This document shows, in pieces, positions 1 to 64,000 of a DNA stretch of 64,000 bases. The translations under genes were made by a program, and so were the position numbers. Each line of letters starts with the position of its first letter. Within the stretch, counting starts at the first letter, position 1. Source of the DNA: a virus (taxonomy: Duplodnaviria > Caudoviricetes). The DNA is taken from IMG/VR virus record IMGVR_UViG_3300007083_000004, positions 128,001-192,000 of that record. One strand, given 5' to 3'. Under the pieces are notes generated by a model. The model did no database searches, had not been told where the DNA came from, and saw only the letters and a list, made by a program, of their open reading frames with translations.

Positions 1-384
1 ATTCCTAGAGTTCAACTTACTCATCAACAATTGAATTTTAGGAAAACAAACGATAAAGGTGGATTTGTTGTTGATCAGGGTAAACATAAAAATACCAATA
101 TTTCTATTGGTACTGAAATCACCTACGATTTATCCAATAAAAAGAACCTGCAATTGACTGGTAATATCGATTATATCAAATCCTTTAGGAGTAATAATGA
201 CATTTATTTGGGTAGAAATTTTACTCCTGCTACTAGTGGTGATCATATACGCGCTGGCGTAGGTTTGACATCATTTGTAGGAAAAAATACCAATATATTC
301 TTAACTACCAATAGACATCAAAAAGTTGGTAATAAAGGAAACGGTGGTTTTTCTTACAATGTAGGTGTAAACATCAGGTTTTAG
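1..384 (+). CDS. C-terminal fragment of an autotransporter-type outer-membrane beta-barrel protein (5' end outside window)
   Basis: Frame open from base 1 (IPRVQLTHQQLNF..., resembling the autotransporter 'PQAQL' strand). Alternating amphipathic strands; ends ...FSYNVGVNIRF with a terminal Phe (BAM beta-signal pattern). Confidence 0.7.
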   Translation: MPRVQLTHQQLNFRKTNDKGGFVVDQGKHKNTNISIGTEITYDLSNKKNLQLTGNIDYIKSFRSNNDIYLGRNFTPATSGDHIRAGVGLTSFVGKNTNIFLTTNRHQKVGNKGNGGFSYNVGVNIRF

Positions 385-459
385 AAAATTATATAACAAC
401 TTTATTATATGAACAATCGTGTTTTATATACTATCCAATTTAATAAAACATTACTGATT

Positions 460-605
460 GTTCTTCGGGGCATAGGCGACACCATTATGATCGCCATCGA
501 ACGTTTGGGTCGATGCCTCGACCCATTGCCAAAGGTTTGGTCGCCCGCATAGCCAATTGAGAATTTACCATTTATTTGGACCTCTTAGTTGTCTATCGAA
601 GACCT
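460..605 (+). ncRNA. Candidate structured non-coding RNA
   Basis: GC-rich island in AT-rich DNA. End-to-end pairing CTTCG..ATAGGCGAC / GTTGTCTAT CGAAG, internal hairpin TGGGTCGA-tgcc-TCGACCCA, followed by a terminator. No family recognised. Confidence 0.4.
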
Positions 606-614
606 CTACTATAT

Positions 615-660
615 TCCTACTATAGATTCCTGAAAAGGAATCTATAGTAGGATCTTTTTT
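615..660 (+). terminator. Intrinsic terminator-like hairpin
   Basis: TCCTACTATAGATTCC-tgaaaa-GGAATCTATAGTAGGA followed by a T-run. Confidence 0.8.
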
Positions 661-711
661 ATTATGATAGTTTGAGATTTTTATTTATTTATTTATTTTT
701 AGGACTTTATA

Positions 712-1263
712 ATGAAATTACCGAATATTGGAAATCTTCCTAATATAGAATTACCTGCAAACATTACAGATTTAAATACTAATGTTTTCAATAATAATCA
801 ATTAAGTGAAAATGTTTGGACTATAGAAAAATGTAAATTAAGTAAAGATTTAATTATATTAAAAGATATTTATAATCACGTTAGCATGGAAGAATTGGAT
901 GGTTATATAAACTGGTATCCGAATAAATCTAAATTTTTTATAGAACAATTCGTTAGCGGTCATTTAAATACCTATTATAATTACGATAAATCTTGGATTC
1001 ATGTTTATTTAAATAATAATAATTTATTTGGAGAATATGTAGGAAAAACCCTAGGTGGTAATGATTACACTCAAGAAGAAATAGATAAATTTGTTTTAGG
1101 ATGTAAGGTATTTGAAGTTATTTTTTCTGGTATTAATAAAACATTAATTTCGATAAAAAACAAATATGAAGAGATTAATCTAAATACCATTAAATTAGCT
1201 TGGACTAGACAAAACAATTTAGCTGTTACTTATAGATTTAAACCAAAATTACAATCTCAATAA
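712..1263 (+). CDS. Hypothetical protein
   Basis: 183-aa ORF with AGGA Shine-Dalgarno; no motif recognised. Confidence 0.7.
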   Translation: MKLPNIGNLPNIELPANITDLNTNVFNNNQLSENVWTIEKCKLSKDLIILKDIYNHVSMEELDGYINWYPNKSKFFIEQFVSGHLNTYYNYDKSWIHVYLNNNNLFGEYVGKTLGGNDYTQEEIDKFVLGCKVFEVIFSGINKTLISIKNKYEEINLNTIKLAWTRQNNLAVTYRFKPKLQSQ

Positions 1264-1267
1264 TCGA

Positions 1268-1307
1268 ATTTATACCTAGTGACCGATTCCGGTCACTAGG
1301 TATAAAT
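1268..1307. terminator. Bidirectional terminator-like inverted repeat
   Basis: 18-bp perfect arms with a 4-nt loop between convergent genes. Confidence 0.8.
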
Positions 1308-1322
1308 AAGTATATTTTATAT

Positions 1323-1918
1323 CTAATTAGTATATATACTAAATACAAGTTCATCTAATGACGTATTGAGATTCAATCCTTCAAATAGATCGCCGTCATC
1401 AAATTGTAACGTATTCCAACTACTGTTAGTCGGAAGTTGTAAATACATATTAAATGGAAAAAGTTTTGGAATATTTGGAGATTTATATAAACCTCCGTTC
1501 GATTTTATTATAAGGTAATAATCGTTAACCCCAGATAAATCTAATCCGGCGAAATCGGTAGGTTCTAAATATACATTTATATATCCGTTATCAAAAATCC
1601 AAACACCATTAATCAACTTTTCTTCTTTATAAAAGGAAATAGTCGTGCCATATTGAGGCCAATTTACATAATTTACCTGAAAAATAAATTTGTCAGGAGT
1701 GTATGAACCTCCAGTGCTGTAAGAACCATGCATGTAAATAGATTCATTATAAAACGCATTAGGATCATATAGAGGATTATTAACTGATTTCTTCCATACT
1801 TTATTTAATTGTAATTCTCTATGATGTACTTCTTTTGTATCATGTATTATCCCCCCCCCACCTGAATGGGGGGGTTGACTGGTTTTAATAATCCATTGTG
1901 TTTGTGGTATATAGGCAT
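1323..1918 (-). CDS. Frameshifted gene (about 198 aa if restored) interrupted at a G9 tract; possible virion accessory/adhesin-like protein
   Basis: ATG at 1918 reads MPIYHKHNGLLKPVNPPIQVGGG-stop. The -1 frame is open through the tract (IIHDTKEVHHRELQLNKVWKK...) into the 1733..1323 ORF. Confidence 0.6.
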
Positions 1919-2006
1919 AGTGATAAATTATTACTAAAGATTATTTAAAAATGATCTTATCAATATATAATTATGATGAATTAACATCCTTTCAGGAGAT
2001 TTTAAA

Positions 2007-2756
2007 ATGTTTGCGTTTGTACTCACTGTTATTTTTCTCTTAGGCATCGGTTTTTATTACTCTATTAAGTATAGAGAAAATAAAGAAGCCGTAACTACGA
2101 TCTTGAATGTAACTTTAGGTGGTTTAGCTTTTTTCGGTTTAATCATTGGAGTGTCACATTTATACGATATGAATACTCGTATCGTTGAGGTAAAACACGA
2201 ATTGATTAATTATTCTGATGTAGCAGAATTACATCGTGCATTGACCAAAAATTTTGTTCGCAAACCTCAGGAGCATGTCATTCACGAACCCTTACCTGAA
2301 GCTCCTACGGATTTTTTTGAAGATCGAGTTTCTCGCATTAAAGATGTTATTATGATGGAGAAAAACTTAAATGTAAATGAAGATCAATTGGATGAAATCA
2401 TTCGAAACGTTCTTCATTATGCCGAACTCCATAATGTTCAGCCTACTAATGTTTTAGCTATTATTAGGTATGAATCGACATTCAATCCAAAAGCACGCGC
2501 CAAAACATCTTCGGCCGCTGGTCTAATGCAAGTCATTGCTCGATGGCACCCTGAAAAAGTCAAGGGTCGTGATTTGACTAAAATTGACGTAGCGATCGAT
2601 GCCGGTGTTCAGGTTTTAGCGGAGTGCAAAAAAAGATCGAATGGAGATGTACTCAATGCCCTTAAATGCTATCGTGGCAAGAATGATGATAAATACTTTA
2701 AAAACATCATGACCTATAAAAACAAATTGGATAAGCACTTATTGGCAATGTCGTAA
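2007..2756 (+). CDS. Membrane-anchored lytic transglycosylase (SLT family)
   Basis: Motifs IIRYESTFNPKA, SAAGLMQV, ALKCY; two N-terminal hydrophobic segments; AGGAG SD. Confidence 0.9.
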   Translation: MFAFVLTVIFLLGIGFYYSIKYRENKEAVTTILNVTLGGLAFFGLIIGVSHLYDMNTRIVEVKHELINYSDVAELHRALTKNFVRKPQEHVIHEPLPEAPTDFFEDRVSRIKDVIMMEKNLNVNEDQLDEIIRNVLHYAELHNVQPTNVLAIIRYESTFNPKARAKTSSAAGLMQVIARWHPEKVKGRDLTKIDVAIDAGVQVLAECKKRSNGDVLNALKCYRGKNDDKYFKNIMTYKNKLDKHLLAMS

Positions 2757-2759
2757 TTA

Positions 2760-2799
2760 TACTACATCATGGCTAGAATATTCTAGCCATGATGTAGTA
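2760..2799. terminator. 40-bp perfect palindrome, likely bidirectional terminator
   Basis: TACTACATCATGGCTAGAAT|ATTCTAGCCATGATGTAGTA between convergent units. Confidence 0.75.
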
Positions 2800-2804
2800 A
2801 CTTT

Positions 2805-3216
2805 TAAGTTGTTTGTAAATTAAAATCTTTATTTATTTTGTTCAACATAGCATTGAAACTACCCATCAAACTCATGGACACCTTAGCTAAAGGATCCATG
2901 ACGACTTTTAAAAGTACTTTTGGTTTTATCTCTTAATTTACCTAATAATTCTACCGATTTCGTTTTGGTAGAATTACTTGCATTTTTAAGAACTTCTATT
3001 TCTTTTTTACCACATCAATACAATCTTTTACAAATTCCTTATGTATGGTACCGCAGATTCGCTATTATTAATTTGATCATTAAATACATCTAAAGAGTTT
3101 AACGAATCTTTTAGTAATAATTCATCGACCGCTATTTCGTTATTTATATCGATGGTATTTTTTATGTCATAATCTTCATTGGTATACAAAATACCTTTAA
3201 TTGGAATAAAAGACAT
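2805..3216 (-). pseudogene. Truncated/decayed paralog of the head (inner-body-like) protein family
   Basis: The 62-aa ORF starts MSFIPIKGILYTNE, matching MSFIPVSGILYANE of 3228..4580. Downstream coding-like fragments continue in shifting frames. Confidence 0.6.
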
Positions 3217-3227
3217 AATTTCTTCAA

Positions 3228-4580
3228 TTATTTATTTAATTGATATAATGCTAAACTTCTTGAAGAATAGTTCATGACAGCATAACCAGATCTAACGCCA
3301 TAAACGGAAGCCGATCTGGCAGGTTCATCGATAATCCTACGCAAACGACCCAAAATAGCCCTGGTCAGCTCATCATTTTTGACATCGGCGCTGTCTTGAT
3401 TCTTTTGATTTTCCTTAGCGGTATCGAGAAATTTCTTTTTAGCTTCCTCGATTTCCTTACTAAGGGATTTGTATTTTAAGATGGTATCGGCCAAAGAAAT
3501 AGTTTCTTTAGCAAATTTAATTGCTACCTCTGGTTTAAGAACCGGTAACTTGGTACCTGATTTAATGTCAGCAGCAACCTTGATGCAACCAGCTTTACTA
3601 TTAGAGCAAAATTTAATAGATTCTTCTGCCGTGTTGGGTAGGCTAGATTTAGGATCGCCATTAATGACGTAATAAACGTCATTACCTACCGTGGGTTTAC
3701 TGACAGTTACTTTTAAATCATTATCGGCAGTAATTTGTTTTTTAATATTATCAGAAGCATCTTTTAGGAAATTGCTGGAGCTGATAGTATTGCCGGTTTT
3801 CTTTAAAGTTTCTTTAATTTTATCCAAGATGCTGGATTTTCCTTGGACTTTCTTGAATTCTTCAGAAGCATCAGCAGAAATCTTTACCATTTTCTTTTGA
3901 TATTCAAGAACATCCGAAATGATCTTGGTGGTATCAGCCAAATCAGAAGGTGTGGCTACTTTAGTACCAACACACACGGATTTCAATAAAGAGAAATCTT
4001 CAATTTCTTTTTCTTTAGGATCACCACCAACACGCTCTGCTTTCCTGATAACAGCTTTAGCACGTTTTTTCAATCTTTCAGCAGAATAAAAGATTTTGGT
4101 AAACAATTGCTTGAGCCATTCGATACTTTTTTGAATAGCACTAACAATAGCCGCCCAAATCTTTTTAGCAGTTTCACGAATACCTTCAACTGTAGCTTTA
4201 CCTAATTCTTTTCTATCTTTTTTATTACTAAAAGATTCGGTACTAGGTAAACCCAATTGTTTAAAGGTAACACCAATTTTAGCTGTTTGAAGTAGTGATT
4301 CAACTGCTGTTTCAACTAATTCGGCGGTGGTTTCATCAATACCTTCTTCAGATTCTTCATTGATTGTTTCTATTCTATCTGCAATGGTTTCAAGGCCATC
4401 AACGGCCGTTTCGGCCGTTTCGATTTTCTCCTCACCTTGAGATAGGGTATCAGATACTTCGACTAATTCGGTTTCATCCTGAATGTCTTCAGAAATCAAT
4501 TCTTGATCATCCTGAACATTTTCAGTAGAATCAAAATTTTCATTGGCATACAAAATGCCGCTAACTGGAATAAAAGACAT
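3228..4580 (-). CDS. Virion head/inner-body protein, phiKZ gp93/gp162-like paralog family
   Basis: Acidic propeptide, 'PSTES' S-x-E cleavage motif, 'EGIRETAKKIWAAIVSAIQKSIEWLK' helix; clear paralog of 55193..56479. Confidence 0.8.
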   Translation of the reverse strand: MSFIPVSGILYANENFDSTENVQDDQELISEDIQDETELVEVSDTLSQGEEKIETAETAVDGLETIADRIETINEESEEGIDETTAELVETAVESLLQTAKIGVTFKQLGLPSTESFSNKKDRKELGKATVEGIRETAKKIWAAIVSAIQKSIEWLKQLFTKIFYSAERLKKRAKAVIRKAERVGGDPKEKEIEDFSLLKSVCVGTKVATPSDLADTTKIISDVLEYQKKMVKISADASEEFKKVQGKSSILDKIKETLKKTGNTISSSNFLKDASDNIKKQITADNDLKVTVSKPTVGNDVYYVINGDPKSSLPNTAEESIKFCSNSKAGCIKVAADIKSGTKLPVLKPEVAIKFAKETISLADTILKYKSLSKEIEEAKKKFLDTAKENQKNQDSADVKNDELTRAILGRLRRIIDEPARSASVYGVRSGYAVMNYSSRSLALYQLNK

Positions 4581-4586
4581 GTTAAA
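4530..4586 (-). repeat. 57-bp exact inverted repeat, copy 1 (partner 55187..55243)
   Basis: TTTAACATGTCTTTTATTCCAGTTAGCGGCATTTTGTATGCCAATGAAAATTTTGAT on the minus strand. Confidence 0.9.
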
Positions 4587-4604
4587 TCCTTATTAAAGAA
4601 AAAG

Positions 4605-5417
4605 TTATTTGTAGCCACCAACTAAACTGGTAATAAATCTTCTTTTTTGATAATCATCATTCATGAATAGTATCTTTCTTACGTTTTCTTTTAAATATTC
4701 ATAATACATTTCATTAGCATCTTTATATTCATCGATTATATCTTTGATGGAACCTAATGATACACCGGCACTCATTTCTGCTTTATCCATAGAAATTACC
4801 CTATTATTGTATATATAAGCTTTGGTAGCCATTATACATAATTTAGCAAAAGCTATGTAACTTCTAGGAGTTATATTACTCATATATTCATCGTAAGATA
4901 AAATACATCTAGCAAATGATCTACTAGGCAAAATTCTGGCATCTCTTACTACTATAGTATTTTCACCTTCTAATGATACTTCTGTAGTGCTAAAATTAGG
5001 AATAGGACTCATGGCTTCCAATACAGCCTGACTGGTAGCCATTACGTGAGACCATCCTTTATAATTAGATCCAGCGGGGGCTGATACCATGTAGGGGTTT
5101 ATATACATGACTCCTAAAATAGAGACAATGGTTCTATTATCGGTAAATACTTTAGGGATTCTATAAACAGCCATCCACTCTTCCGTTGTTTGTCTATGAA
5201 CATCCAATAAAGGAACAATATAATCAGTTCCACCCACTAGATTACAATCTACGATAACTCTAGGAGCTATTACTTTCTTTATTATCTCCCTATCCAGATT
5301 CATTGGTTTATCGCGATAATAATAAGCTTTCTTTATAAATACCAAATCCAATATCTCTGGTGGAATATTGTATCTGATCTCCATTAGGGCTTTTTCAACT
5401 GGTCCACCTGGTAGCAT
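4605..5417 (-). CDS. Conserved putative virion structural protein (phiKZ gp32-like by position)
   Basis: 270-aa ORF divergent from phuZ; assignment by synteny only. Confidence 0.5.
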   Translation of the reverse strand: MLPGGPVEKALMEIRYNIPPEILDLVFIKKAYYYRDKPMNLDREIIKKVIAPRVIVDCNLVGGTDYIVPLLDVHRQTTEEWMAVYRIPKVFTDNRTIVSILGVMYINPYMVSAPAGSNYKGWSHVMATSQAVLEAMSPIPNFSTTEVSLEGENTIVVRDARILPSRSFARCILSYDEYMSNITPRSYIAFAKLCIMATKAYIYNNRVISMDKAEMSAGVSLGSIKDIIDEYKDANEMYYEYLKENVRKILFMNDDYQKRRFITSLVGGYK

Positions 5418-5449
5418 ATTGACAAAATCCTTTAAATTTAAATTGTAGA

Positions 5450-5465
5450 TATATTATTATAGTGA
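5450..5465 (+). promoter_or_regulatory. Early-promoter-like motif upstream of phuZ
   Basis: TATATTAT-tatagTG, a variant of the phiKZ early consensus TATATTAC. Confidence 0.55.
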
Positions 5466-5511
5466 ATCACTTTTCCAAATGATTCATTTCCTATAACGTT
5501 CGGAGTAATAA

Positions 5512-6510
5512 ATGGAAAATAACGCTTTAGTGCATAAAAACGAATCGATCAGAATCTATGCTTGCGGTGGAGCCGGTATTGGCGTAGGTAGGTATTTTGA
5601 ATCCGATAGAGCTAAAGTTCTACCCGGACACTCAGTTTTGCATCCAGCATATATTGATACATCCACAGCTTCTTTTTACGATCTTCCTGAAGAGCATTTT
5701 TATATCTTACCAGATGCAGCAGGGTCTGGTGGAGTTAGAAAATTCAATGGCCAAGACATTATTACTCATACCGGAGAGATTTTACAAAAGTTTCCTCCTT
5801 TGGAATATAATATCGTAATCTCATCTACTACCGGCGGGTCTGGTTCCGTTTTAGGACCTTCCATTTTATCCGAATTATTGGATAGAGATATTCCTGTAAT
5901 GGTATTTGCCATCGGTTCAGACGATACGATGCAATACATTACCAATACCATTAATACCATGTTGTCATTTGAGCATATTTCTAAAACCAGAAATAAGCCT
6001 GTTGTTATGACATATTTACAAAATGGTAAAAATGGCACGGTAGAACAAGTCGATGATGCAATTCGAATGGCTATTTCGTGCTTAACAGTTCTTTTTTCTG
6101 GTCAGAATAAAAATTTGGATTCTAGAGATATTTATAACTGGTTAAATTTCCACAATGTTACAACCTATACCCCTCAGGTCGGAGTATTAGATGTTCATCG
6201 TCATGAGGTTTCTTTAGTCGATGCCAATCTTATTAGTGTTCTAACCATCAATAAAGATTTGAATGACACCAAGCTTGATGTTCCTGTAGAATATCAACGA
6301 GTGGGCGTCCCCGTTAATATCGAACCTAAAGATGCTGAATCGATGAAATTCCCTTTACATTTTACCATTACAGATGGTTATGTAGATACAGTTATGAAAT
6401 CGCTTAAAAATCAATTGACCGATTATGAAACCAAATCGAAATCTAGAGTAATTAAAAATAAATTAGCCGATGGTAGTGAAAATGTTGCCGAGAATGGTTT
6501 AGTATTTTAA
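5512..6510 (+). CDS. phuZ: PhuZ phage tubulin
   Basis: ACGGAG, GSGG and TGGSGSVLGP tubulin signatures; acidic-hydrophobic C-terminal tail ENGLVF. Confidence 0.95.
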   Translation: MENNALVHKNESIRIYACGGAGIGVGRYFESDRAKVLPGHSVLHPAYIDTSTASFYDLPEEHFYILPDAAGSGGVRKFNGQDIITHTGEILQKFPPLEYNIVISSTTGGSGSVLGPSILSELLDRDIPVMVFAIGSDDTMQYITNTINTMLSFEHISKTRNKPVVMTYLQNGKNGTVEQVDDAIRMAISCLTVLFSGQNKNLDSRDIYNWLNFHNVTTYTPQVGVLDVHRHEVSLVDANLISVLTINKDLNDTKLDVPVEYQRVGVPVNIEPKDAESMKFPLHFTITDGYVDTVMKSLKNQLTDYETKSKSRVIKNKLADGSENVAENGLVF

Positions 6511-6515
6511 TTTAT

Positions 6516-6553
6516 TTGATACAGAGGACTGGATATCCAGTCCTCTGTATCAA
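6516..6553 (+). terminator. 38-bp perfect palindrome after phuZ
   Basis: TTGATACAGAGGACTGGAT|ATCCAGTCCTCTGTATCAA. Confidence 0.75.
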
Positions 6554-6685
6554 TATTTTTTGTTTATTTAAATAATCAAATTAAGATGAAAAACAAATGA
6601 GATATAACTTTTCATATGTCACAATAATATAATGGCTCGTGGAGGCGTTTATGGCCTCCTGGGGGCATTTTCTCATTATATTTAA

Positions 6686-7237
6686 ATGCGCATTGACATG
6701 GACATAGAAATCTTTAAACCAGTACAATGGATAGACCCATCTCCTGCTTATTTTAAGATAAGAAAGATGTCTATTGTAGACATAAGACCCTATGTATTCA
6801 GATTGGGTAAAATATTACTGGAGTATAAAGTAATAGAAGATTTAGATGAAGTAGAAAATTATTCTTTAGAATTCACTATAAAGATTATAAAAAATATAAT
6901 AGATTTATCTAAAGCATGGGTACACGGAGAAGATTCATATTGCGTAACAGTAAATATATTACTGGATAGCCTAACAGTAGAAATGAATTCAGATCAAAGA
7001 GAAAGATTTAAAAAAGATCTAGATGATCCAAAAAAAGACAAATTAAATAAAGATATGTTCGAATATTTGAAATCGATTATAAATGAAATAGATAATAAAT
7101 TAAATAAAAATAGATATGTATTTCATAAATTGAAAGAGCATCAAAATAAATTTGTAGTCATAATTGAACAATACGATGATTATAGGGTAATTCAATGGAC
7201 TAGAAATGAACTGGAAAAACTCGAACCTTCAACATGA
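6686..7237 (+). CDS. Hypothetical protein (phuZ-DNA pol intervening block)
   Basis: ORF, first of a run of coupled small genes. Confidence 0.7.
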   Translation: MRIDMDIEIFKPVQWIDPSPAYFKIRKMSIVDIRPYVFRLGKILLEYKVIEDLDEVENYSLEFTIKIIKNIIDLSKAWVHGEDSYCVTVNILLDSLTVEMNSDQRERFKKDLDDPKKDKLNKDMFEYLKSIINEIDNKLNKNRYVFHKLKEHQNKFVVIIEQYDDYRVIQWTRNELEKLEPST

Positions 7238-7619
7238 ACAAATCCAATCTGGTAAATTTATTATAGGTTTGAATCGAGCTAAAGAGTTTTATTTAAGAAA
7301 ATTGAGATTAAAACAAAAACCTATAGAAGATTCAAGAATGAAAGATGTTTTCGTGACCATGGTAGATAGAGTCATGGGTTATGAAATAGATGAAGATAAG
7401 CTCGATGAGGATTTGAACATAGATTGTTTAATAGGCATGGAGGCAAGAGAAGTAAAAGAAACTCTTTTGGACCTTATTACCGATGATATATTAAACGTCT
7501 TTCCAAAATTAGGAGCTTATGTACCCGACGATTATTATTGGGTAAAGATGGAAGGAATTTTATCGTTAATAATTACCGTACCTGAAGATTATGAGGAACA
7601 ACGTGGAATCTTTTTCTAA
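7206..7619 (+). CDS. Hypothetical protein
   Basis: ORF overlapping its neighbours. Confidence 0.7.
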   Translation: MNWKNSNLQHEQIQSGKFIIGLNRAKEFYLRKLRLKQKPIEDSRMKDVFVTMVDRVMGYEIDEDKLDEDLNIDCLIGMEAREVKETLLDLITDDILNVFPKLGAYVPDDYYWVKMEGILSLIITVPEDYEEQRGIFF

Positions 7620-8085
7620 TATGTTAGAATCACTAAAATGGTATATTGATAGACCATTATCCAATATTAAAGTAAATGATGGTAAAATTTACATATTGGA
7701 TTTAAAACGGTTGATTAATGATTATGATAAAGATTCATTTCTTTATTACTATCCCGATTCAATAAAAGGATATATTCAATCGTGTGTATTGGCTAGTCAA
7801 AGACAATTATCCGACGATGTAAGAGATGTAACCATATTTAAGGAATTAGATAATGCCTATCATCATTTTAAAGCGATGGAAGAAATTAATTTAGCAATCC
7901 AAGGCTTAGAACCATCGGTGGATAATGACAAATGGTATACGGATATGGAAAATGCTGTAGAAATTGATATACTAATTCAAAATACCATGAATAAAATCAG
8001 ATATAAATATGGAGATTTTGCTGTAGTAGAAAATAGTTTTGTATGGACTAAAGCAAATGCACTTTTAGTAAATTTGAGGTTTTAA
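7591..8085 (+). CDS. Hypothetical protein
   Basis: ORF overlapping its neighbours. Confidence 0.7.
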   Translation: MRNNVESFSNMLESLKWYIDRPLSNIKVNDGKIYILDLKRLINDYDKDSFLYYYPDSIKGYIQSCVLASQRQLSDDVRDVTIFKELDNAYHHFKAMEEINLAIQGLEPSVDNDKWYTDMENAVEIDILIQNTMNKIRYKYGDFAVVENSFVWTKANALLVNLRF

Positions 8086-8444
8086 TGATTCTTTTATTAG
8101 ATAAAAGAAGATATAAAATATTGTTATACGATTTCTTAGAAAATAGTTTTGATATAACAGATGAGTCTGAAGCCGAATCGTTATTGGATGTTTTATGTAA
8201 TTCTATAAAAGAATCTAATATCGATATAGACGTATTACACGATATTATCTATTCCGATTTATGGACTCAAGGTCATTTTAACCCATTTACCGATTTAGAA
8301 AAGAAAACCCTGATGGACTTTTTTAGTTATGTTTTATATGAAATAATTTTTCATATAAAAACATTACTATTAGATGAAAACATTTCTATTAAGCATCTAC
8401 CTAACCAATCTTTATTATCTTTATCATTTAGAGTAATAAGATAG
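8085..8444 (+). CDS. Hypothetical protein
   Basis: TAATG coupling to the previous gene. Confidence 0.7.
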   Translation: MILLLDKRRYKILLYDFLENSFDITDESEAESLLDVLCNSIKESNIDIDVLHDIIYSDLWTQGHFNPFTDLEKKTLMDFFSYVLYEIIFHIKTLLLDENISIKHLPNQSLLSLSFRVIR

Positions 8445-8464
8445 ATCATTATAATCAAACACCC

Positions 8465-8824
8465 ATGAAAGCACATATACTTGCTATGTCAAGAAGGCTT
8501 GCTTGGTTAAAGACATTTTTCTCAATCGATATATACGAACAAGATAAATATCTTATATTAACAAGGTTATTTGAATTATTCACTTTGTTAATAGATAACA
8601 AAATCGATAATAATTCGTTGGTATTGGCTGAGCTTATTGACTGGTGTTTCGAATTGAACGAAACTGGTCAAATTAAACCTGATTCATATATGGACCTGGC
8701 CATAGGTTTATATGAAATACTAATGTCTTTAGCTGAAGAACTAAAATATGTTTTAATTGAAAATGGAGAAACAAATGTCGTGTTTAAAGATTTCACCAGT
8801 ATAGACATAATTGTCTTAATTTGA
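8465..8824 (+). CDS. Hypothetical protein
   Basis: 119-aa ORF within the operon. Confidence 0.65.
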   Translation: MKAHILAMSRRLAWLKTFFSIDIYEQDKYLILTRLFELFTLLIDNKIDNNSLVLAELIDWCFELNETGQIKPDSYMDLAIGLYEILMSLAEELKYVLIENGETNVVFKDFTSIDIIVLI

Positions 8825-8832
8825 GATGAATC

Positions 8833-9210
8833 ATGCAATCAATGATAATATTGGATTTAAGAGACGAATTAAAAGAGTTTAAAAGAAATCTAATAAAACC
8901 AGTAAACTTAAGAGAAACAACAATTGAAGAAATAATAAGAATAGTTTTTGATGTTTTACTATATGGTCAAATCGAAGATCAAAATGTCCCCAATCTATCT
9001 GGATTGGGGACATTTTATAAGGATTATATAGAAAACGATAATAGCTTTAAATATTTTTTTCTTGAGGATTTGGATAAATTAGTAGATAAAGTCGAAGAAA
9101 AAATGTTTAACTTGGGTATAATTAACTTAAATAATGAAAACCATGAGTTTAACTACTACCCATTCAAAATAAAAAATCATGTAGTTTATTTAACCAATTT
9201 TATTGATTAA
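8833..9210 (+). CDS. Hypothetical protein
   Basis: 125-aa ORF within the operon. Confidence 0.65.
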   Translation: MQSMIILDLRDELKEFKRNLIKPVNLRETTIEEIIRIVFDVLLYGQIEDQNVPNLSGLGTFYKDYIENDNSFKYFFLEDLDKLVDKVEEKMFNLGIINLNNENHEFNYYPFKIKNHVVYLTNFID

Positions 9211-9226
9211 CATTAAAGGTTTTATA

Positions 9227-9634
9227 ATGGCACAATTAATGAATAATAAAGGTATATACGATTTTGAAGTATATACGATTAGTATACTAGGAAATGATTT
9301 CAAAAAAGTAGAAATTCTAGGATACTTTCCATTTGAAACAGCTATTTTATTAGCCGGTGATTTAGAACCAATACACGCCGAAATATATTCTACTGGTTTA
9401 TTACCAATAGGAACGCCCAATGATCCCAGGCAATATAATTATTATAGAGTAAAAAAGAATAATGGCGATATTACTATTTTAGGTGAAGTCTGGATAAAGA
9501 ATTCTAGTATAACGGAAGTAGCATCTAAAACGGCTAAAATTACTATACCCAATACCTCTACTGGAGATTTGATTAGATTAAAAGATGTATTTAGTCAAAT
9601 GGGATATAAAGATTACGATATCGAATTTATTTAA
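9227..9634 (+). CDS. Conserved protein, phiKZ gp49-like
   Basis: ATG 9227 after AAAGG. 'YDFEVY..ILG' and 'LPIGTPNDP' motifs; immediately upstream of the DNA polymerase as in phiKZ-like phages. Confidence 0.65.
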   Translation: MAQLMNNKGIYDFEVYTISILGNDFKKVEILGYFPFETAILLAGDLEPIHAEIYSTGLLPIGTPNDPRQYNYYRVKKNNGDITILGEVWIKNSSITEVASKTAKITIPNTSTGDLIRLKDVFSQMGYKDYDIEFI

Positions 9635-9690
9635 ATTTCATATGTTTATCCCATTTAGTGAAATGAATAAATTCGCAATTTGGGTAAGAC

Positions 9691-11877
9691 ATGAAAAATT
9701 TAAATTTTGTTAAATTTATAAAAAATAAAAATGATTACGTAAGAGACATTAGTGTAATAAAACATTATATCGAACAGGCTTCCGAATACTTATCCATTAT
9801 TAAAGACATTTCTGTAGATGAAGCCAGGTCGTTTATAAAGAATAACATTAGACCAAATGGTTTGTTTGAATTAAAAAATCCTACCGTTAAGTATTTGGAA
9901 AGGGAGAATAATTCAGATAGATCTATAAAAGAAACTACAATGGGGGAATATCTAAAAGATAGCTTAATAAATAAACAAGCTATATCTCCTACTTTAACTA
10001 CATATCAGAGTCCAGAAGAAAATCAATCTTTATTGGCTTTATATACAAATGAGAATATTAAAGAAAGAAGTAAGCTAAAGAAGAAAATGTTTAAAGCCAA
10101 AACCGATGGTAATGAAGTTTTATACACCTTCTTGGATTTAGCTCAGTTTAATGCAAAAATTACCAATAATTCTTTATCTGGCGCGTCCCTTACTCCTTCT
10201 ACAGTTCTTTTTAATCCAACTACACATTCCACTCTTACTACAATGTGTAGATTAACTACTGCTTACGGCAATGCCAATAACGAAAAGTTTATTGAAGGAA
10301 ACAGGCATTATTATGATGTAGATGTTATATTGAATAACATAATGTCTATCATTACTACTGTAGATTTAAATAAGGTTGAAAAGGCAATAATCAAATATCA
10401 ATTAAAATATCCAACGGTATCTGATGTTATTGATTGTATAAATTATTCTAGATATTTGTATTTTAAATCAGAGATCAAGATGGAACCAGTATGGGAGTTG
10501 GTAAATAGACTAACTCCCATACAAAGAGCCGCGTTTATTTATGTAGGAGATTTTTATCAGTTATTTAATCATAATCCTGATTTTATTAAAACTTTAATAT
10601 TGGATATTATCAGGAAGATTGAATCTAATGAAATAAATAACGTCATTCCTGTAATAGACGATTTAATGAGTAACTTTGATATAGCTGATGAAATCATATC
10701 GACGTTTCCTTCAGATATCTTAAATTTAGCTAAACAAATTTGCAGAAATATTACTAAGGGAAAGAGTATAAATGATATTAAAGAAAATGATCCCGATGGA
10801 TTTATATCTATAGCTCTGACGGCTTACAACATAAATCGCGTTCTTTTAGCTAAACAAGATTTTATTGAAGCTTTCTTTTTAACTAATATATTACCAGCTT
10901 CGGTTGGAAACTATACTCATTCATTAAGAAGATCGGTATTAGGAGGTGATACAGATTCCACTCTTTTTACCGTACAGGAATGGGTAAAGAGAATACTAGG
11001 TGTTATAGATTTTTCTGATCAAGCCAATAATGTTTCTGATGTAATAATATTTTTAGCTGCACAATCTTCGGCTCATTTACATGCTTTAATGAGTGTTAAT
11101 TGCGGTATGGATATAAATCGTATATTCGATACGAAAATGAAGAACGAATACAAATTCGATGTATTTGTTCCAACTTCCATGGCTAAACATTATTGGGCAT
11201 TAAAAACCGTACAAGAAGGTACCATTTATGCTAAACCAGAACTGGAATTAAAAGGAGCAAATCTAATATCATCAAATACTCCCGGTAGTATTGTATCAGA
11301 TATAAAAGAAATGCTATTGACCCAAATGAAAGATTTGGTATATGGTAAGAAATTATACATCAAAGACGTTTTAAAAACAATAGCTGATAAAGAAAACGAA
11401 ATAAAACGTAATATAGAATCAGGCTCTACTGATTATTTTAAAACAATAAATCTAAAAACAGCAAATGCATATAAACTATCTGATGTCAGTAAAACCCCTT
11501 ATTGGTATCATATTTTCTATAATTCCACTTTTGGTAAGATATACGGTTTAGTTGATGAACCTCCATACACAATGATTAAGATTCCTTTGGATGTAAATAA
11601 CCAAACAGAATTTAAAGAAACGTTGTTAAAGATGGATAACCCTGATTTAATTGAAGATATTTATGAACAAATGTCATTGACAGTAAAAAAATTATTAAAT
11701 ACTATTTATATTCCAGTAAACATTGTTCAACTAAATGGAATACCTAAAGAAATTATTAATATCATAAATGTTAGAAAGATGATGAAAGAGTCATGCGCCG
11801 CTTATTATCATATATTAGAAGCTTATGGTCTTTACATGAATAATAAAAGAAATACCAGAATGATATCAGATGTCTAA
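9691..11877 (+). CDS. Divergent family-B DNA polymerase, catalytic part (phiKZ gp50-like)
   Basis: QFNAKITNNSLSG (motif B), GGDTDST (motif C), KHYWA and ELKG motifs. Confidence 0.9.
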   Translation: MKNLNFVKFIKNKNDYVRDISVIKHYIEQASEYLSIIKDISVDEARSFIKNNIRPNGLFELKNPTVKYLERENNSDRSIKETTMGEYLKDSLINKQAISPTLTTYQSPEENQSLLALYTNENIKERSKLKKKMFKAKTDGNEVLYTFLDLAQFNAKITNNSLSGASLTPSTVLFNPTTHSTLTTMCRLTTAYGNANNEKFIEGNRHYYDVDVILNNIMSIITTVDLNKVEKAIIKYQLKYPTVSDVIDCINYSRYLYFKSEIKMEPVWELVNRLTPIQRAAFIYVGDFYQLFNHNPDFIKTLILDIIRKIESNEINNVIPVIDDLMSNFDIADEIISTFPSDILNLAKQICRNITKGKSINDIKENDPDGFISIALTAYNINRVLLAKQDFIEAFFLTNILPASVGNYTHSLRRSVLGGDTDSTLFTVQEWVKRILGVIDFSDQANNVSDVIIFLAAQSSAHLHALMSVNCGMDINRIFDTKMKNEYKFDVFVPTSMAKHYWALKTVQEGTIYAKPELELKGANLISSNTPGSIVSDIKEMLLTQMKDLVYGKKLYIKDVLKTIADKENEIKRNIESGSTDYFKTINLKTANAYKLSDVSKTPYWYHIFYNSTFGKIYGLVDEPPYTMIKIPLDVNNQTEFKETLLKMDNPDLIEDIYEQMSLTVKKLLNTIYIPVNIVQLNGIPKEIINIINVRKMMKESCAAYYHILEAYGLYMNNKRNTRMISDV

Positions 11878-11879
11878 TA

Positions 11880-11916
11880 TATACTACCTACAGCCAAGAT
11901 GGCTGTAGGTAGTATA
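11880..11916. terminator. Bidirectional terminator-like inverted repeat
   Basis: 17-bp arms, 3-nt loop, convergent genes. Confidence 0.8.
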
Positions 11917-11917
11917 A

Positions 11918-12985
11918 TCATAATTTTAATAAATCTTCAATTACCTTCTTTTCTTCATTATAAAAAGAAACATCCAGAGCACTACGAATAGAATTATCAC
12001 CTAAATACTTTCTGAATTCGTATTTTATCATATTTTTTTCTAGTTGATTTGTTTTATCTATGTATTTATAAATAAACAATAAAGCTCTGATTCTGGCTAA
12101 ATAAATAGCCCAGGCTATTTGTCTATTTTCAAATACATCAGGCAATCTTAATGATTCAAACAAACTTTTTTTATTTATAACAGGAAACGTTTGTAATATA
12201 CTAGCTATATCTAAATTCCTACTTTTTATGGAATTTAATAACATAGATAATATTCTATCGATTTTATCATTAAAGTTTGTTAAATGAAAAGGATGTTTAA
12301 ATTGTATTTCATTCTTTTTTATTTCATTGTCTATTGATATTATTCTATTGAAAATAGAATAATCCATGGAGCTATAAATCATATTTAATATAGGATACGA
12401 ATATAGAAAATGATAAATGGAATTTCTACCAGTATCCTCAGTTACATATGTTTTTTGCCAGTGTCTATACGCTCGATATTGTATAGCCAACATAGGTAGG
12501 TTTATAGTATAAACATTAATACCGTTACTAATAACGGTATTGTTATATAAGAAGGAATCTATGTTGGTTTTGTTATGACGCAAAACAATTATAGGTCTTA
12601 AATCTTTCCAATATTCATGACACCAGTTTACATTTATGGTACTATCATGAACCATAATAACGTCTTTACTATTTCCTGTAGTAAAGACGTTATTAAATAT
12701 TTTACCTTTATTAAATTGGGTAGTAAAACCTAATTGTTGAGCTACCGTTAAAGCTTTATTATCTACGATACGATAGTAATCAAATATATCAGTATCTACA
12801 TCAACCGATAAACTATACAGTAATTTAACTAATATATGATCGCTACCAACAGCATAAGCTCCTGATCTATAATAATTGTTTACTATTTTTAAATTAGATA
12901 ATAAGCCCTTTTTTATATATTCAAATTCAGGTAATGCTATAATACCTTTAGCTCTACTATTTAGATGGTTAAATATGTTTAACAT
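11918..12985 (-). CDS. Conserved protein, phiKZ gp52-like (putative virion protein)
   Basis: Minus-strand gene between DNA pol and chmA, as in phiKZ-like phages. Confidence 0.6.
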   Translation of the reverse strand: MLNIFNHLNSRAKGIIALPEFEYIKKGLLSNLKIVNNYYRSGAYAVGSDHILVKLLYSLSVDVDTDIFDYYRIVDNKALTVAQQLGFTTQFNKGKIFNNVFTTGNSKDVIMVHDSTINVNWCHEYWKDLRPIIVLRHNKTNIDSFLYNNTVISNGINVYTINLPMLAIQYRAYRHWQKTYVTEDTGRNSIYHFLYSYPILNMIYSSMDYSIFNRIISIDNEIKKNEIQFKHPFHLTNFNDKIDRILSMLLNSIKSRNLDIASILQTFPVINKKSLFESLRLPDVFENRQIAWAIYLARIRALLFIYKYIDKTNQLEKNMIKYEFRKYLGDNSIRSALDVSFYNEEKKVIEDLLKL

Positions 12986-13132
12986 TTGGTTTTATTTCCA
13001 TCATAAAAATTTCCTTAAATATCACAGTATTGTTTTATATAAAAAATTATTGTAGTATATATATTGTGCAGATGACTATTTATATGTCGTCTGTTGGCTG
13101 GGGATATATGTTTTAAAATAGTTTTATAGAAA

Positions 13133-13148
13133 TATATTACTATATTGA
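13133..13148 (+). promoter_or_regulatory. Early promoter of chmA
   Basis: Exact TATATTAC followed by tatatTG. Confidence 0.75.
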
Positions 13149-13214
13149 TTAACCGTGTATGACACTTTGTATGTACACCATTTTCTTGTTAATTTATCTA
13201 AAGGAAGTATAATC

Positions 13215-15146
13215 ATGGCAATCATAGGAACCGATCAAAATGATCAAGTAAAAGGCGCTTTGGATCAAGCCGCTATTCGTGAGAATAGAGGTGCGTCCAA
13301 GGATTCTCATGGAGATCGTAGGAAAAAAGACGAAGCACCAATCGATACCCGCTTTACGTCTTTGACTCAAATCGGTAGGCTAAATCCTACTCCTTTGGCA
13401 ATGTCTGATACGGCTGAGGCGTTGGATCAGTTTTATCGGGATTTTGTCGAAGCAATGCCTAGCAAAGATGATGACAACCTCATCCAAGCAAAGGTCTTTC
13501 CCATCGATGCATCAGTGGCAGGCTTGCCGTTTTCGTTGCTGGTAGTTGCTGGCATGAAAAAGAATAAGCCAGATTTGGGCATTGGTTATCATACGTTCGT
13601 ACTAGCTGGTTCGGCCGATCAATTACAGCCTCGCGAAGAATCTATTCGCGGTCAGCGTGTAACTATCGTACAAGTACCTGGCGATGCATATGACGATCGT
13701 TGCCGTAATGTAGTAGAAGAAGTATTGGCTAACCATTACCCGGAAACCAAATTGGTTTCTTCAGATGCGGAAGTTATTCATCGTAACTTTCCTACCCTGA
13801 AAGAAAATCCCGACGCTATTGCTAATTGCGTAAAGAATTCTTATACAGCAATTAAGTTGGCTCTTGATGAAAAAGATGGGGATGTGCCGTTGCTGAAACT
13901 GGATTCTGAATCCAGAAATACGTACAACGCATTGCACATACAACATCGCCAAGATCATATTTTTGATCGTGGTCATCAACCAATTCGTTCCGACGTCGTC
14001 ATTGATTTGGTAACTCGTGAACATCGCGGTCGTTCGGCTCGCGATCCGATGGATCAGTTGATTAGCGGTCAACGCATTAGCCGTGTTGGTGGTTTCTATG
14101 ACCTCATTTATGCACCTGCTGATGGAGCATTGTTGCACGACAATATTTATTCTCGTCGCGACAATCGTGTTAGTGGCGATGAGCATCAGTTGTACGCATT
14201 GAGGTTCGTTAACACCTTTGTCGATACCATCGACTTCTCTTTGAATACTTTCCTTCTGGCTATTGCAACATTGAATGCTGCTGGAGATGAAAGAGAAATC
14301 ATGACCGCGTTTGAACCCAATCTGTCCTTGGGTGAAAATGAGTATCGTAATATCGGTGCATTGGCAATTGAGACTAATCTCATGGATGAGGAGCGTGGGT
14401 TTTCCGATCGGGTTGAAACCAAATCACCAACCTTTACCGCCGCTCGCCGTCGCGCTCTACTGAGGGCTACCATTCGTCCTGGAATTATCTTCTCTTTTGA
14501 TATTCCCGAATGTGGAGCTTCTACGTGGCAGTGGGTGCGTTGGATTGCAGCGGCTCAGGGTAGCCGTAAAGCCTCCGACGAAATTTATGATGCAGCTTGC
14601 ATCCTAACCAATGGAATCTTCGAGGAGTATTATCGTCGTGGCGACCCCATTGTAGATGATCAAATCGAACGGGTTCATGCTGGTTACTATGTTGGTGATG
14701 AGCGTGGCGGTATTCTCGATATTCGGGATTTTGACTATCTGGCTCTATTGAACATGCTCAATCCTGAGTCTGTTCGTGATCTGGAAGTTGTTCAGCGCTG
14801 GAGTGATAATAAGTTCGATGAAACGGTTCTGCGTCAATCGGATCGCTATGAAATTATCCGCAGGTTCATTCCCCATGCAGTAATCACCGGAATGTATCAA
14901 CGTGTTAATTTGAATAGCCACTTTAACCAAGCTCTGGTAGATGCCATCATTTCGTGCGGACTCTCTCTTAATCCCGCGTCTTCCAAGACCGAGGGTGGTG
15001 AGCGTTATCGTAGTACTTACGGCAACATCGATTCGGTTATTAACCGCCCCGGTGCCGTTGGTCTGTATCGTAACCGTCGTATTCAACGCGATTACGATGA
15101 AGATCGTTATTACGATAGCAACCGTCGCTTTGAAGGCCGCTGGTAA
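13215..15146 (+). CDS. chmA: Chimallin, major phage nuclear shell protein
   Basis: About 640 aa, directly upstream of nvRNAP beta'. Motifs GDAYD, QPIRSDV, GGFYDLIY, HAGYY, DIRDFDYLALLN. Early promoter and AAGGAAG SD support ATG 13215. Confidence 0.9.
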   Translation: MAIIGTDQNDQVKGALDQAAIRENRGASKDSHGDRRKKDEAPIDTRFTSLTQIGRLNPTPLAMSDTAEALDQFYRDFVEAMPSKDDDNLIQAKVFPIDASVAGLPFSLLVVAGMKKNKPDLGIGYHTFVLAGSADQLQPREESIRGQRVTIVQVPGDAYDDRCRNVVEEVLANHYPETKLVSSDAEVIHRNFPTLKENPDAIANCVKNSYTAIKLALDEKDGDVPLLKLDSESRNTYNALHIQHRQDHIFDRGHQPIRSDVVIDLVTREHRGRSARDPMDQLISGQRISRVGGFYDLIYAPADGALLHDNIYSRRDNRVSGDEHQLYALRFVNTFVDTIDFSLNTFLLAIATLNAAGDEREIMTAFEPNLSLGENEYRNIGALAIETNLMDEERGFSDRVETKSPTFTAARRRALLRATIRPGIIFSFDIPECGASTWQWVRWIAAAQGSRKASDEIYDAACILTNGIFEEYYRRGDPIVDDQIERVHAGYYVGDERGGILDIRDFDYLALLNMLNPESVRDLEVVQRWSDNKFDETVLRQSDRYEIIRRFIPHAVITGMYQRVNLNSHFNQALVDAIISCGLSLNPASSKTEGGERYRSTYGNIDSVINRPGAVGLYRNRRIQRDYDEDRYYDSNRRFEGRW

Positions 15147-15191
15147 TAAATCGGTACAGTTTAAATGTTATAAACAGTAACATATAAACAA

Positions 15192-15240
15192 ATATACACC
15201 TGAGAGCTTACCGGCTCTCAGGTGTATATATTTTTTTGTT
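15192..15240 (+). terminator. Intrinsic terminator after chmA
   Basis: 16-bp arms, 6-nt loop, T-run. Confidence 0.85.
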
Positions 15241-15269
15241 TAGTAAATATTGTATTATAAAAAAAGAAA

Positions 15270-15285
15270 TATATTACTAATTAGA
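15270..15285 (+). promoter_or_regulatory. Early promoter
   Basis: Exact TATATTAC upstream of the nvRNAP beta' gene. Confidence 0.7.
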
Positions 15286-15325
15286 TGTACCAAACACCAG
15301 TACATATTTTAAAAGGAAATAGCGT

Positions 15326-16861
15326 ATGGGACACCATTTGGAATTAGAAGATTTTGATGATGTTTTTCACAATTTATCAACACAACCTTTAATTGTAAAT
15401 GACATTTTAGATACAATTGAAGGAGAAAAAGAAAAACTCGATCGAAGTCTAATGACCGTTTATAATTTCACAGATCTCATGGATACCGTTCCTAGATGTT
15501 CATGTGGAACATTAGTCGGTCAACATCACATTGATCATGATGGTAAAGGTACTTTATGTCGAATATGTAATACCAGAGTCCAACCTCTACTTGATAGAAG
15601 TTTGGAACCATTGGTATGGGTGAGAGCTCCAGATGGCGTTAGGGATATAATGGATCCTCATGTATGGAGATTACTATCCGACATCTTTGATATAGGAGGT
15701 GGTAGGGGTGGTGGTTTTAATATTATTGAATATCTGACCAACACCAATTATAGATATAGTACCGATAGATATCAGTACATAGTTGATACATTGGAAGAAA
15801 TGAATATACCTAGAGGGTATAACAACTTTCACGATCATTTCGATACAATAATTGAAGACTTGATGACTGCTCTAAAAACTATGAAAAAGGCAGATAAAGC
15901 CAGACAAATCAAGTTTGAAGATCTAAGAAAGTTTATCAGTATGTATAGGGACAGGATTTTTTCTAAACACATACCAATACACAACAAAACTCTCTTGGTG
16001 ATCGAAAATACCAACTACACCACCTATATGGATAATTCATTAAAGGTGATACTAGATGCCGTCAGGAATATATCGGGTATAGATTCTGAAATAAAAGCAT
16101 ATACAATAAAACAAAAAGAAAACAGGGTCTCTAAATTAATAAAAACATTATCCGACTTTGCTAAAGCCTATGAAAAGAAATTTCTAGCCAGTAAACCAGG
16201 ATTATTGCGTAAACACGTGTTCGCCAGTAGATGCTGGTTTAGTTTCAGAGCTGTAATTAATTCATTAACTACACCCCATGATCATGATGAAATTCATATT
16301 CCATGGCCTTTAGCAGTAACAGCCTTGCGAATTCATTTGATGAGTAAATTGTATCGTAAAGGATACGGTTATAACGATGCTAGTTATTTATTAAATGAAT
16401 ACACGCATCAGTATCATCCTCTATTAGACGAATTGTTTGTCGAACTAATAGATGAAACTAAATATAAAGGAATTCCTTGTATATTTGGTAGAAATCCTTC
16501 CATGTATAGAACTTCAATTCAACGAATGTTTATTACAAAGGTAAAAACGAATCCTAAGATTTTGTCTATCAGCTATCCTATAATAAGCGTAGCGGGACCG
16601 AACGCCGATTTTGACGGCGATTCAATGTTTTCGTTTCTAACATTGGATAATTGGACAACGGATGAATTGAGGTATTTAGCACCACATTTTGGCGCTTGGA
16701 AGTTATCGGGTCCAAGAGAAGTGGGTGACAATATGAAATTACCCAAACCCATAGTGTCATCTATTATAAATTGGATTTATGATTACCATGATAAGGATAA
16801 GATACCCGATCCTTATAAAATGGAGAAAATGCACGAAATGTTTTCAATAAGGAAATTATAG
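15326..16861 (+). CDS. rpoC: Non-virion RNA polymerase beta' N-terminal subunit (phiKZ gp55/56.1-like)
   Basis: Zn finger CSCG...CRIC, KPGLLRKHVF, RNPS and catalytic NADFDGD. Confidence 0.93.
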   Translation: MGHHLELEDFDDVFHNLSTQPLIVNDILDTIEGEKEKLDRSLMTVYNFTDLMDTVPRCSCGTLVGQHHIDHDGKGTLCRICNTRVQPLLDRSLEPLVWVRAPDGVRDIMDPHVWRLLSDIFDIGGGRGGGFNIIEYLTNTNYRYSTDRYQYIVDTLEEMNIPRGYNNFHDHFDTIIEDLMTALKTMKKADKARQIKFEDLRKFISMYRDRIFSKHIPIHNKTLLVIENTNYTTYMDNSLKVILDAVRNISGIDSEIKAYTIKQKENRVSKLIKTLSDFAKAYEKKFLASKPGLLRKHVFASRCWFSFRAVINSLTTPHDHDEIHIPWPLAVTALRIHLMSKLYRKGYGYNDASYLLNEYTHQYHPLLDELFVELIDETKYKGIPCIFGRNPSMYRTSIQRMFITKVKTNPKILSISYPIISVAGPNADFDGDSMFSFLTLDNWTTDELRYLAPHFGAWKLSGPREVGDNMKLPKPIVSSIINWIYDYHDKDKIPDPYKMEKMHEMFSIRKL

Positions 16862-17497
16862 ATGGGAAGCTATTTAACGAATGACGAAATAAGCAACTAC
16901 ATCTACGGAGAACCTAAAGAAAGTACATTGCGTTATCTAAGACGAGAAGTGGAGAGATATTCAGACAGGATAGGCGATGTATTCGATAACTTCTTTAGCG
17001 ACGCCAGAGATGTTTTTGAACGATTTAACGGAGTTTCTGCTTTAAGGAGAATTCGTAAGCGATTAAGGGAATCTGAAAATCTCTTTGATAAAGATATCGT
17101 ATTGCCACTAACAGACATGAAAGGGCTACAAACAGCCAAGTCTGTTATGCAAAGATACATTATGTGTAATCCTATATCAAGGCAACTAGAAGAATCCCAG
17201 TGCATTGACTCATATTCTGATTCATACAGGAATCCTTATCCAGGTAGAAAATCTTTCGATGATCCCGATTACATGAGAGTAATCGATGGGTTTGTATTTA
17301 CAGAAAACTATCATGATATCAAGATAAGGGAAACTGAAGATGCATGGATAGCATATCAAGATTTGAATTACAATGAAGATGAAAGGGAGTTATTCTTGGC
17401 TGAGCAAATGGATATATTATCCACATGGGAAGTTTTGGAACATTTTTATGCTCAAAAAGGAAAAGACCCTACGTCTATACTAAACGAAGATATGTGA
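16862..17497 (+). CDS. Conserved protein, phiKZ gp59-like by synteny
   Basis: Coupled to the upstream gene; 'MQRYIMCNP', 'DYMRVIDG', 'DPTS' motifs typical of this core gene. Confidence 0.55.
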   Translation: MGSYLTNDEISNYIYGEPKESTLRYLRREVERYSDRIGDVFDNFFSDARDVFERFNGVSALRRIRKRLRESENLFDKDIVLPLTDMKGLQTAKSVMQRYIMCNPISRQLEESQCIDSYSDSYRNPYPGRKSFDDPDYMRVIDGFVFTENYHDIKIRETEDAWIAYQDLNYNEDERELFLAEQMDILSTWEVLEHFYAQKGKDPTSILNEDM

Positions 17498-17503
17498 TTA
17501 TTG

Positions 17504-17548
17504 TAATGACTGATAGGCTATATAGCCTATCAGTCATTATTTTTTTTT
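17504..17548 (+). terminator. 36-bp perfect palindrome plus T-run
   Basis: TAATGACTGATAGGCTAT|ATAGCCTATCAGTCATTA then poly-T. Confidence 0.85.
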
Positions 17549-17566
17549 ATGGAGTAAAGAAATTCT

Positions 17567-17971
17567 ATGTCTATATTACCTACATTTTCTCATAGTGGAT
17601 GGGTAACAAATCCATTAGAAAAAATCGATTTCATGATGGCTTATTTTTTTGAAACACAAAAAAGCCAAACCCATTTTTATAATGATCTAGCATCGTTTCA
17701 GTCTATTTTAGCCGATGGTGCCGATTTACATGATATTGAAAGTAGATTATTGACTTACTTAAATGAATATTTATCTACGATCTTTAGTAATGTAGAATTA
17801 AATGTTACAATAGAACCTATAACTGGTGACGAAAATGACGTCGATATGGTTATAAAAATAAAATGTAATTTTGAAGATGAAGGTAAAACATATTCTATTT
17901 CTAATGCTATAGAAATGCTGGGTACCAATGTCAAGAAAATTTATAGGTTAAATGAAATGGGCGAATTATGA
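17567..17971 (+). CDS. Conserved hypothetical protein (phiKZ gp61-like; possibly gp25-like fold)
   Basis: ORF with GGAG SD; synteny. Confidence 0.55.
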   Translation: MSILPTFSHSGWVTNPLEKIDFMMAYFFETQKSQTHFYNDLASFQSILADGADLHDIESRLLTYLNEYLSTIFSNVELNVTIEPITGDENDVDMVIKIKCNFEDEGKTYSISNAIEMLGTNVKKIYRLNEMGEL

Positions 17972-18723
17972 ACCAAAAATTTACTAATCTCAGATTTAAT
18001 TCAATAGAAGAACTGGAAGCTGCTCTAGACGGTAAAACGCTAAAAAACCTACCTGAAGAATTAAAAAAGAATCTGGAACCAAAAATAGATTCAATGCCAC
18101 ATCCTGATCACGATAAGGTTATGGATGTGTTTAGTAAGATAATGAAAGTTAACCATAAGAATGTAGAAAGCATCATAAACGATATATCTACCAAATTAAT
18201 TCCAGAAAAATCCAATCCAACATTTCCTGAAGAACTCTTTGTTAAGTTCTTTTTACCATTTTTTGCAGGCGAAGTTCCAGCTACTAAAGAAATAAGTATA
18301 TCTACATGGTTAGATAAAATATCTGGTGATCCAAAGATAGCTGTAGACATTATTGATAATGAAGGAAATGTTTTATATACCGTACCACCAATATTGGATC
18401 AAAGTGTAATAGAGCAGGTCCAGCCCGGTGGTAGGACTATATCCATGGTAGAAAAACAGTATTCTAGATTAAAGGAAGTCAGTGCAGCAGCCTCTAGTGT
18501 TTATTTAGAAAAAACTTTAGTAGGAATGCATATTAAAGATAAACCTACCAAAGAGGTTTATATGAATATGAAAGCCTGGAATGATATATTGGAAAGATAT
18601 GGTAAAGGAGATAAAATAATAAATTTATTTCCTGAAGATAAAATAAATAGTGTTGTAAACGATTCCATTATAGAAAACGTTAATAAAAATGACTTAAGCG
18701 ATTATGAATTGGACACAGATTGA
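17968..18723 (+). CDS. Conserved hypothetical protein (phiKZ gp62-like)
   Basis: ATGA overlap; PEELFVKFFLPFF and VLYTVPP motifs; synteny. Confidence 0.55.
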   Translation: MNQKFTNLRFNSIEELEAALDGKTLKNLPEELKKNLEPKIDSMPHPDHDKVMDVFSKIMKVNHKNVESIINDISTKLIPEKSNPTFPEELFVKFFLPFFAGEVPATKEISISTWLDKISGDPKIAVDIIDNEGNVLYTVPPILDQSVIEQVQPGGRTISMVEKQYSRLKEVSAAASSVYLEKTLVGMHIKDKPTKEVYMNMKAWNDILERYGKGDKIINLFPEDKINSVVNDSIIENVNKNDLSDYELDTD

Positions 18724-19810
18724 AGTTTTATCAATATCTGATATACATTTAGGAAATATAAATAATCCTAGTGAAAATGTTATAAATGGATTAGAGAAAA
18801 AATTAACAATAGAATATCTATCTGGATTAGATTTACTGTTTATTGTTGGTGATGTTTTTGATAAAGGTTTATCTTTAAATCATCAAGATGTTTTTCATAT
18901 AGTACCATGGATAAAAAGATTATTATCTAGATGTGCTAATTTAAATATAACCGTTATGGTTTTAGAGGGTACACCAAGTCATGATAGATTACAATCGCAA
19001 TTATTTGTAGCAATTAACGATGCTTCTGATTTAAAATGCGATTTAAGATATATAAAAGAAGTATCGATAGAATATATAGAAAAGTACGATATCAATATTC
19101 TTTGTATACCTGATGAGAAAAACACCAATGACGACATTACTTATCATCAGTTATTGGATATAATGAAATCCAGAGCTATTGATAAATGTGATTTCGGTTT
19201 AGTGCATGGATTTTTTGATTTTCAGATACCTGAAGACTATAGAGTTAGGTTTCATGATTCTGATAAATATCTGAATATAGTAAAATATCTGATATTTGTA
19301 GGTCATGACCACGAATTTAGTAAGAAAGATAGAATTATAGTACAGGGTTCTCCAGATAGACAAAGATTTGGAATGGAATCCAATAAAGGTTTCGTTAGAG
19401 CTACTGTTTATAGAGATGGTACTTACGAGGCAAAATTCGTAGTAAATGAATATGCAATGAGGTTTGATACAATAGAAATAAATGATGATGTTTCTATTGC
19501 ATTAAAACAAATAAAAAACAAATGTAAAGAATTAAATAGAAGATCTCATTTACGATTGGTTGGTCATAAAAACCATCCTCTATTAGAAAATTTGCATGAG
19601 ATTCAGAAACAGTATCCTTTTATTAGAATTCAAAAGAAATATATAGAATCTGAAAATAATAATATATTACTAAGTGAGGAAGAAAAATCATATATTCCAT
19701 TTGTCATTGATAAATCAAACATAAAAGATATTATAAAAGATAGATTAACTATAGAAATGACAAATGAAGAAATGGATTATTTCAATTCACTAATTGATTC
19801 TCATATATAA
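18704..19810 (+). CDS. sbcD: SbcD/Mre11-like metallophosphoesterase nuclease
   Basis: SDIHLG, GDVFD, GTPSHD, HG, GHDH and QGS motifs. Confidence 0.9.
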   Translation: MNWTQIEVLSISDIHLGNINNPSENVINGLEKKLTIEYLSGLDLLFIVGDVFDKGLSLNHQDVFHIVPWIKRLLSRCANLNITVMVLEGTPSHDRLQSQLFVAINDASDLKCDLRYIKEVSIEYIEKYDINILCIPDEKNTNDDITYHQLLDIMKSRAIDKCDFGLVHGFFDFQIPEDYRVRFHDSDKYLNIVKYLIFVGHDHEFSKKDRIIVQGSPDRQRFGMESNKGFVRATVYRDGTYEAKFVVNEYAMRFDTIEINDDVSIALKQIKNKCKELNRRSHLRLVGHKNHPLLENLHEIQKQYPFIRIQKKYIESENNNILLSEEEKSYIPFVIDKSNIKDIIKDRLTIEMTNEEMDYFNSLIDSHI

Positions 19811-19822
19811 AGGGAAATCGAA

Positions 19823-20653
19823 ATGAAATATTCGGAAAAAATGACTATGGGTAAATTTCCTATTAATATAGCTACATCTTTAGCTATGGAATCTTTAGTC
19901 AATATACACGATGAAGAAAAACATAAATATCCCCCTATTAAAGATTATAATGAATATTGGTTTAATCTCAATACTCTTTATAGAAATACCTTAGGTTCTT
20001 TTAGTGGAGATATTAAATTAGCTTTAGATGAAGTAATTTTAGCCGGTCTAATAGATGAAGAAGTAAAACAAATCAACATTGCATTAAAACCATATAAAAT
20101 TACTTTTGTTTTATATCTTTGCGAATACAAGAAACAATTAGATATAAACAATAAAATAAATAGGGGAGTAAAGTTTAGAAGACCAAATACTCCCAAACAG
20201 ATGGATGAATGGGATTTAATGTATAAAACAATAAATCTATTTAAAAAGAATTACGATTACGTAAATGTTTTTGAAGACGAATTAAGACCTAATTCCAATC
20301 ATTCAAAAACCATCATGCAAACCCATCAGGTAATAGATTTATTATCATATAAAAACTATGAGGTCTTGGACCTGATAGAATCTCATACAGGTAAGATTAA
20401 AACCAGATACAATTGGCATACGAAGTTTATTGAAGGAAAAGACTTATTTATGATCCCCTTTACTTCGTATTTCTTGAGAATATTTGGAGATAAAGAAACC
20501 TTTATGCCTATGGATAGGCAAATCAGAAAATCCATTATAGATCTAGCTAGAAAATGTAATTGGACAGTTACTACAACTTATGATAAAATCAGGCATGATT
20601 TATCTAAGTTAGAGGATGTTTACGTTCGCAATCTGGTAAGAGAGTTAATGTAA
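19823..20653 (+). CDS. Conserved hypothetical protein (phiKZ gp66-like)
   Basis: NLNTLYRN and LIESHTG motifs; follows sbcD. Confidence 0.6.
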   Translation: MKYSEKMTMGKFPINIATSLAMESLVNIHDEEKHKYPPIKDYNEYWFNLNTLYRNTLGSFSGDIKLALDEVILAGLIDEEVKQINIALKPYKITFVLYLCEYKKQLDINNKINRGVKFRRPNTPKQMDEWDLMYKTINLFKKNYDYVNVFEDELRPNSNHSKTIMQTHQVIDLLSYKNYEVLDLIESHTGKIKTRYNWHTKFIEGKDLFMIPFTSYFLRIFGDKETFMPMDRQIRKSIIDLARKCNWTVTTTYDKIRHDLSKLEDVYVRNLVRELM

Positions 20654-20716
20654 TTTTCTAAATGAATTCTTTATTATTTGTACAGTATCACTAATATTTG
20701 CGAAAAGGAAATAATC

Positions 20717-21412
20717 ATGGCTGAACAGCGTAAATTCAAGATGAGGGATAAAAATCTCCTGGATTCCAAGCGAATCACATTGAAAACACCATGTCCCGTT
20801 AAGGGTTCTAAAGGGTGGTCTTCTTTGCATTATTATGCAAATAACGATAATCCAGGTATTACTGTTTATACTCAAGCTCCAGGAGATGAGGATAACAACT
20901 ATGGTCGCATTCAAGCCAAAATGGGTGTAATGGACATGATGGTTCATTTGGAGCAATTAGCTGAGGTAATTCGTTCCAAAAACCCCATTAAATTACAAAT
21001 GATTTGCAAGAGTCTGCGTGGTAAGGAATTAAGAGAAGTCGATGCAGCTATGGTCGAGGTAGGTAAAAGGCAAGATGGTGTAGTTTATATCCATGTAAGG
21101 GATCTGGAGATTAATGGTAGACCGGAAATTTACTTTCCTTTTGCTCCTACCAAATGGCATTACCTATCTAAGGATGGTGATAAACTAACTGAGGCTGAAA
21201 CGTCGGTTTTAGCAGCACGAGCTATTTATAACCTCATGCAAAAAGCTATCACGGACATTTCTTTGGATACTTACGTTCATCCTAAACCAAAAGAAGGTAA
21301 TGGTAATTATAACAACAATCGCAGTAATAATAACTCTGGGTATTCTAATAACAGTTCCAATAGCTCTAATAATTCTAGCCATAAAGACGATGACGAGGAT
21401 ATACCCTTTTAA
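20717..21412 (+). CDS. chmC: ChmC-like nucleus-associated nucleic-acid-binding protein (phiKZ gp67 position) with an N/S-rich tail and SSB-like C-terminus
   Basis: Syntenic position; low-complexity N/S/G tail; ends DDDEDIPF; AAGGAA SD before ATG 20717. Confidence 0.65.
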   Translation: MAEQRKFKMRDKNLLDSKRITLKTPCPVKGSKGWSSLHYYANNDNPGITVYTQAPGDEDNNYGRIQAKMGVMDMMVHLEQLAEVIRSKNPIKLQMICKSLRGKELREVDAAMVEVGKRQDGVVYIHVRDLEINGRPEIYFPFAPTKWHYLSKDGDKLTEAETSVLAARAIYNLMQKAITDISLDTYVHPKPKEGNGNYNNNRSNNNSGYSNNSSNSSNNSSHKDDDEDIPF

Positions 21413-21425
21413 ATAGTTTTAATAC

Positions 21426-21503
21426 CTCACGGTAGCTCAGTTGGATAGCAGCAATCGCCTTCTAAGCGATCGGTCGGGGGTTCGAGTCCCTCCCGTGAGG
21501 CCA
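21426..21503 (+). tRNA. tRNA-Arg (anticodon UCU)
   Basis: Acceptor stem CTCACGG/CCGTGAG, anticodon stem ATCGC/GCGAT with loop CTTCTAA, T-loop TTCGAGT, encoded CCA. Confidence 0.92.
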
Positions 21504-21536
21504 ATAATTATTTAACCATCAATATAAATAAATCGT

Positions 21537-21579
21537 ATTACTACCGTACCACATGGTACGGTAGTAATTATATTTTTTT
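21537..21579 (+). terminator. Terminator-like inverted repeat after the tRNA
   Basis: 15-bp arms, 2-nt spacer, T-run. Confidence 0.75.
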
Positions 21580-21594
21580 GTAAAGGAAATAAAA

Positions 21595-22509
21595 ATGAAG
21601 CAATATCTGGAACTAGTAAAAAAGATATTAGATATTGGCATAAATAAGACGGATCGTACTGGTGTAGGTACAAGATCTCTAGTAGGAGAAACTATTAGGT
21701 TTGATTTAAGAAAAGGATTCCCATTATTGACCACAAAGAAAGTTCCACTCAAAATCGTTGTAATAGAATTATTATTTTTTTTACAGGGTAGAACCAATAA
21801 TAATTGGTTAAAAGAACGAGGATGTCATATATGGGACGAATGGGAATATAATGGAAACATACCGTGGATTGAGAATGGAGAACTAGGTCCTATATATGGT
21901 AAAATGTGGAGAGAATGGCCGATTGATTCCAGGTTTTTAAACAATGATGATTCCATGAAATTTGATCAACTATTGTACATAATGGATCAGTTGGAAAAAC
22001 ATAGTAGATCTAGAAGGATATTAGTTAGTGCGTGGAATCCACTTTTTATGCCAGATGAAACAAATACTCATAATGAGAATATAGAAAACAATAAACAAGT
22101 TTTAAGTCCTTGTCATACAACATTTCAGTTCATAGTCGAACCCAATAATTCGGATGTTGATTATCTAAATTTAGTGATGTATCAAAGAAGTGCTGATGTA
22201 GCCTTAGGGGTTCCTTTTAATATAGCATCTTACTCATTTCTCTTAGAACTGATGGCAAAGAAGTACAATTATATTTCTAAAGATCTGGTAATTCACTTCG
22301 GTGATTCTCATGTATATATGAATCAGATCGATGGATTAAAGGAACAATTAAATAGAGAACCTAGAAATTTACCAAATATTCTAATAAAAAATAATTTTGC
22401 AAAAGATTTTCTAACATTTGATCCTTTAAATAAAAAAGCGGATGAAATATATTTGTTAATAGACTATAACCCACATCCAGCAATAAGGTTTCCTGACCCA
22501 GCAGTTTAA
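21595..22509 (+). CDS. thyA: Thymidylate synthase
   Basis: DRTGVGT, FPLLTTKK, ELGPIYG, SRRILVSAWNP, PCH, YQRSAD, GVPFNIASY and HVY motifs. Confidence 0.97.
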   Translation: MKQYLELVKKILDIGINKTDRTGVGTRSLVGETIRFDLRKGFPLLTTKKVPLKIVVIELLFFLQGRTNNNWLKERGCHIWDEWEYNGNIPWIENGELGPIYGKMWREWPIDSRFLNNDDSMKFDQLLYIMDQLEKHSRSRRILVSAWNPLFMPDETNTHNENIENNKQVLSPCHTTFQFIVEPNNSDVDYLNLVMYQRSADVALGVPFNIASYSFLLELMAKKYNYISKDLVIHFGDSHVYMNQIDGLKEQLNREPRNLPNILIKNNFAKDFLTFDPLNKKADEIYLLIDYNPHPAIRFPDPAV

Positions 22510-22534
22510 GTTTTACTTAATTTTAAAATGTACA

Positions 22535-22550
22535 TATATTACTAAAGTGT
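22535..22550 (+). promoter_or_regulatory. Early promoter
   Basis: Exact TATATTAC followed by taaagTG. Confidence 0.7.
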
Positions 22551-22588
22551 ACGTACTTTACCGGATTTTAAAAAAGGAAATTGAATGT

Positions 22589-24154
22589 ATGAAAATTCAA
22601 ATGACAAATCCAGAGGTCGGTGGATATAGAACTATTTCTATAATAAATGGTGATAGAACACTGGACTTCACCGCAGCATTTTATAACAGGATTTTTAATA
22701 AAGGATTATACGATCCATTCAATGAATTAAATGAATATTGGGAAAGACTGGATAAAGAAACCCTGGATAATTTATTTAGTCTTTATGAGAATTCCAAAGA
22801 GGTTTTGAATGAATCGATGAGGATTAGCGATCTCATCGTCAGATTAAGACCAGTTATCGACGCGATCGTTAATATTCACAATACCGATCGTTTTGATAAC
22901 TTTGTCAGATTTCATTCCGATGTTTGGATTCCAATGGACTTAACAAACGAATATTTATTTGATCATGAAAGACCTGGTACCAGAGAACAAACTTACCTGA
23001 TATCGGATTATTGGAATTTAGTTGTTCTTTCGGTAAAATTAAGAGCACTAACACCAATTATATCGGAATATCTGGAAAAAACAAAATTGGAATCTGGTAC
23101 TACGTTTTTGAATCTAAATGCGTATTACCTGTTAACCAAATCCCCCATAATCAATGAACCCGCTTTAGATAAATTAAATCAATATATCGATAAGAATAGT
23201 AAACAAGTTACCGTCCATACTCGATCAACTTTGGATGGTATTGGAAGCGAATACTTTCTGACTTCGATATTGGCAAACATAATTATAAAAGTTTTATGCG
23301 TGGCAGATTTATGTCAAGGGGGAGAAAACTCTCATTTGGTTCAACTCGTTCATAAAGAGATAAGAAATAAATTATCTCAATTAAACAGCTATCAAAATGA
23401 AGTTAAAGATAAGAACCATAATGATATCAAAATGGATTCCGATGATTCTACTTCGATTGTAGAGAATTATAAAAATAAACCATTGGTGGCCCCGGGTGAT
23501 TTTTCAGCAATGGAAATCTGGACCACACATATGGACGAAATATTGGCAAAGCTGTATTGTCAGGATTTACTAACCGACGAACAATACAAATCTTTAATGG
23601 ATGAATACGATTACGTACATAATACAATCGACCATCCATTTGAGGATTGTCAAATCAATTTGATTCGCTGGGTAGTAAACCCGATTTTCTCACCGAGGGC
23701 AATGTGGGATATTAATCGAGCCAGTATTGTTAGATTATCGGTAATAGCTCAGGAATGGTTATTTAATTGTGGTTTTAAGGAAATAGCATTATTGACCACA
23801 GCCAAGAGTTTACACGCCGATGAGTATGGTAGTTCAAATGGAATGTTTAAAGTCAATATCAGTAAAACATCGATGGAAGAACTAAATGAACTTTATCCAT
23901 ATTACAGAAAATTTCCAAACAAAAAGAACTTTAAACAAGTCAATGATGTAGTATTGGAAATCGAAAGTATCGATAAAGATTTATCCAATCATACTTGGTC
24001 GCTTTGCGCAAGTGATGAAAAGGTAAAAGAATTAACGAGGGATTCTTTAAATAAAATTTATAGAACATCTAACAATCTGAAAACCAGATTGGTAGATTTG
24101 GCTATAGCTTTACAGAAAAGAAATAAAAACTTTGTTAATTCATTTAAATTGTAA
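22589..24154 (+). CDS. Non-virion RNAP promoter-specificity subunit (phiKZ gp68-like)
   Basis: About 520 aa; synteny; 'TREQTYLISDY' and 'LNELYPY' motifs; SD supports ATG 22589. Confidence 0.75.
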   Translation: MKIQMTNPEVGGYRTISIINGDRTLDFTAAFYNRIFNKGLYDPFNELNEYWERLDKETLDNLFSLYENSKEVLNESMRISDLIVRLRPVIDAIVNIHNTDRFDNFVRFHSDVWIPMDLTNEYLFDHERPGTREQTYLISDYWNLVVLSVKLRALTPIISEYLEKTKLESGTTFLNLNAYYLLTKSPIINEPALDKLNQYIDKNSKQVTVHTRSTLDGIGSEYFLTSILANIIIKVLCVADLCQGGENSHLVQLVHKEIRNKLSQLNSYQNEVKDKNHNDIKMDSDDSTSIVENYKNKPLVAPGDFSAMEIWTTHMDEILAKLYCQDLLTDEQYKSLMDEYDYVHNTIDHPFEDCQINLIRWVVNPIFSPRAMWDINRASIVRLSVIAQEWLFNCGFKEIALLTTAKSLHADEYGSSNGMFKVNISKTSMEELNELYPYYRKFPNKKNFKQVNDVVLEIESIDKDLSNHTWSLCASDEKVKELTRDSLNKIYRTSNNLKTRLVDLAIALQKRNKNFVNSFKL

Positions 24155-24181
24155 CAACACTAGAATGGAGAATTTAAAATC

Positions 24182-25633
24182 ATGCACCCATTAGGTTATC
24201 GAGATGACATTCAAATATTTGTCGAGGATTTGGTACTGGCAGAAACCAACCAATACGTAGATCAATATTTACGTCCATATATAACTCAATTAGACGGCAG
24301 TACCATCGATGCAATTGAAAGTAGACAAAATGTATCTAGGCGTTTCACTCCTGAGATTTTAGCTGGAATTGCCAATCAATTCATAATTCCTGATTATAAA
24401 ACCAGAGGGGTTATAGAAATTCCAAACGGATGGAGTAGTCGTAGGGGTCGATTCATTTTGACCGTTGGTTTCGAATTATCCATCGGTAGTAGATTACGAC
24501 AAGTCATCATTGGATACACGGATACTCCCGGTTTTAGCAGTAGAAGTATTGATCATGAAATGGAATTTTTCATAAACAATACGTACTTGCTAAAAGAACA
24601 AACGGTTTGGACAGATCGCGGTAATGAAAAGATTTGGCATCCTACCAACATAAGTGATGTTATGTCAGATAGATTTGGAGCTGGCATCAGGGGCAGAAGT
24701 AATTTATATACTATCAGACCAATGGATATTTATAATGTCTTGGATGCCGACGATTCCACCAAGATATTGAAAGAAGTTGAAGAAGTCATAGACGAAAGAA
24801 TTTGGCTATCTAAAAACTCCATCAAATCCAGTGTTGATAATAGATTACCATCCAGGTTTATGTCTAAGGTATTAAAATCCAGACAACAAGCACGGGATAA
24901 TACCCAATTTAATAATTCTGCTGCTGACATTAATGCCACCGCTCAACACTATGCAATGGAGAGCTACGCTTCTGACGATTTGTTTATGTCCAAATTAATG
25001 CAAATACAAGGTCATCGTAGTGTGACCGACAGGTTTACATTTCGCGATCTATTGGAAATCGATCCAGATATTGAAAGAAAGAAAACCATATATCTATTAG
25101 GACCAAATGCCACGGATTATTACGATTATTCCAATCGTTTAAATGGTCAAGAAGAATCCGATAGGATCGCATCTCTTATCGCCATGGCAGTACCAGCCAT
25201 TATGATGGAATTGGGTCTTAGTAGGGTCAAGTTTCAATGTCACAATAACAGACCTTCCAAAGACTTTAATTTCACCATCATGGATGGTAGGTCGTTGGTC
25301 AAAGGTATGGAAATGGATTATTTCCTGGATTCTTTTAAGGATAGGATAGTATATGAGCTAATGAAACCAATTTCGGCCAACGACATGATTACCGTCGGAA
25401 TTGAAGTCAGTTGCGATGTATTTGGTGATATTGATTTTAAGTTATTCTGGGATGGTATTCATAGGGGTTTATTTGTTCTACCATGTTTTTGTAATTCATT
25501 GGGAACTCCTGTAGTAACGGATACCGTCGAAGATGTATATAAAATCAGTAGAGACTTTGGGGATTTGATGGATCATTTCTTACCTATTATAGGTTCAAAT
25601 CCAACAACACTTAAAGATAACCTTCGTTATTGA
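24182..25633 (+). CDS. picA: Phage-nucleus protein import factor PicA/Imp1 (phiKZ gp69-like)
   Basis: Follows the gp68-like gene; 'YLRPY', 'IPNGW', 'IGYTD', 'IRPMD', 'PCFCNSL' motifs; size fits. Confidence 0.75.
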   Translation: MHPLGYRDDIQIFVEDLVLAETNQYVDQYLRPYITQLDGSTIDAIESRQNVSRRFTPEILAGIANQFIIPDYKTRGVIEIPNGWSSRRGRFILTVGFELSIGSRLRQVIIGYTDTPGFSSRSIDHEMEFFINNTYLLKEQTVWTDRGNEKIWHPTNISDVMSDRFGAGIRGRSNLYTIRPMDIYNVLDADDSTKILKEVEEVIDERIWLSKNSIKSSVDNRLPSRFMSKVLKSRQQARDNTQFNNSAADINATAQHYAMESYASDDLFMSKLMQIQGHRSVTDRFTFRDLLEIDPDIERKKTIYLLGPNATDYYDYSNRLNGQEESDRIASLIAMAVPAIMMELGLSRVKFQCHNNRPSKDFNFTIMDGRSLVKGMEMDYFLDSFKDRIVYELMKPISANDMITVGIEVSCDVFGDIDFKLFWDGIHRGLFVLPCFCNSLGTPVVTDTVEDVYKISRDFGDLMDHFLPIIGSNPTTLKDNLRY

Positions 25634-25649
25634 TCAAAAGGAATTAATT

Positions 25650-27068
25650 ATGAGAAATGAATTGATAAGCCACTATAAGGTTTTATTGGAACTAGGATGG
25701 CTGGTATCGGATTCAGATGGTTTCGTATCTGTTAAATTAGGCGATGAAACTATGCCTGCTACCGTAGGTGGAAAAAGGCTGATACTACCTACGGTTGAAC
25801 AGATGAAAGATACTAATTGGTCAAATCGGATCGGATTTCATCCTTTAAGGGAATCTTATAACTTGGGTATTTCTGACGTATTGGCATGTCTGAGAGATCA
25901 ATATGTTCAAAGATTAAATACTTCTATTAGCTATTTCATGAAAGAATTAATTGATATTTCCTTTAATAAGGAAAATCAAAAGAATTTGACTATTGAACAA
26001 GCTGAAGTTTTAAACGTTTTGTCTAAATGCGATAAAGTAACTGTTAGGCAATTCGAATCTATACTGAAGAAAACCAAGAGTAGAAACGATGCATCACAGT
26101 TCATCAATATCTTCATAAAAAGAGCCGGTACTGTAAACAATGTTGCATATGGTAGAGCGGCAATTGTAACCCTTCCGATTTATGATGACCTGATATCTAA
26201 TAAAGACACCATAAACGGAATTAAGCTATCGCAAAAAGATCGTGATATGTTTAGGAGGTTATATGAATTCGTTTTTCCATCATTGCGTTTAGGTAAAGAA
26301 CCATTTAACGTTGGCATCAATACCAGAACCGCTCCGTTCCTTGAATGCTTGGTAAAATCAGTTATTAAAGTAGCTCAAGAATTGGTAGAAGTCTCAGCTC
26401 CTTATAAGGAATTATTGGATTTACCATCCATATTGGATTTCCCAGAAGGAATCACCGAATGGATCGATATATTTGATTCTAAAGATAGAGCTGAGAGATA
26501 TGCTAAATTAGTACCTGCTCTAAACTCAAACGAAGACGGGGAGGTAAAACATGAAAGAAAGGAAATTAAGGAAATGCCTACTAGAGAAGAAGTTCGGGAA
26601 GTCAAAAAAGATACCAAGCCCCGTGGAATCATGACCATGGGTTATCCACCACCACAACAAAATGGTTCTACAAAAGAGATTTCCCATACATATCAAGTTC
26701 CTAGCCATGGAGCCGTTCAATTTAATTCCGAATACGATAGATTGCAAGAGGAGAAAAGAAAGATACGGGAAAAAGAAGAGGAGCTTCGTAGAAAAGAAGA
26801 AGAACTAGAAAGACGATCCCGTCAAGATAGAGATTATGATAGGAATGATCGTAGATATGACGAACGCGATGATGGTCGTCGTAGAGATCCTGAACCTCGT
26901 AAAAGAACTGGAGATCCATTTGAGGATAATCCCGTTTTAAGGGGTTACGCTAGAGAGGAAGATCGATACGATAGAGGAGGTCGCTATCGAGATAGAGAGC
27001 GTTACGATCATCGTCGAGGGGACGATGGAGGTCGCAGAGATGACCGACGATACGGTTCCAGATACTAA
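25650..27068 (+). CDS. Conserved protein, phiKZ gp70-like, with an R/D-rich disordered tail
   Basis: KRLILPT and FHPLRE motifs; synteny; mixed-charge C-terminus. Confidence 0.65.
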   Translation: MRNELISHYKVLLELGWLVSDSDGFVSVKLGDETMPATVGGKRLILPTVEQMKDTNWSNRIGFHPLRESYNLGISDVLACLRDQYVQRLNTSISYFMKELIDISFNKENQKNLTIEQAEVLNVLSKCDKVTVRQFESILKKTKSRNDASQFINIFIKRAGTVNNVAYGRAAIVTLPIYDDLISNKDTINGIKLSQKDRDMFRRLYEFVFPSLRLGKEPFNVGINTRTAPFLECLVKSVIKVAQELVEVSAPYKELLDLPSILDFPEGITEWIDIFDSKDRAERYAKLVPALNSNEDGEVKHERKEIKEMPTREEVREVKKDTKPRGIMTMGYPPPQQNGSTKEISHTYQVPSHGAVQFNSEYDRLQEEKRKIREKEEELRRKEEELERRSRQDRDYDRNDRRYDERDDGRRRDPEPRKRTGDPFEDNPVLRGYAREEDRYDRGGRYRDRERYDHRRGDDGGRRDDRRYGSRY

Positions 27069-27080
27069 TAATTATAATTA

Positions 27081-27114
27081 GATTACAGCTATGGGATATC
27101 CCATAGCTGTAATC
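27081..27114. terminator. 34-bp perfect palindrome, bidirectional terminator-like
   Basis: GATTACAGCTATGGGAT|ATCCCATAGCTGTAATC between convergent genes. Confidence 0.8.
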
Positions 27115-27118
27115 ATTT

Positions 27119-27457
27119 TTATTTTTGTTTACAATACCTGGCCAATTGATCTACGTAATCAAAATCCGGAATTAATAGATATTCTAATTCTTCACCTAAG
27201 TCTAATCTAGACCTATATCCATTTAATCTTAACATGGTCCAATGATATTTATCATCAAATCCAAGTGATCTAAATAAACCATAAAAATCACCTTGATAAC
27301 GATATAATTGTGCCCATTCATTTTGAGTAATCAGTCTAATATTGTTTTTACTTTTATTTTTTAAAATATGTAAGTGATCTTCAATCATTCTTCTGAATTT
27401 ATCGGTATAATAAACCTTAGGTCCAGTAGAATTAAATGTATTTATTAAATTAGCCAT
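27119..27457 (-). CDS. Small conserved protein, possibly LysM-like/baseplate gp53-gpX-like
   Basis: Pattern YQGDFYGL...HWTMLRLNG...LLIPD. Confidence 0.5.
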   Translation of the reverse strand: MANLINTFNSTGPKVYYTDKFRRMIEDHLHILKNKSKNNIRLITQNEWAQLYRYQGDFYGLFRSLGFDDKYHWTMLRLNGYRSRLDLGEELEYLLIPDFDYVDQLARYCKQK

Positions 27458-27571
27458 GAATAAAATCTCTGTTTATACTAATAATATATAATATCAATAT
27501 ATTATATATTAGTAGAGCATTTTTAGAAGGACATTTTTAAAGTTTTTTGCATTGGAACAAAAAGGAAATAT

Positions 27572-29722
27572 ATGAGGTACACTACTGAACTTCACCCAGA
27601 GTTCTTATCCAATAACGCAAACGATCCTTGGGTAGATGTAAATTCTGCATCAAGAAAAGCAATGTTTGCAAATCACCTGTCTCAAACATTGGTAATAAAA
27701 GGATCTGAAGAAAGATACTGGCAAACGGGCGTGGAAAGTAGATTTGGAGAATTCTGCTTTTCCGTTAAAGCTCCTGCTGACATTGAAATTGTCAGGATAA
27801 TCGATAAATATCCAAAATCCAGAACTATTGGTACCCCTATTAAGAATCAACAAACAATCGCAATTTATGTTGAAATAGATACTAGAAGAATTGGTTACCT
27901 GGATTTAAGCGAATATTGCTTGGAGCATCAATACTTCGGTTTTAAATACAATAAAACCGATAGTTATAGAAAACTATGTGTAGGAGCTACATTTGAAAAA
28001 GATACAGAGTTCCTGATTTCTCCTTCCATTAAAAAAGGAGGTGGTTATGCATACGGAACAAATCTGGTATTTGCAGCAATGAGTCATCCTGCTGTATCTG
28101 AGGACGGAATATTAATATCTGAGTCTGCATTAAAGAAACTGTCGTATGACATAGTTGAATCCAGAACGATATCGTGGGGACAAAACCGATATGCTTTAAA
28201 TTTATTTGGTAATGAATCCAAATATAAAATATTTAAAGATATCGGAGAGACTATACGACCAGATGGATTAATTATGGCTACCAGGAGATTTGATGAAAAT
28301 CAAATAGTAACTGGCATGGGTTTATATGACACCATGATACTAGATATGGCTTATGATGAAAAGTTATATACCAGACCAGGTGATGGTACAGTAATCGACA
28401 TCAATGTTTATTCCGATAATCGGTCTTTGCAAAACGGAACTAATGATCAGGTTATGTTTTATCATAACCTGACAGTTAATTTCTATGAAGAAATTCTACA
28501 GGAATATAATAACCAAATAAGACAAAGAAAGAATAAAAAAATCCTGATGACAGATGAATTTCACAGGCTGGTAGTTGAGGCTTGCGCAATGACCGATTAT
28601 GATTTAGGATCTGTTGTACAAAAACTGTACCACAAAGAACCAGTCGATGATTGGAAAGTGGAATTCAAAATTTTATACAACATGGTACCTAACATAGGTA
28701 ATAAATTAACTGGAGCATCCGGTGATAAAGGCGTGGTGTGTGCTGTATATCCAGATGAAGATATGCCAGTTAACGATTATGGTGTCAGGGCAGATGTAGT
28801 GATGAGTCCTGAATCACCATTTAATAGACAGAATTTTGGAGGTTTATATGAACCATACTTCAATCAGGTAACCAGGGAGTTTCTAACCAGATCAAAAGAA
28901 ATATTGCGCGTTAGATCAGAGGAGAAACATACACAAGAATCCATTATGTTGAACATGAAACATAATCCCGAGATTTATGATAAACTATGGGAAAGATTAA
29001 TGAGGTTATACGATATATTAAGTCCTACCATGTTCGATCATTATAGTTCACCAGAATTTGATTCTGATGAATTAAGGGCTTTACATATATCCAATCTTTT
29101 CAATCATCCATGCATACATATTCTCAGTCCTACCGATGCAATGACAAAGTGGAGGCAGGCGGTCATTGATTGTGAAAGAGAATTCCCCCCAAGAATATCT
29201 CCAGTTACATATAGAGGTTATTCGGGAAAATTGGTTAGAACTAAAAAACCAATTGAATTGGGTCATAAATACTTTATGTTATTGGAGAAGATTTCTGATG
29301 ATTGGATTGCTGTAGCAACAGCAAAAATTCAACACATGGGAGTTTTAGGACAAGTCACTGCTGCCGATAAATATTCAGCTCCAGCTAAAGCCCAAGCAGT
29401 TAAAGCGACGTCTGAAGCTGAACTTAGAATTATAACATCGTATTGTAGCGATAAGGTAGCGGTAGAACTAATGGATCGAAATAACTCATTAGCCACCCAT
29501 AGGGAAAATGTTTATAACATATTGAATTCTTACACACCAACAAACCTGGAACGATCTGTTGATAGAAATAGAGTGCCATTGGGTAACAATAGAGCTTTAT
29601 CGTTATTCAAACACATTATCAGTTGCAACGGATTTAAAATGGTGTACAAGGAATATCAAGACCCCGATATTCACTTAAGAGATCAATATGTAGATAAACA
29701 AAGAGAAGTGTTAAATCCGTAG
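27572..29722 (+). CDS. rpoB: Non-virion RNA polymerase beta C-terminal subunit (phiKZ gp71/73-like, uninterrupted)
   Basis: NSASRKAM, SEDGILIS, GNKLTGASGDKGVV, PEDMP-like, ADVVMSP, NRQN and LLEK motifs. Confidence 0.92.
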   Translation: MRYTTELHPEFLSNNANDPWVDVNSASRKAMFANHLSQTLVIKGSEERYWQTGVESRFGEFCFSVKAPADIEIVRIIDKYPKSRTIGTPIKNQQTIAIYVEIDTRRIGYLDLSEYCLEHQYFGFKYNKTDSYRKLCVGATFEKDTEFLISPSIKKGGGYAYGTNLVFAAMSHPAVSEDGILISESALKKLSYDIVESRTISWGQNRYALNLFGNESKYKIFKDIGETIRPDGLIMATRRFDENQIVTGMGLYDTMILDMAYDEKLYTRPGDGTVIDINVYSDNRSLQNGTNDQVMFYHNLTVNFYEEILQEYNNQIRQRKNKKILMTDEFHRLVVEACAMTDYDLGSVVQKLYHKEPVDDWKVEFKILYNMVPNIGNKLTGASGDKGVVCAVYPDEDMPVNDYGVRADVVMSPESPFNRQNFGGLYEPYFNQVTREFLTRSKEILRVRSEEKHTQESIMLNMKHNPEIYDKLWERLMRLYDILSPTMFDHYSSPEFDSDELRALHISNLFNHPCIHILSPTDAMTKWRQAVIDCEREFPPRISPVTYRGYSGKLVRTKKPIELGHKYFMLLEKISDDWIAVATAKIQHMGVLGQVTAADKYSAPAKAQAVKATSEAELRIITSYCSDKVAVELMDRNNSLATHRENVYNILNSYTPTNLERSVDRNRVPLGNNRALSLFKHIISCNGFKMVYKEYQDPDIHLRDQYVDKQREVLNP

Positions 29723-29762
29723 GATAATGGAGGGATTAAATCCCTCCATTATCCTTATTTTA
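29721..29762 (+). terminator. Terminator-like inverted repeat
   Basis: 17-bp arms, 1-nt spacer. Confidence 0.7.
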
Positions 29763-29768
29763 AAATGA

Positions 29769-31784
29769 ATGGAGAATGTTATGTCTACAAAGGAAATAGT
29801 ATTTCCAGCTAGAGATCTGTTAAAATACGATCTCCTGGATTTGAAAAATTCTTTGACTGGAACCTTCCACTTGGAATTCGAAGATGGGATTCTAGCTACT
29901 AATGACAGGGAAACTATTCTGACTGTTGTTTTATGGGAATGGATTAAAGATCGACCAATTGATCTATTTAAACGACATCATATAACCGAGCATATGAAGA
30001 AAAGAAATTTCAATGGTAATAGTCACATGAATTTACTGAATGTAATTCATTGGGATATATATGAAAAATATAAAATTAAAGGTAGATTTAAAGATAACGA
30101 TCTATTAGAACAGTTATCCGAAGAACTATATATCCATGGAAATAATTTTTATAATAACATGTGCATATGGATGGAAGAAGAGGTAGCTACTGTTTCCATT
30201 AGGGATGTTATTGATTTATTTGATGTCAAAGAGATAAAAGAATCTTTAGAAACCCTAACGCCTAAAGAATCTAGTGTTTTAGGAGTAACCAGAGATATTA
30301 CCAATTTAATAGCAAAATCTGATATAGAGGATATAAAAAGAAATAACGTAGTCAGGATGGCTAGGTCTGGTGTCATAAAAACAGATCAATTGGTTCAGGC
30401 TATTGCTCCAACTGGTTTTATTGAAGACCTGGGCGGCGAGATTTTCAAATATCCACTACTCTCTAATTATACTGACGGTCATAGGAATCTATATGACATC
30501 ATGGTAGAGTCCAGAAAGGCAGCACAGGCCATTGAGGCCACTAAAACTGACCTGGAGCTATCGGCGTATCAATCCAGAAAACAGGAGCTTTTAAATGAGG
30601 CTATAATGACCGTACATCCTGGTGATTGTGGTACTATTGAATATACCACATTTAAAATCAGGAAAAATAATGGTTTAACTAAAACCGATCTTGAATTATT
30701 GGCTGGTAAATATTATTTCTTGCCTAATGATCCAGATAAAACGTTATATGAGTTAAAACTAACAGATACCCATCTTTATGGTAAGTTGATAAACCTAAGA
30801 ACTATTACTCATTGTGCACATCCCGATCCCAATGGAGTATGTGAGACATGTTTAGGTGCTTTGTCTCTTACTATACCCAATAAAACTAATCTAGGTCAAT
30901 TGATGACTACCGACCTGTATGCATTTATCATACAAAGACAATTGTCCAAAAAACATTATATGTCTAATACAGTTGTCAAGAGATTGGAGGTTCATGATGA
31001 TGATAAACGATTCATTAGGGTAGGTAAAGATGGTGTGAGTTATTATTTTACTGAAGAACTGGATGGTAAAACATTCAAGATTTCGGTAGGTAAGGACGAT
31101 GGCAATAACCTGGCAGATGTTTTATATGTGGATAATTTTGATAAATTACCATTAAACAGAATATCTGAAATAGGTAGTTTTATTTTGGAGGTAGATTATG
31201 GTGACTATACTGATACCAAACCAATAATTTTAGGTGATGGTAAAAGAAAGGCATCGTTTACTGCTGATGCATTAAAACATATCAAGAAGAAGAAAGATTG
31301 GGCAATTGAACCTAAAGGCGAAATGACCATAAATATGACAGGTTGGGATATTAATAAACCTTTAGCCATTGTACCCATGAAAGCTGATTCTTTGATTGAT
31401 TTCTCTACCAGATTTAAAGCACAAATCGAATCGGATGCAAAAAATGAATTTATCAGAAATTCCGCTATAGATCCCGATGAATTCCTGATCGATACATTTG
31501 ATTTGTTGAACTCTGAATTATCTCTTAATATGGCTCAGGTAGAAACTGTAGTCTATGGAGTAATGATTAGAGACGCTGAATCTGGTAGATATGAATTACC
31601 TAAACCTTGGTCAAGAAAAGGACTTGGTGTTATGAAAAGAGTAATGAGTGGAAGATCATTATCGGCCGCAATGGCATTCGAGGATCATTCCAAAACTTTC
31701 TCTTCCTTGAAATCCTTTACCATAACCAACAGATTGGATCATGTGATGGACTTGCATATTGATTGCAATATACCGAGGAAGTAA
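29769..31784 (+). CDS. rpoC: Non-virion RNA polymerase beta' C-terminal subunit (phiKZ gp74-like)
   Basis: ESRKA bridge-helix-like segment, GDCGT, C..VCETCLG Zn site, QRQLSKKH trigger-loop-like, RSLSAAMAFE. Confidence 0.88.
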   Translation: MENVMSTKEIVFPARDLLKYDLLDLKNSLTGTFHLEFEDGILATNDRETILTVVLWEWIKDRPIDLFKRHHITEHMKKRNFNGNSHMNLLNVIHWDIYEKYKIKGRFKDNDLLEQLSEELYIHGNNFYNNMCIWMEEEVATVSIRDVIDLFDVKEIKESLETLTPKESSVLGVTRDITNLIAKSDIEDIKRNNVVRMARSGVIKTDQLVQAIAPTGFIEDLGGEIFKYPLLSNYTDGHRNLYDIMVESRKAAQAIEATKTDLELSAYQSRKQELLNEAIMTVHPGDCGTIEYTTFKIRKNNGLTKTDLELLAGKYYFLPNDPDKTLYELKLTDTHLYGKLINLRTITHCAHPDPNGVCETCLGALSLTIPNKTNLGQLMTTDLYAFIIQRQLSKKHYMSNTVVKRLEVHDDDKRFIRVGKDGVSYYFTEELDGKTFKISVGKDDGNNLADVLYVDNFDKLPLNRISEIGSFILEVDYGDYTDTKPIILGDGKRKASFTADALKHIKKKKDWAIEPKGEMTINMTGWDINKPLAIVPMKADSLIDFSTRFKAQIESDAKNEFIRNSAIDPDEFLIDTFDLLNSELSLNMAQVETVVYGVMIRDAESGRYELPKPWSRKGLGVMKRVMSGRSLSAAMAFEDHSKTFSSLKSFTITNRLDHVMDLHIDCNIPRK

Positions 31785-31790
31785 TCGTAT

Positions 31791-31821
31791 ATGGGATGTG
31801 GGCATTATGCCCACATCCCAT
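31791..31821 (+). terminator. Terminator-like inverted repeat
   Basis: 15-bp arms, 1-nt spacer. Confidence 0.65.
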
Positions 31822-31863
31822 TATCCAAACCTATGTTGTTTTAATGATAAGATTGGATGATTT

Positions 31864-33423
31864 ATGAATAAAATACATTTAAGGGTATTCAGTCATAATT
31901 ATTGCGTCAGAATACACAAATCAAATAAAATAGCACAGGCAGTTCTTAATAAATTTTCTTATATTTTTAATGAGTATGAATGGAACAAGACAGGAGGATC
32001 GTGGATAAAAGAATTTGCTCGTAGATATTGTGTTGTTCCAAACGAACATATCGATGACGACCATCTTGAATATAGGTTTCATATAAATACTATCGATTAC
32101 TTTAGAAAGATTCTAACTAAAGAGAATTTAAATGATAAAGTAGATTGTATTATTGAACCTTTATATGAATCTCATATAGTCAAAATAAGAATAAAGAAAG
32201 ATTTTAAACCGTTTGAAGAACAGGTTCCTATTTATGAGCAATTAGTAAATCCTAAACCCAATATCAAAATGCTGGGTTTACAAACTGGTAAAGGTAAATC
32301 GGCTTTATCTATATTTGCTGCCAGTCATTACGGTTTAATGACCGTTTTAATCATGAAACCCGGTTATATAGATAAATGGGTGGAGGATATAAACAAACAA
32401 TGTATTGTAAAGGATGGCGATATTCTTACTATTATTGGTAGTAAGGAATTAATGTATATGGTAAATACCATATCTGATAACAAGAATAAACCCCAATTCG
32501 TTTTAATATCAAATGCTACGTTACGCAATTGGTTAAAGGCTCAGGAAGAAATTGGTCCAAACGAATTGGTTCCTGGATATCCTTGTCATCCATGGGAGTT
32601 GTGTCAACATTGTGGATTTGGATTTAGAATCATAGATGAAGTTCATCAAGATTTTCATGCTAATTTTAGATTTGATCTATATACACATATTGAACAATCT
32701 TTATCTTTATCGGCTACATTAATTACCAACAATACATTTCATGAAAGGATGTATAATCTGGCTTATCCTGATACCAGTAAAATCAAGATACCCGAACATA
32801 ATAAATACATTAGATCAATAGCTTGGTTTTATAGTGTAAAGAAACCCGATTATCTGCGAACAACCGAATATGGTAGGGATGGATATTCTCATACGGCATT
32901 TGAGAAATCTATTTTCAAATTTGTACCATTACAAAAAGACTATCTGGATATGACATACCAGGTAATGAGAAAAACATATTTGATACATAGAAAACCTAAG
33001 GAGAAATGCCTGATATATTTCTCTACAGTAAAGGCATGTGAATTAGCTACTAATTATTATAGAAAGAAAATGCCCGAACTAAAAATCACTAAATTTAATC
33101 AAGGTGATTCATTAGAGGACGCCCTAAAGTCCGATATTATTGTAGCAACATTAATGAAGGCGGGTACTGCCATTGATATCCCAAACTTGACTACGGTAAT
33201 ATTGACTATCGCAATAGATTCGATTCAGTCTAATCTGCAATCTATGGGAAGATTAAGGGATTTGAAAAAACTATACGATTCTGATAGAATTCCAGACTTC
33301 GTTTACTTTGTTTGTAATGATGTCAAGAAACATTGGAATTATCATAAATCTAAGGAACAAATTCTGAAAGAAAAAGCTAGATTAATGACTGAAATGAATC
33401 ATACTCATGCATTGGGGAAATAA
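31864..33423 (+). CDS. Superfamily 2 (DExH) helicase (phiKZ gp75-like)
   Basis: QTGKGKS, IDEVH, SAT, GTAIDIP and QSMGRLR motifs. Confidence 0.93.
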   Translation: MNKIHLRVFSHNYCVRIHKSNKIAQAVLNKFSYIFNEYEWNKTGGSWIKEFARRYCVVPNEHIDDDHLEYRFHINTIDYFRKILTKENLNDKVDCIIEPLYESHIVKIRIKKDFKPFEEQVPIYEQLVNPKPNIKMLGLQTGKGKSALSIFAASHYGLMTVLIMKPGYIDKWVEDINKQCIVKDGDILTIIGSKELMYMVNTISDNKNKPQFVLISNATLRNWLKAQEEIGPNELVPGYPCHPWELCQHCGFGFRIIDEVHQDFHANFRFDLYTHIEQSLSLSATLITNNTFHERMYNLAYPDTSKIKIPEHNKYIRSIAWFYSVKKPDYLRTTEYGRDGYSHTAFEKSIFKFVPLQKDYLDMTYQVMRKTYLIHRKPKEKCLIYFSTVKACELATNYYRKKMPELKITKFNQGDSLEDALKSDIIVATLMKAGTAIDIPNLTTVILTIAIDSIQSNLQSMGRLRDLKKLYDSDRIPDFVYFVCNDVKKHWNYHKSKEQILKEKARLMTEMNHTHALGK

Positions 33424-33429
33424 TTTAGA

Positions 33430-33460
33430 ATAGGGGTGTATATACACCCCTATATTTTTT
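33430..33460 (+). terminator. 24-bp palindrome plus T-run
   Basis: ATAGGGGTGTAT|ATACACCCCTAT then T-run. Confidence 0.75.
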
Positions 33461-33474
33461 AAAGGAAATAAATA

Positions 33475-34146
33475 ATGCCTACCAATAAAGAATATTACGA
33501 TGAATTAATAAAAGATACGTCTAGATATGAAACCAATATTTATTTTTATTTTGAAAATAAAATCATAGTACCTAATAATGAAAATAAACTTTTATATTCA
33601 ATGATAAATGAGTTAAAAAAATACTTCGTTATCATAGGTCCCATGCATAAAGATTATGTAGAAGATAAAAAATATTTTTATAATATACCTTTAGCTAGAA
33701 AACTATCTAAAGATATAAAAGACGAATATATTGGGTTTATGTCTACAAATAAAAATAATGCAATTTCATTGAGATATTTCTACGATATTTTAAGAAATTT
33801 GAATTCTCCTTTATTTAGTAAATTAAATTTGTCTATCATATTGACTCATAGAGCAACTAATAAAGAAGGTAGAAAAGTAGTGATGTTAATAACTTATCTT
33901 GATGAAATAAAATTAACACATTATTTTGAACATCCCTTAGGAATTATACCTCAAATGACATTATTTGGAAACGATATTGTAGATTCATCTTTATTGTTAT
34001 TTGGTGGAAAAACTAAACCATCTATAAATAATATCATAAATCTAAATATGTTAGCTACCAATCTTTATAATGATTATGATTTAGGTAATATTTCTGAAGA
34101 TGAATTTCAATCTGAATTGTATAATGTATATAAACCAAGATCATGA
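33475..34146 (+). CDS. Hypothetical protein
   Basis: AAGGAA SD; very AT-rich accessory ORF. Confidence 0.7.
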   Translation: MPTNKEYYDELIKDTSRYETNIYFYFENKIIVPNNENKLLYSMINELKKYFVIIGPMHKDYVEDKKYFYNIPLARKLSKDIKDEYIGFMSTNKNNAISLRYFYDILRNLNSPLFSKLNLSIILTHRATNKEGRKVVMLITYLDEIKLTHYFEHPLGIIPQMTLFGNDIVDSSLLLFGGKTKPSINNIINLNMLATNLYNDYDLGNISEDEFQSELYNVYKPRS

Positions 34147-34514
34147 AAGAAATAAAATCTTTACATATAGAATCCGTTCCTTTATATTTACCGATTGAAT
34201 ATAAATTACCTCACGATAAATGGGTTGAATTATTAAATGGTTATAATCATGGTTTAAAAAAGACTAAAATAGCTGAATTCATCAGAATGTATTTAAAAGA
34301 TAAATTTACTGACTATGATCCTAAAAACGTATTTTCGATATCTGATATAATATTAGATAATGATATCTTTAAAACAGATGTTACTTTTAATAAATCAAAA
34401 AGTTCTCTAGCTACTTTGGTAGTTTATAATGTATATTCCTTAAAATTAGTACCGGTATGTAATTCCGATCGTACCGAGGTATTGCATATATCTATGACGC
34501 ATACACCAATATAG
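34143..34514 (+). CDS. Hypothetical protein
   Basis: ATGA overlap. Confidence 0.7.
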   Translation: MKEIKSLHIESVPLYLPIEYKLPHDKWVELLNGYNHGLKKTKIAEFIRMYLKDKFTDYDPKNVFSISDIILDNDIFKTDVTFNKSKSSLATLVVYNVYSLKLVPVCNSDRTEVLHISMTHTPI

Positions 34515-34522
34515 GAGTTTTT

Positions 34523-35245
34523 ATGCAATACGCAATGTTACTTCTTGCTATCTGTGCTATATCATCCATTGTTTTTTACATATGTTTTTATAGTAATAAG
34601 AAAACTACAGATCCTTTTGATATAGGTAATTCTGGCGATATTACTGAAAACGATCCAATACTAATTGAATATAGAGAAGAATTATTAGATAATCAATTCC
34701 ATAAATTTTTAAATGAATTAGATAAAATTACTATCAAAAATAAAACAAAACATACTTATTTAGGTAAGAAAGTAATTGAATTAATGATGTCTTATCTTGA
34801 TAATTATAACTCACATATTAAAGATAAAATCAAACTAAAGAAATACATGAGTCCGTTTCAGTTCATGATAATAACATACGGTTGTAGATCTATTATCAGG
34901 TATTCTGATAAAAAAACTTTATTATTGATTTTACCTGATATTTTATTTTTTCTTAAGAAATATTATCATATACATATTTTACAATCTATTATTTATGATG
35001 AAAAATATACCAAGAATGTAGACATAAAAAAACAAGCTTTATGTTATTGCATTTTAAAATTCTTTGCTGGTAGAGTTAATTACGATATCATCAAAAATGT
35101 AAGTAAAGACTTTAATACTCTAGATAAAAACGTTTTGGTTAGGTATTCTAAATTAAGAAGTGATTTGATTACTAAATCAATTAAAACAAAATACCCTAGA
35201 GCCATTCGTTATTATGAAAGAAAACTTAGAATTAAAAATAAATAA
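34523..35245 (+). CDS. Hypothetical membrane-anchored basic protein
   Basis: AGGAG SD; N-terminal hydrophobic helix. Confidence 0.7.
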   Translation: MQYAMLLLAICAISSIVFYICFYSNKKTTDPFDIGNSGDITENDPILIEYREELLDNQFHKFLNELDKITIKNKTKHTYLGKKVIELMMSYLDNYNSHIKDKIKLKKYMSPFQFMIITYGCRSIIRYSDKKTLLLILPDILFFLKKYYHIHILQSIIYDEKYTKNVDIKKQALCYCILKFFAGRVNYDIIKNVSKDFNTLDKNVLVRYSKLRSDLITKSIKTKYPRAIRYYERKLRIKNK

Positions 35246-35254
35246 TAAATCTTC

Positions 35255-35292
35255 ATTATACCATGTCGAGGATATCCTCGACATGGTATAAT
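35255..35292 (+). terminator. 38-bp perfect palindrome
   Basis: ATTATACCATGTCGAGGAT|ATCCTCGACATGGTATAAT. Confidence 0.7.
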
Positions 35293-35314
35293 AGTTTTAT
35301 ATTTATTTAATAAA

Positions 35315-35330
35315 TATATTACGCAATTGA
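35315..35330 (+). promoter_or_regulatory. Early promoter
   Basis: Exact TATATTAC followed by gcaatTG. Confidence 0.7.
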
Positions 35331-35376
35331 GTTAGAATAATTCTATTCTAACTAACTTTAAAATGGAGAATTTATC

Positions 35377-35775
35377 ATGGTAAACAAAAAGATGCCTTCC
35401 ATCGAAGAACAGATTTCTATTCTTAATAAATTAAAGGAAAATTTTTTCTATCTTACCAAACAACATTTCAGAAAAACCGGATTGACTTATTTTGCGGCTT
35501 TCTTAAATACTGAAATAGAATATATTTTAATGGAATGTTGTAGAGGAGATTTCATTGTATTCCACGATTTGATGGTAGAGTTGGAAAATGAAAAGATCTT
35601 TAGCGATTATAGAAAAATGGAACCAGAAAACGAGGAGTTCTTTTCTGAATTAAAGAAACTGTTACAAAAACTCATAAGTAATTCAGAAGGAATAGATAGT
35701 CCAAGAACGATTCTTGCATTACTAATCGATTTTTATTATTCTGTTTTTTCATATGTATCAAATGCTAATAGGTAA
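35377..35775 (+). CDS. Hypothetical early protein
   Basis: Own early promoter, GGAG SD and terminator. Confidence 0.75.
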   Translation: MVNKKMPSIEEQISILNKLKENFFYLTKQHFRKTGLTYFAAFLNTEIEYILMECCRGDFIVFHDLMVELENEKIFSDYRKMEPENEEFFSELKKLLQKLISNSEGIDSPRTILALLIDFYYSVFSYVSNANR

Positions 35776-35782
35776 ATGAGTT

Positions 35783-35822
35783 AATTATACCATACTCGGA
35801 TTAATCCGAGTATGGTATAATT
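35783..35822. terminator. 40-bp perfect palindrome, bidirectional
   Basis: AATTATACCATACTCGGATT|AATCCGAGTATGGTATAATT between convergent genes. Confidence 0.8.
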
Positions 35823-35828
35823 TTTTAT

Positions 35829-36464
35829 TTAAATAGAATAATATCCGGTTAAATTTCTTTTAATCACGGGATTCTTGACATTATCCAATAATCTACCAAA
35901 ATCAAAATGTCTCTTAACATTTTCAACGCCTTTACCTTCAGCAGTCAAAGCCATTAAATCAACCATTCTGGTGAAGAAATTCATCCTAACATTATCCAAT
36001 GTAGTAACAGCAACATCATTCAAACCGCGATTTCTATTGATGGCTGAAAACACGCCATTGATGTTTTCCTTAACAATCGTCAGTAATTCAGTATAAGTTT
36101 CTTTAAAGAAATTATCTTCAGTTGACATGATTGAGTAAAGAGCCAATGCCAAAGCGACTTGATTTTTTTTCAATGTTTCAATGTTTTGTGGTTTTTTAGG
36201 ATCCATGTCAATTACGTATTGCTTTACTACTTGTAAAGCATTGACTACCACTGGATGAGTAGATTTAGGTTTACCAGTAAACTGATCTCCAACAACGGGT
36301 TCATTACTAGTTTCTTGAACATGTACTTCTTCATTCATCAAAGATGGGTTTTGAGGAATGGGATCACTAGGAGGTGGTTTTACATTATTACTTTCATTTA
36401 CTACAGATTCCATTTGTTCTTTTAGATCTTGATTGTTTTTACTTTTTTGATTTTTACTAAACAT
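35829..36464 (-). CDS. Putative virion protein (phiKZ gp79-like)
   Basis: Adjacent to vRNAP beta' C; disordered N-terminus, helical C-terminal domain. Confidence 0.55.
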   Translation of the reverse strand: MFSKNQKSKNNQDLKEQMESVVNESNNVKPPPSDPIPQNPSLMNEEVHVQETSNEPVVGDQFTGKPKSTHPVVVNALQVVKQYVIDMDPKKPQNIETLKKNQVALALALYSIMSTEDNFFKETYTELLTIVKENINGVFSAINRNRGLNDVAVTTLDNVRMNFFTRMVDLMALTAEGKGVENVKRHFDFGRLLDNVKNPVIKRNLTGYYSI

Positions 36465-36500
36465 GTCAATAAACCTATGTAAAAGTTATTCAATTGAAAA

Positions 36501-37802
36501 TTAACGTGCTTGATCTACTAAATCAAATTTAGCAGAGGTTAAAGCTTTACCATGCATGGCACTCATGGATTCACCCATAAAATCATGTCCTATCTGACTA
36601 AAAGCCAATGATACAGCATCAGGGTTCATAGATAATTTCTCACCTAAACAATAAGCACAAAAATCGGGGGCTTTGGTCTTACATGTTGCAGGTGATCTTC
36701 TTTTTACTACTTTATCAATATAATTACCTATATTGTCTTCATTCAGTAGTATAGACTTATTATTTTCTAATATATAATAACCAATCATCTTCAGTTTATT
36801 AAAATCGGTAATCAACGTTGGTATTCCTACATTACTACCACAATCGATATCACTGACTTCAATATTAGAGGATTCCCTAACCAACCATTTATCCAGTTCA
36901 CCGCCATGTTGAGTTTCTACTCCTCGACTATATGAACCTGATCTCATTTCGTTCGCATAATCTTTAAATCTATTTATGTCTATCCCTTCGTTTAAACTAC
37001 GCTTGATATAAATCGTCTCTTTACCAGCCGTGGATTCTGGAGGAGCCCCGAAAGAAATATATCTCTTTTTTCTGCTATTGATGTCTTTTTTATTTATAAG
37101 AAATCCACTAGCAGGATCATCTTTAAGAGCTTTCATGTCTAAATCGATTAATTCTTTTTCAACCTGAGCGGCTACAACGGGATCATTCAAATCGATTTTC
37201 GGATCATTAAAAATTTCTTCTCTTCTCTTTAAAACTTCTTCACTTACACTTAATGATTTAGGAGTTATTGCTGGAACAAATAACATAGAGAAAGATTTTG
37301 TATAAGCTACGGCTTTATAGTATTTCTCAATTTGAGAAGGAAAGAATTTATTTGTATATACAATACTTTCATCAATATCTTCTTCAGGCTCATCAACTAA
37401 TTTTTTAGCTAATTCTTCTTCAAAAGAATCCAAGTTAATTGGTTCGTTTTTAAATTCTACCGAACCATTAAAGGGATAATAGAAAACGATGTAGTGATAT
37501 AATATCCTACCATAAGTAGTAACTATGTTACTATTGGCAAAATACAATTCGCCCTCTAATACCGTAATTTCATCCGTAGCTTTATATAAAGATTCGCCAA
37601 TTATAGAATCTTCAATAGGCAATAGAGTTTTAGTATTTAAATCATAAAACTGATGACCATTGGGGGTTTGTATCAAATCCAAATCTTTTAATTCATCTGG
37701 ATTACTATTTTCTCTTACAATAGAAAATGCTCTATTAACCCATTTTTTATCCATGTACTTTTTTTGATTAATACATTTTATAAAATATTTATCTTTATTC
37801 AT
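36501..37802 (-). CDS. rpoC: Virion RNA polymerase beta' C-terminal subunit (phiKZ gp80-like)
   Basis: TTYGR, SLNEG, RSGSYSRGVETQHGG, DCGS, RSPATC..FCAYCLG and MSAMH motifs. Confidence 0.9.
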   Translation of the reverse strand: MNKDKYFIKCINQKKYMDKKWVNRAFSIVRENSNPDELKDLDLIQTPNGHQFYDLNTKTLLPIEDSIIGESLYKATDEITVLEGELYFANSNIVTTYGRILYHYIVFYYPFNGSVEFKNEPINLDSFEEELAKKLVDEPEEDIDESIVYTNKFFPSQIEKYYKAVAYTKSFSMLFVPAITPKSLSVSEEVLKRREEIFNDPKIDLNDPVVAAQVEKELIDLDMKALKDDPASGFLINKKDINSRKKRYISFGAPPESTAGKETIYIKRSLNEGIDINRFKDYANEMRSGSYSRGVETQHGGELDKWLVRESSNIEVSDIDCGSNVGIPTLITDFNKLKMIGYYILENNKSILLNEDNIGNYIDKVVKRRSPATCKTKAPDFCAYCLGEKLSMNPDAVSLAFSQIGHDFMGESMSAMHGKALTSAKFDLVDQAR

Positions 37803-38667
37803 ATTGATGCCTATTTTCCTGATATACTTTTAAGAATCCAGCATGAATTTTACTTAGAGCTTGATTTATTTTGGTAATATCTTGCATGTCTTCAATATAG
37901 TCTTCAATAATAGATCCAATATGTAAACACGGATTGATATTACCATCATTAGAAATTAAAGCTAATGCATATAGTTCTACAGATAGATCGAATTTATCTT
38001 TAAGATTAAATAATTCGTTTATATCATCTAAAGATAAGTATGTAACCAAATGCTCATTTATAGTAAAGTTCTCTATGTTGGATAAAACAATACTGTTCTT
38101 TTCGTTAATATCTAAATAGGATTTATATGCCAACAACTTTTTATATACCTTTATTTCTTCTTCGGTTACTTCATTAATTTCTAATTGAACATCGTTAGAT
38201 AATTCTTTTATTTTATAAATCAGATCGTCTCCAACATCTTCTAAAAGATTTAACCAATAGGAAGCATCCGAATAACTAATTAATTCTAATATTTCTGATA
38301 ATTTCTCATTATTATTAATATCAGAATTAGCTATTGAATCAAAATCTTCTAATAGATCACTATTTTCAATATTGTATATTTCTTCACATAAACGATAAAT
38401 TTCAAATAAAGAGCAAGTATCTTTAGGTACTACTTGAAATTCTTCTAAACACGTAATTAGATAATCCCTTAAAGAAATTTCAAATGAATCCAATAAACTA
38501 CTAGCTGTTGCTTCATCTTCCATATTTACCGATAACAATAAATTTTCTAGTTCTATTTCCATGTCTTCATTTACTGTATTCTTTATTAAATTTATGCAAT
38601 CTTTATACAAATCAGATCTTTCTTCCGACATTTGTGTGTTTAAAAATTCTTCTAAAATAATTTCCAT
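37795..38667 (-). CDS. Acidic hypothetical protein
   Basis: 290-aa ORF coupled to the vRNAP gene. Confidence 0.7.
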   Translation of the reverse strand: MEIILEEFLNTQMSEERSDLYKDCINLIKNTVNEDMEIELENLLLSVNMEDEATASSLLDSFEISLRDYLITCLEEFQVVPKDTCSLFEIYRLCEEIYNIENSDLLEDFDSIANSDINNNEKLSEILELISYSDASYWLNLLEDVGDDLIYKIKELSNDVQLEINEVTEEEIKVYKKLLAYKSYLDINEKNSIVLSNIENFTINEHLVTYLSLDDINELFNLKDKFDLSVELYALALISNDGNINPCLHIGSIIEDYIEDMQDITKINQALSKIHAGFLKVYQENRHQYE

Positions 38668-38772
38668 TTTAAATAAAATCCAAGATATAAAAATTCAAAG
38701 GGAGAAAAATAGTTTTTTATTATATTGAAATATAGTTTGACTGTTTACGGTTAATTACTTTTAAAAGGTTTT

Positions 38773-39330
38773 ATGATGGCTAAGCAAAAAACTAGGAAAA
38801 AAAATAAACCTACTAACATGAGGAGTGATAACGCTGCTAGATGTTGGTTTGAGCTAAAGAATGTTCATAAGAGAAGTTCCAAATATCTCTTTGATACAGC
38901 CAGTCTTTTTTCACAATATTCTCATCCTGTAGTATTAAAAAAGATAGCAAAGAATGGTGATGATGTAAAATTTAATAATTTACAATTACAGGTAAGAAGT
39001 GAATTAAAACCTCTTACCGTTAAGTTCTCAGAATTATGGAATAGGCATAAGGATAAAAATAGATTATGTCATAATTATACAGAACTGGCAGAAGCTTTCG
39101 CTCTATTTGAAGAATATCAAAAATTTGATATGCAATGTTTCGATACATTTCATCCAATAGTTACTGAATTAAATGTTATATTTAATAAAGCTTTAAAAGA
39201 ATTATTGGAAAATGGTGAAATACAAAATGATCCCAATGTTAATGTTGTTACCGATCTAGAATTTAAAGAAACGCCATTACCTTCAGTTACAGATGAAGAG
39301 GTAAGTAATTTACAAGAGGTAAATAAATAA
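38773..39330 (+). CDS. Hypothetical protein
   Basis: AAGG SD; TAATG coupling to the next gene. Confidence 0.75.
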   Translation: MMAKQKTRKKNKPTNMRSDNAARCWFELKNVHKRSSKYLFDTASLFSQYSHPVVLKKIAKNGDDVKFNNLQLQVRSELKPLTVKFSELWNRHKDKNRLCHNYTELAEAFALFEEYQKFDMQCFDTFHPIVTELNVIFNKALKELLENGEIQNDPNVNVVTDLEFKETPLPSVTDEEVSNLQEVNK

Positions 39331-40859
39331 TGACTATTGCACCTGAAGATATGACAGAGAACAATAAAACCGATAAAGATGAAGTGGAATTGACTATAAA
39401 TGAAGAATCATTAGAATCTACCAATAATAAAAAAAGTAAGTTAATTCAAAAAAAGAATTATGAAACAAATACTCCATTAGTAACTGATGGAGAAAAGGAT
39501 GAGTTGCTGAAAAAATATGATAATATTTCTATTTCAGCTCTCCCAGATTCGGTATCTAAAGTAAATGATGATATTGAGAGTACTAAAGAACAAATAGATA
39601 TTACCGAAGAATCTAGAGATTGGTTTGCTACTCTTTTAAATGGATTTAGAAGTCATCCTGCAAATGGGATGTTTGAGAATGCATTATCCTCAAGCGATAG
39701 TGAATGGAGAAATGTTTTAACCCATAATGGACAAAACATAAATATTGGTAGGCCAAAGTTTTCCAACAAAGGTAAATCTTCTAAATTAACTTCTGAAAGA
39801 TTAACCTTATCCATTAGAGCTAGATTGGGTTTAGGCTCTCCCATTCAAATCCCATTACCTGCTTCCGGTTTTTATGTTACTATAAAACCTTTAGGTGAGG
39901 ATGAGATAATTGCATTGTGGAGAGAAATCATAGCCGAGACTGTAAAACTGGGTAGAGTTACTCACGGTTTGATATTTAGCAATAATCAATCCTTAGCAGC
40001 TAAGGCTGTATGTGAAGCCTGGAGGAGATCTATATTCGAAACAACGGTTCATGACATGAATCTGGATAATATCTTCGAATATATTAAAATAAATGATCTA
40101 CCGGTTATAGCTCAATCGTTAGCCACTTCCATTTATCCTAATGGTTTTCCTTTAACCAGGGCTGTATTTACTGAAGATACCAATACTCCTAAAGAAGAAA
40201 TTAGTCAGGTAATTGATATTCGAAAATGTTTGTTTATGAATAATAAGGCATTTAGCGATAGTCAGTTAGAGCATATGACTAAAAGAATAGAACAACCCAT
40301 GAGCTTAAAATCAATTAAAGCCTATACTGAAGATTTTAAATTCAATCAAAATTCTGTCATAGATATCAGTGATGATATTAAATTGCATTTACATACTCCG
40401 TCATTAAAAGATTATTTTGATTCTGGAGAGAAATGGATTAATGATATCAATACCACCGTATCAGAAGCTTTAGGGGCAGAACCTAAAGAAAATGAAAGAT
40501 TAAGATATATTAGTCAGTTGGCTTTATCTACCAGATTGAGACAATTTTCTCATTATGTAAAGGCGGTAGAAGAAGATGGTGAATTATATTCTACTCGTGA
40601 AAACATTGATAAAGTATTAATTGCTTTATCTACATCTGAAGAAATATCCAAGAAGTTTTATTCTTCAATTTCAGATTACATAAATAATACGCAAGTAGCA
40701 ATTGTAGCTACAACGAGCGTGAATGAATACGAAGATGTGCTAACTGGTAATAAATGGCCTAGACTAATAGCCATGGACGCGGTATCGGTTTTTTTTCAAT
40801 TGGTCGAGCAGAAGTTGCTTGGGATCACATCCAGGGTACTGGAGGACACGTCGGATTAG
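39330..40859 (+). CDS. Conserved protein (probably phiKZ gp77-like); candidate tail/baseplate assembly chaperone with a slippery 3' end
   Basis: 'LPASGFYVTIKPL' resembles T4 gp26-type chaperone motifs; T8 slippery run at 40789-40796. Confidence 0.55.
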   Translation: MTIAPEDMTENNKTDKDEVELTINEESLESTNNKKSKLIQKKNYETNTPLVTDGEKDELLKKYDNISISALPDSVSKVNDDIESTKEQIDITEESRDWFATLLNGFRSHPANGMFENALSSSDSEWRNVLTHNGQNINIGRPKFSNKGKSSKLTSERLTLSIRARLGLGSPIQIPLPASGFYVTIKPLGEDEIIALWREIIAETVKLGRVTHGLIFSNNQSLAAKAVCEAWRRSIFETTVHDMNLDNIFEYIKINDLPVIAQSLATSIYPNGFPLTRAVFTEDTNTPKEEISQVIDIRKCLFMNNKAFSDSQLEHMTKRIEQPMSLKSIKAYTEDFKFNQNSVIDISDDIKLHLHTPSLKDYFDSGEKWINDINTTVSEALGAEPKENERLRYISQLALSTRLRQFSHYVKAVEEDGELYSTRENIDKVLIALSTSEEISKKFYSSISDYINNTQVAIVATTSVNEYEDVLTGNKWPRLIAMDAVSVFFQLVEQKLLGITSRVLEDTSD

Positions 40860-41278
40860 AAGCAGAAATGATTCGATCCGAAGCCAGGGAGATATTACCT
40901 GTAAATTACGTATTAAATTCTATTAAAGATGTATATCTACCACATCCAATAGATGCTAAAATCTTTATGGATATGCAATATGATAATTACATGGATATTT
41001 GGGATCATAATGGTCCCGATAAAAAAGATACTCCTTGGCCGCTACTGCTCGTATCTCCAAAAGAAGATTTAGCCAGAGTTGATCCACTGGACTTTAGATT
41101 AGATCAATATGTAGAAAATAAGGTATATGAATTATTTGGCATACCTTTTCATGAATTGATTCAATTTCCTAGAAGGGATTTTTTAAAAGTAATTAATTCT
41201 GCCAAGAAGCATTCTGCCAGATCCATAGATATTGGTTCATCGGAATTAAAGAAATTAGAGAAAACTCTGAAAGGTTAA
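40790..41278 (+). CDS. -1 frame extension (includes the 40868..41278 ORF); candidate 'GT'-type chaperone domain
   Basis: The -1 frame is open from 40763 to 41278. 'FGIPFHELIQFPR' resembles the small helical motif of tail-chaperone extensions. No good SD at ATG 40868. Confidence 0.55.
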   Translation, partial: FFSIGRAEVAWDHIQGTGGHVGLEAEMIRSEAREILPVNYVLNSIKDVYLPHPIDAKIFMDMQYDNYMDIWDHNGPDKKDTPWPLLLVSPKEDLARVDPLDFRLDQYVENKVYELFGIPFHELIQFPRRDFLKVINSAKKHSARSIDIGSSELKKLEKTLKG

Positions 41279-41304
41279 TATAAATTATAAACTCTATATA
41301 TCTA

Positions 41305-41320
41305 TATATTATTTTATTGA
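41305..41320 (+). promoter_or_regulatory. Early-promoter-like motif
   Basis: TATATTAT-tttatTG. Confidence 0.45.
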
Positions 41321-41377
41321 GCTAGCTTTACTCATCCCTTAACTCAAACAAAAAAGGAGCATGACGTTTAAATAAAG

Positions 41378-42028
41378 GTGATTATTATGAAACTAATGAA
41401 ACAGAAAGATATAAACAAAATCAGATTTAAATCCATTATAAATGAAAATCTTTTATATGGAAAATTTGATTGCCACAACACTCCAACGCTAACCACTAAT
41501 ACAATCGACCTGCGAAACAAAATCGATGATTTTGTAGCCAATGGTCAACAGGAAAATATTGTAAACTTATTTGTTGGATGTAATACAATTCCGTTTTTTA
41601 TTGGTGACTGGAACTTGAAAACCAATATAAAGGAAATCGATAAGCATGTAATAAATAAAGTTGTGATAGCTTTACCTAAATCCACTAGAGCATCTCAGTT
41701 ATTTGAAAAAGGATGTAAGGTAAAGCTAAAACAACGTGGTTTTTCTGATCAAGAAATCGATATTTATTACAAACTGGCTTGGAAAAAGAAGTATGTTTGG
41801 TTAGATTCCGTTATTAAGTGTATTGCCGATATTTTAAAGAAGAAAATGTCATCTGAAGTAATCGGTAATATCATGGAGCAGGAGGATTCCAGACATTTTT
41901 GTATGAATTTAGGTATACCCGATAATCCCTATATTTGTACAGAGAGTCAGTTTGAAACAGTTCTTCGAATGGCGTTAGACATTTCTTTGGAGAAAGAAAA
42001 TTTGAAATTCGGCAAATGTAGTTTATAA
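41378..42028 (+). CDS. Hypothetical protein
   Basis: 216-aa ORF; start uncertain (GTG 41378 or ATG 41387). Confidence 0.7.
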   Translation: MIIMKLMKQKDINKIRFKSIINENLLYGKFDCHNTPTLTTNTIDLRNKIDDFVANGQQENIVNLFVGCNTIPFFIGDWNLKTNIKEIDKHVINKVVIALPKSTRASQLFEKGCKVKLKQRGFSDQEIDIYYKLAWKKKYVWLDSVIKCIADILKKKMSSEVIGNIMEQEDSRHFCMNLGIPDNPYICTESQFETVLRMALDISLEKENLKFGKCSL

Positions 42029-42035
42029 CATATTT

Positions 42036-42073
42036 ATATATAGCTAGATGGCTAATGCCATCTAGCTATATAT
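42036..42073. terminator. Bidirectional terminator-like inverted repeat
   Basis: 17-bp arms, 4-nt loop, convergent genes. Confidence 0.8.
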
Positions 42074-42074
42074 T

Positions 42075-43787
42075 TTATTTTTTGTCGTAAATATTACATA
42101 ATTCAGTCAATGTAGGTAAACCAAATATATTACAAGTAAATTCTATTGCGTTAGTTTTACCGCCACTTAAATTTAATCCTTGGGTTCTTTTTACTTCCTC
42201 ACTAATGCCATCGATTTCTATAATTTCTTTTTTTGTAGTATTTCTGGATATGTTAAATGTGTACTGAGTTGTAGGGTATGAAGAAACTATATCCAAGTCT
42301 GCCGCATGTACATAAAAGTTGCTTTGCAATCCTTTAAAATCTTCAAATATATGTAACCCATTATCTATAGTCAAATGAGGCTCTAATGTGACGATATGGC
42401 CTTTAGAATCAATTGTTAATTGATCGTATTCTTGTTTGATATTATCAGCTACAGTTCCTGTAACACTATTGTGTTTATGATAGATAAAGTAATGGAATTT
42501 ATGGATATATCTTTTAGGTTCAGAATTAAAAAACGAAAAATCTGATATGTCTACAACAGCAGGTAAAGTATAGTCCATATCCTTAGTTTTATCATTCATG
42601 ACTTTCATGCATAATACATCCCAAATATGATATATAATGTATTGACCAGGATATTTCCTTTGCATATGAATATGAAATTCCATGCCGTTTAGGTTTTCTG
42701 CTGGTTCATATTTTAATTTACCTAATCCATTTAATTCTTTTTTTAAAATATTATCTAAAGAATAAGATTTATCTAATTGTTTAGATTTACGTATAAACCT
42801 ATACGTAGCCATTTGATCTATAAAGTAAAACGAGCTAGGACATGTAAGCGTATGCCATTGATCAGCCGGTATCTTTGTTATTTGTCTACCAGAAGCGGTT
42901 ACTTTAGCCGGCTTATCTTTCTTTAAATTAATAAATCGAAATGGCCTAGGTAACTGCGGATCACAAAAATAATCACCGGCATCTAGATTAGCTTCATCAA
43001 ATACAGATAACATTTTCTCCAAATCAAATAACATGTTCCAAAAAGATATAAAATCTGGTTTTATTTCATGACATTTTTCCAATATCATCTTAACTATCTG
43101 TAATGGGCTATCGGCATAATCTATAATCCACTTTGTTACTATATCCTTACCTTCTTGAGGTAAATAATCGTCATACATTTCCTTTAATGTCTTATTTACC
43201 TCTGGTATGATTGATACAAAATCCTTTAGAATTACTGTATATAATAAACCATTAAAGTATATAGATTGCATGATAATTGGTTTACTATTACCATATTTGC
43301 CTAACACATCCGTTTCAGTATCTGAATAACAAATAGAAAAAGGCGTTATTGGTCTATTCTTTAATTTCCTTTTATACAATTCTTTTATTTGTATAGTAGA
43401 TGGTATATCTAGACCATACAAATATGGTGATTGTTTTAACTGTTGGTGTCTATTTGCCAATCTATATTGATCTAAATCTTTAGCTACGTTTAAATATAAA
43501 TCAGATTCTATTGATTCCCTTTCTATTAGGTTATCTAAAGATTCATATTCTTTTTTTTGTTTATATGTACGGTATTTGGGTTTGGTAATCCAATATTTAC
43601 GTTTAAAATCTTTTATATATCTAACATGAGGTACTATATCACCATTTTTTAAATGAATAGCTTCCTTTATTAAATGTAAATCATCGGTATTATCAGTTTT
43701 TGGAATATGTATCACAAATCTACATTCAATATAGTCTATTTCAGACTTATTATATTTAGGTTTCATGAATGAATATTTATCGTCCAT
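42075..43787 (-). CDS. DNA polymerase B N-terminal part: 3'-5' exonuclease plus motif A (phiKZ gp82-like)
   Basis: DTETD (ExoI), FWNMLFD (ExoII), YSLD, YHIWD (ExoIII) and DLDIVSSYP (Pol motif A). Confidence 0.88.
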   Translation of the reverse strand: MDDKYSFMKPKYNKSEIDYIECRFVIHIPKTDNTDDLHLIKEAIHLKNGDIVPHVRYIKDFKRKYWITKPKYRTYKQKKEYESLDNLIERESIESDLYLNVAKDLDQYRLANRHQQLKQSPYLYGLDIPSTIQIKELYKRKLKNRPITPFSICYSDTETDVLGKYGNSKPIIMQSIYFNGLLYTVILKDFVSIIPEVNKTLKEMYDDYLPQEGKDIVTKWIIDYADSPLQIVKMILEKCHEIKPDFISFWNMLFDLEKMLSVFDEANLDAGDYFCDPQLPRPFRFINLKKDKPAKVTASGRQITKIPADQWHTLTCPSSFYFIDQMATYRFIRKSKQLDKSYSLDNILKKELNGLGKLKYEPAENLNGMEFHIHMQRKYPGQYIIYHIWDVLCMKVMNDKTKDMDYTLPAVVDISDFSFFNSEPKRYIHKFHYFIYHKHNSVTGTVADNIKQEYDQLTIDSKGHIVTLEPHLTIDNGLHIFEDFKGLQSNFYVHAADLDIVSSYPTTQYTFNISRNTTKKEIIEIDGISEEVKRTQGLNLSGGKTNAIEFTCNIFGLPTLTELCNIYDKK

Positions 43788-43861
43788 TTACTCGATTTCC
43801 TTTTTTAACTATCTAAACCACAGAATAATTGTTTTTGGTTTTAATTTATAGAGAAATAAAT

Positions 43862-45169
43862 ATGATCAACAATCCCATTAAGCAGTCTTTGGAAGGTATT
43901 AATTTTCAATCTGGAATATTCCATAAAGCTCTAACAAAAATACTGGAAGATTTTATTGAGGAAAAATCTTATACTAAATTAGATTCTAAAATGATAGAAT
44001 CATTGGAAATGAATATAACCAAGTGCATTAAGATTCATACCAATATGAATATTGATGTAAATATAAATGAATATCTACCTTGTGTAGAATCACCTAAAGT
44101 AGATAAAAACAATCCCATGATAGAAGGTTATAATTGGGATGGATTAGGTAATAAAACTAGTCTAAGTGATATTAGAAATAATTCAGAAAAACAGATAAAA
44201 GGTTTATTGGATAAAGATAAATCCAGAGTTTCTGGTTATTTTGCCAATATGAAACCAATAAATATGTATGTGAATGTTTTAATGGTGGATGAAATGATTA
44301 GCGAAAATGAGGCTAAATCTAAACCTAAAACATTCAAAATGACAACTAAAGAAATGGCCGCTATTATTTTACATGAAGTCGGTCATACATGGACTTATTT
44401 TGAATTCTTATGCAGATTCAGGACGACCAATCAGATATTGGTTGCTACACTAAGAGAGTTAGAGGGTAGTGAGGATCACGATAAGAGAGAATATATTATA
44501 AAAGAAGCTAAGAATGCATTGGAATTAAAAAATCTGGAAATAGGTGATTTACATACTAAATCTAATACCACCGTATTTAGTCTTTTAGTGTCAAATATAG
44601 CTAGAAAAAATATATCTCAATCTGGTGTAGATGGTTATGATATAAATTCATTTGAAGCCTTAGCAGATCAATTTGCAACTAGACATGGCGCTGGTAGATA
44701 CTTGGTAACTGGATTGGATAAAATGATTAAGAGGTTTGGCGGTAGGATTTCTAATAGAAATATGTTTTCATATCTCTTTATAGAAGCCTTAAAAATCTCA
44801 CTAATACCACTTACAGCGATATTTCCTTATTCGATAATTCTATTACTGATAACTATTAGTATTGATTCATATCACGATTGGTATGATAAAGACGGTTATA
44901 GATTCAAGCGAGTTAGAAATCAATTAATTGAACAATTAAAAGATTCCATATTACCTAAAGAAGTATCAGAAACAATAAGAGAAGACATAAATTATATTGA
45001 AAGTATAAGTAATGGTTATAAAGACCGAGTTCAGCTATTTGGTCTAATCTATGATTACTTGATTCCTAAAGGAATAGATAAAAGGAAACAAATAGATTTT
45101 CAACAAAAAATTGAAGAATTGAGTTCCAATAAGTTATTTTATTTTGCCAATCAAATCAAGCATTCTTAA
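43862..45169 (+). CDS. Virion protein with a zincin-like metallopeptidase motif (phiKZ gp84-like)
   Basis: ILHEVGH (HExxH), EALADQFA, one hydrophobic segment, N-terminal SLE cleavage motif. Confidence 0.75.
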   Translation: MINNPIKQSLEGINFQSGIFHKALTKILEDFIEEKSYTKLDSKMIESLEMNITKCIKIHTNMNIDVNINEYLPCVESPKVDKNNPMIEGYNWDGLGNKTSLSDIRNNSEKQIKGLLDKDKSRVSGYFANMKPINMYVNVLMVDEMISENEAKSKPKTFKMTTKEMAAIILHEVGHTWTYFEFLCRFRTTNQILVATLRELEGSEDHDKREYIIKEAKNALELKNLEIGDLHTKSNTTVFSLLVSNIARKNISQSGVDGYDINSFEALADQFATRHGAGRYLVTGLDKMIKRFGGRISNRNMFSYLFIEALKISLIPLTAIFPYSIILLLITISIDSYHDWYDKDGYRFKRVRNQLIEQLKDSILPKEVSETIREDINYIESISNGYKDRVQLFGLIYDYLIPKGIDKRKQIDFQQKIEELSSNKLFYFANQIKHS

Positions 45170-45178
45170 GGATATACC

Positions 45179-45652
45179 ATGCAAAACCAGTTGATTCAAT
45201 CATATATTGAAAAGTTTAATGAAAAAGTAAAAGATACAAAAACCAGAGCAGAAGTTTTGCCGATAATTATAGGGGTAGCTTTAGGTAGTTTTACTAAAGC
45301 AAATACGGACGAACAGTTAAATGATAAAACTGTTTATAATGATTTATATGCTGCAAATTTGGCCAGGATCGTTTCATTTATTAACGAGCATACTGTTTTA
45401 GATGTTAATAAGACTTTAGGTATTGCAGCTTTAATGCATGAATATAGATCTAAATTGACTAAAGGAGTTCCTGCTATATATTCATTAACTCCTGGTTATT
45501 CTTTTGTACAAGCCGCTTTTGGTGCCCCTTTTATTTTTACTAAGGAAGACTTGGAATCATTGGAGAAGTTGGGTGATAATAGTCAAAACCTATTACAAAA
45601 CGCATTATTACTAATCTCTAAATTAAGAGAAAATGGTACTATTAAGATTTAG
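45179..45652 (+). CDS. Hypothetical, probably virion protein
   Basis: AAGGA SD; located in the structural cluster. Confidence 0.65.
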   Translation: MQNQLIQSYIEKFNEKVKDTKTRAEVLPIIIGVALGSFTKANTDEQLNDKTVYNDLYAANLARIVSFINEHTVLDVNKTLGIAALMHEYRSKLTKGVPAIYSLTPGYSFVQAAFGAPFIFTKEDLESLEKLGDNSQNLLQNALLLISKLRENGTIKI

Positions 45653-45660
45653 GTTTTAAT

Positions 45661-47160
45661 ATGAATAATAATCTTTTTATTGATTTAAAAGAAGAAGATG
45701 ATGATTTTGAAAAAGCATTAAGTAACGTAGTCAATGGTGAAAGTAATAGCGGGTTTGAATTAAAAGACGAAATGCTGCTGGAATCAGAATCTTTAGCTAA
45801 CCAATTTCCACAAATGAATTCTGATATATTTGTAGCTGTGGAAAATTACATTCATCGTTTAATTGAGTTAGATGATAGAATTAAAGTTAAAGGTATTAGT
45901 AGAGGAATTTCTTATGAATTACTTGAATTGATTCCATCGCTAGAAAATATCATAAAGCCCCATTATTTTACTGAAACTCCCACTAATGTAAATATAGAAA
46001 TTAGTAATGAATCCATATCCAGATATGTATGGACGATGATAGCTGCTGCATCATCTTTTTTATTATCTATTTTATTAAAAATCATACAAAAAAGAAATAC
46101 TGATAAGTTCAATGAAAATGTAGCTAAAAACTTTAAAGAATATTTAACCAATAATACTAAAGTTTTAATTACTGTAAGAGATAAATTAGAAGGAATGGAA
46201 AATTTACTCTTAACGTTTAAATTTCCATCTGAAATAGATAAAGATGAAGCCCAACATTTTAGAATTCCTAATCAGATAAAAGAAGAAATTTTAAGAGGTA
46301 AAAAAGAATGTTCCGTTAAAGCCGGTGATTTAATATTTTCTTTTGATAGTAGAAACAATTTAAATTCACTTTTAAATATTGACAGTAAAACAAAAACCGT
46401 ATACTTAAAAGACAGTAAAGCATATAGAATCTTTTTAGATTCAATAAATTCAATGAAAGAAAATTCTGATGAATTGCAAAAAAGAGCAGAATCATTAGAG
46501 AAGATATTTGATTATTTAGATACCAGAAAAGTTATAGACGTTTTAAAAGAAAGAAAGTTAAATCTAAATGAAGAGTATTTAAATAAACCCATATATGTTG
46601 GATCTAATATATTTAAATCGTTTTTAGATTGGCACGATTATTTAATTCAAGAAAGTAAATCTTTAAATAACGTCGATATGAAAGTCAATAACTTAAGAGA
46701 GTTAATGATTTTACATATAGAAGCCATGGAACGTATGTCAGATAAAGATTACGCTGATTTAGATTCATTTATCCAAGACATGAAGGACATTTTTGTTATT
46801 CTTGAGAAAATACATAGACAGGCAAACTTGCGTAAAAAACAATCTGACGAAACAGGTATGACGGATTACGAAAAAGATTTAGCTAGAGAATTATTTGCTA
46901 GATTTAAATATATAAAAGCCGATGTTGATAGTGTAATTGGCATTAAACATTTCATAGATTCTTGTTTTGCATCTATGTTTGAAACAGGTAAGAAATTATC
47001 AAGACAATTAGTAATTAATACCGAATTCGTAACAACGGCTTTAGAAAAATTTAATAAAGAACAGTTAGACGAGTTTAGAAAACTGTCCAATGAACTAAGG
47101 GAAGATCTTAAGATATATAAAATAGATTCAGGTGGTATTTTCGGTAATATAATTAAATAG
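45661..47160 (+). CDS. Putative processed head protein
   Basis: Acidic N-terminus, SLE/SNE motifs followed by a hydrophobic helix. Confidence 0.6.
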   Translation: MNNNLFIDLKEEDDDFEKALSNVVNGESNSGFELKDEMLLESESLANQFPQMNSDIFVAVENYIHRLIELDDRIKVKGISRGISYELLELIPSLENIIKPHYFTETPTNVNIEISNESISRYVWTMIAAASSFLLSILLKIIQKRNTDKFNENVAKNFKEYLTNNTKVLITVRDKLEGMENLLLTFKFPSEIDKDEAQHFRIPNQIKEEILRGKKECSVKAGDLIFSFDSRNNLNSLLNIDSKTKTVYLKDSKAYRIFLDSINSMKENSDELQKRAESLEKIFDYLDTRKVIDVLKERKLNLNEEYLNKPIYVGSNIFKSFLDWHDYLIQESKSLNNVDMKVNNLRELMILHIEAMERMSDKDYADLDSFIQDMKDIFVILEKIHRQANLRKKQSDETGMTDYEKDLARELFARFKYIKADVDSVIGIKHFIDSCFASMFETGKKLSRQLVINTEFVTTALEKFNKEQLDEFRKLSNELREDLKIYKIDSGGIFGNIIK

Positions 47161-47163
47161 ATT

Positions 47164-47205
47164 TATTAGATACCTGAGTGGGACATCCCACTCAGGTATC
47201 TAATA
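47164..47205. terminator. Bidirectional terminator-like inverted repeat
   Basis: 20-bp arms, 2-nt spacer, convergent genes. Confidence 0.8.
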
Positions 47206-47207
47206 GT

Positions 47208-50114
47208 TTATATAGTTCTAAATATGATATTGATATCTTCTTTTACTATCATGATACCATCTTCTCTTAATTTTAGTATTTTCTTTAATCCACATTTAGA
47301 TGTATCGTCAAATAAGTGCATTACAGCAATATCCTGATTAACGCCAAATAAGGATACCTGCACGTCTACTACATCATCTTTATATATATCTCTTAAGGAT
47401 TCTATAATTTCTGAATTAGATAAAGTTTTGTTTTTTAAGTAATCAGAAATAAATAAAATCGTTCTTTTTCTTAACTGTTCTTTTAAATTGTTATCATTAT
47501 TTACTATACTGGTTATATATAATTCTATATCAAATCTTTGTTCAGATGCTATAACCCTATCTAAACCATCTGATAAAGAAACCTGTATATTTCCTGATAT
47601 TGTTTTAGGATAAAAATAAACATTGGTTTTATCCAATGTTTGAAGTTGTATTTCTTTTAGATCTTTGGTAATCCACGTGGCTAATGTTTCTGCCATCTGG
47701 TATTTATATTCATTAGCAATAGGATCATTACTAAGAATATATACACCGTCGATGAGAAATATATCAACTCTATGTTTTAAATAACGATCTCGTTTTGGTA
47801 TTAAATTACCATTAGTATCATATTTAAAAGATCCCGCTGGATATTGTACTTGCTGGTTACCACTGGAATCTAATATAGGATCATTTTTCTTATGCAGTAT
47901 TTCTGTATAGGGATTACCATTAGAATCGAATAAAACTTCACTTCCAGTTATGGGATCTTTCTTATATACATCTTGGGTGTATCTAAGAATTGTGTCCGTA
48001 GCATATGTTTCATATTGCATGGATGAAGTTATGGTTCTAGATTTAGTCCATAAGTTATCCAAATTTTTACCGAATTCTATTTCAAATTCTTCTTCACAAA
48101 TCGCAGTAAAATTAACACCTGTTAAAAATATTGGTAATTTAAAGGTTATAGGACTTTGAACATATGAACTAGGAAATGTAGTATCTACGCAGTGGATTAA
48201 AGTAAATCTATTACTTAAATCCGAATATGTAGTTATAGGAGTAGTATCAAACATGAAATAATTAGAGAAATCAATTTGATTATCTCTATTCATGTTGAAT
48301 TTGGTTTTAAATTCAAATTCATATATTCTTTCATTATTACCAGTCATACCTACGTAATTACCTAAAGTCCAGGAATATGTAGGCTCTGTTTTAGATCGAA
48401 AACCTAAAACCAACTTAATCTGAGGAGTAGTTAATTGTTTATATAGATCGTTAGTTTTTAAACTAATGGTTAATTTATAACCATCCGATATTTTTTCTAT
48501 CAAATAGTTTTCTGTATTTACTAGTAATAAAGAAGTTTCATTATCTTCAACAAATGTCTGGGATAACACTTTAGGACTTTCCATATAAAAAGCATTTGCT
48601 GTTAGATAATCGTTTTCCAATCTATATACATAATGAAAAGGACTATATCTAAATCGTCTATCAGAAACATATCTAGCAAATACATCAGGTGGCATATTAC
48701 TCATGCTAGTTATTTCACTATCCTTTACTAAACCCAAAATGCCGTTGTCTATTTTATATAAAGCATCGGATTTAATAGTTACGGCATTGCCATTGTCTAT
48801 TACAAACTGACTACTTGCCAGTTCGGTAAAAGTACTGGTTAAATGTTCGATAGAGGCCGAAGCATTGGTCAACAAATTTTCATTTTTAGGCACAGGCATA
48901 TCTCTACTGGCTAGAAATACCCTATCTGTTACCAAATCTATGTTTTTACTTATATCATAACCTTTTCTGTTCAATTTATTCCTTATTTGCGCTGGCGTAA
49001 TTGGTATATTAGGATCGCCTATGGCATCATCAATTACTATCCGTTTTAACTCATTAAAAGATAAGGCCAATGCACCGCCGGTTACCTTTTCTTCTGGTAA
49101 TACTACAACAGTACTGAATTTATTTAACATACTACTATAAGTAGTATCAGCATTTTTTCTGATATCTCTAAATTTATATCCTAAAGAACCTATTGGATAT
49201 GTATCAAATGAAATATTTAAGGGACCTTTTGTAGTATAAATATCCAACCTTATTTCCCCAACGATCATGTCTGTATTTATATAAACCTGAGGAACACTTA
49301 TTTCTAATTCTTTATTTAAGAATTTTACCAATATAGTTGGAGTTAAAACATCGTATACTTCTTCAGAATAAGTTATTTTAGTTTCTATTTGGTTACCGAG
49401 ATTATCAGTACGATACGCTTTTATAGCATAAAACTCATCTTTATAAGAAACCTTATGTTTGAAAATATTACCTTTAGTCACTACTGGTAATTTGCTATCG
49501 ATTTCAAATTGATATACAGGTATTTCTATAGCTAAGTATATAATATCGTCTCTTTTTAAAAACTTGTGTTTTAGTATATTGGTTGATAATATATCTAAAT
49601 GATTTTTGATGGTGGTATCATAAGCTATTCTTATACCACCATGTTCTTGTTCTATTATATCAATGGGGTAATGAATACCAAATATATGATCTCCAGCAGT
49701 GAAATATGTATCACGAGGAATGGTTATTTTTTTAGAAGCAGTTCCTGGTACAGGAACCAGGTTACTTAATAATTCTACTTTATTAAATAACAAAGTAAAA
49801 GTAGTACTAGAAGGAATGGCAAAAACATCTCTGAAATGAATATCTGCCATGTGGTTATATAGATCAGTGGGATCGGTAGCAAAAACCTGTAGAGCTTTTT
49901 TGGTTTCGGCTTTTAAAGTTTCTATAAATGATGCTACTAATGTAGCCTGATTCTCTATTGCGTAAATAACGGGATTGGCTGCGCTGATAGTATCTATTTT
50001 TCCTTCCAATACATCTGTTAAAGTTCTTAAGGATGCTCTATACTGGGAACTAGGATTATATCCAGCATTTATAGAATCCTGCATTAATTTTCTTATGTTA
50101 GCACTCATCATCAA
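47208..50114 (-). CDS. Large virion structural protein, putative baseplate wedge (phiKZ gp87-like)
   Basis: 968 aa; NP..E, 'LYNHM', 'YTTKG', 'TGG..LSFNELK..I' (baseplate J/gp6-like) pattern; synteny. Confidence 0.7.
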   Translation of the reverse strand: MMMSANIRKLMQDSINAGYNPSSQYRASLRTLTDVLEGKIDTISAANPVIYAIENQATLVASFIETLKAETKKALQVFATDPTDLYNHMADIHFRDVFAIPSSTTFTLLFNKVELLSNLVPVPGTASKKITIPRDTYFTAGDHIFGIHYPIDIIEQEHGGIRIAYDTTIKNHLDILSTNILKHKFLKRDDIIYLAIEIPVYQFEIDSKLPVVTKGNIFKHKVSYKDEFYAIKAYRTDNLGNQIETKITYSEEVYDVLTPTILVKFLNKELEISVPQVYINTDMIVGEIRLDIYTTKGPLNISFDTYPIGSLGYKFRDIRKNADTTYSSMLNKFSTVVVLPEEKVTGGALALSFNELKRIVIDDAIGDPNIPITPAQIRNKLNRKGYDISKNIDLVTDRVFLASRDMPVPKNENLLTNASASIEHLTSTFTELASSQFVIDNGNAVTIKSDALYKIDNGILGLVKDSEITSMSNMPPDVFARYVSDRRFRYSPFHYVYRLENDYLTANAFYMESPKVLSQTFVEDNETSLLLVNTENYLIEKISDGYKLTISLKTNDLYKQLTTPQIKLVLGFRSKTEPTYSWTLGNYVGMTGNNERIYEFEFKTKFNMNRDNQIDFSNYFMFDTTPITTYSDLSNRFTLIHCVDTTFPSSYVQSPITFKLPIFLTGVNFTAICEEEFEIEFGKNLDNLWTKSRTITSSMQYETYATDTILRYTQDVYKKDPITGSEVLFDSNGNPYTEILHKKNDPILDSSGNQQVQYPAGSFKYDTNGNLIPKRDRYLKHRVDIFLIDGVYILSNDPIANEYKYQMAETLATWITKDLKEIQLQTLDKTNVYFYPKTISGNIQVSLSDGLDRVIASEQRFDIELYITSIVNNDNNLKEQLRKRTILFISDYLKNKTLSNSEIIESLRDIYKDDVVDVQVSLFGVNQDIAVMHLFDDTSKCGLKKILKLREDGIMIVKEDINIIFRTI

Positions 50115-50127
50115 ATCCGTTTAATAA

Positions 50128-51399
50128 TTAAAGCTGTTGTCTATATACACTCAAACCCCGGTTCATTATTTCTCTATCTTCATCCGATAAATACTCCTCA
50201 GCTATCCTTTCTATAATACCATCCGAGTGTTTTGAATCGTTAGGTACAATTTCAGACGTAAACGGTTTTCTATCCAAACCGACCGTATCCAGGAATCCAA
50301 CTAAATCTATTTGATGTTTTTTATATAAATCAGGACTAATCCACCACTCTAATTCCATTGTTTTAGTATTTATTCTAGGATATCCATGCATATTAAAGAA
50401 TAATAGAACGCTATATGGTATTTGAATCATATTACGACGTATTTTATCGTCCTTCATGTTTTCATTAAACAGACATACTGCGTCGTTAAAATCTTTTATT
50501 TGATATGGGTCATTATACTCCATACCCATACACTGAAATCTAATATTTATATTATCATTAGCATCGTTATAAGGCTGACTGTTATCAAAATTACCCAATG
50601 CTCCAACAGGTGAATTTAATGGAAAAGCAGCGCCTGTTGAAATTATGTGTTGAACATATCTTTTCGATGGATCTAATATAAGTCTGTAGATTCTGGTATT
50701 ATAATCTATTTCGTTACTCCATATCGAAGATGGATATGGAATTAACTCTCCTTCAAATACTTTAGCTGCATAAAGTATCCAGAAGTAAAACAATAGTGTG
50801 ATTGGATTATGAGGGATATTTCTGAATGATGCTGATAATTCGTAGACATTTTTAATTTCAACAGCACTATCGATCATGCTATGAGCTTCACGAAAATGTC
50901 CCTCGGGGGTAGTTTTGGTATCAACTACAAAATCGGGCCAACCAGATATTGTTAAACATAAATTACTTAATAATGGAATAAAAATGTTATTTTCATCTAC
51001 AAATGGACATTCATATTTTTCTTGTCTGATTTCAGTTTCTTTATAAGCAGGTTCATCGTGATTTTGTAAATTTGGATCAAGTGTACATCTTATAATTCTT
51101 TGTATAGACCTAGGATTGTCGTTTAATAATGGATACATTTGTCTAACGTGTCTTAGATTACGTGTATTAAGATTTAATCTAGGTTTAGTGAAAAATGTTA
51201 ACCCATAACTATCTCTATTAAAAGGTAAGGATAACGGTACTTGTCTATGATTTATTCCCCATACCGTACTAACTAAATTATCGTTTATATGCCCTAATGG
51301 AGTGGAATTATATATTTCCCTTAATCCGGCTTCTATCTCTTTATTTCCATTGGTACCATCTTTAAATATTTTATCTATCGAAACGTCTAGTCGATTCAT
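50128..51399 (-). CDS. Virion structural protein (phiKZ gp88-like)
   Basis: GINHR, GLTFFTKPRLNL and IDYNTRIYR motifs; synteny. Confidence 0.7.
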   Translation of the reverse strand: MNRLDVSIDKIFKDGTNGNKEIEAGLREIYNSTPLGHINDNLVSTVWGINHRQVPLSLPFNRDSYGLTFFTKPRLNLNTRNLRHVRQMYPLLNDNPRSIQRIIRCTLDPNLQNHDEPAYKETEIRQEKYECPFVDENNIFIPLLSNLCLTISGWPDFVVDTKTTPEGHFREAHSMIDSAVEIKNVYELSASFRNIPHNPITLLFYFWILYAAKVFEGELIPYPSSIWSNEIDYNTRIYRLILDPSKRYVQHIISTGAAFPLNSPVGALGNFDNSQPYNDANDNINIRFQCMGMEYNDPYQIKDFNDAVCLFNENMKDDKIRRNMIQIPYSVLLFFNMHGYPRINTKTMELEWWISPDLYKKHQIDLVGFLDTVGLDRKPFTSEIVPNDSKHSDGIIERIAEEYLSDEDREIMNRGLSVYRQQL

Positions 51400-51460
51400 T
51401 TAAAAAACCTCAATATTTATTGTTTAAACGTTTTAAATTATTTTTAACAGGAAGTATATA

Positions 51461-52699
51461 ATGTCAAATAAAAACCAACAAACGGGAATGCAGGCATTAG
51501 ATGTTGCTTTAAATATATTAGCAACTGTGAATGAAAACGGCAACTATGCATCTTATACCCAGTCGGCTAGAGTAGAACCTAACATGATTTTAGATTCTAC
51601 TTTAGTATTTAATGAAAATACCAGTACAATAATTCAATCCCTACAATCATCGTTTACTGCTTATTACTTATTAGCATGGTCAATGTATAGCGTAGAGATA
51701 AATGGGGTCAGTATTAGTGATCATTTGAGAAAATTAAATCCAAACAATAACGTTACTGTAAAAGATTTATATAATACAGGAAATGCTATTTGGAATTTAG
51801 CTAATTGGAATATTACTAAAGAGAATTACTCATATAAATTACCAAATTACTCTTTAGAAGACTTAAATAATAACATAGATAAATATAAATTCGAAACTAC
51901 CAGGCATGATCAAAAAATTAGAGATGACAGGAAAAACAATTTAGATGAAAGAAATTATAAATTGAAACAATTAGATACAGATATACGTACTAAAACAAAA
52001 GGTACCAGTGCTCCTCAGCAAAACATGAATGACATAATAAAAGAGGTAGCTAATTTATCGGTTGGTAAAATCGTAGAAGTAAAACTTTCTAATGGCGTTA
52101 ATGAAGTAACTGTTCCAATTTTGATCAGACTTCTTGTTAACACTATGAAGCCCGATTTGTTAATAGATTTCTTAAGTAAAGGTTTTGTTGATAATTCCAT
52201 TTCTTCCAGATGGATTAAATACAAGAGTGGTCAAATTAACCTAATCGATCTTCTTACAGCCAAAGATCTGGTGGTTAAACATAAGAAAAATATCATTAAA
52301 GATAAATCTGGTTTGGCTAGAGAACTGGCAAGTCAGCGAAGAGGTAATACCTTAGGAAATATTTTTTCTAGTGTTGGTAGTATCAAAAATTTAAAACCAT
52401 CCGTTGCCAACGCTACTAATTTAATATTAATTAGTCACGATACCGCTAGAAAAATAGAATTAGAAACTGGTTCTAAATTCGATGATTTTAGATTTAGACA
52501 GAATCTTTTTAGTAATACCGGATTATTTATTTTAGCTGTTTATGATACAGAGTACGAAAGAGTAAAATTTTATACCAACAGCATCGCCAAACCATCTGAT
52601 TTGTCTATTAAGGATTGTAAGAATTACAATAAGAAGGAAGGCGATTCGGTACTCGATATGATGAAAGCTTATCAAATGGGCAGCTCCCCAGGTTTTTAA
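51461..52699 (+). CDS. Virion head protein (phiKZ gp89-like)
   Basis: ARVEP and NLSVGK motifs; SLE cleavage motif; synteny. Confidence 0.7.
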   Translation: MSNKNQQTGMQALDVALNILATVNENGNYASYTQSARVEPNMILDSTLVFNENTSTIIQSLQSSFTAYYLLAWSMYSVEINGVSISDHLRKLNPNNNVTVKDLYNTGNAIWNLANWNITKENYSYKLPNYSLEDLNNNIDKYKFETTRHDQKIRDDRKNNLDERNYKLKQLDTDIRTKTKGTSAPQQNMNDIIKEVANLSVGKIVEVKLSNGVNEVTVPILIRLLVNTMKPDLLIDFLSKGFVDNSISSRWIKYKSGQINLIDLLTAKDLVVKHKKNIIKDKSGLARELASQRRGNTLGNIFSSVGSIKNLKPSVANATNLILISHDTARKIELETGSKFDDFRFRQNLFSNTGLFILAVYDTEYERVKFYTNSIAKPSDLSIKDCKNYNKKEGDSVLDMMKAYQMGSSPGF

Positions 52700-52718
52700 T
52701 ATTTAGGATTATTGAATC

Positions 52719-53615
52719 ATGAACCTTTCAAATTACGTAAAAAAATTAAAGCCGGTTACTGAAAAATATGAACTATTATCATCTTTAGATCAAGCTGTAG
52801 GGGAATTAAATAATAAAACCATTCCTATTGTGTCAACCACAGCAGCAGCCCTTAAAACTATAGAATTTAAATCTAAAGAAGCTAAAATTTTAGCAGATAA
52901 GTATAGGTTTGCATTTAAAGTAAATAAGAATGAAAGTATTTTTAGTCATTTATTACAAAGACTAAATGAAGTTAATAAAAACATGCTTTTTATTAAAAGC
53001 AAGATAGATCAAATAACCACTGAGACTATATCTTCTTTACAAATAGATGCTAGAACTGCCACATGCATGCAAATGGTAGAATCGTGTTCTTATATAGCTA
53101 GATATGCTAGAAAGTTTATAGAGTACATTTCTATATTAGAAACCGATGCATCTGGTCTTTATATAGATTACAAGAAAAACAATATTACGTCTGGTGAAAT
53201 AAAATTCATCGAAAATCGTTTAGCATTTTTCTTAAATGCGTTAGAACAGGTTTCCGAGGTAGATTATAAATTCAAAAAGAAATTTGAAGAAATTCCTAAT
53301 GTCGTCTTAGGTAATGACGATAAAGCTGTTTCTACTTTATTTAGCAAGAATAAATTAGATCCATATAGAATGAATTTTATTCCTGTTAAGTTAAATCCAT
53401 TCTTTTTAATTGGTAAGTGGTATGTAGAATATCAAGCCAATAGACATAAAGAAGCTCAAGAAGATTTGATTAGAATCAAGAATAGAATTTATTTATTGGA
53501 ACAAGCCAATAAAGGCCATTCTGATCCTAAGATCGAAAAAGAAATTGAGTTACTAAGCAATAAAGCCGAGAAGTTAACTTATCAAATAAATAAAACAGAA
53601 GAGGAATGTCAATGA
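52719..53615 (+). CDS. Virion head protein (phiKZ gp90-like)
   Basis: DPYRMNFIP...NPF motif with a C-terminal coiled coil; synteny. Confidence 0.65.
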   Translation: MNLSNYVKKLKPVTEKYELLSSLDQAVGELNNKTIPIVSTTAAALKTIEFKSKEAKILADKYRFAFKVNKNESIFSHLLQRLNEVNKNMLFIKSKIDQITTETISSLQIDARTATCMQMVESCSYIARYARKFIEYISILETDASGLYIDYKKNNITSGEIKFIENRLAFFLNALEQVSEVDYKFKKKFEEIPNVVLGNDDKAVSTLFSKNKLDPYRMNFIPVKLNPFFLIGKWYVEYQANRHKEAQEDLIRIKNRIYLLEQANKGHSDPKIEKEIELLSNKAEKLTYQINKTEEECQ

Positions 53616-55099
53616 CTCTGTTTGTATATAAAAATGGATTTGTTGGTGAAATGGTCGATATAACACCCGCTAAGACATCTGGAATCATTGATCTTATATA
53701 TTCTAATGAAACGAATCAAGACTGGATTATAGACATACCTGAAAAAGAATTATATTCGGTTTTTTATAAACTCGTAGGTTCCAGACCTATTGGAGTTTGG
53801 ATACTATCTCATAAAGGCTCTAAGGGTTTTGGTATCAGACAAGATACTATAATGAACATGCTAATAGATAGGGTCGCTAACAAAGAGTGTAAATATGATA
53901 TAAACATGTTCTTTGGCGATTTAGAACTATCTGATGAAAACGAATGGACCGTAGAAAAAAATCCCAATTTTAAAAAGATTCAAAACTTATCACCATCCGA
54001 ATTTTTTTTTAAGTGGGTAAATTCATATCCGGATTCTGAAGGTCTTGATCCTAAACAAGATATATTAAAATATCTGGTTTTGATGTTTGGTAATGACGCT
54101 AAACCCAACAATCCTTTAGTTTCTAACGAAAATTATAATCCAAGAATCAATGATGTTAGTAATGAATCAATTATAGATTCTATTGTAAGACTAAATGAAT
54201 GGTTTCTTAATTTTCAATTAAGATTAGATGCAAAAGTTTTTAATTATTTTTTTAATGTAGAAAAACGAGCTGCTAAATTAGCTGTTAAATTAAATGGATT
54301 AACTGGAGAACCGAAGGATGGTTCCGTATGGAAACCTGGAGCTAATGATAAATTTATTAGCGTAGATGGTAAAATAGCTACATTTAAAGATGTCAAAAAA
54401 ACTACAGATTTTTTTAAGAAAGTTCTGGATTCTCAACATGAATTTATAATAAATCAGGATAAATTACTTGATAATAAAATTAGTTATTTATCGGATTTAG
54501 ATTCCACTGGTTTAGATGATGGTTTAAAAAACATCGTAGATGAATTGGTAAATAATTTTGATAGAGTGGTTAATTGGAAGACCATTGACGACATTTATAC
54601 GAAGAAAAGAATTACCAGTGATCCAAATAAAACGGTTGAAATAACCGATGTATTAGTTGGTGATTATTTTTTCTATAAAGCTGAATCCAAAATAAACGTA
54701 AAAGATACTTATGATTTAATTAAAAAACTAGGTAGCATCGATGTTGGTGTTATAGATAATAAACCAAAAATGATTAATCCTTTATTTAATACTACCAAAG
54801 TCATGTCTTTAGACGAAATGAAAAAATGCACCAAGATTGTATTGGAAGCATGTCATTTGGTAGAGAAATCTAAATTTTATTCAAATAAAGTAAAGAACGC
54901 TAGTTCTAACATCATAAAGAACTTAAAAAAATTGTTAAATCTTTCTAACGATGAATTAACTACCAAGTTAATAAAAGCTTATATAAAGAGATTAAAAGAA
55001 ACTCTTTACGAGCCATATGGAACTTGCGCCAGTAGAATTCATTACACGTATGCCGAATTAATTAACTATATGGAAAAATGTTCTAAGCAATACAAATAA
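53606..55099 (+). CDS. Probable two-part virion protein: about 165-aa N-domain joined to a gp93-family-like domain
   Basis: Linker carries two VSNE motifs; the C-part parallels the mature part of the neighbouring paralogs (FNVEKRAAKL..., EP....YMEKCSKQY). Confidence 0.55.
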   Translation: MSMTLFVYKNGFVGEMVDITPAKTSGIIDLIYSNETNQDWIIDIPEKELYSVFYKLVGSRPIGVWILSHKGSKGFGIRQDTIMNMLIDRVANKECKYDINMFFGDLELSDENEWTVEKNPNFKKIQNLSPSEFFFKWVNSYPDSEGLDPKQDILKYLVLMFGNDAKPNNPLVSNENYNPRINDVSNESIIDSIVRLNEWFLNFQLRLDAKVFNYFFNVEKRAAKLAVKLNGLTGEPKDGSVWKPGANDKFISVDGKIATFKDVKKTTDFFKKVLDSQHEFIINQDKLLDNKISYLSDLDSTGLDDGLKNIVDELVNNFDRVVNWKTIDDIYTKKRITSDPNKTVEITDVLVGDYFFYKAESKINVKDTYDLIKKLGSIDVGVIDNKPKMINPLFNTTKVMSLDEMKKCTKIVLEACHLVEKSKFYSNKVKNASSNIIKNLKKLLNLSNDELTTKLIKAYIKRLKETLYEPYGTCASRIHYTYAELINYMEKCSKQYK

Positions 55100-55186
55100 A
55101 AAAATAATATAATTTGATGGTTAATATAACACATCAAACTGAAAAGGGCCTTTTTAGTTTAAATCTCTTATAATACTCCGGAGTAT

Positions 55187-55243
55187 TTTAACATGTCTTT
55201 TATTCCAGTTAGCGGCATTTTGTATGCCAATGAAAATTTTGAT
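55187..55243 (+). repeat. 57-bp exact inverted repeat, copy 2
   Basis: Same sequence on the plus strand. Confidence 0.9.
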
Positions 55244-56479
55244 GCTGAATCCGAAGTCGTTATGACTGCTGAAGATGCAATCGCTCCCGACGAAAGCGAT
55301 ACTCTCGCTGCTGCCGTATCGGAAATTACTGATAACGAAGCATCGATTAATCAAAGCGAAGCGCAACTTACTTCTGCTGAAGTAGCTGCCGATGGCCTTG
55401 AAGAAATTGCTGAAAAAGTCGAAGAAGCAAATGAAGCCGGTGGCATCGACGAAACCACCGCTGAAATTGTTGAAACGGCAGTTGAATCTATCCTTAAGAC
55501 CGCTCGCATTGGTATTACTACCAAGCAAATGGGTCTGCCTAGCACCGAGGGTTTCCGTGTTAAAAATAATCGTGTTGCCCTAGGTCAATCTACTGTGGAA
55601 AGCATCAAACAAACTGCTTCTAAAATCTGGAAAGCTATCGTTGATGCAGTCAAGAGAAGTATCGCTTGGGTTAAGGAATTTTTCCGCAAACTTTTCTCGG
55701 TTGCAGAAAGAATCATTAAACGCTCCGATGCGTTGACTGAAAAAGTTCGTGGTCTTGGTGCCAAGAAAGCTAAGGAAGCTAAGTTTAAGAATGCCAGTCT
55801 TTATAAGAGTTTGGCTATTGAAAGTAATTTAGCCGATCTTGGTACTATTGAGAAAACCGGCGGTACTTTAAAGGCAGTTATTGAACATCACGACAATGTC
55901 GTTAAAAAGCTGACCGAAGGTATTGAAAAAGAAGATGTTAATGCAGCCGACGCTCTTAATTCTAGCAGCGCTGCATTTAAAGAAGCTCCTGAAAACATTA
56001 AAAAACAAATCGATGCTAGCACCGATGTTGCGGTAGCCTATACTGGCATCATGCCCGGTAACGTTACCGTTTTCATGACTAGTCCGAAAAACGATAGCGT
56101 TGATAGCAACGCCATTCGTGCCGGTAAATTGAATTTATCGGCCAAATTGGAAGGTAAGGAAGAGATTCAAGTCCTGAGTCAAGACGACATCAATAAAGCC
56201 GCTGGCATCGCTAAGGGTTTAGCCGTTACGGTTAACGAATTTAAGAAGAATCTTTCCGAAGCAGAAAAAACCAAACTGAAAGCTATTTCTATTATGGAAA
56301 AAGCTGCTAACGACGATTCGGACGATGATGCCAAGAAGAAGAAATTGGAAAAAGCCAAAGTTCTTCGTCGCCTTATCAACGAACCCAGCGTGAGCGCAGC
56401 TTCTATCGGCCTTTCGGTCGCTAAGGCTACTCTTGAGCTTGGCGAATTGTCGGCACGTCAATATACCGAAGATGCTTAA
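55193..56479 (+). CDS. Virion head/inner-body protein, gp93/gp162-like family (probably high copy)
   Basis: Paralog of 3228..4580; acidic propeptide, PSTEG motif; strong codon bias; GGAG SD. Confidence 0.8.
   Translation: MSFIPVSGILYANENFDAESEVVMTAEDAIAPDESDTLAAAVSEITDNEASINQSEAQLTSAEVAADGLEEIAEKVEEANEAGGIDETTAEIVETAVESILKTARIGITTKQMGLPSTEGFRVKNNRVALGQSTVESIKQTASKIWKAIVDAVKRSIAWVKEFFRKLFSVAERIIKRSDALTEKVRGLGAKKAKEAKFKNASLYKSLAIESNLADLGTIEKTGGTLKAVIEHHDNVVKKLTEGIEKEDVNAADALNSSSAAFKEAPENIKKQIDASTDVAVAYTGIMPGNVTVFMTSPKNDSVDSNAIRAGKLNLSAKLEGKEEIQVLSQDDINKAAGIAKGLAVTVNEFKKNLSEAEKTKLKAISIMEKAANDDSDDDAKKKKLEKAKVLRRLINEPSVSAASIGLSVAKATLELGELSARQYTEDA
55602..55647 (+). repeat. 46-bp exact direct repeat, copy 1 (partner 56887..56932)
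   Basis: GCATCAAACAAACTGCTTCTAAAATCTGGAAAGCTATCGTTGATGC. Confidence 0.9.
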
Positions 56480-56490
56480 ATAAAGTAAAA

Positions 56491-56530
56491 TAATAAACTA
56501 GCATGGGACTTATCCCATGCTAGTTTATTA
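56491..56530 (+). terminator. Terminator-like inverted repeat
   Basis: 18-bp arms, 4-nt loop. Confidence 0.75.
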
Positions 56531-56594
56531 AGATGTTTATTTGATTTTAATTAAAATAATTAACTATGTATTTTATCAATGAAAGAATATTTAT

Positions 56595-57848
56595 ATGAAA
56601 CAATATAACCTTTTTTATGAAAATGAATTTATAAATAGAGACATACAGTCTTTTAATGAGGACTTGAATAAGATCTCAAAATCCATAGATTCTGTTATTT
56701 CAATAGAATCTATTTGTGAGAATACAACTAGTGATTTCTATGATAGTAAAGATAAAATCGATATTATTAATTCTACAGTAGAATCGTTGTTGAAAATTTC
56801 AAACATAGGAATTAATATTAGAAAAATAATTCCGGATGTTCAAAATTACTCATCCATTAACGACTATGGCATCGCAACCATGGAAGGCATCAAACAAACT
56901 GCTTCTAAAATCTGGAAAGCTATCGTTGATGCCTTTAAAAGGGCCATAGAGTGGATATCTGATGTTTTTAACAGAATATTTTCTTTTAATAAGAAATTAT
57001 CTGTTAAAATAGAAAAACAAATTAAAGAGATAGAAGAAATAGAAGTTGAGTATGAAGAAACCGTTATAACTTTTCAAGATGATGATTTGTACAAAAAACT
57101 ATATTGCGATGGATCAATTGCGGAATTAAAAGACATTAAGTATAGTTCCGATATTGTTATTAAATTGTTAAATGGATATATAACCAATATCGATTTAGCA
57201 TCATCTATAATCGATAAAATAAAAACGCCGGAAGAAGCTTATCCAATGGCTAGTAAGTTCATAAACGATATAGCTCCGTCGGATATATTTAAAATAAACA
57301 ACAATATAAAGTATAAATTTACAACTGGTAAAGATGATGTTTTTAGGATAACAGAACCTCTTGTTGGTAATGAGAGATTCTATATATCATCCAAAGGTCT
57401 TTCTAAATCAAATAGTCATAAAGATTTAATAGACTCATATCGGTCTTTGACTATAGGTAAAACTACTACTACTGATAAAATAGAATTAAAAGACATGGAA
57501 GCGATGCAGATAAGAGATCGGGTTTTATATTTGGAAGTAATAAAGAACTTAACAAACACTCTTATTGACTATGAAAGCAAAGTAAAGTCAGTAATTAAAA
57601 AACAAAAAGATATGTTAAAAAAATTAGAAAAAGCTCTATTGGCTAATTCTGATGTAATGCCAATTACTGATAAGTATCATTACAAGAAAAGCGTGGGTGC
57701 CATGATGAAGATGATAACCACTTATACTTTTAGAATACCTTCTTTAGCCACGTCTTACGGAACGAACTTAAGTAAAAACGTAAGTCATTATGTTGAAGAA
57801 TCCGAAAATGCTTATAAAGATGCAATTGTGGCTTTACAAAAAAAATGA
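56595..57848 (+). CDS. Virion head protein, same paralog family
   Basis: ATMEGIKQTASKIWKAIVDA shared with 55193..56479. Confidence 0.75.
   Translation: MKQYNLFYENEFINRDIQSFNEDLNKISKSIDSVISIESICENTTSDFYDSKDKIDIINSTVESLLKISNIGINIRKIIPDVQNYSSINDYGIATMEGIKQTASKIWKAIVDAFKRAIEWISDVFNRIFSFNKKLSVKIEKQIKEIEEIEVEYEETVITFQDDDLYKKLYCDGSIAELKDIKYSSDIVIKLLNGYITNIDLASSIIDKIKTPEEAYPMASKFINDIAPSDIFKINNNIKYKFTTGKDDVFRITEPLVGNERFYISSKGLSKSNSHKDLIDSYRSLTIGKTTTTDKIELKDMEAMQIRDRVLYLEVIKNLTNTLIDYESKVKSVIKKQKDMLKKLEKALLANSDVMPITDKYHYKKSVGAMMKMITTYTFRIPSLATSYGTNLSKNVSHYVEESENAYKDAIVALQKK
56887..56932 (+). repeat. 46-bp exact direct repeat, copy 2
   Basis: Identical to 55602..55647. Confidence 0.9.
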
Positions 57849-57863
57849 TGATAATAAATACTA

Positions 57864-57901
57864 ATATAGACTAGTGGGCTACATAGCCCACTAGTCTATA
57901 T
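57864..57901 (+). terminator. Terminator-like inverted repeat
   Basis: 18-bp arms, 2-nt spacer. Confidence 0.7.
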
Positions 57902-57928
57902 CGTTTGATTGTAAATAGAGAGATAATT

Positions 57929-59563
57929 ATGCCTAAATTACAAAGACCTATTCCAGAATCAGACCAATCTATTGTTAGACCTATAGCTGTGTCTTTAATA
58001 CAAGACATAATGATTAATAAGTTATTATTATCTAGAGATATCAGAATACAATACCCGGGTTATACAAACACATCTGGACAAACCCATAAATGGTTGTCTC
58101 ATGTTAGAGATACTGACAGATTGCCAACATCTGATAGAATGCATGTAGATGTAACGGAAAACTATGTATCAGATTGGATGCCTCAAAATGTTACTAATAA
58201 AGTCGAACACATTCCGTTATTCTTAAATAGAGAATTAGATGTAGAGATTAGACCAATCTATGCATCTATGGAGATGAAAATTAATTTACAGTATAGAGCT
58301 AAGAATAAAACTGACGCTCGTAAGTGGTATGATTACATGATGCTAAAAGTACCTAATAGAGAAGATGTTACTTATCATACTTTAAATTATTCATATTCAC
58401 TACCAGCCAGCTACATAGAAATACTAAAAGAAATCCATAGATTAACTGAAATCAAGGGAGCGATTGGCGATGATTTTAATGACTTTTTTACAAAATGGGT
58501 TAATCCTAAATGGACTATTTTAACAGATCAAACTGGTAAGAATACATTAGGTGCATTTGCTGAATCTCAAATTAAATGCTTGGGTTTTTTTGATCATGGA
58601 AATGAGCCTGATTTTGGTAGTAGGCCAGATGAAACAGATACGTGGTTAGTAGAAATGCCGTACGTATTAAGATATGAAAAACCTAAAGATATCTATTTTT
58701 CATATCCAATTGTAATACATAATTCCGTACTATCATCCAAGTATAGAAATACTACCAAATATGAAATCGTTGAGGATTTACCTCAAACCAGAACATGGTC
58801 CATGGCTCATATGAAGCAAATGGAATCATTGGAAAATCCATTGTTATCCAACCACGCATTTCCTGGTAAACATTTTCCTGTATTTGACGATTGGATGCCC
58901 AGAATGGTACCAGATCGTACCAAGAGAGTATTTACTACATTGGTATTAATACCAGATCCAGATTCCGATGATCCACTACAATTAATGAATTTAAGAGATT
59001 TAGAACATCCTCAATACAACATGTGTTTTAATAAACACATGTTGGATTTTTTAAATACCGAACATCAATATGTACATGAATATAGAAATAGTGCTATAAA
59101 CATTTGTTTATATAAAGGTAGGTTATGGATGGATGAGTGGGTAAACATGTCTAAAGATTTAAATATAAAATCAGTAAAGAAGTTAGACATTAAATCCATT
59201 TACCATGTTAGGTTATCTTTAGTATCCGATTTAACTATTTTAACCGAATCAGCTAGAAATAGATTAAGGCATCACCCTGGTTTTTTTGAAGTTTTATTAA
59301 ATTACGTAATTCCAGATAAACATCCAGTTCCTACATTCAAAGTTATAAGGGAATGGATAGGAAAACCGGGTAAGTGGATAAATGGAATCTGGTATGAAAA
59401 CGAATGGGTAGAATATGTTGCTCAATCGGAATTCGATAGAATAATAGAATATATTAAACTGAAATATCACAACAAGTTTACTTTGGGATGGAATAATGAT
59501 GGAGTTGGATTGTCGTACATGAAAACTGTACAGAAAACCATCCTAAACGCTTTATACAGGTAA
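57929..59563 (+). CDS. Virion structural protein (phiKZ gp98-like)
   Basis: ATG 57929 after GAGAG; AESQ..GFF, YEKP and YPIVIHN motifs; synteny. Confidence 0.6.
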   Translation: MPKLQRPIPESDQSIVRPIAVSLIQDIMINKLLLSRDIRIQYPGYTNTSGQTHKWLSHVRDTDRLPTSDRMHVDVTENYVSDWMPQNVTNKVEHIPLFLNRELDVEIRPIYASMEMKINLQYRAKNKTDARKWYDYMMLKVPNREDVTYHTLNYSYSLPASYIEILKEIHRLTEIKGAIGDDFNDFFTKWVNPKWTILTDQTGKNTLGAFAESQIKCLGFFDHGNEPDFGSRPDETDTWLVEMPYVLRYEKPKDIYFSYPIVIHNSVLSSKYRNTTKYEIVEDLPQTRTWSMAHMKQMESLENPLLSNHAFPGKHFPVFDDWMPRMVPDRTKRVFTTLVLIPDPDSDDPLQLMNLRDLEHPQYNMCFNKHMLDFLNTEHQYVHEYRNSAINICLYKGRLWMDEWVNMSKDLNIKSVKKLDIKSIYHVRLSLVSDLTILTESARNRLRHHPGFFEVLLNYVIPDKHPVPTFKVIREWIGKPGKWINGIWYENEWVEYVAQSEFDRIIEYIKLKYHNKFTLGWNNDGVGLSYMKTVQKTILNALYR

Positions 59564-59567
59564 AATT

Positions 59568-60968
59568 ATGTCTTTATATACCGAAGTAGATGCTACACCT
59601 AAAAAACCCATAGAACCCATTTTAAAACCTTTTAAAGATGATTTTAAAACTGCTGTAATAGATACTAGATATACTCCACTACAAGACCTCTTAAGTTATG
59701 TTGAAGGCTCTACTTGGGTAGTAGATTATTATTCTCAAGTATTAGACGAACATAATGAGTTAAATGGCCAAGATAGTTCATTAAGCGCAGTATATCAACA
59801 ATATAACAGAATCTGGTCTTTGGAATTAAAAGTTACTCAAGATTTATCTCAGGTCAGTCAAGATGAAACCAGTTCCGAGATAACCCTACAGGGTTCAGCA
59901 AATATATATCCGTTCATGGTACCTCAAGTAGGAGATATGTTTAGAACTGGTATTGCTGATGGTAGGGAGGGTTTATTTAAAGTCACCAGTGTACAAAGAA
60001 GGCAGATGTTTAAGGACGCCGTACATCAAATAGAATATCAGTTAATAGCAATTAATGATGAAATCAGAATTTATGATTTAGATAAGAAAACCCAACTAAC
60101 ATATTACTTTGTTAAAGATTTCCTACTGAATAACCAAAATCCATTATTGGTAGAAGATCAATATAATACAGCCAAGAAATTGGAAGAATATTGGCATGAT
60201 TTAATCTATATGTATTATCACCAATATTTCAGTAATGAACATCGAACCATACTGGTACCAGAACAAGGTTTCGTTACCTACGATCATGGGTTAACAGAGT
60301 TCGTTAAAACCATAATGGATTCTACCGAAGATACTCCTACATTTAGTATTAGACAATTAAATATAGGAGATGATAAATTATTGACTCATCATAGCTTGTG
60401 GACAATGTTATTAAGACGTGATCCTAAAATGATGAAGTATATATATAAAGAAGTTGGTATTACAACCAAAAACTCTTTTCATAAATCAGCTTTAATGGCT
60501 GGATTACGTTACACGGGTATACACCATATTGTTTATCCAGTAGGTTTTAAAGGACCTATTGATTATCAAAACGAACAAATGGTGGGTAAGTTATTAAATG
60601 AAGCCAATCCAGATTTTGATCCAGATAAACATAGCGAAGATGTAATTAATTGGTATTCAAAGTTATTGTATAAGAAAGTTTTTTTACAATCAAAAATGAA
60701 TAAACCCAGATTTGATGTAAATCAATTACTGATTAATCCGGTTCATTTTGAAGATTCTTATGTATTATCCAATACCTTTTATAATAGAAATACCAGTAGA
60801 TTAAGCCTATTAGAAAAACTATTATTGGATTACCTGGATTTTAAGTTAATAAATGCCAAGGATGTTTTAAAACTATGCGAAGATGGTAACGAATGGAATG
60901 ATTTAGAAAAGTTTTATTTTTATCCATTGTTATTATTATTGATTAAATATTATTTACGTAGATTATGA
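59568..60968 (+). CDS. Virion structural protein (phiKZ gp99-like, neck-like)
   Basis: LLSYVEGSTWVVDYYSQ and PQVGDMF motifs; synteny. Confidence 0.65.
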   Translation: MSLYTEVDATPKKPIEPILKPFKDDFKTAVIDTRYTPLQDLLSYVEGSTWVVDYYSQVLDEHNELNGQDSSLSAVYQQYNRIWSLELKVTQDLSQVSQDETSSEITLQGSANIYPFMVPQVGDMFRTGIADGREGLFKVTSVQRRQMFKDAVHQIEYQLIAINDEIRIYDLDKKTQLTYYFVKDFLLNNQNPLLVEDQYNTAKKLEEYWHDLIYMYYHQYFSNEHRTILVPEQGFVTYDHGLTEFVKTIMDSTEDTPTFSIRQLNIGDDKLLTHHSLWTMLLRRDPKMMKYIYKEVGITTKNSFHKSALMAGLRYTGIHHIVYPVGFKGPIDYQNEQMVGKLLNEANPDFDPDKHSEDVINWYSKLLYKKVFLQSKMNKPRFDVNQLLINPVHFEDSYVLSNTFYNRNTSRLSLLEKLLLDYLDFKLINAKDVLKLCEDGNEWNDLEKFYFYPLLLLLIKYYLRRL

Positions 60969-61633
60969 ATAATCCATCTCCCAGCAGTATTCCGTTAGAT
61001 GATCCTAGGTACCCTATATTTGGTAGATTATTCATGTGTAGGGTACCTAGAATAGCTCAATATGGAACTGATTACTTAAAGACATATGGTATACCTACAT
61101 CTGGTTATAAAGACGTAGATTTAGGATTGATTACTAAACCTGAATTATGTTATATTACTATAAATCAGATGGTAGAGTTTTATAACGATAACCAAATGGT
61201 TAGCATAGTAAAACAAGATGATGTAAGAATCATTTATGAAATATGTCAAGATTATACGTTTGATTGGGCTAAACGAATTAAAGATAATGTCTACATTCAT
61301 ACAGCCCCTTTAGAAGATTTGGTTAAGATAGATGAATTCTCAGAAGCCGTTTATCAATACGCCGGTCATACATATGGTAATGAATATGCTAAAACATTCT
61401 TGCCTGATTTTGGCGGTAAGGCCATATCGGATGAAATTCAGTCGTTAATGAATATGTATGATTCTATTGATAATAAGAAAAAGAAATTAAAAGAGAAAAA
61501 GTTTGCTGATGTAACAGTTAAAACCAAGTTTTCTACTGAGACTAAAAAGATAGTGGAAACTATAAAAGAGAAGATCGAATTGCCAGATAGGCCATCTGTC
61601 AGGGATATTTTCTTAAATTACATGAGGCAGTAA
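60965..61633 (+). CDS. Conserved protein (phiKZ gp100-like)
   Basis: ATGA overlap; synteny. Confidence 0.55.
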   Translation: MNNPSPSSIPLDDPRYPIFGRLFMCRVPRIAQYGTDYLKTYGIPTSGYKDVDLGLITKPELCYITINQMVEFYNDNQMVSIVKQDDVRIIYEICQDYTFDWAKRIKDNVYIHTAPLEDLVKIDEFSEAVYQYAGHTYGNEYAKTFLPDFGGKAISDEIQSLMNMYDSIDNKKKKLKEKKFADVTVKTKFSTETKKIVETIKEKIELPDRPSVRDIFLNYMRQ

Positions 61634-61638
61634 AGATT

Positions 61639-63015
61639 ATGTCTATAGATAATAGCATACTAAATAGCGAAATTAGTAGCATAATTAATTCTTCTTTTTA
61701 TCCTACCAATTATGTTTATACAGCCAAAATAAAAATAGAAGCTGAAGTTTTTGATATAATGAAAATAATAGAAATAGATGAACACAGTGATTATGAATAT
61801 ACATATGGACCTATTAAGGTGATAAAGATATTGGTAGCCAAAGGTGATTACGCCAATATCATTTATCCTAATAGGGATAAGTTGGAACTGATGTTAACAA
61901 CAGAAAAAGTGAATCATAACGATTATTCTGCATTGGATGAAGAAGATTCCATAGAAACTATTATTTATAACGCCAGGTTGGATCCAGATAGTTCTCCAAT
62001 CATATCTAGCGACATAAATACAGAATACTATTCAAGAGAAGAATCTAATCTAATGGGTTTAGTGGAAATCAAACTACAGATAAAACCTAAATTATTAGAT
62101 GATATCAGTAAAATCAGTATAGGTGGTCAATTTTTAAATATCACCAATATTGAATTACTAAAAAATATAATTACGTTTTATTGTAGTGAACTAAACTTGC
62201 AAGACGATTATAAACTATTAGGAATTAACGTTCAAGGTACTCCATCTGAGGTTATCAAGAAAAGAGTAATAATCCCACATGGTTTAAAATTGCATGATTT
62301 AGCTGATTATCTACAACATAAACAAGGCGGTGTATTTTCTACAGGATTAGCTCAGTTTGTATATAAGAGGTGGTGGTATATCTTTTCTGCCTATGATACA
62401 ACTGATTATGAAAATGGTGAGGATAAAATAGTAATAATCAGTGTACCTCAAAAACGATATCCACAAATTACAAAATCGTGGATTAAACGAAATAACATCA
62501 TAACAATTTTAGCTACTGGAAATAGAAAAGTAAAATCAAATAAACTAACTGATTTTGATAATATTGGTAATGGCGTAATGTTTACTGACGCTAATAAAAT
62601 AATAGATGGTTTTCAGGTGGATAAAGGTAATATTGCTATCTTAAATAGAGGTAAAAATAATAGCGAATTTGCTGGAGAAGGTTTAAATAAAAACCATTTA
62701 ACTACGTCTAGTAATGCTATTACATCAAATCCTTTTTCTGCTACCAGTAGACTAGCTAAATCTCAAGGTCATTATTTTACATTTGAATGGCAAAATTGCG
62801 ATCCTGAGGTTATAAAACCAGGAATGAAAATAAAAATACAATATCTGTCTGGCGATGAGGTAATTGAACTAAATGGTATATTATTAAAAGCTCATATACA
62901 AACAATTTTAAATGGTCAGGGTATGGTGGCAACTGGTCATAGAACCCATGCTGCAATGGTGGTATTTGTTAAAGCCGAAGAAATACATGATGGTGATTTA
63001 TTGGGTTTAAATTAA
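61639..63015 (+). CDS. Virion structural protein (phiKZ gp101-like, baseplate hub-like)
   Basis: IIPHG..L..YLQ..GVFSTG and WQN...IKPGM motifs; synteny. Confidence 0.6.
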   Translation: MSIDNSILNSEISSIINSSFYPTNYVYTAKIKIEAEVFDIMKIIEIDEHSDYEYTYGPIKVIKILVAKGDYANIIYPNRDKLELMLTTEKVNHNDYSALDEEDSIETIIYNARLDPDSSPIISSDINTEYYSREESNLMGLVEIKLQIKPKLLDDISKISIGGQFLNITNIELLKNIITFYCSELNLQDDYKLLGINVQGTPSEVIKKRVIIPHGLKLHDLADYLQHKQGGVFSTGLAQFVYKRWWYIFSAYDTTDYENGEDKIVIISVPQKRYPQITKSWIKRNNIITILATGNRKVKSNKLTDFDNIGNGVMFTDANKIIDGFQVDKGNIAILNRGKNNSEFAGEGLNKNHLTTSSNAITSNPFSATSRLAKSQGHYFTFEWQNCDPEVIKPGMKIKIQYLSGDEVIELNGILLKAHIQTILNGQGMVATGHRTHAAMVVFVKAEEIHDGDLLGLN

Positions 63016-63031
63016 TTAATCATTGATCAAA

Positions 63032-63069
63032 ATACCATAGTTCGAGGGGTACCCCTCGAACTATGGTAT
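63032..63069 (+). terminator. 38-bp perfect palindrome
   Basis: ATACCATAGTTCGAGGGGT|ACCCCTCGAACTATGGTAT. Confidence 0.7.
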
Positions 63070-63089
63070 GATTCTCTATAGGAATAAAT

Positions 63090-64000
63090 ATGTTTACTAA
63101 TTACTTAAATTTCTTTTCTGAAAGTGTTTTTGATTTAATATATCCTAATGATATACAAAACGATATAAAATATTCTTATGTAAGACCAGCTTTTGAATCA
63201 CTGCCTATAGTAAGAAATAATCATTTGTTTAATAGACAAGGATTTATGATAGCGTATGGTTCACAGTTGGATACTTGTATTACTATATATCCACATTCTG
63301 ATGCAGATAAAAGTCCTTGGGACGGATTTGCCGGAATGTCTTTATATACCAACATGAACGGAGATGTTGTAACATTTACTAAAAATCCTAATTTAGGTAA
63401 TTGTTTACATGCTTTTAAAAACGACATAGATCCAGATACACTACCAAATACTACCGCTAAAGAGAAATTATTAAAGTATTATGGTGTATTCGATCATGTG
63501 GGTGGTACTAAAAACAATAAAGTTATTTCTTGGGGAGATGAAGTTAATTTCAATAATACATCTAACCTATGGAATAACATTTCTACCAATTATCCTACCA
63601 ACCCTGATAATAAAGTCAGGATGAGATGCACTAGTACTGGTAACCCATATAGTCATGTAGACTATGCAATGAAATGTTATACGTCTAACCTAGATGATCC
63701 CAAAAATCTCAATTTAGATAATTATACGGAATTTTATAAACATCAAATACACAATAATGTAAGAAGAAATGATCCGTTATTGCCAGAAATATATAAATCG
63801 ATGATGACTAGAATGACTCGTTTTCCAGGCTGGTTTCATGGAATATATTTACAAAACATGAAAGAAACAAATGTAGTGATTAATTATAGTAGAAATGGCA
63901 ACGAGTTAGTATATTCTAAAAGTAATAAAAGAGTATATAGGAAAGACTCACATACGGGATATATTTCTAATGTAATGACTGAATTTCATATGCATGAAGA
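63090..64000 (+). CDS. Hypothetical protein, runs off the window end (absent from the ORF track)
   Basis: AGGAA SD, ATG 63090, reads MFTNYLNFFSESVFDLIYPND... with no stop seen. Confidence 0.7.
   Translation, partial: MFTNYLNFFSESVFDLIYPNDIQNDIKYSYVRPAFESLPIVRNNHLFNRQGFMIAYGSQLDTCITIYPHSDADKSPWDGFAGMSLYTNMNGDVVTFTKNPNLGNCLHAFKNDIDPDTLPNTTAKEKLLKYYGVFDHVGGTKNNKVISWGDEVNFNNTSNLWNNISTNYPTNPDNKVRMRCTSTGNPYSHVDYAMKCYTSNLDDPKNLNLDNYTEFYKHQIHNNVRRNDPLLPEIYKSMMTRMTRFPGWFHGIYLQNMKETNVVINYSRNGNELVYSKSNKRVYRKDSHTGYISNVMTEFHMHE

Follow-up and report, generated by a model that had tools for sequence, protein, structure and literature searches.

The stretch of phage DNA analysed here (64,000 nucleotides, the window) carries a long reading frame, ORF1, which overlaps a second open frame displaced by -1, and the question raised by this locus is whether the two frames are two genes or one gene that is read in two ways. 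The original prediction held that a programmed -1 frameshift fuses them, and its description of the window, with a 509-aa ORF1, a T8 run, an open -1 frame and a 649-aa product, was correct throughout. ORF1 codons 487-490 read GTT TTT TTT CAA, so that the T8 run occupies 40789-40796, and ORF1 ends in the zero frame at TAG 40857-40859. The -1 frame has a TAG at 40760-40762, then it is stop-free from 40763 until TAA 41276-41278, and ahead of the ATG at 40868 it reads ...GFFSIGRAEVAWDHIQGTGGHVGLEAE. This ATG is 9 nt after the ORF1 stop and, as had been noted, it has no well-spaced Shine-Dalgarno sequence, because the nearest GGAGG is 22 nt before it. Joining ORF1 residues 1-489 to 160 residues of the -1 frame gives a predicted long form of 649 aa with the junction VSVFF/SIGR. 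The predicted tryptic peptide over this junction in the window is LIAMDAVSVFFSIGR, and its short-form counterpart is LIAMDAVSVFFQLVEQK. The expected masses are about 58 kDa for the short form and 74 kDa for the long form. From the comparative sequence evidence given below, we concluded that the locus is very probably one gene with two products, of 509 aa and 649 aa, made by a programmed -1 ribosomal frameshift.

Table 1. Features of the locus, in coordinates of the window.
Feature	Position	Strand	Remarks
ORF1, short form, 509 aa	39330..40859	+	phiKZ gp77 homologue by similarity (phrog_4585; tblastn)
Putative slippery heptamer T_TTT_TTT, in phase	40790..40796	+	ORF1 codons 488-489, Phe-Phe
-1 frame extension (predicted)	40796..41278	+	160 codons and TAA 41276-41278; homologous in all relatives (alignment)
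Overlap, both frames open	40763..40859	+	Nucleotides near-invariant among relatives
ATG	40868..40870	+	Start chosen by gene callers for a separate 136-aa gene; internal Met (extension residue 25) in the predicted long form
Candidate stimulatory hairpin CGAGCA-GAAGU-UGCUUG	40805..40821	+	8 nt past the heptamer, 6 bp; weak
Hairpin TCCAG-GGTA-CTGGA, noted in the original prediction	40830..40843	+	Not conserved in relatives

A tblastn search with ORF1 found matches in 206 phage records, including PHIKZ077 of phiKZ. ORF1 also matched phrog_4585 (E 1e-123 over residues 4-508), with full-length similarity to gp77 homologues. Judged by these similarities, ORF1 is a homologue of phiKZ gp77, a core gene of the Chimalliviridae, the phiKZ-like nucleus-forming giant phages. 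The gene order RNA polymerase beta (gp80), gp79, gp78, gp77 and a small downstream ORF was conserved, including in the window, where the ORF1 locus is flanked by the genes for a virion RNA polymerase beta subunit and a DNA polymerase; the same order was also found in phiKZ, RP12, 201phi2-1 and others. The 40-protein atlas of the phiKZ virion does not mention gp77, an absence which would fit an assembly factor.

Conservation of the shift site was analyzed in 38 distinct related loci (26 clusters at 50% identity), which came from isolates and metagenomes sequenced independently. A scan of viral contigs with a single protein query gave no loci, and a metagenome scan with a narrow alignment gave only 2. 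The same layout was observed in all 38 loci: an in-phase TTT TTY at the same Phe-Phe, followed by an open -1 frame. Cultivable relatives with the site include phiKZ (grown on PAO1), Goslar (E. coli) and RSL2 (Ralstonia). The first Phe codon was TTT in every locus, while the second was TTT in 31 and TTC in 7; the base before the pair (position X) was T in 31, G in 6 and A in 1. This base pattern agrees with the X_XXY_YYZ rule, which demands strict re-pairing in the A site and leaves Z free. At other positions in these genes Phe is mostly encoded by TTC (498 TTC against 199 TTT), and several G+C-rich relatives use TTT for 0 of 17 or 0 of 18 Phe residues elsewhere, yet have TTT TTT at the site. 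Synonymous constraint was also seen in the overlap: when the window was compared with its clade, codons for the same residue were identical in 68% of cases, versus 25% elsewhere. The layout is far beyond chance. Since the heptamer and the open -1 overlap were kept by the orthologues at every locus examined, the comparison supports the programmed -1 shift that had been predicted to fuse the two ORFs.

After the site, the -1 frame stays open for 151-182 codons in all 38 loci and encodes one homologous domain. In the alignment, homology of this domain begins right at the shift site and includes a GH(V/I) motif, which in the window is part of a conserved GGHVG that sits in the overlap, upstream of ATG 40868. 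The first ATG, GTG or TTG comes 8-135 codons into the extension among the 38 loci; it is 135 of 154 codons in for one relative (L011) and 85 of 165 for phiKZ, in which the 219 nt that follow gene 77 pass as "intergenic". The codon aligned to the ATG of the window is CTA in phage SURPRISE13 and AAG in RSF1. Because the first start codon varies in this way, public calls of the downstream gene would be N-terminally truncated at arbitrary points. A profile of the extension matched 1442 cluster representatives in the protein library, and the best 150 of the 1442 were all 98-182 aa long. The alignments of these 150 start anywhere from position 2 to 62 of the profile, yet within residues 1-39 of the proteins themselves, mostly within the first 10, which is the mark of truncated protein calls. 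As a part of the explanation that we favor, the 136-aa "gene" from 40868 is in all likelihood the distal part of the extension domain rather than an independent gene. ORF1 and the extension were folded as two separate models; that of the extension had low confidence (pLDDT 65), and its fold matches were to its own family only. Look-alikes of the extension in the ESM Atlas had DNA_pol_B shares of 20-36% and fewer than 170 features in common with it, and we took them to be noise.

In the mechanism that we propose, most ribosomes would read ORF1 through to TAG 40857 and produce the 509-aa short form. In a fraction of ribosomes, the P-site and A-site tRNA-Phe, which read the UUU codons 488 and 489 respectively, would together move back by one base on U_UUU_UUU (40790-40796) and would again be fully paired. 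Translation would resume in the -1 frame (UCA AUU GGU ...) for 160 codons until TAA 41276, and the resulting 649-aa long form would carry a conserved, mostly helical C-terminal domain after residues 1-489, which are common with the short form. G at X (6 loci) or A (1 locus) makes the P-site re-pairing weaker. We infer that slippage occurs on the ribosome with some efficiency, and that both forms are needed, because the arrangement has nowhere given way to a single frame or to two proper genes.

Neither folding z-scores over the 38 loci nor the RNAalifold consensus revealed a conserved stimulatory RNA structure. The mean z-score of the 60 nt downstream was 0.02 among the 38 loci, and the RNAalifold consensus was rejected as a conserved stimulator. 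The candidate hairpin that starts 8 nt past the heptamer (Table 1) kept its exact sequence in 7 of the 9 close relatives compared and was disrupted in the other 2, and RNAalifold detected no covariation for it among close relatives. The other hairpin, which had been put forward as a stimulator, exists in the window and appears in the centroid fold. It lies 33 nt past the heptamer, and the closest relatives do not keep it; this part of the prediction was not borne out, and the hairpin is probably incidental.

The main rival to ribosomal slippage is transcriptional slippage, in which an RNA polymerase, probably the non-virion enzyme of the phage, would stutter on the A8 template. The U9 mRNAs would encode the same 649-aa fusion, and from the sequence a U9 transcript yields exactly the VSVFFSIGR junction; because the predicted junction peptide is identical under both, the comparative data do not separate the two processes. 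Homopolymers of 7-8 T were present in 30 of the 38 loci, no conserved ribosomal stimulator was found, and these phages use unusual multisubunit polymerases for transcription, the slippage behavior of which is, to our knowledge, undescribed. All of these would suit a stuttering polymerase. However, the runs are just T6 in 7 loci and T5 in 1 (phage Noxifer, GAG TTT TTC), and T5-T6 runs are too short for efficient polymerase stuttering. The invariant feature across the loci is the codon pattern TTT TTY, not the length of the T-run. Moreover, stuttering would also give deletions and two-base insertions, the products of which have no evident use. We thus consider transcriptional slippage unlikely.

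Existing annotation suggests another possibility, namely two independent genes, as each of the 23 Chimalliviridae records examined either lists two genes or has no gene in the downstream frame. A frameshift is described in none of the database records examined. The 136-aa ORF would then start at ATG 40868, close behind ORF1 in the window and perhaps coupled to termination at 40859, and the T-run would merely reflect a conserved Phe-Phe. Such a gene, however, would have to begin downstream of where the homology of its own domain begins, which is at the shift site with GH(V/I) included, and in its frame the start codon is not conserved, with up to 135 of 154 codons passing before the first one. 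The -1 relation of the frames in 38 of 38 loci, the Phe codon choice at the site against the bias of the genomes themselves, and the lack of a well-spaced Shine-Dalgarno sequence ahead of 40868 also speak against two genes, and we regard this possibility as very improbable. An error of sequencing or assembly in the homopolymer, or a decaying gene, would mean that the true gene is a single 649-aa frame with T9. Homopolymers are error-prone on some platforms and the window is from an uncultured viral contig, but the same frame break was present in 38 distinct loci of independently sequenced isolates and metagenomes, and runs of 5 to 8 T all left the two parts in the same frame relation. The searches revealed no in-frame version either: 39 of 39 close ORF1 homologues were 445-522 aa, and no fused form was seen among the best 150 of the 1442 extension matches or in a search of longer proteins. 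This explanation has a negligible probability. Programmed -1 ribosomal frameshifting is the reading that we retain. Our literature search, the coverage of which did not extend to subscription journals, found no account of such a frameshift in this group, as the original prediction had supposed.

For the function of gp77, the proposed lead was T4 gp26/gp51, the hub subunit and the hub assembly catalyst (PF12322, T4_baseplate). Fold and language-model searches gave this lead weak support, while Pfam and profile-profile comparison gave it none. When the ORF1 model was searched with Foldseek on BFVD, the best matches after its own family were about 15 T4-like entries named "baseplate hub subunit" or "hub assembly protein" (E 3e-4 to 4e-2; TM 0.43-0.55 by target length). 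In the ESM Atlas, the nearest named cluster to ORF1 has PF12322 in 71% of its members (score 0.90, 196 of 256 features). PF12322 was not matched by hmmscan in 38 family members at E <= 0.1 or E <= 1, and a six-frame search of the whole phage record found none, though control genomes gave none either. Comparison by hhalign was not significant with a 26-sequence gp51 alignment (probability 0.4%) or with the single sequences of T4 gp26 and gp51. Pfam contained no significant family for ORF1 or the extension, sequence profiles found no relatives of the family with solved structures, and fold searches of solved structures gave noise only (Foldseek best E 0.48; VIA wide best Z 5.3). ORF1 is twice the size of gp26 and gp51. 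T4 gene 26 also has two nested products, 26 and 26', but its nested product is made by internal initiation and not by a frameshift. The model-based matches weakly suggest that gp77 might act in baseplate-hub assembly as gp26/gp51 do.

If a programmed shift operates at this locus, all Chimalliviridae genomes need a corrected annotation of this core gene, as one gene from which two nested products are made; the downstream "hypothetical protein" (e.g. PHIKZ076.4), short and truncated, would not be a separate gene. The shift would also add a family-wide recoding event outside the tail-chaperone genes, and would open an uncharacterised core protein to tests of the form required, of the ratio of the forms and of the assembly step concerned. 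The mechanism is of interest too, as these phages remodel host ribosomes and transcribe with RNA polymerases of their own, and no stimulator is evident at the site. Because the shift would work without a conserved stimulator, its efficiency may be set by an infection-specific factor such as phage-modified ribosomes or the phage RNA polymerase; if true, the site would report naturally on how faithfully infected cells translate or transcribe. A wider and rather doubtful proposal is that all nucleus-forming jumbo phages make a core non-virion assembly factor, a giant relative of gp26/gp51, as an obligatory short/long pair via an ancient U_UUU_UUY -1 frameshift without a conserved RNA stimulator.

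The -1 frameshifts of T7 gene 10 (10A/10B) and E. coli dnaX (tau/gamma) occur at homopolymer-rich sites and produce two forms of one protein in a fixed ratio. T7 10B extends the main product at its C terminus, as does the predicted long form of gp77, but the gp77 extension is a conserved domain of about 160 aa rather than a short tail. dnaX has an upstream Shine-Dalgarno-like element and a downstream hairpin, whereas no conserved stimulator was found at gp77. Lambda G/GT and P2 E/E+E' are tail assembly chaperones with the conserved -1 frameshift of long-tailed phages. The original prediction assigned the locus to the G/GT chaperones, and we rejected this identity on size, gene position and Pfam. 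The short form has 509 aa versus about 140, roughly 4 times the size of G, and the fold of the ORF1 model differs. The chaperone genes stand between those of the tail tube and the tape measure, whereas gp77 stands between the RNA polymerase beta and DNA polymerase genes. No match to any chaperone family in Pfam was found in 28 + 17 family members, and none was among the viral fold matches. The systems nevertheless have in common a -1 shift, predicted in the case of gp77, at an X_XXY_YYZ heptamer that lies late in a morphogenesis-related gene, short and C-terminally extended forms with a common N-terminal part, a second ORF without its own start, and conservation across a whole phage group. What gp77 would share with G/GT is the mechanism, by which a single locus yields two nested products.

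The 509-aa gene ORF1, a homologue of the Chimalliviridae core protein phiKZ gp77, falls in phrog_4585 (E 1e-123). Its tblastn search matched 206 phage records, including phiKZ PHIKZ077, 201phi2-1 gp136, Goslar gp081 and RSL2/RSF1-like Ralstonia and Burkholderia phages (61-63% identity for the last). The gene block around ORF1 is also seen in phiKZ, RP12 and 201phi2-1. The ORF1 start overlaps the stop of the gp78-like gene in a TAATG at 39328-39332, with AGAGG about 12 nt upstream, which suggests that gp78 and gp77 may be translationally coupled. The parent record of the window comes from an uncultured virus (200,349 bases, estimated 89% complete), and the window covers its bases 128001-192000. 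G+C was 32% in this phage (noted at window positions 36501-45169) versus ~53% in the nearest relatives RSL2, RSF1 and SURPRISE13, at 60-64% protein identity; such a large shift inside one clade hints that the window phage may have a very different, A+T-rich host.

All sequence features named in the original prediction were present: the T8 run, the in-phase heptamer, the open -1 frame, coding capacity for the predicted 649-aa product and a hairpin at 40830-40843. A slip by -1 past Phe489 would give the junction VSVFF/SIGRAEVAW... and a predicted length of 489 + 160 = 649 aa, the 160 codons in the -1 frame being called the extension here. The GGAGG closest to ATG 40868 was 22 nt upstream.

Features of the gp77 locus in the window
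Feature	Position	Remark
RNA polymerase beta subunit gene, ORF1 neighbour	36501-37802	minus strand
gp79-like and gp78-like genes, ORF1 neighbours		
ORF1, 509 aa	39330-40859	ORF call
T8 run	40789-40796	ORF1 codons 487-490 = GTT TTT TTT CAA
Slippery heptamer T_TTT_TTT	40790-40796	in-phase X_XXY_YYZ
Open -1 frame	after TAG 40760-40762 to TAA 41276-41278	frame reading
136-aa ORF, -1 frame relative to ORF1	40868-41278	ORF call
DNA polymerase gene, ORF1 neighbour	42075-43787	minus strand

We collected 42 loci from annotated phage records, IMG/VR and metagenomes, 38 of them distinct around the shift site; grouping by extension sequence at 50% identity put these into 26 clusters. The heptamer and the open -1 overlap were kept in 38/38 distinct loci and all 26 clusters. 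The layout common to every locus was a conserved Phe-Phe written TTT TTY (38/38 distinct), a zero-frame tail of 8-44 codons past the site, and a -1 frame open for 151-182 codons. The first Phe codon was always TTT, while the second was TTT in 31 loci and TTC in 7, and the preceding base was T in 31, G in 6 and A in 1 (n=38). This gradation, with an A-site codon always able to re-pair, Z free to be T or C, and X looser, is what tandem tRNA slippage would predict. Phe codons outside the site in these ORF1s were TTT 199 times and TTC 498 times, and several G+C-rich relatives had TTT TTT at the site but TTT in 0 of 17-18 Phe codons elsewhere in ORF1. In Pseudomonas phage Noxifer (L033:2647-2652) the site is GAG TTT TTC, a T5 run with X = G and the shortest slippery run of the set, and a homologous 172-codon -1 extension still follows. 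This site would be a useful natural variant for telling ribosomal from transcriptional slippage.

In the nucleotide alignment of the window clade (A5), 34 bases from the T-run onward were nearly invariant in nine members despite a 20-point G+C spread. When the window was compared with its clade, codons encoding an identical residue were themselves identical 68% of the time within the overlap versus 25% elsewhere. A wobble position in either frame is a non-wobble position in the other, so this constraint is as expected from selection on both peptides, and an RNA signal is therefore not readable from conservation alone. A 6-bp hairpin at 40805-40821 in the window starts 8 nt past the heptamer, a canonical spacing. 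The 74-nt fold of the window was unremarkable (z -0.38), the stem was broken without compensation in 2/9 relatives, and RNAalifold found no covariation. For the 60-nt stretch past the site, z averaged 0.02 across 38 loci, with values below -1.64 in only four, and no conserved upstream Shine-Dalgarno-like element was found by eye.

The -1 peptides aligned along their full length across the family (extension alignment A3). The GH(V/I) motif of the extension precedes ATG 40868 in the window, and at the aligned position of this ATG SURPRISE13 has CTA and RSF1 has AAG. Depending on the locus, the first ATG, GTG or TTG in the -1 frame lies 8 to 135 codons past the site. The extension of IMG/VR UViG_3300009868_000030 (L011:2451-2920) has none among its initial 135 codons (of 154), and no other locus shows as clearly that independent initiation could not make the domain. 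In phiKZ, the first possible start is 85 codons into the 165; the -1 frame spans the 219-nt 'intergenic' gap from gene 77 to PHIKZ076.4, which is open and encodes conserved residues. PHIKZ076.4, annotated as 80 aa, is only the distal half of this 165-codon extension (L003:3724-4239; NC_004629, reverse complement of 71442-71957).

Searched against 1.84 billion proteins, an extension profile matched 1442 cluster representatives. The best 150 of the 1442 were all 98-182 aa and included no fused ORF1-extension protein; their alignments started at profile positions 2-62 and at their own residues 1-39, mostly within the first 10. Such staggered starts at the proteins' own N-termini are expected when gene callers pick arbitrary starts in a frame that has no proper one. 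Close ORF1 homologues were 445-522 aa in 39/39 cases, and a word-based search of proteins of 320-2000 aa found no fusion, which is weak evidence. Joined CDS annotation was found in 0/23 Chimalliviridae records. A literature search, with subscription journals outside its coverage, found no paper on a frameshift in gene 77 or Chimalliviridae, in agreement with the earlier impression that it was undescribed for this group. It is notable that an apparently universal frameshift in a large phage family is yet unannotated.

As originally proposed, programmed -1 ribosomal frameshifting giving the 509-aa and 649-aa forms is the best reading, and quite probably the right one, on the conserved heptamer, the open -1 frame and the start-less extension. 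Eight loci have only T5-T6 runs, which are short for polymerase stuttering, and the codon pattern is invariant whereas run length is not; these points weigh against transcriptional slippage on the T-run, a serious if rather improbable rival, which would make an identical protein product in phages that employ unusual polymerases. Independent initiation of the downstream ORF is contradicted by the conserved site and layout and by the start-less homologous extension, making it very unlikely, and sequencing error is hardly credible with the layout repeated in all loci and the extension homologous among them. Both forms, in some ratio, would seem to be needed, since none of the 26 divergent clusters has turned the arrangement into a single frame or a pair of proper genes.

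Pfam gave nothing for ORF1 or the extension (45 members, plus 10 further ORF1 homologues), and solved structures gave no sequence-based match. The AlphaFold model of ORF1 was good (pLDDT 77, pTM 0.79) and had no fold match among solved structures. In a viral structure library its own family ranked first, followed by about 15 T4-like entries labelled 'baseplate hub subunit' or 'hub assembly protein' (245-285 aa, E 3e-4 to 4e-2, TM 0.43-0.55 by target). In the ESM Atlas, PF12322 T4_baseplate occurred in 71% of members of the nearest named cluster (score 0.90, 196/256 features). The suggested comparison with T4 gp26/gp51 was weakly favoured by fold and Atlas, but not by Pfam or by hhalign, which was not significant against gp26, gp51 or a 26-sequence gp51 alignment. 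The sole local hhalign alignment of the gp77 and gp51 profiles, also not significant, paired window 40771-40799 with T4 gp51 residues 198-214 (L042:4480-5226) and fell on the shift-site motif, (K/R)(W/F)P-x-L-I-P-I-D-x-x-S-x-F-F in gp77 and F-K-L-L-L-N-P-D-E-I-F-x-F-Y in gp51. Possible kinship of ORF1 with gp26/gp51 is a lead, not a finding. The extension model was mostly helical with low confidence (pLDDT 65), and its fold search matched only the family's own small ORFs. The phiKZ virion atlas of 40 proteins does not mention gp77 (PMC13250141), nor does the Goslar virion structure preprint mention gp81 or gp82; this absence from virion accounts fits a non-structural assembly factor.

The G/GT-like tail-chaperone identity in the original prediction was not borne out, and membership of ORF1 in the lambda G/GT chaperone family was rejected, because ORF1 does not match it in position, size or fold. 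Gene 26 (L042:3803-4429) is annotated in the T4 record with two nested products, gp26 and the C-terminal gp26'. A single gene of this possible relative therefore yields two forms as well, but via internal initiation. The gp77 case, as best read, is a morphogenesis-related phage gene from which a -1 frameshift produces nested products, and in mechanism the locus would work like lambda G/GT and T7 10A/10B.
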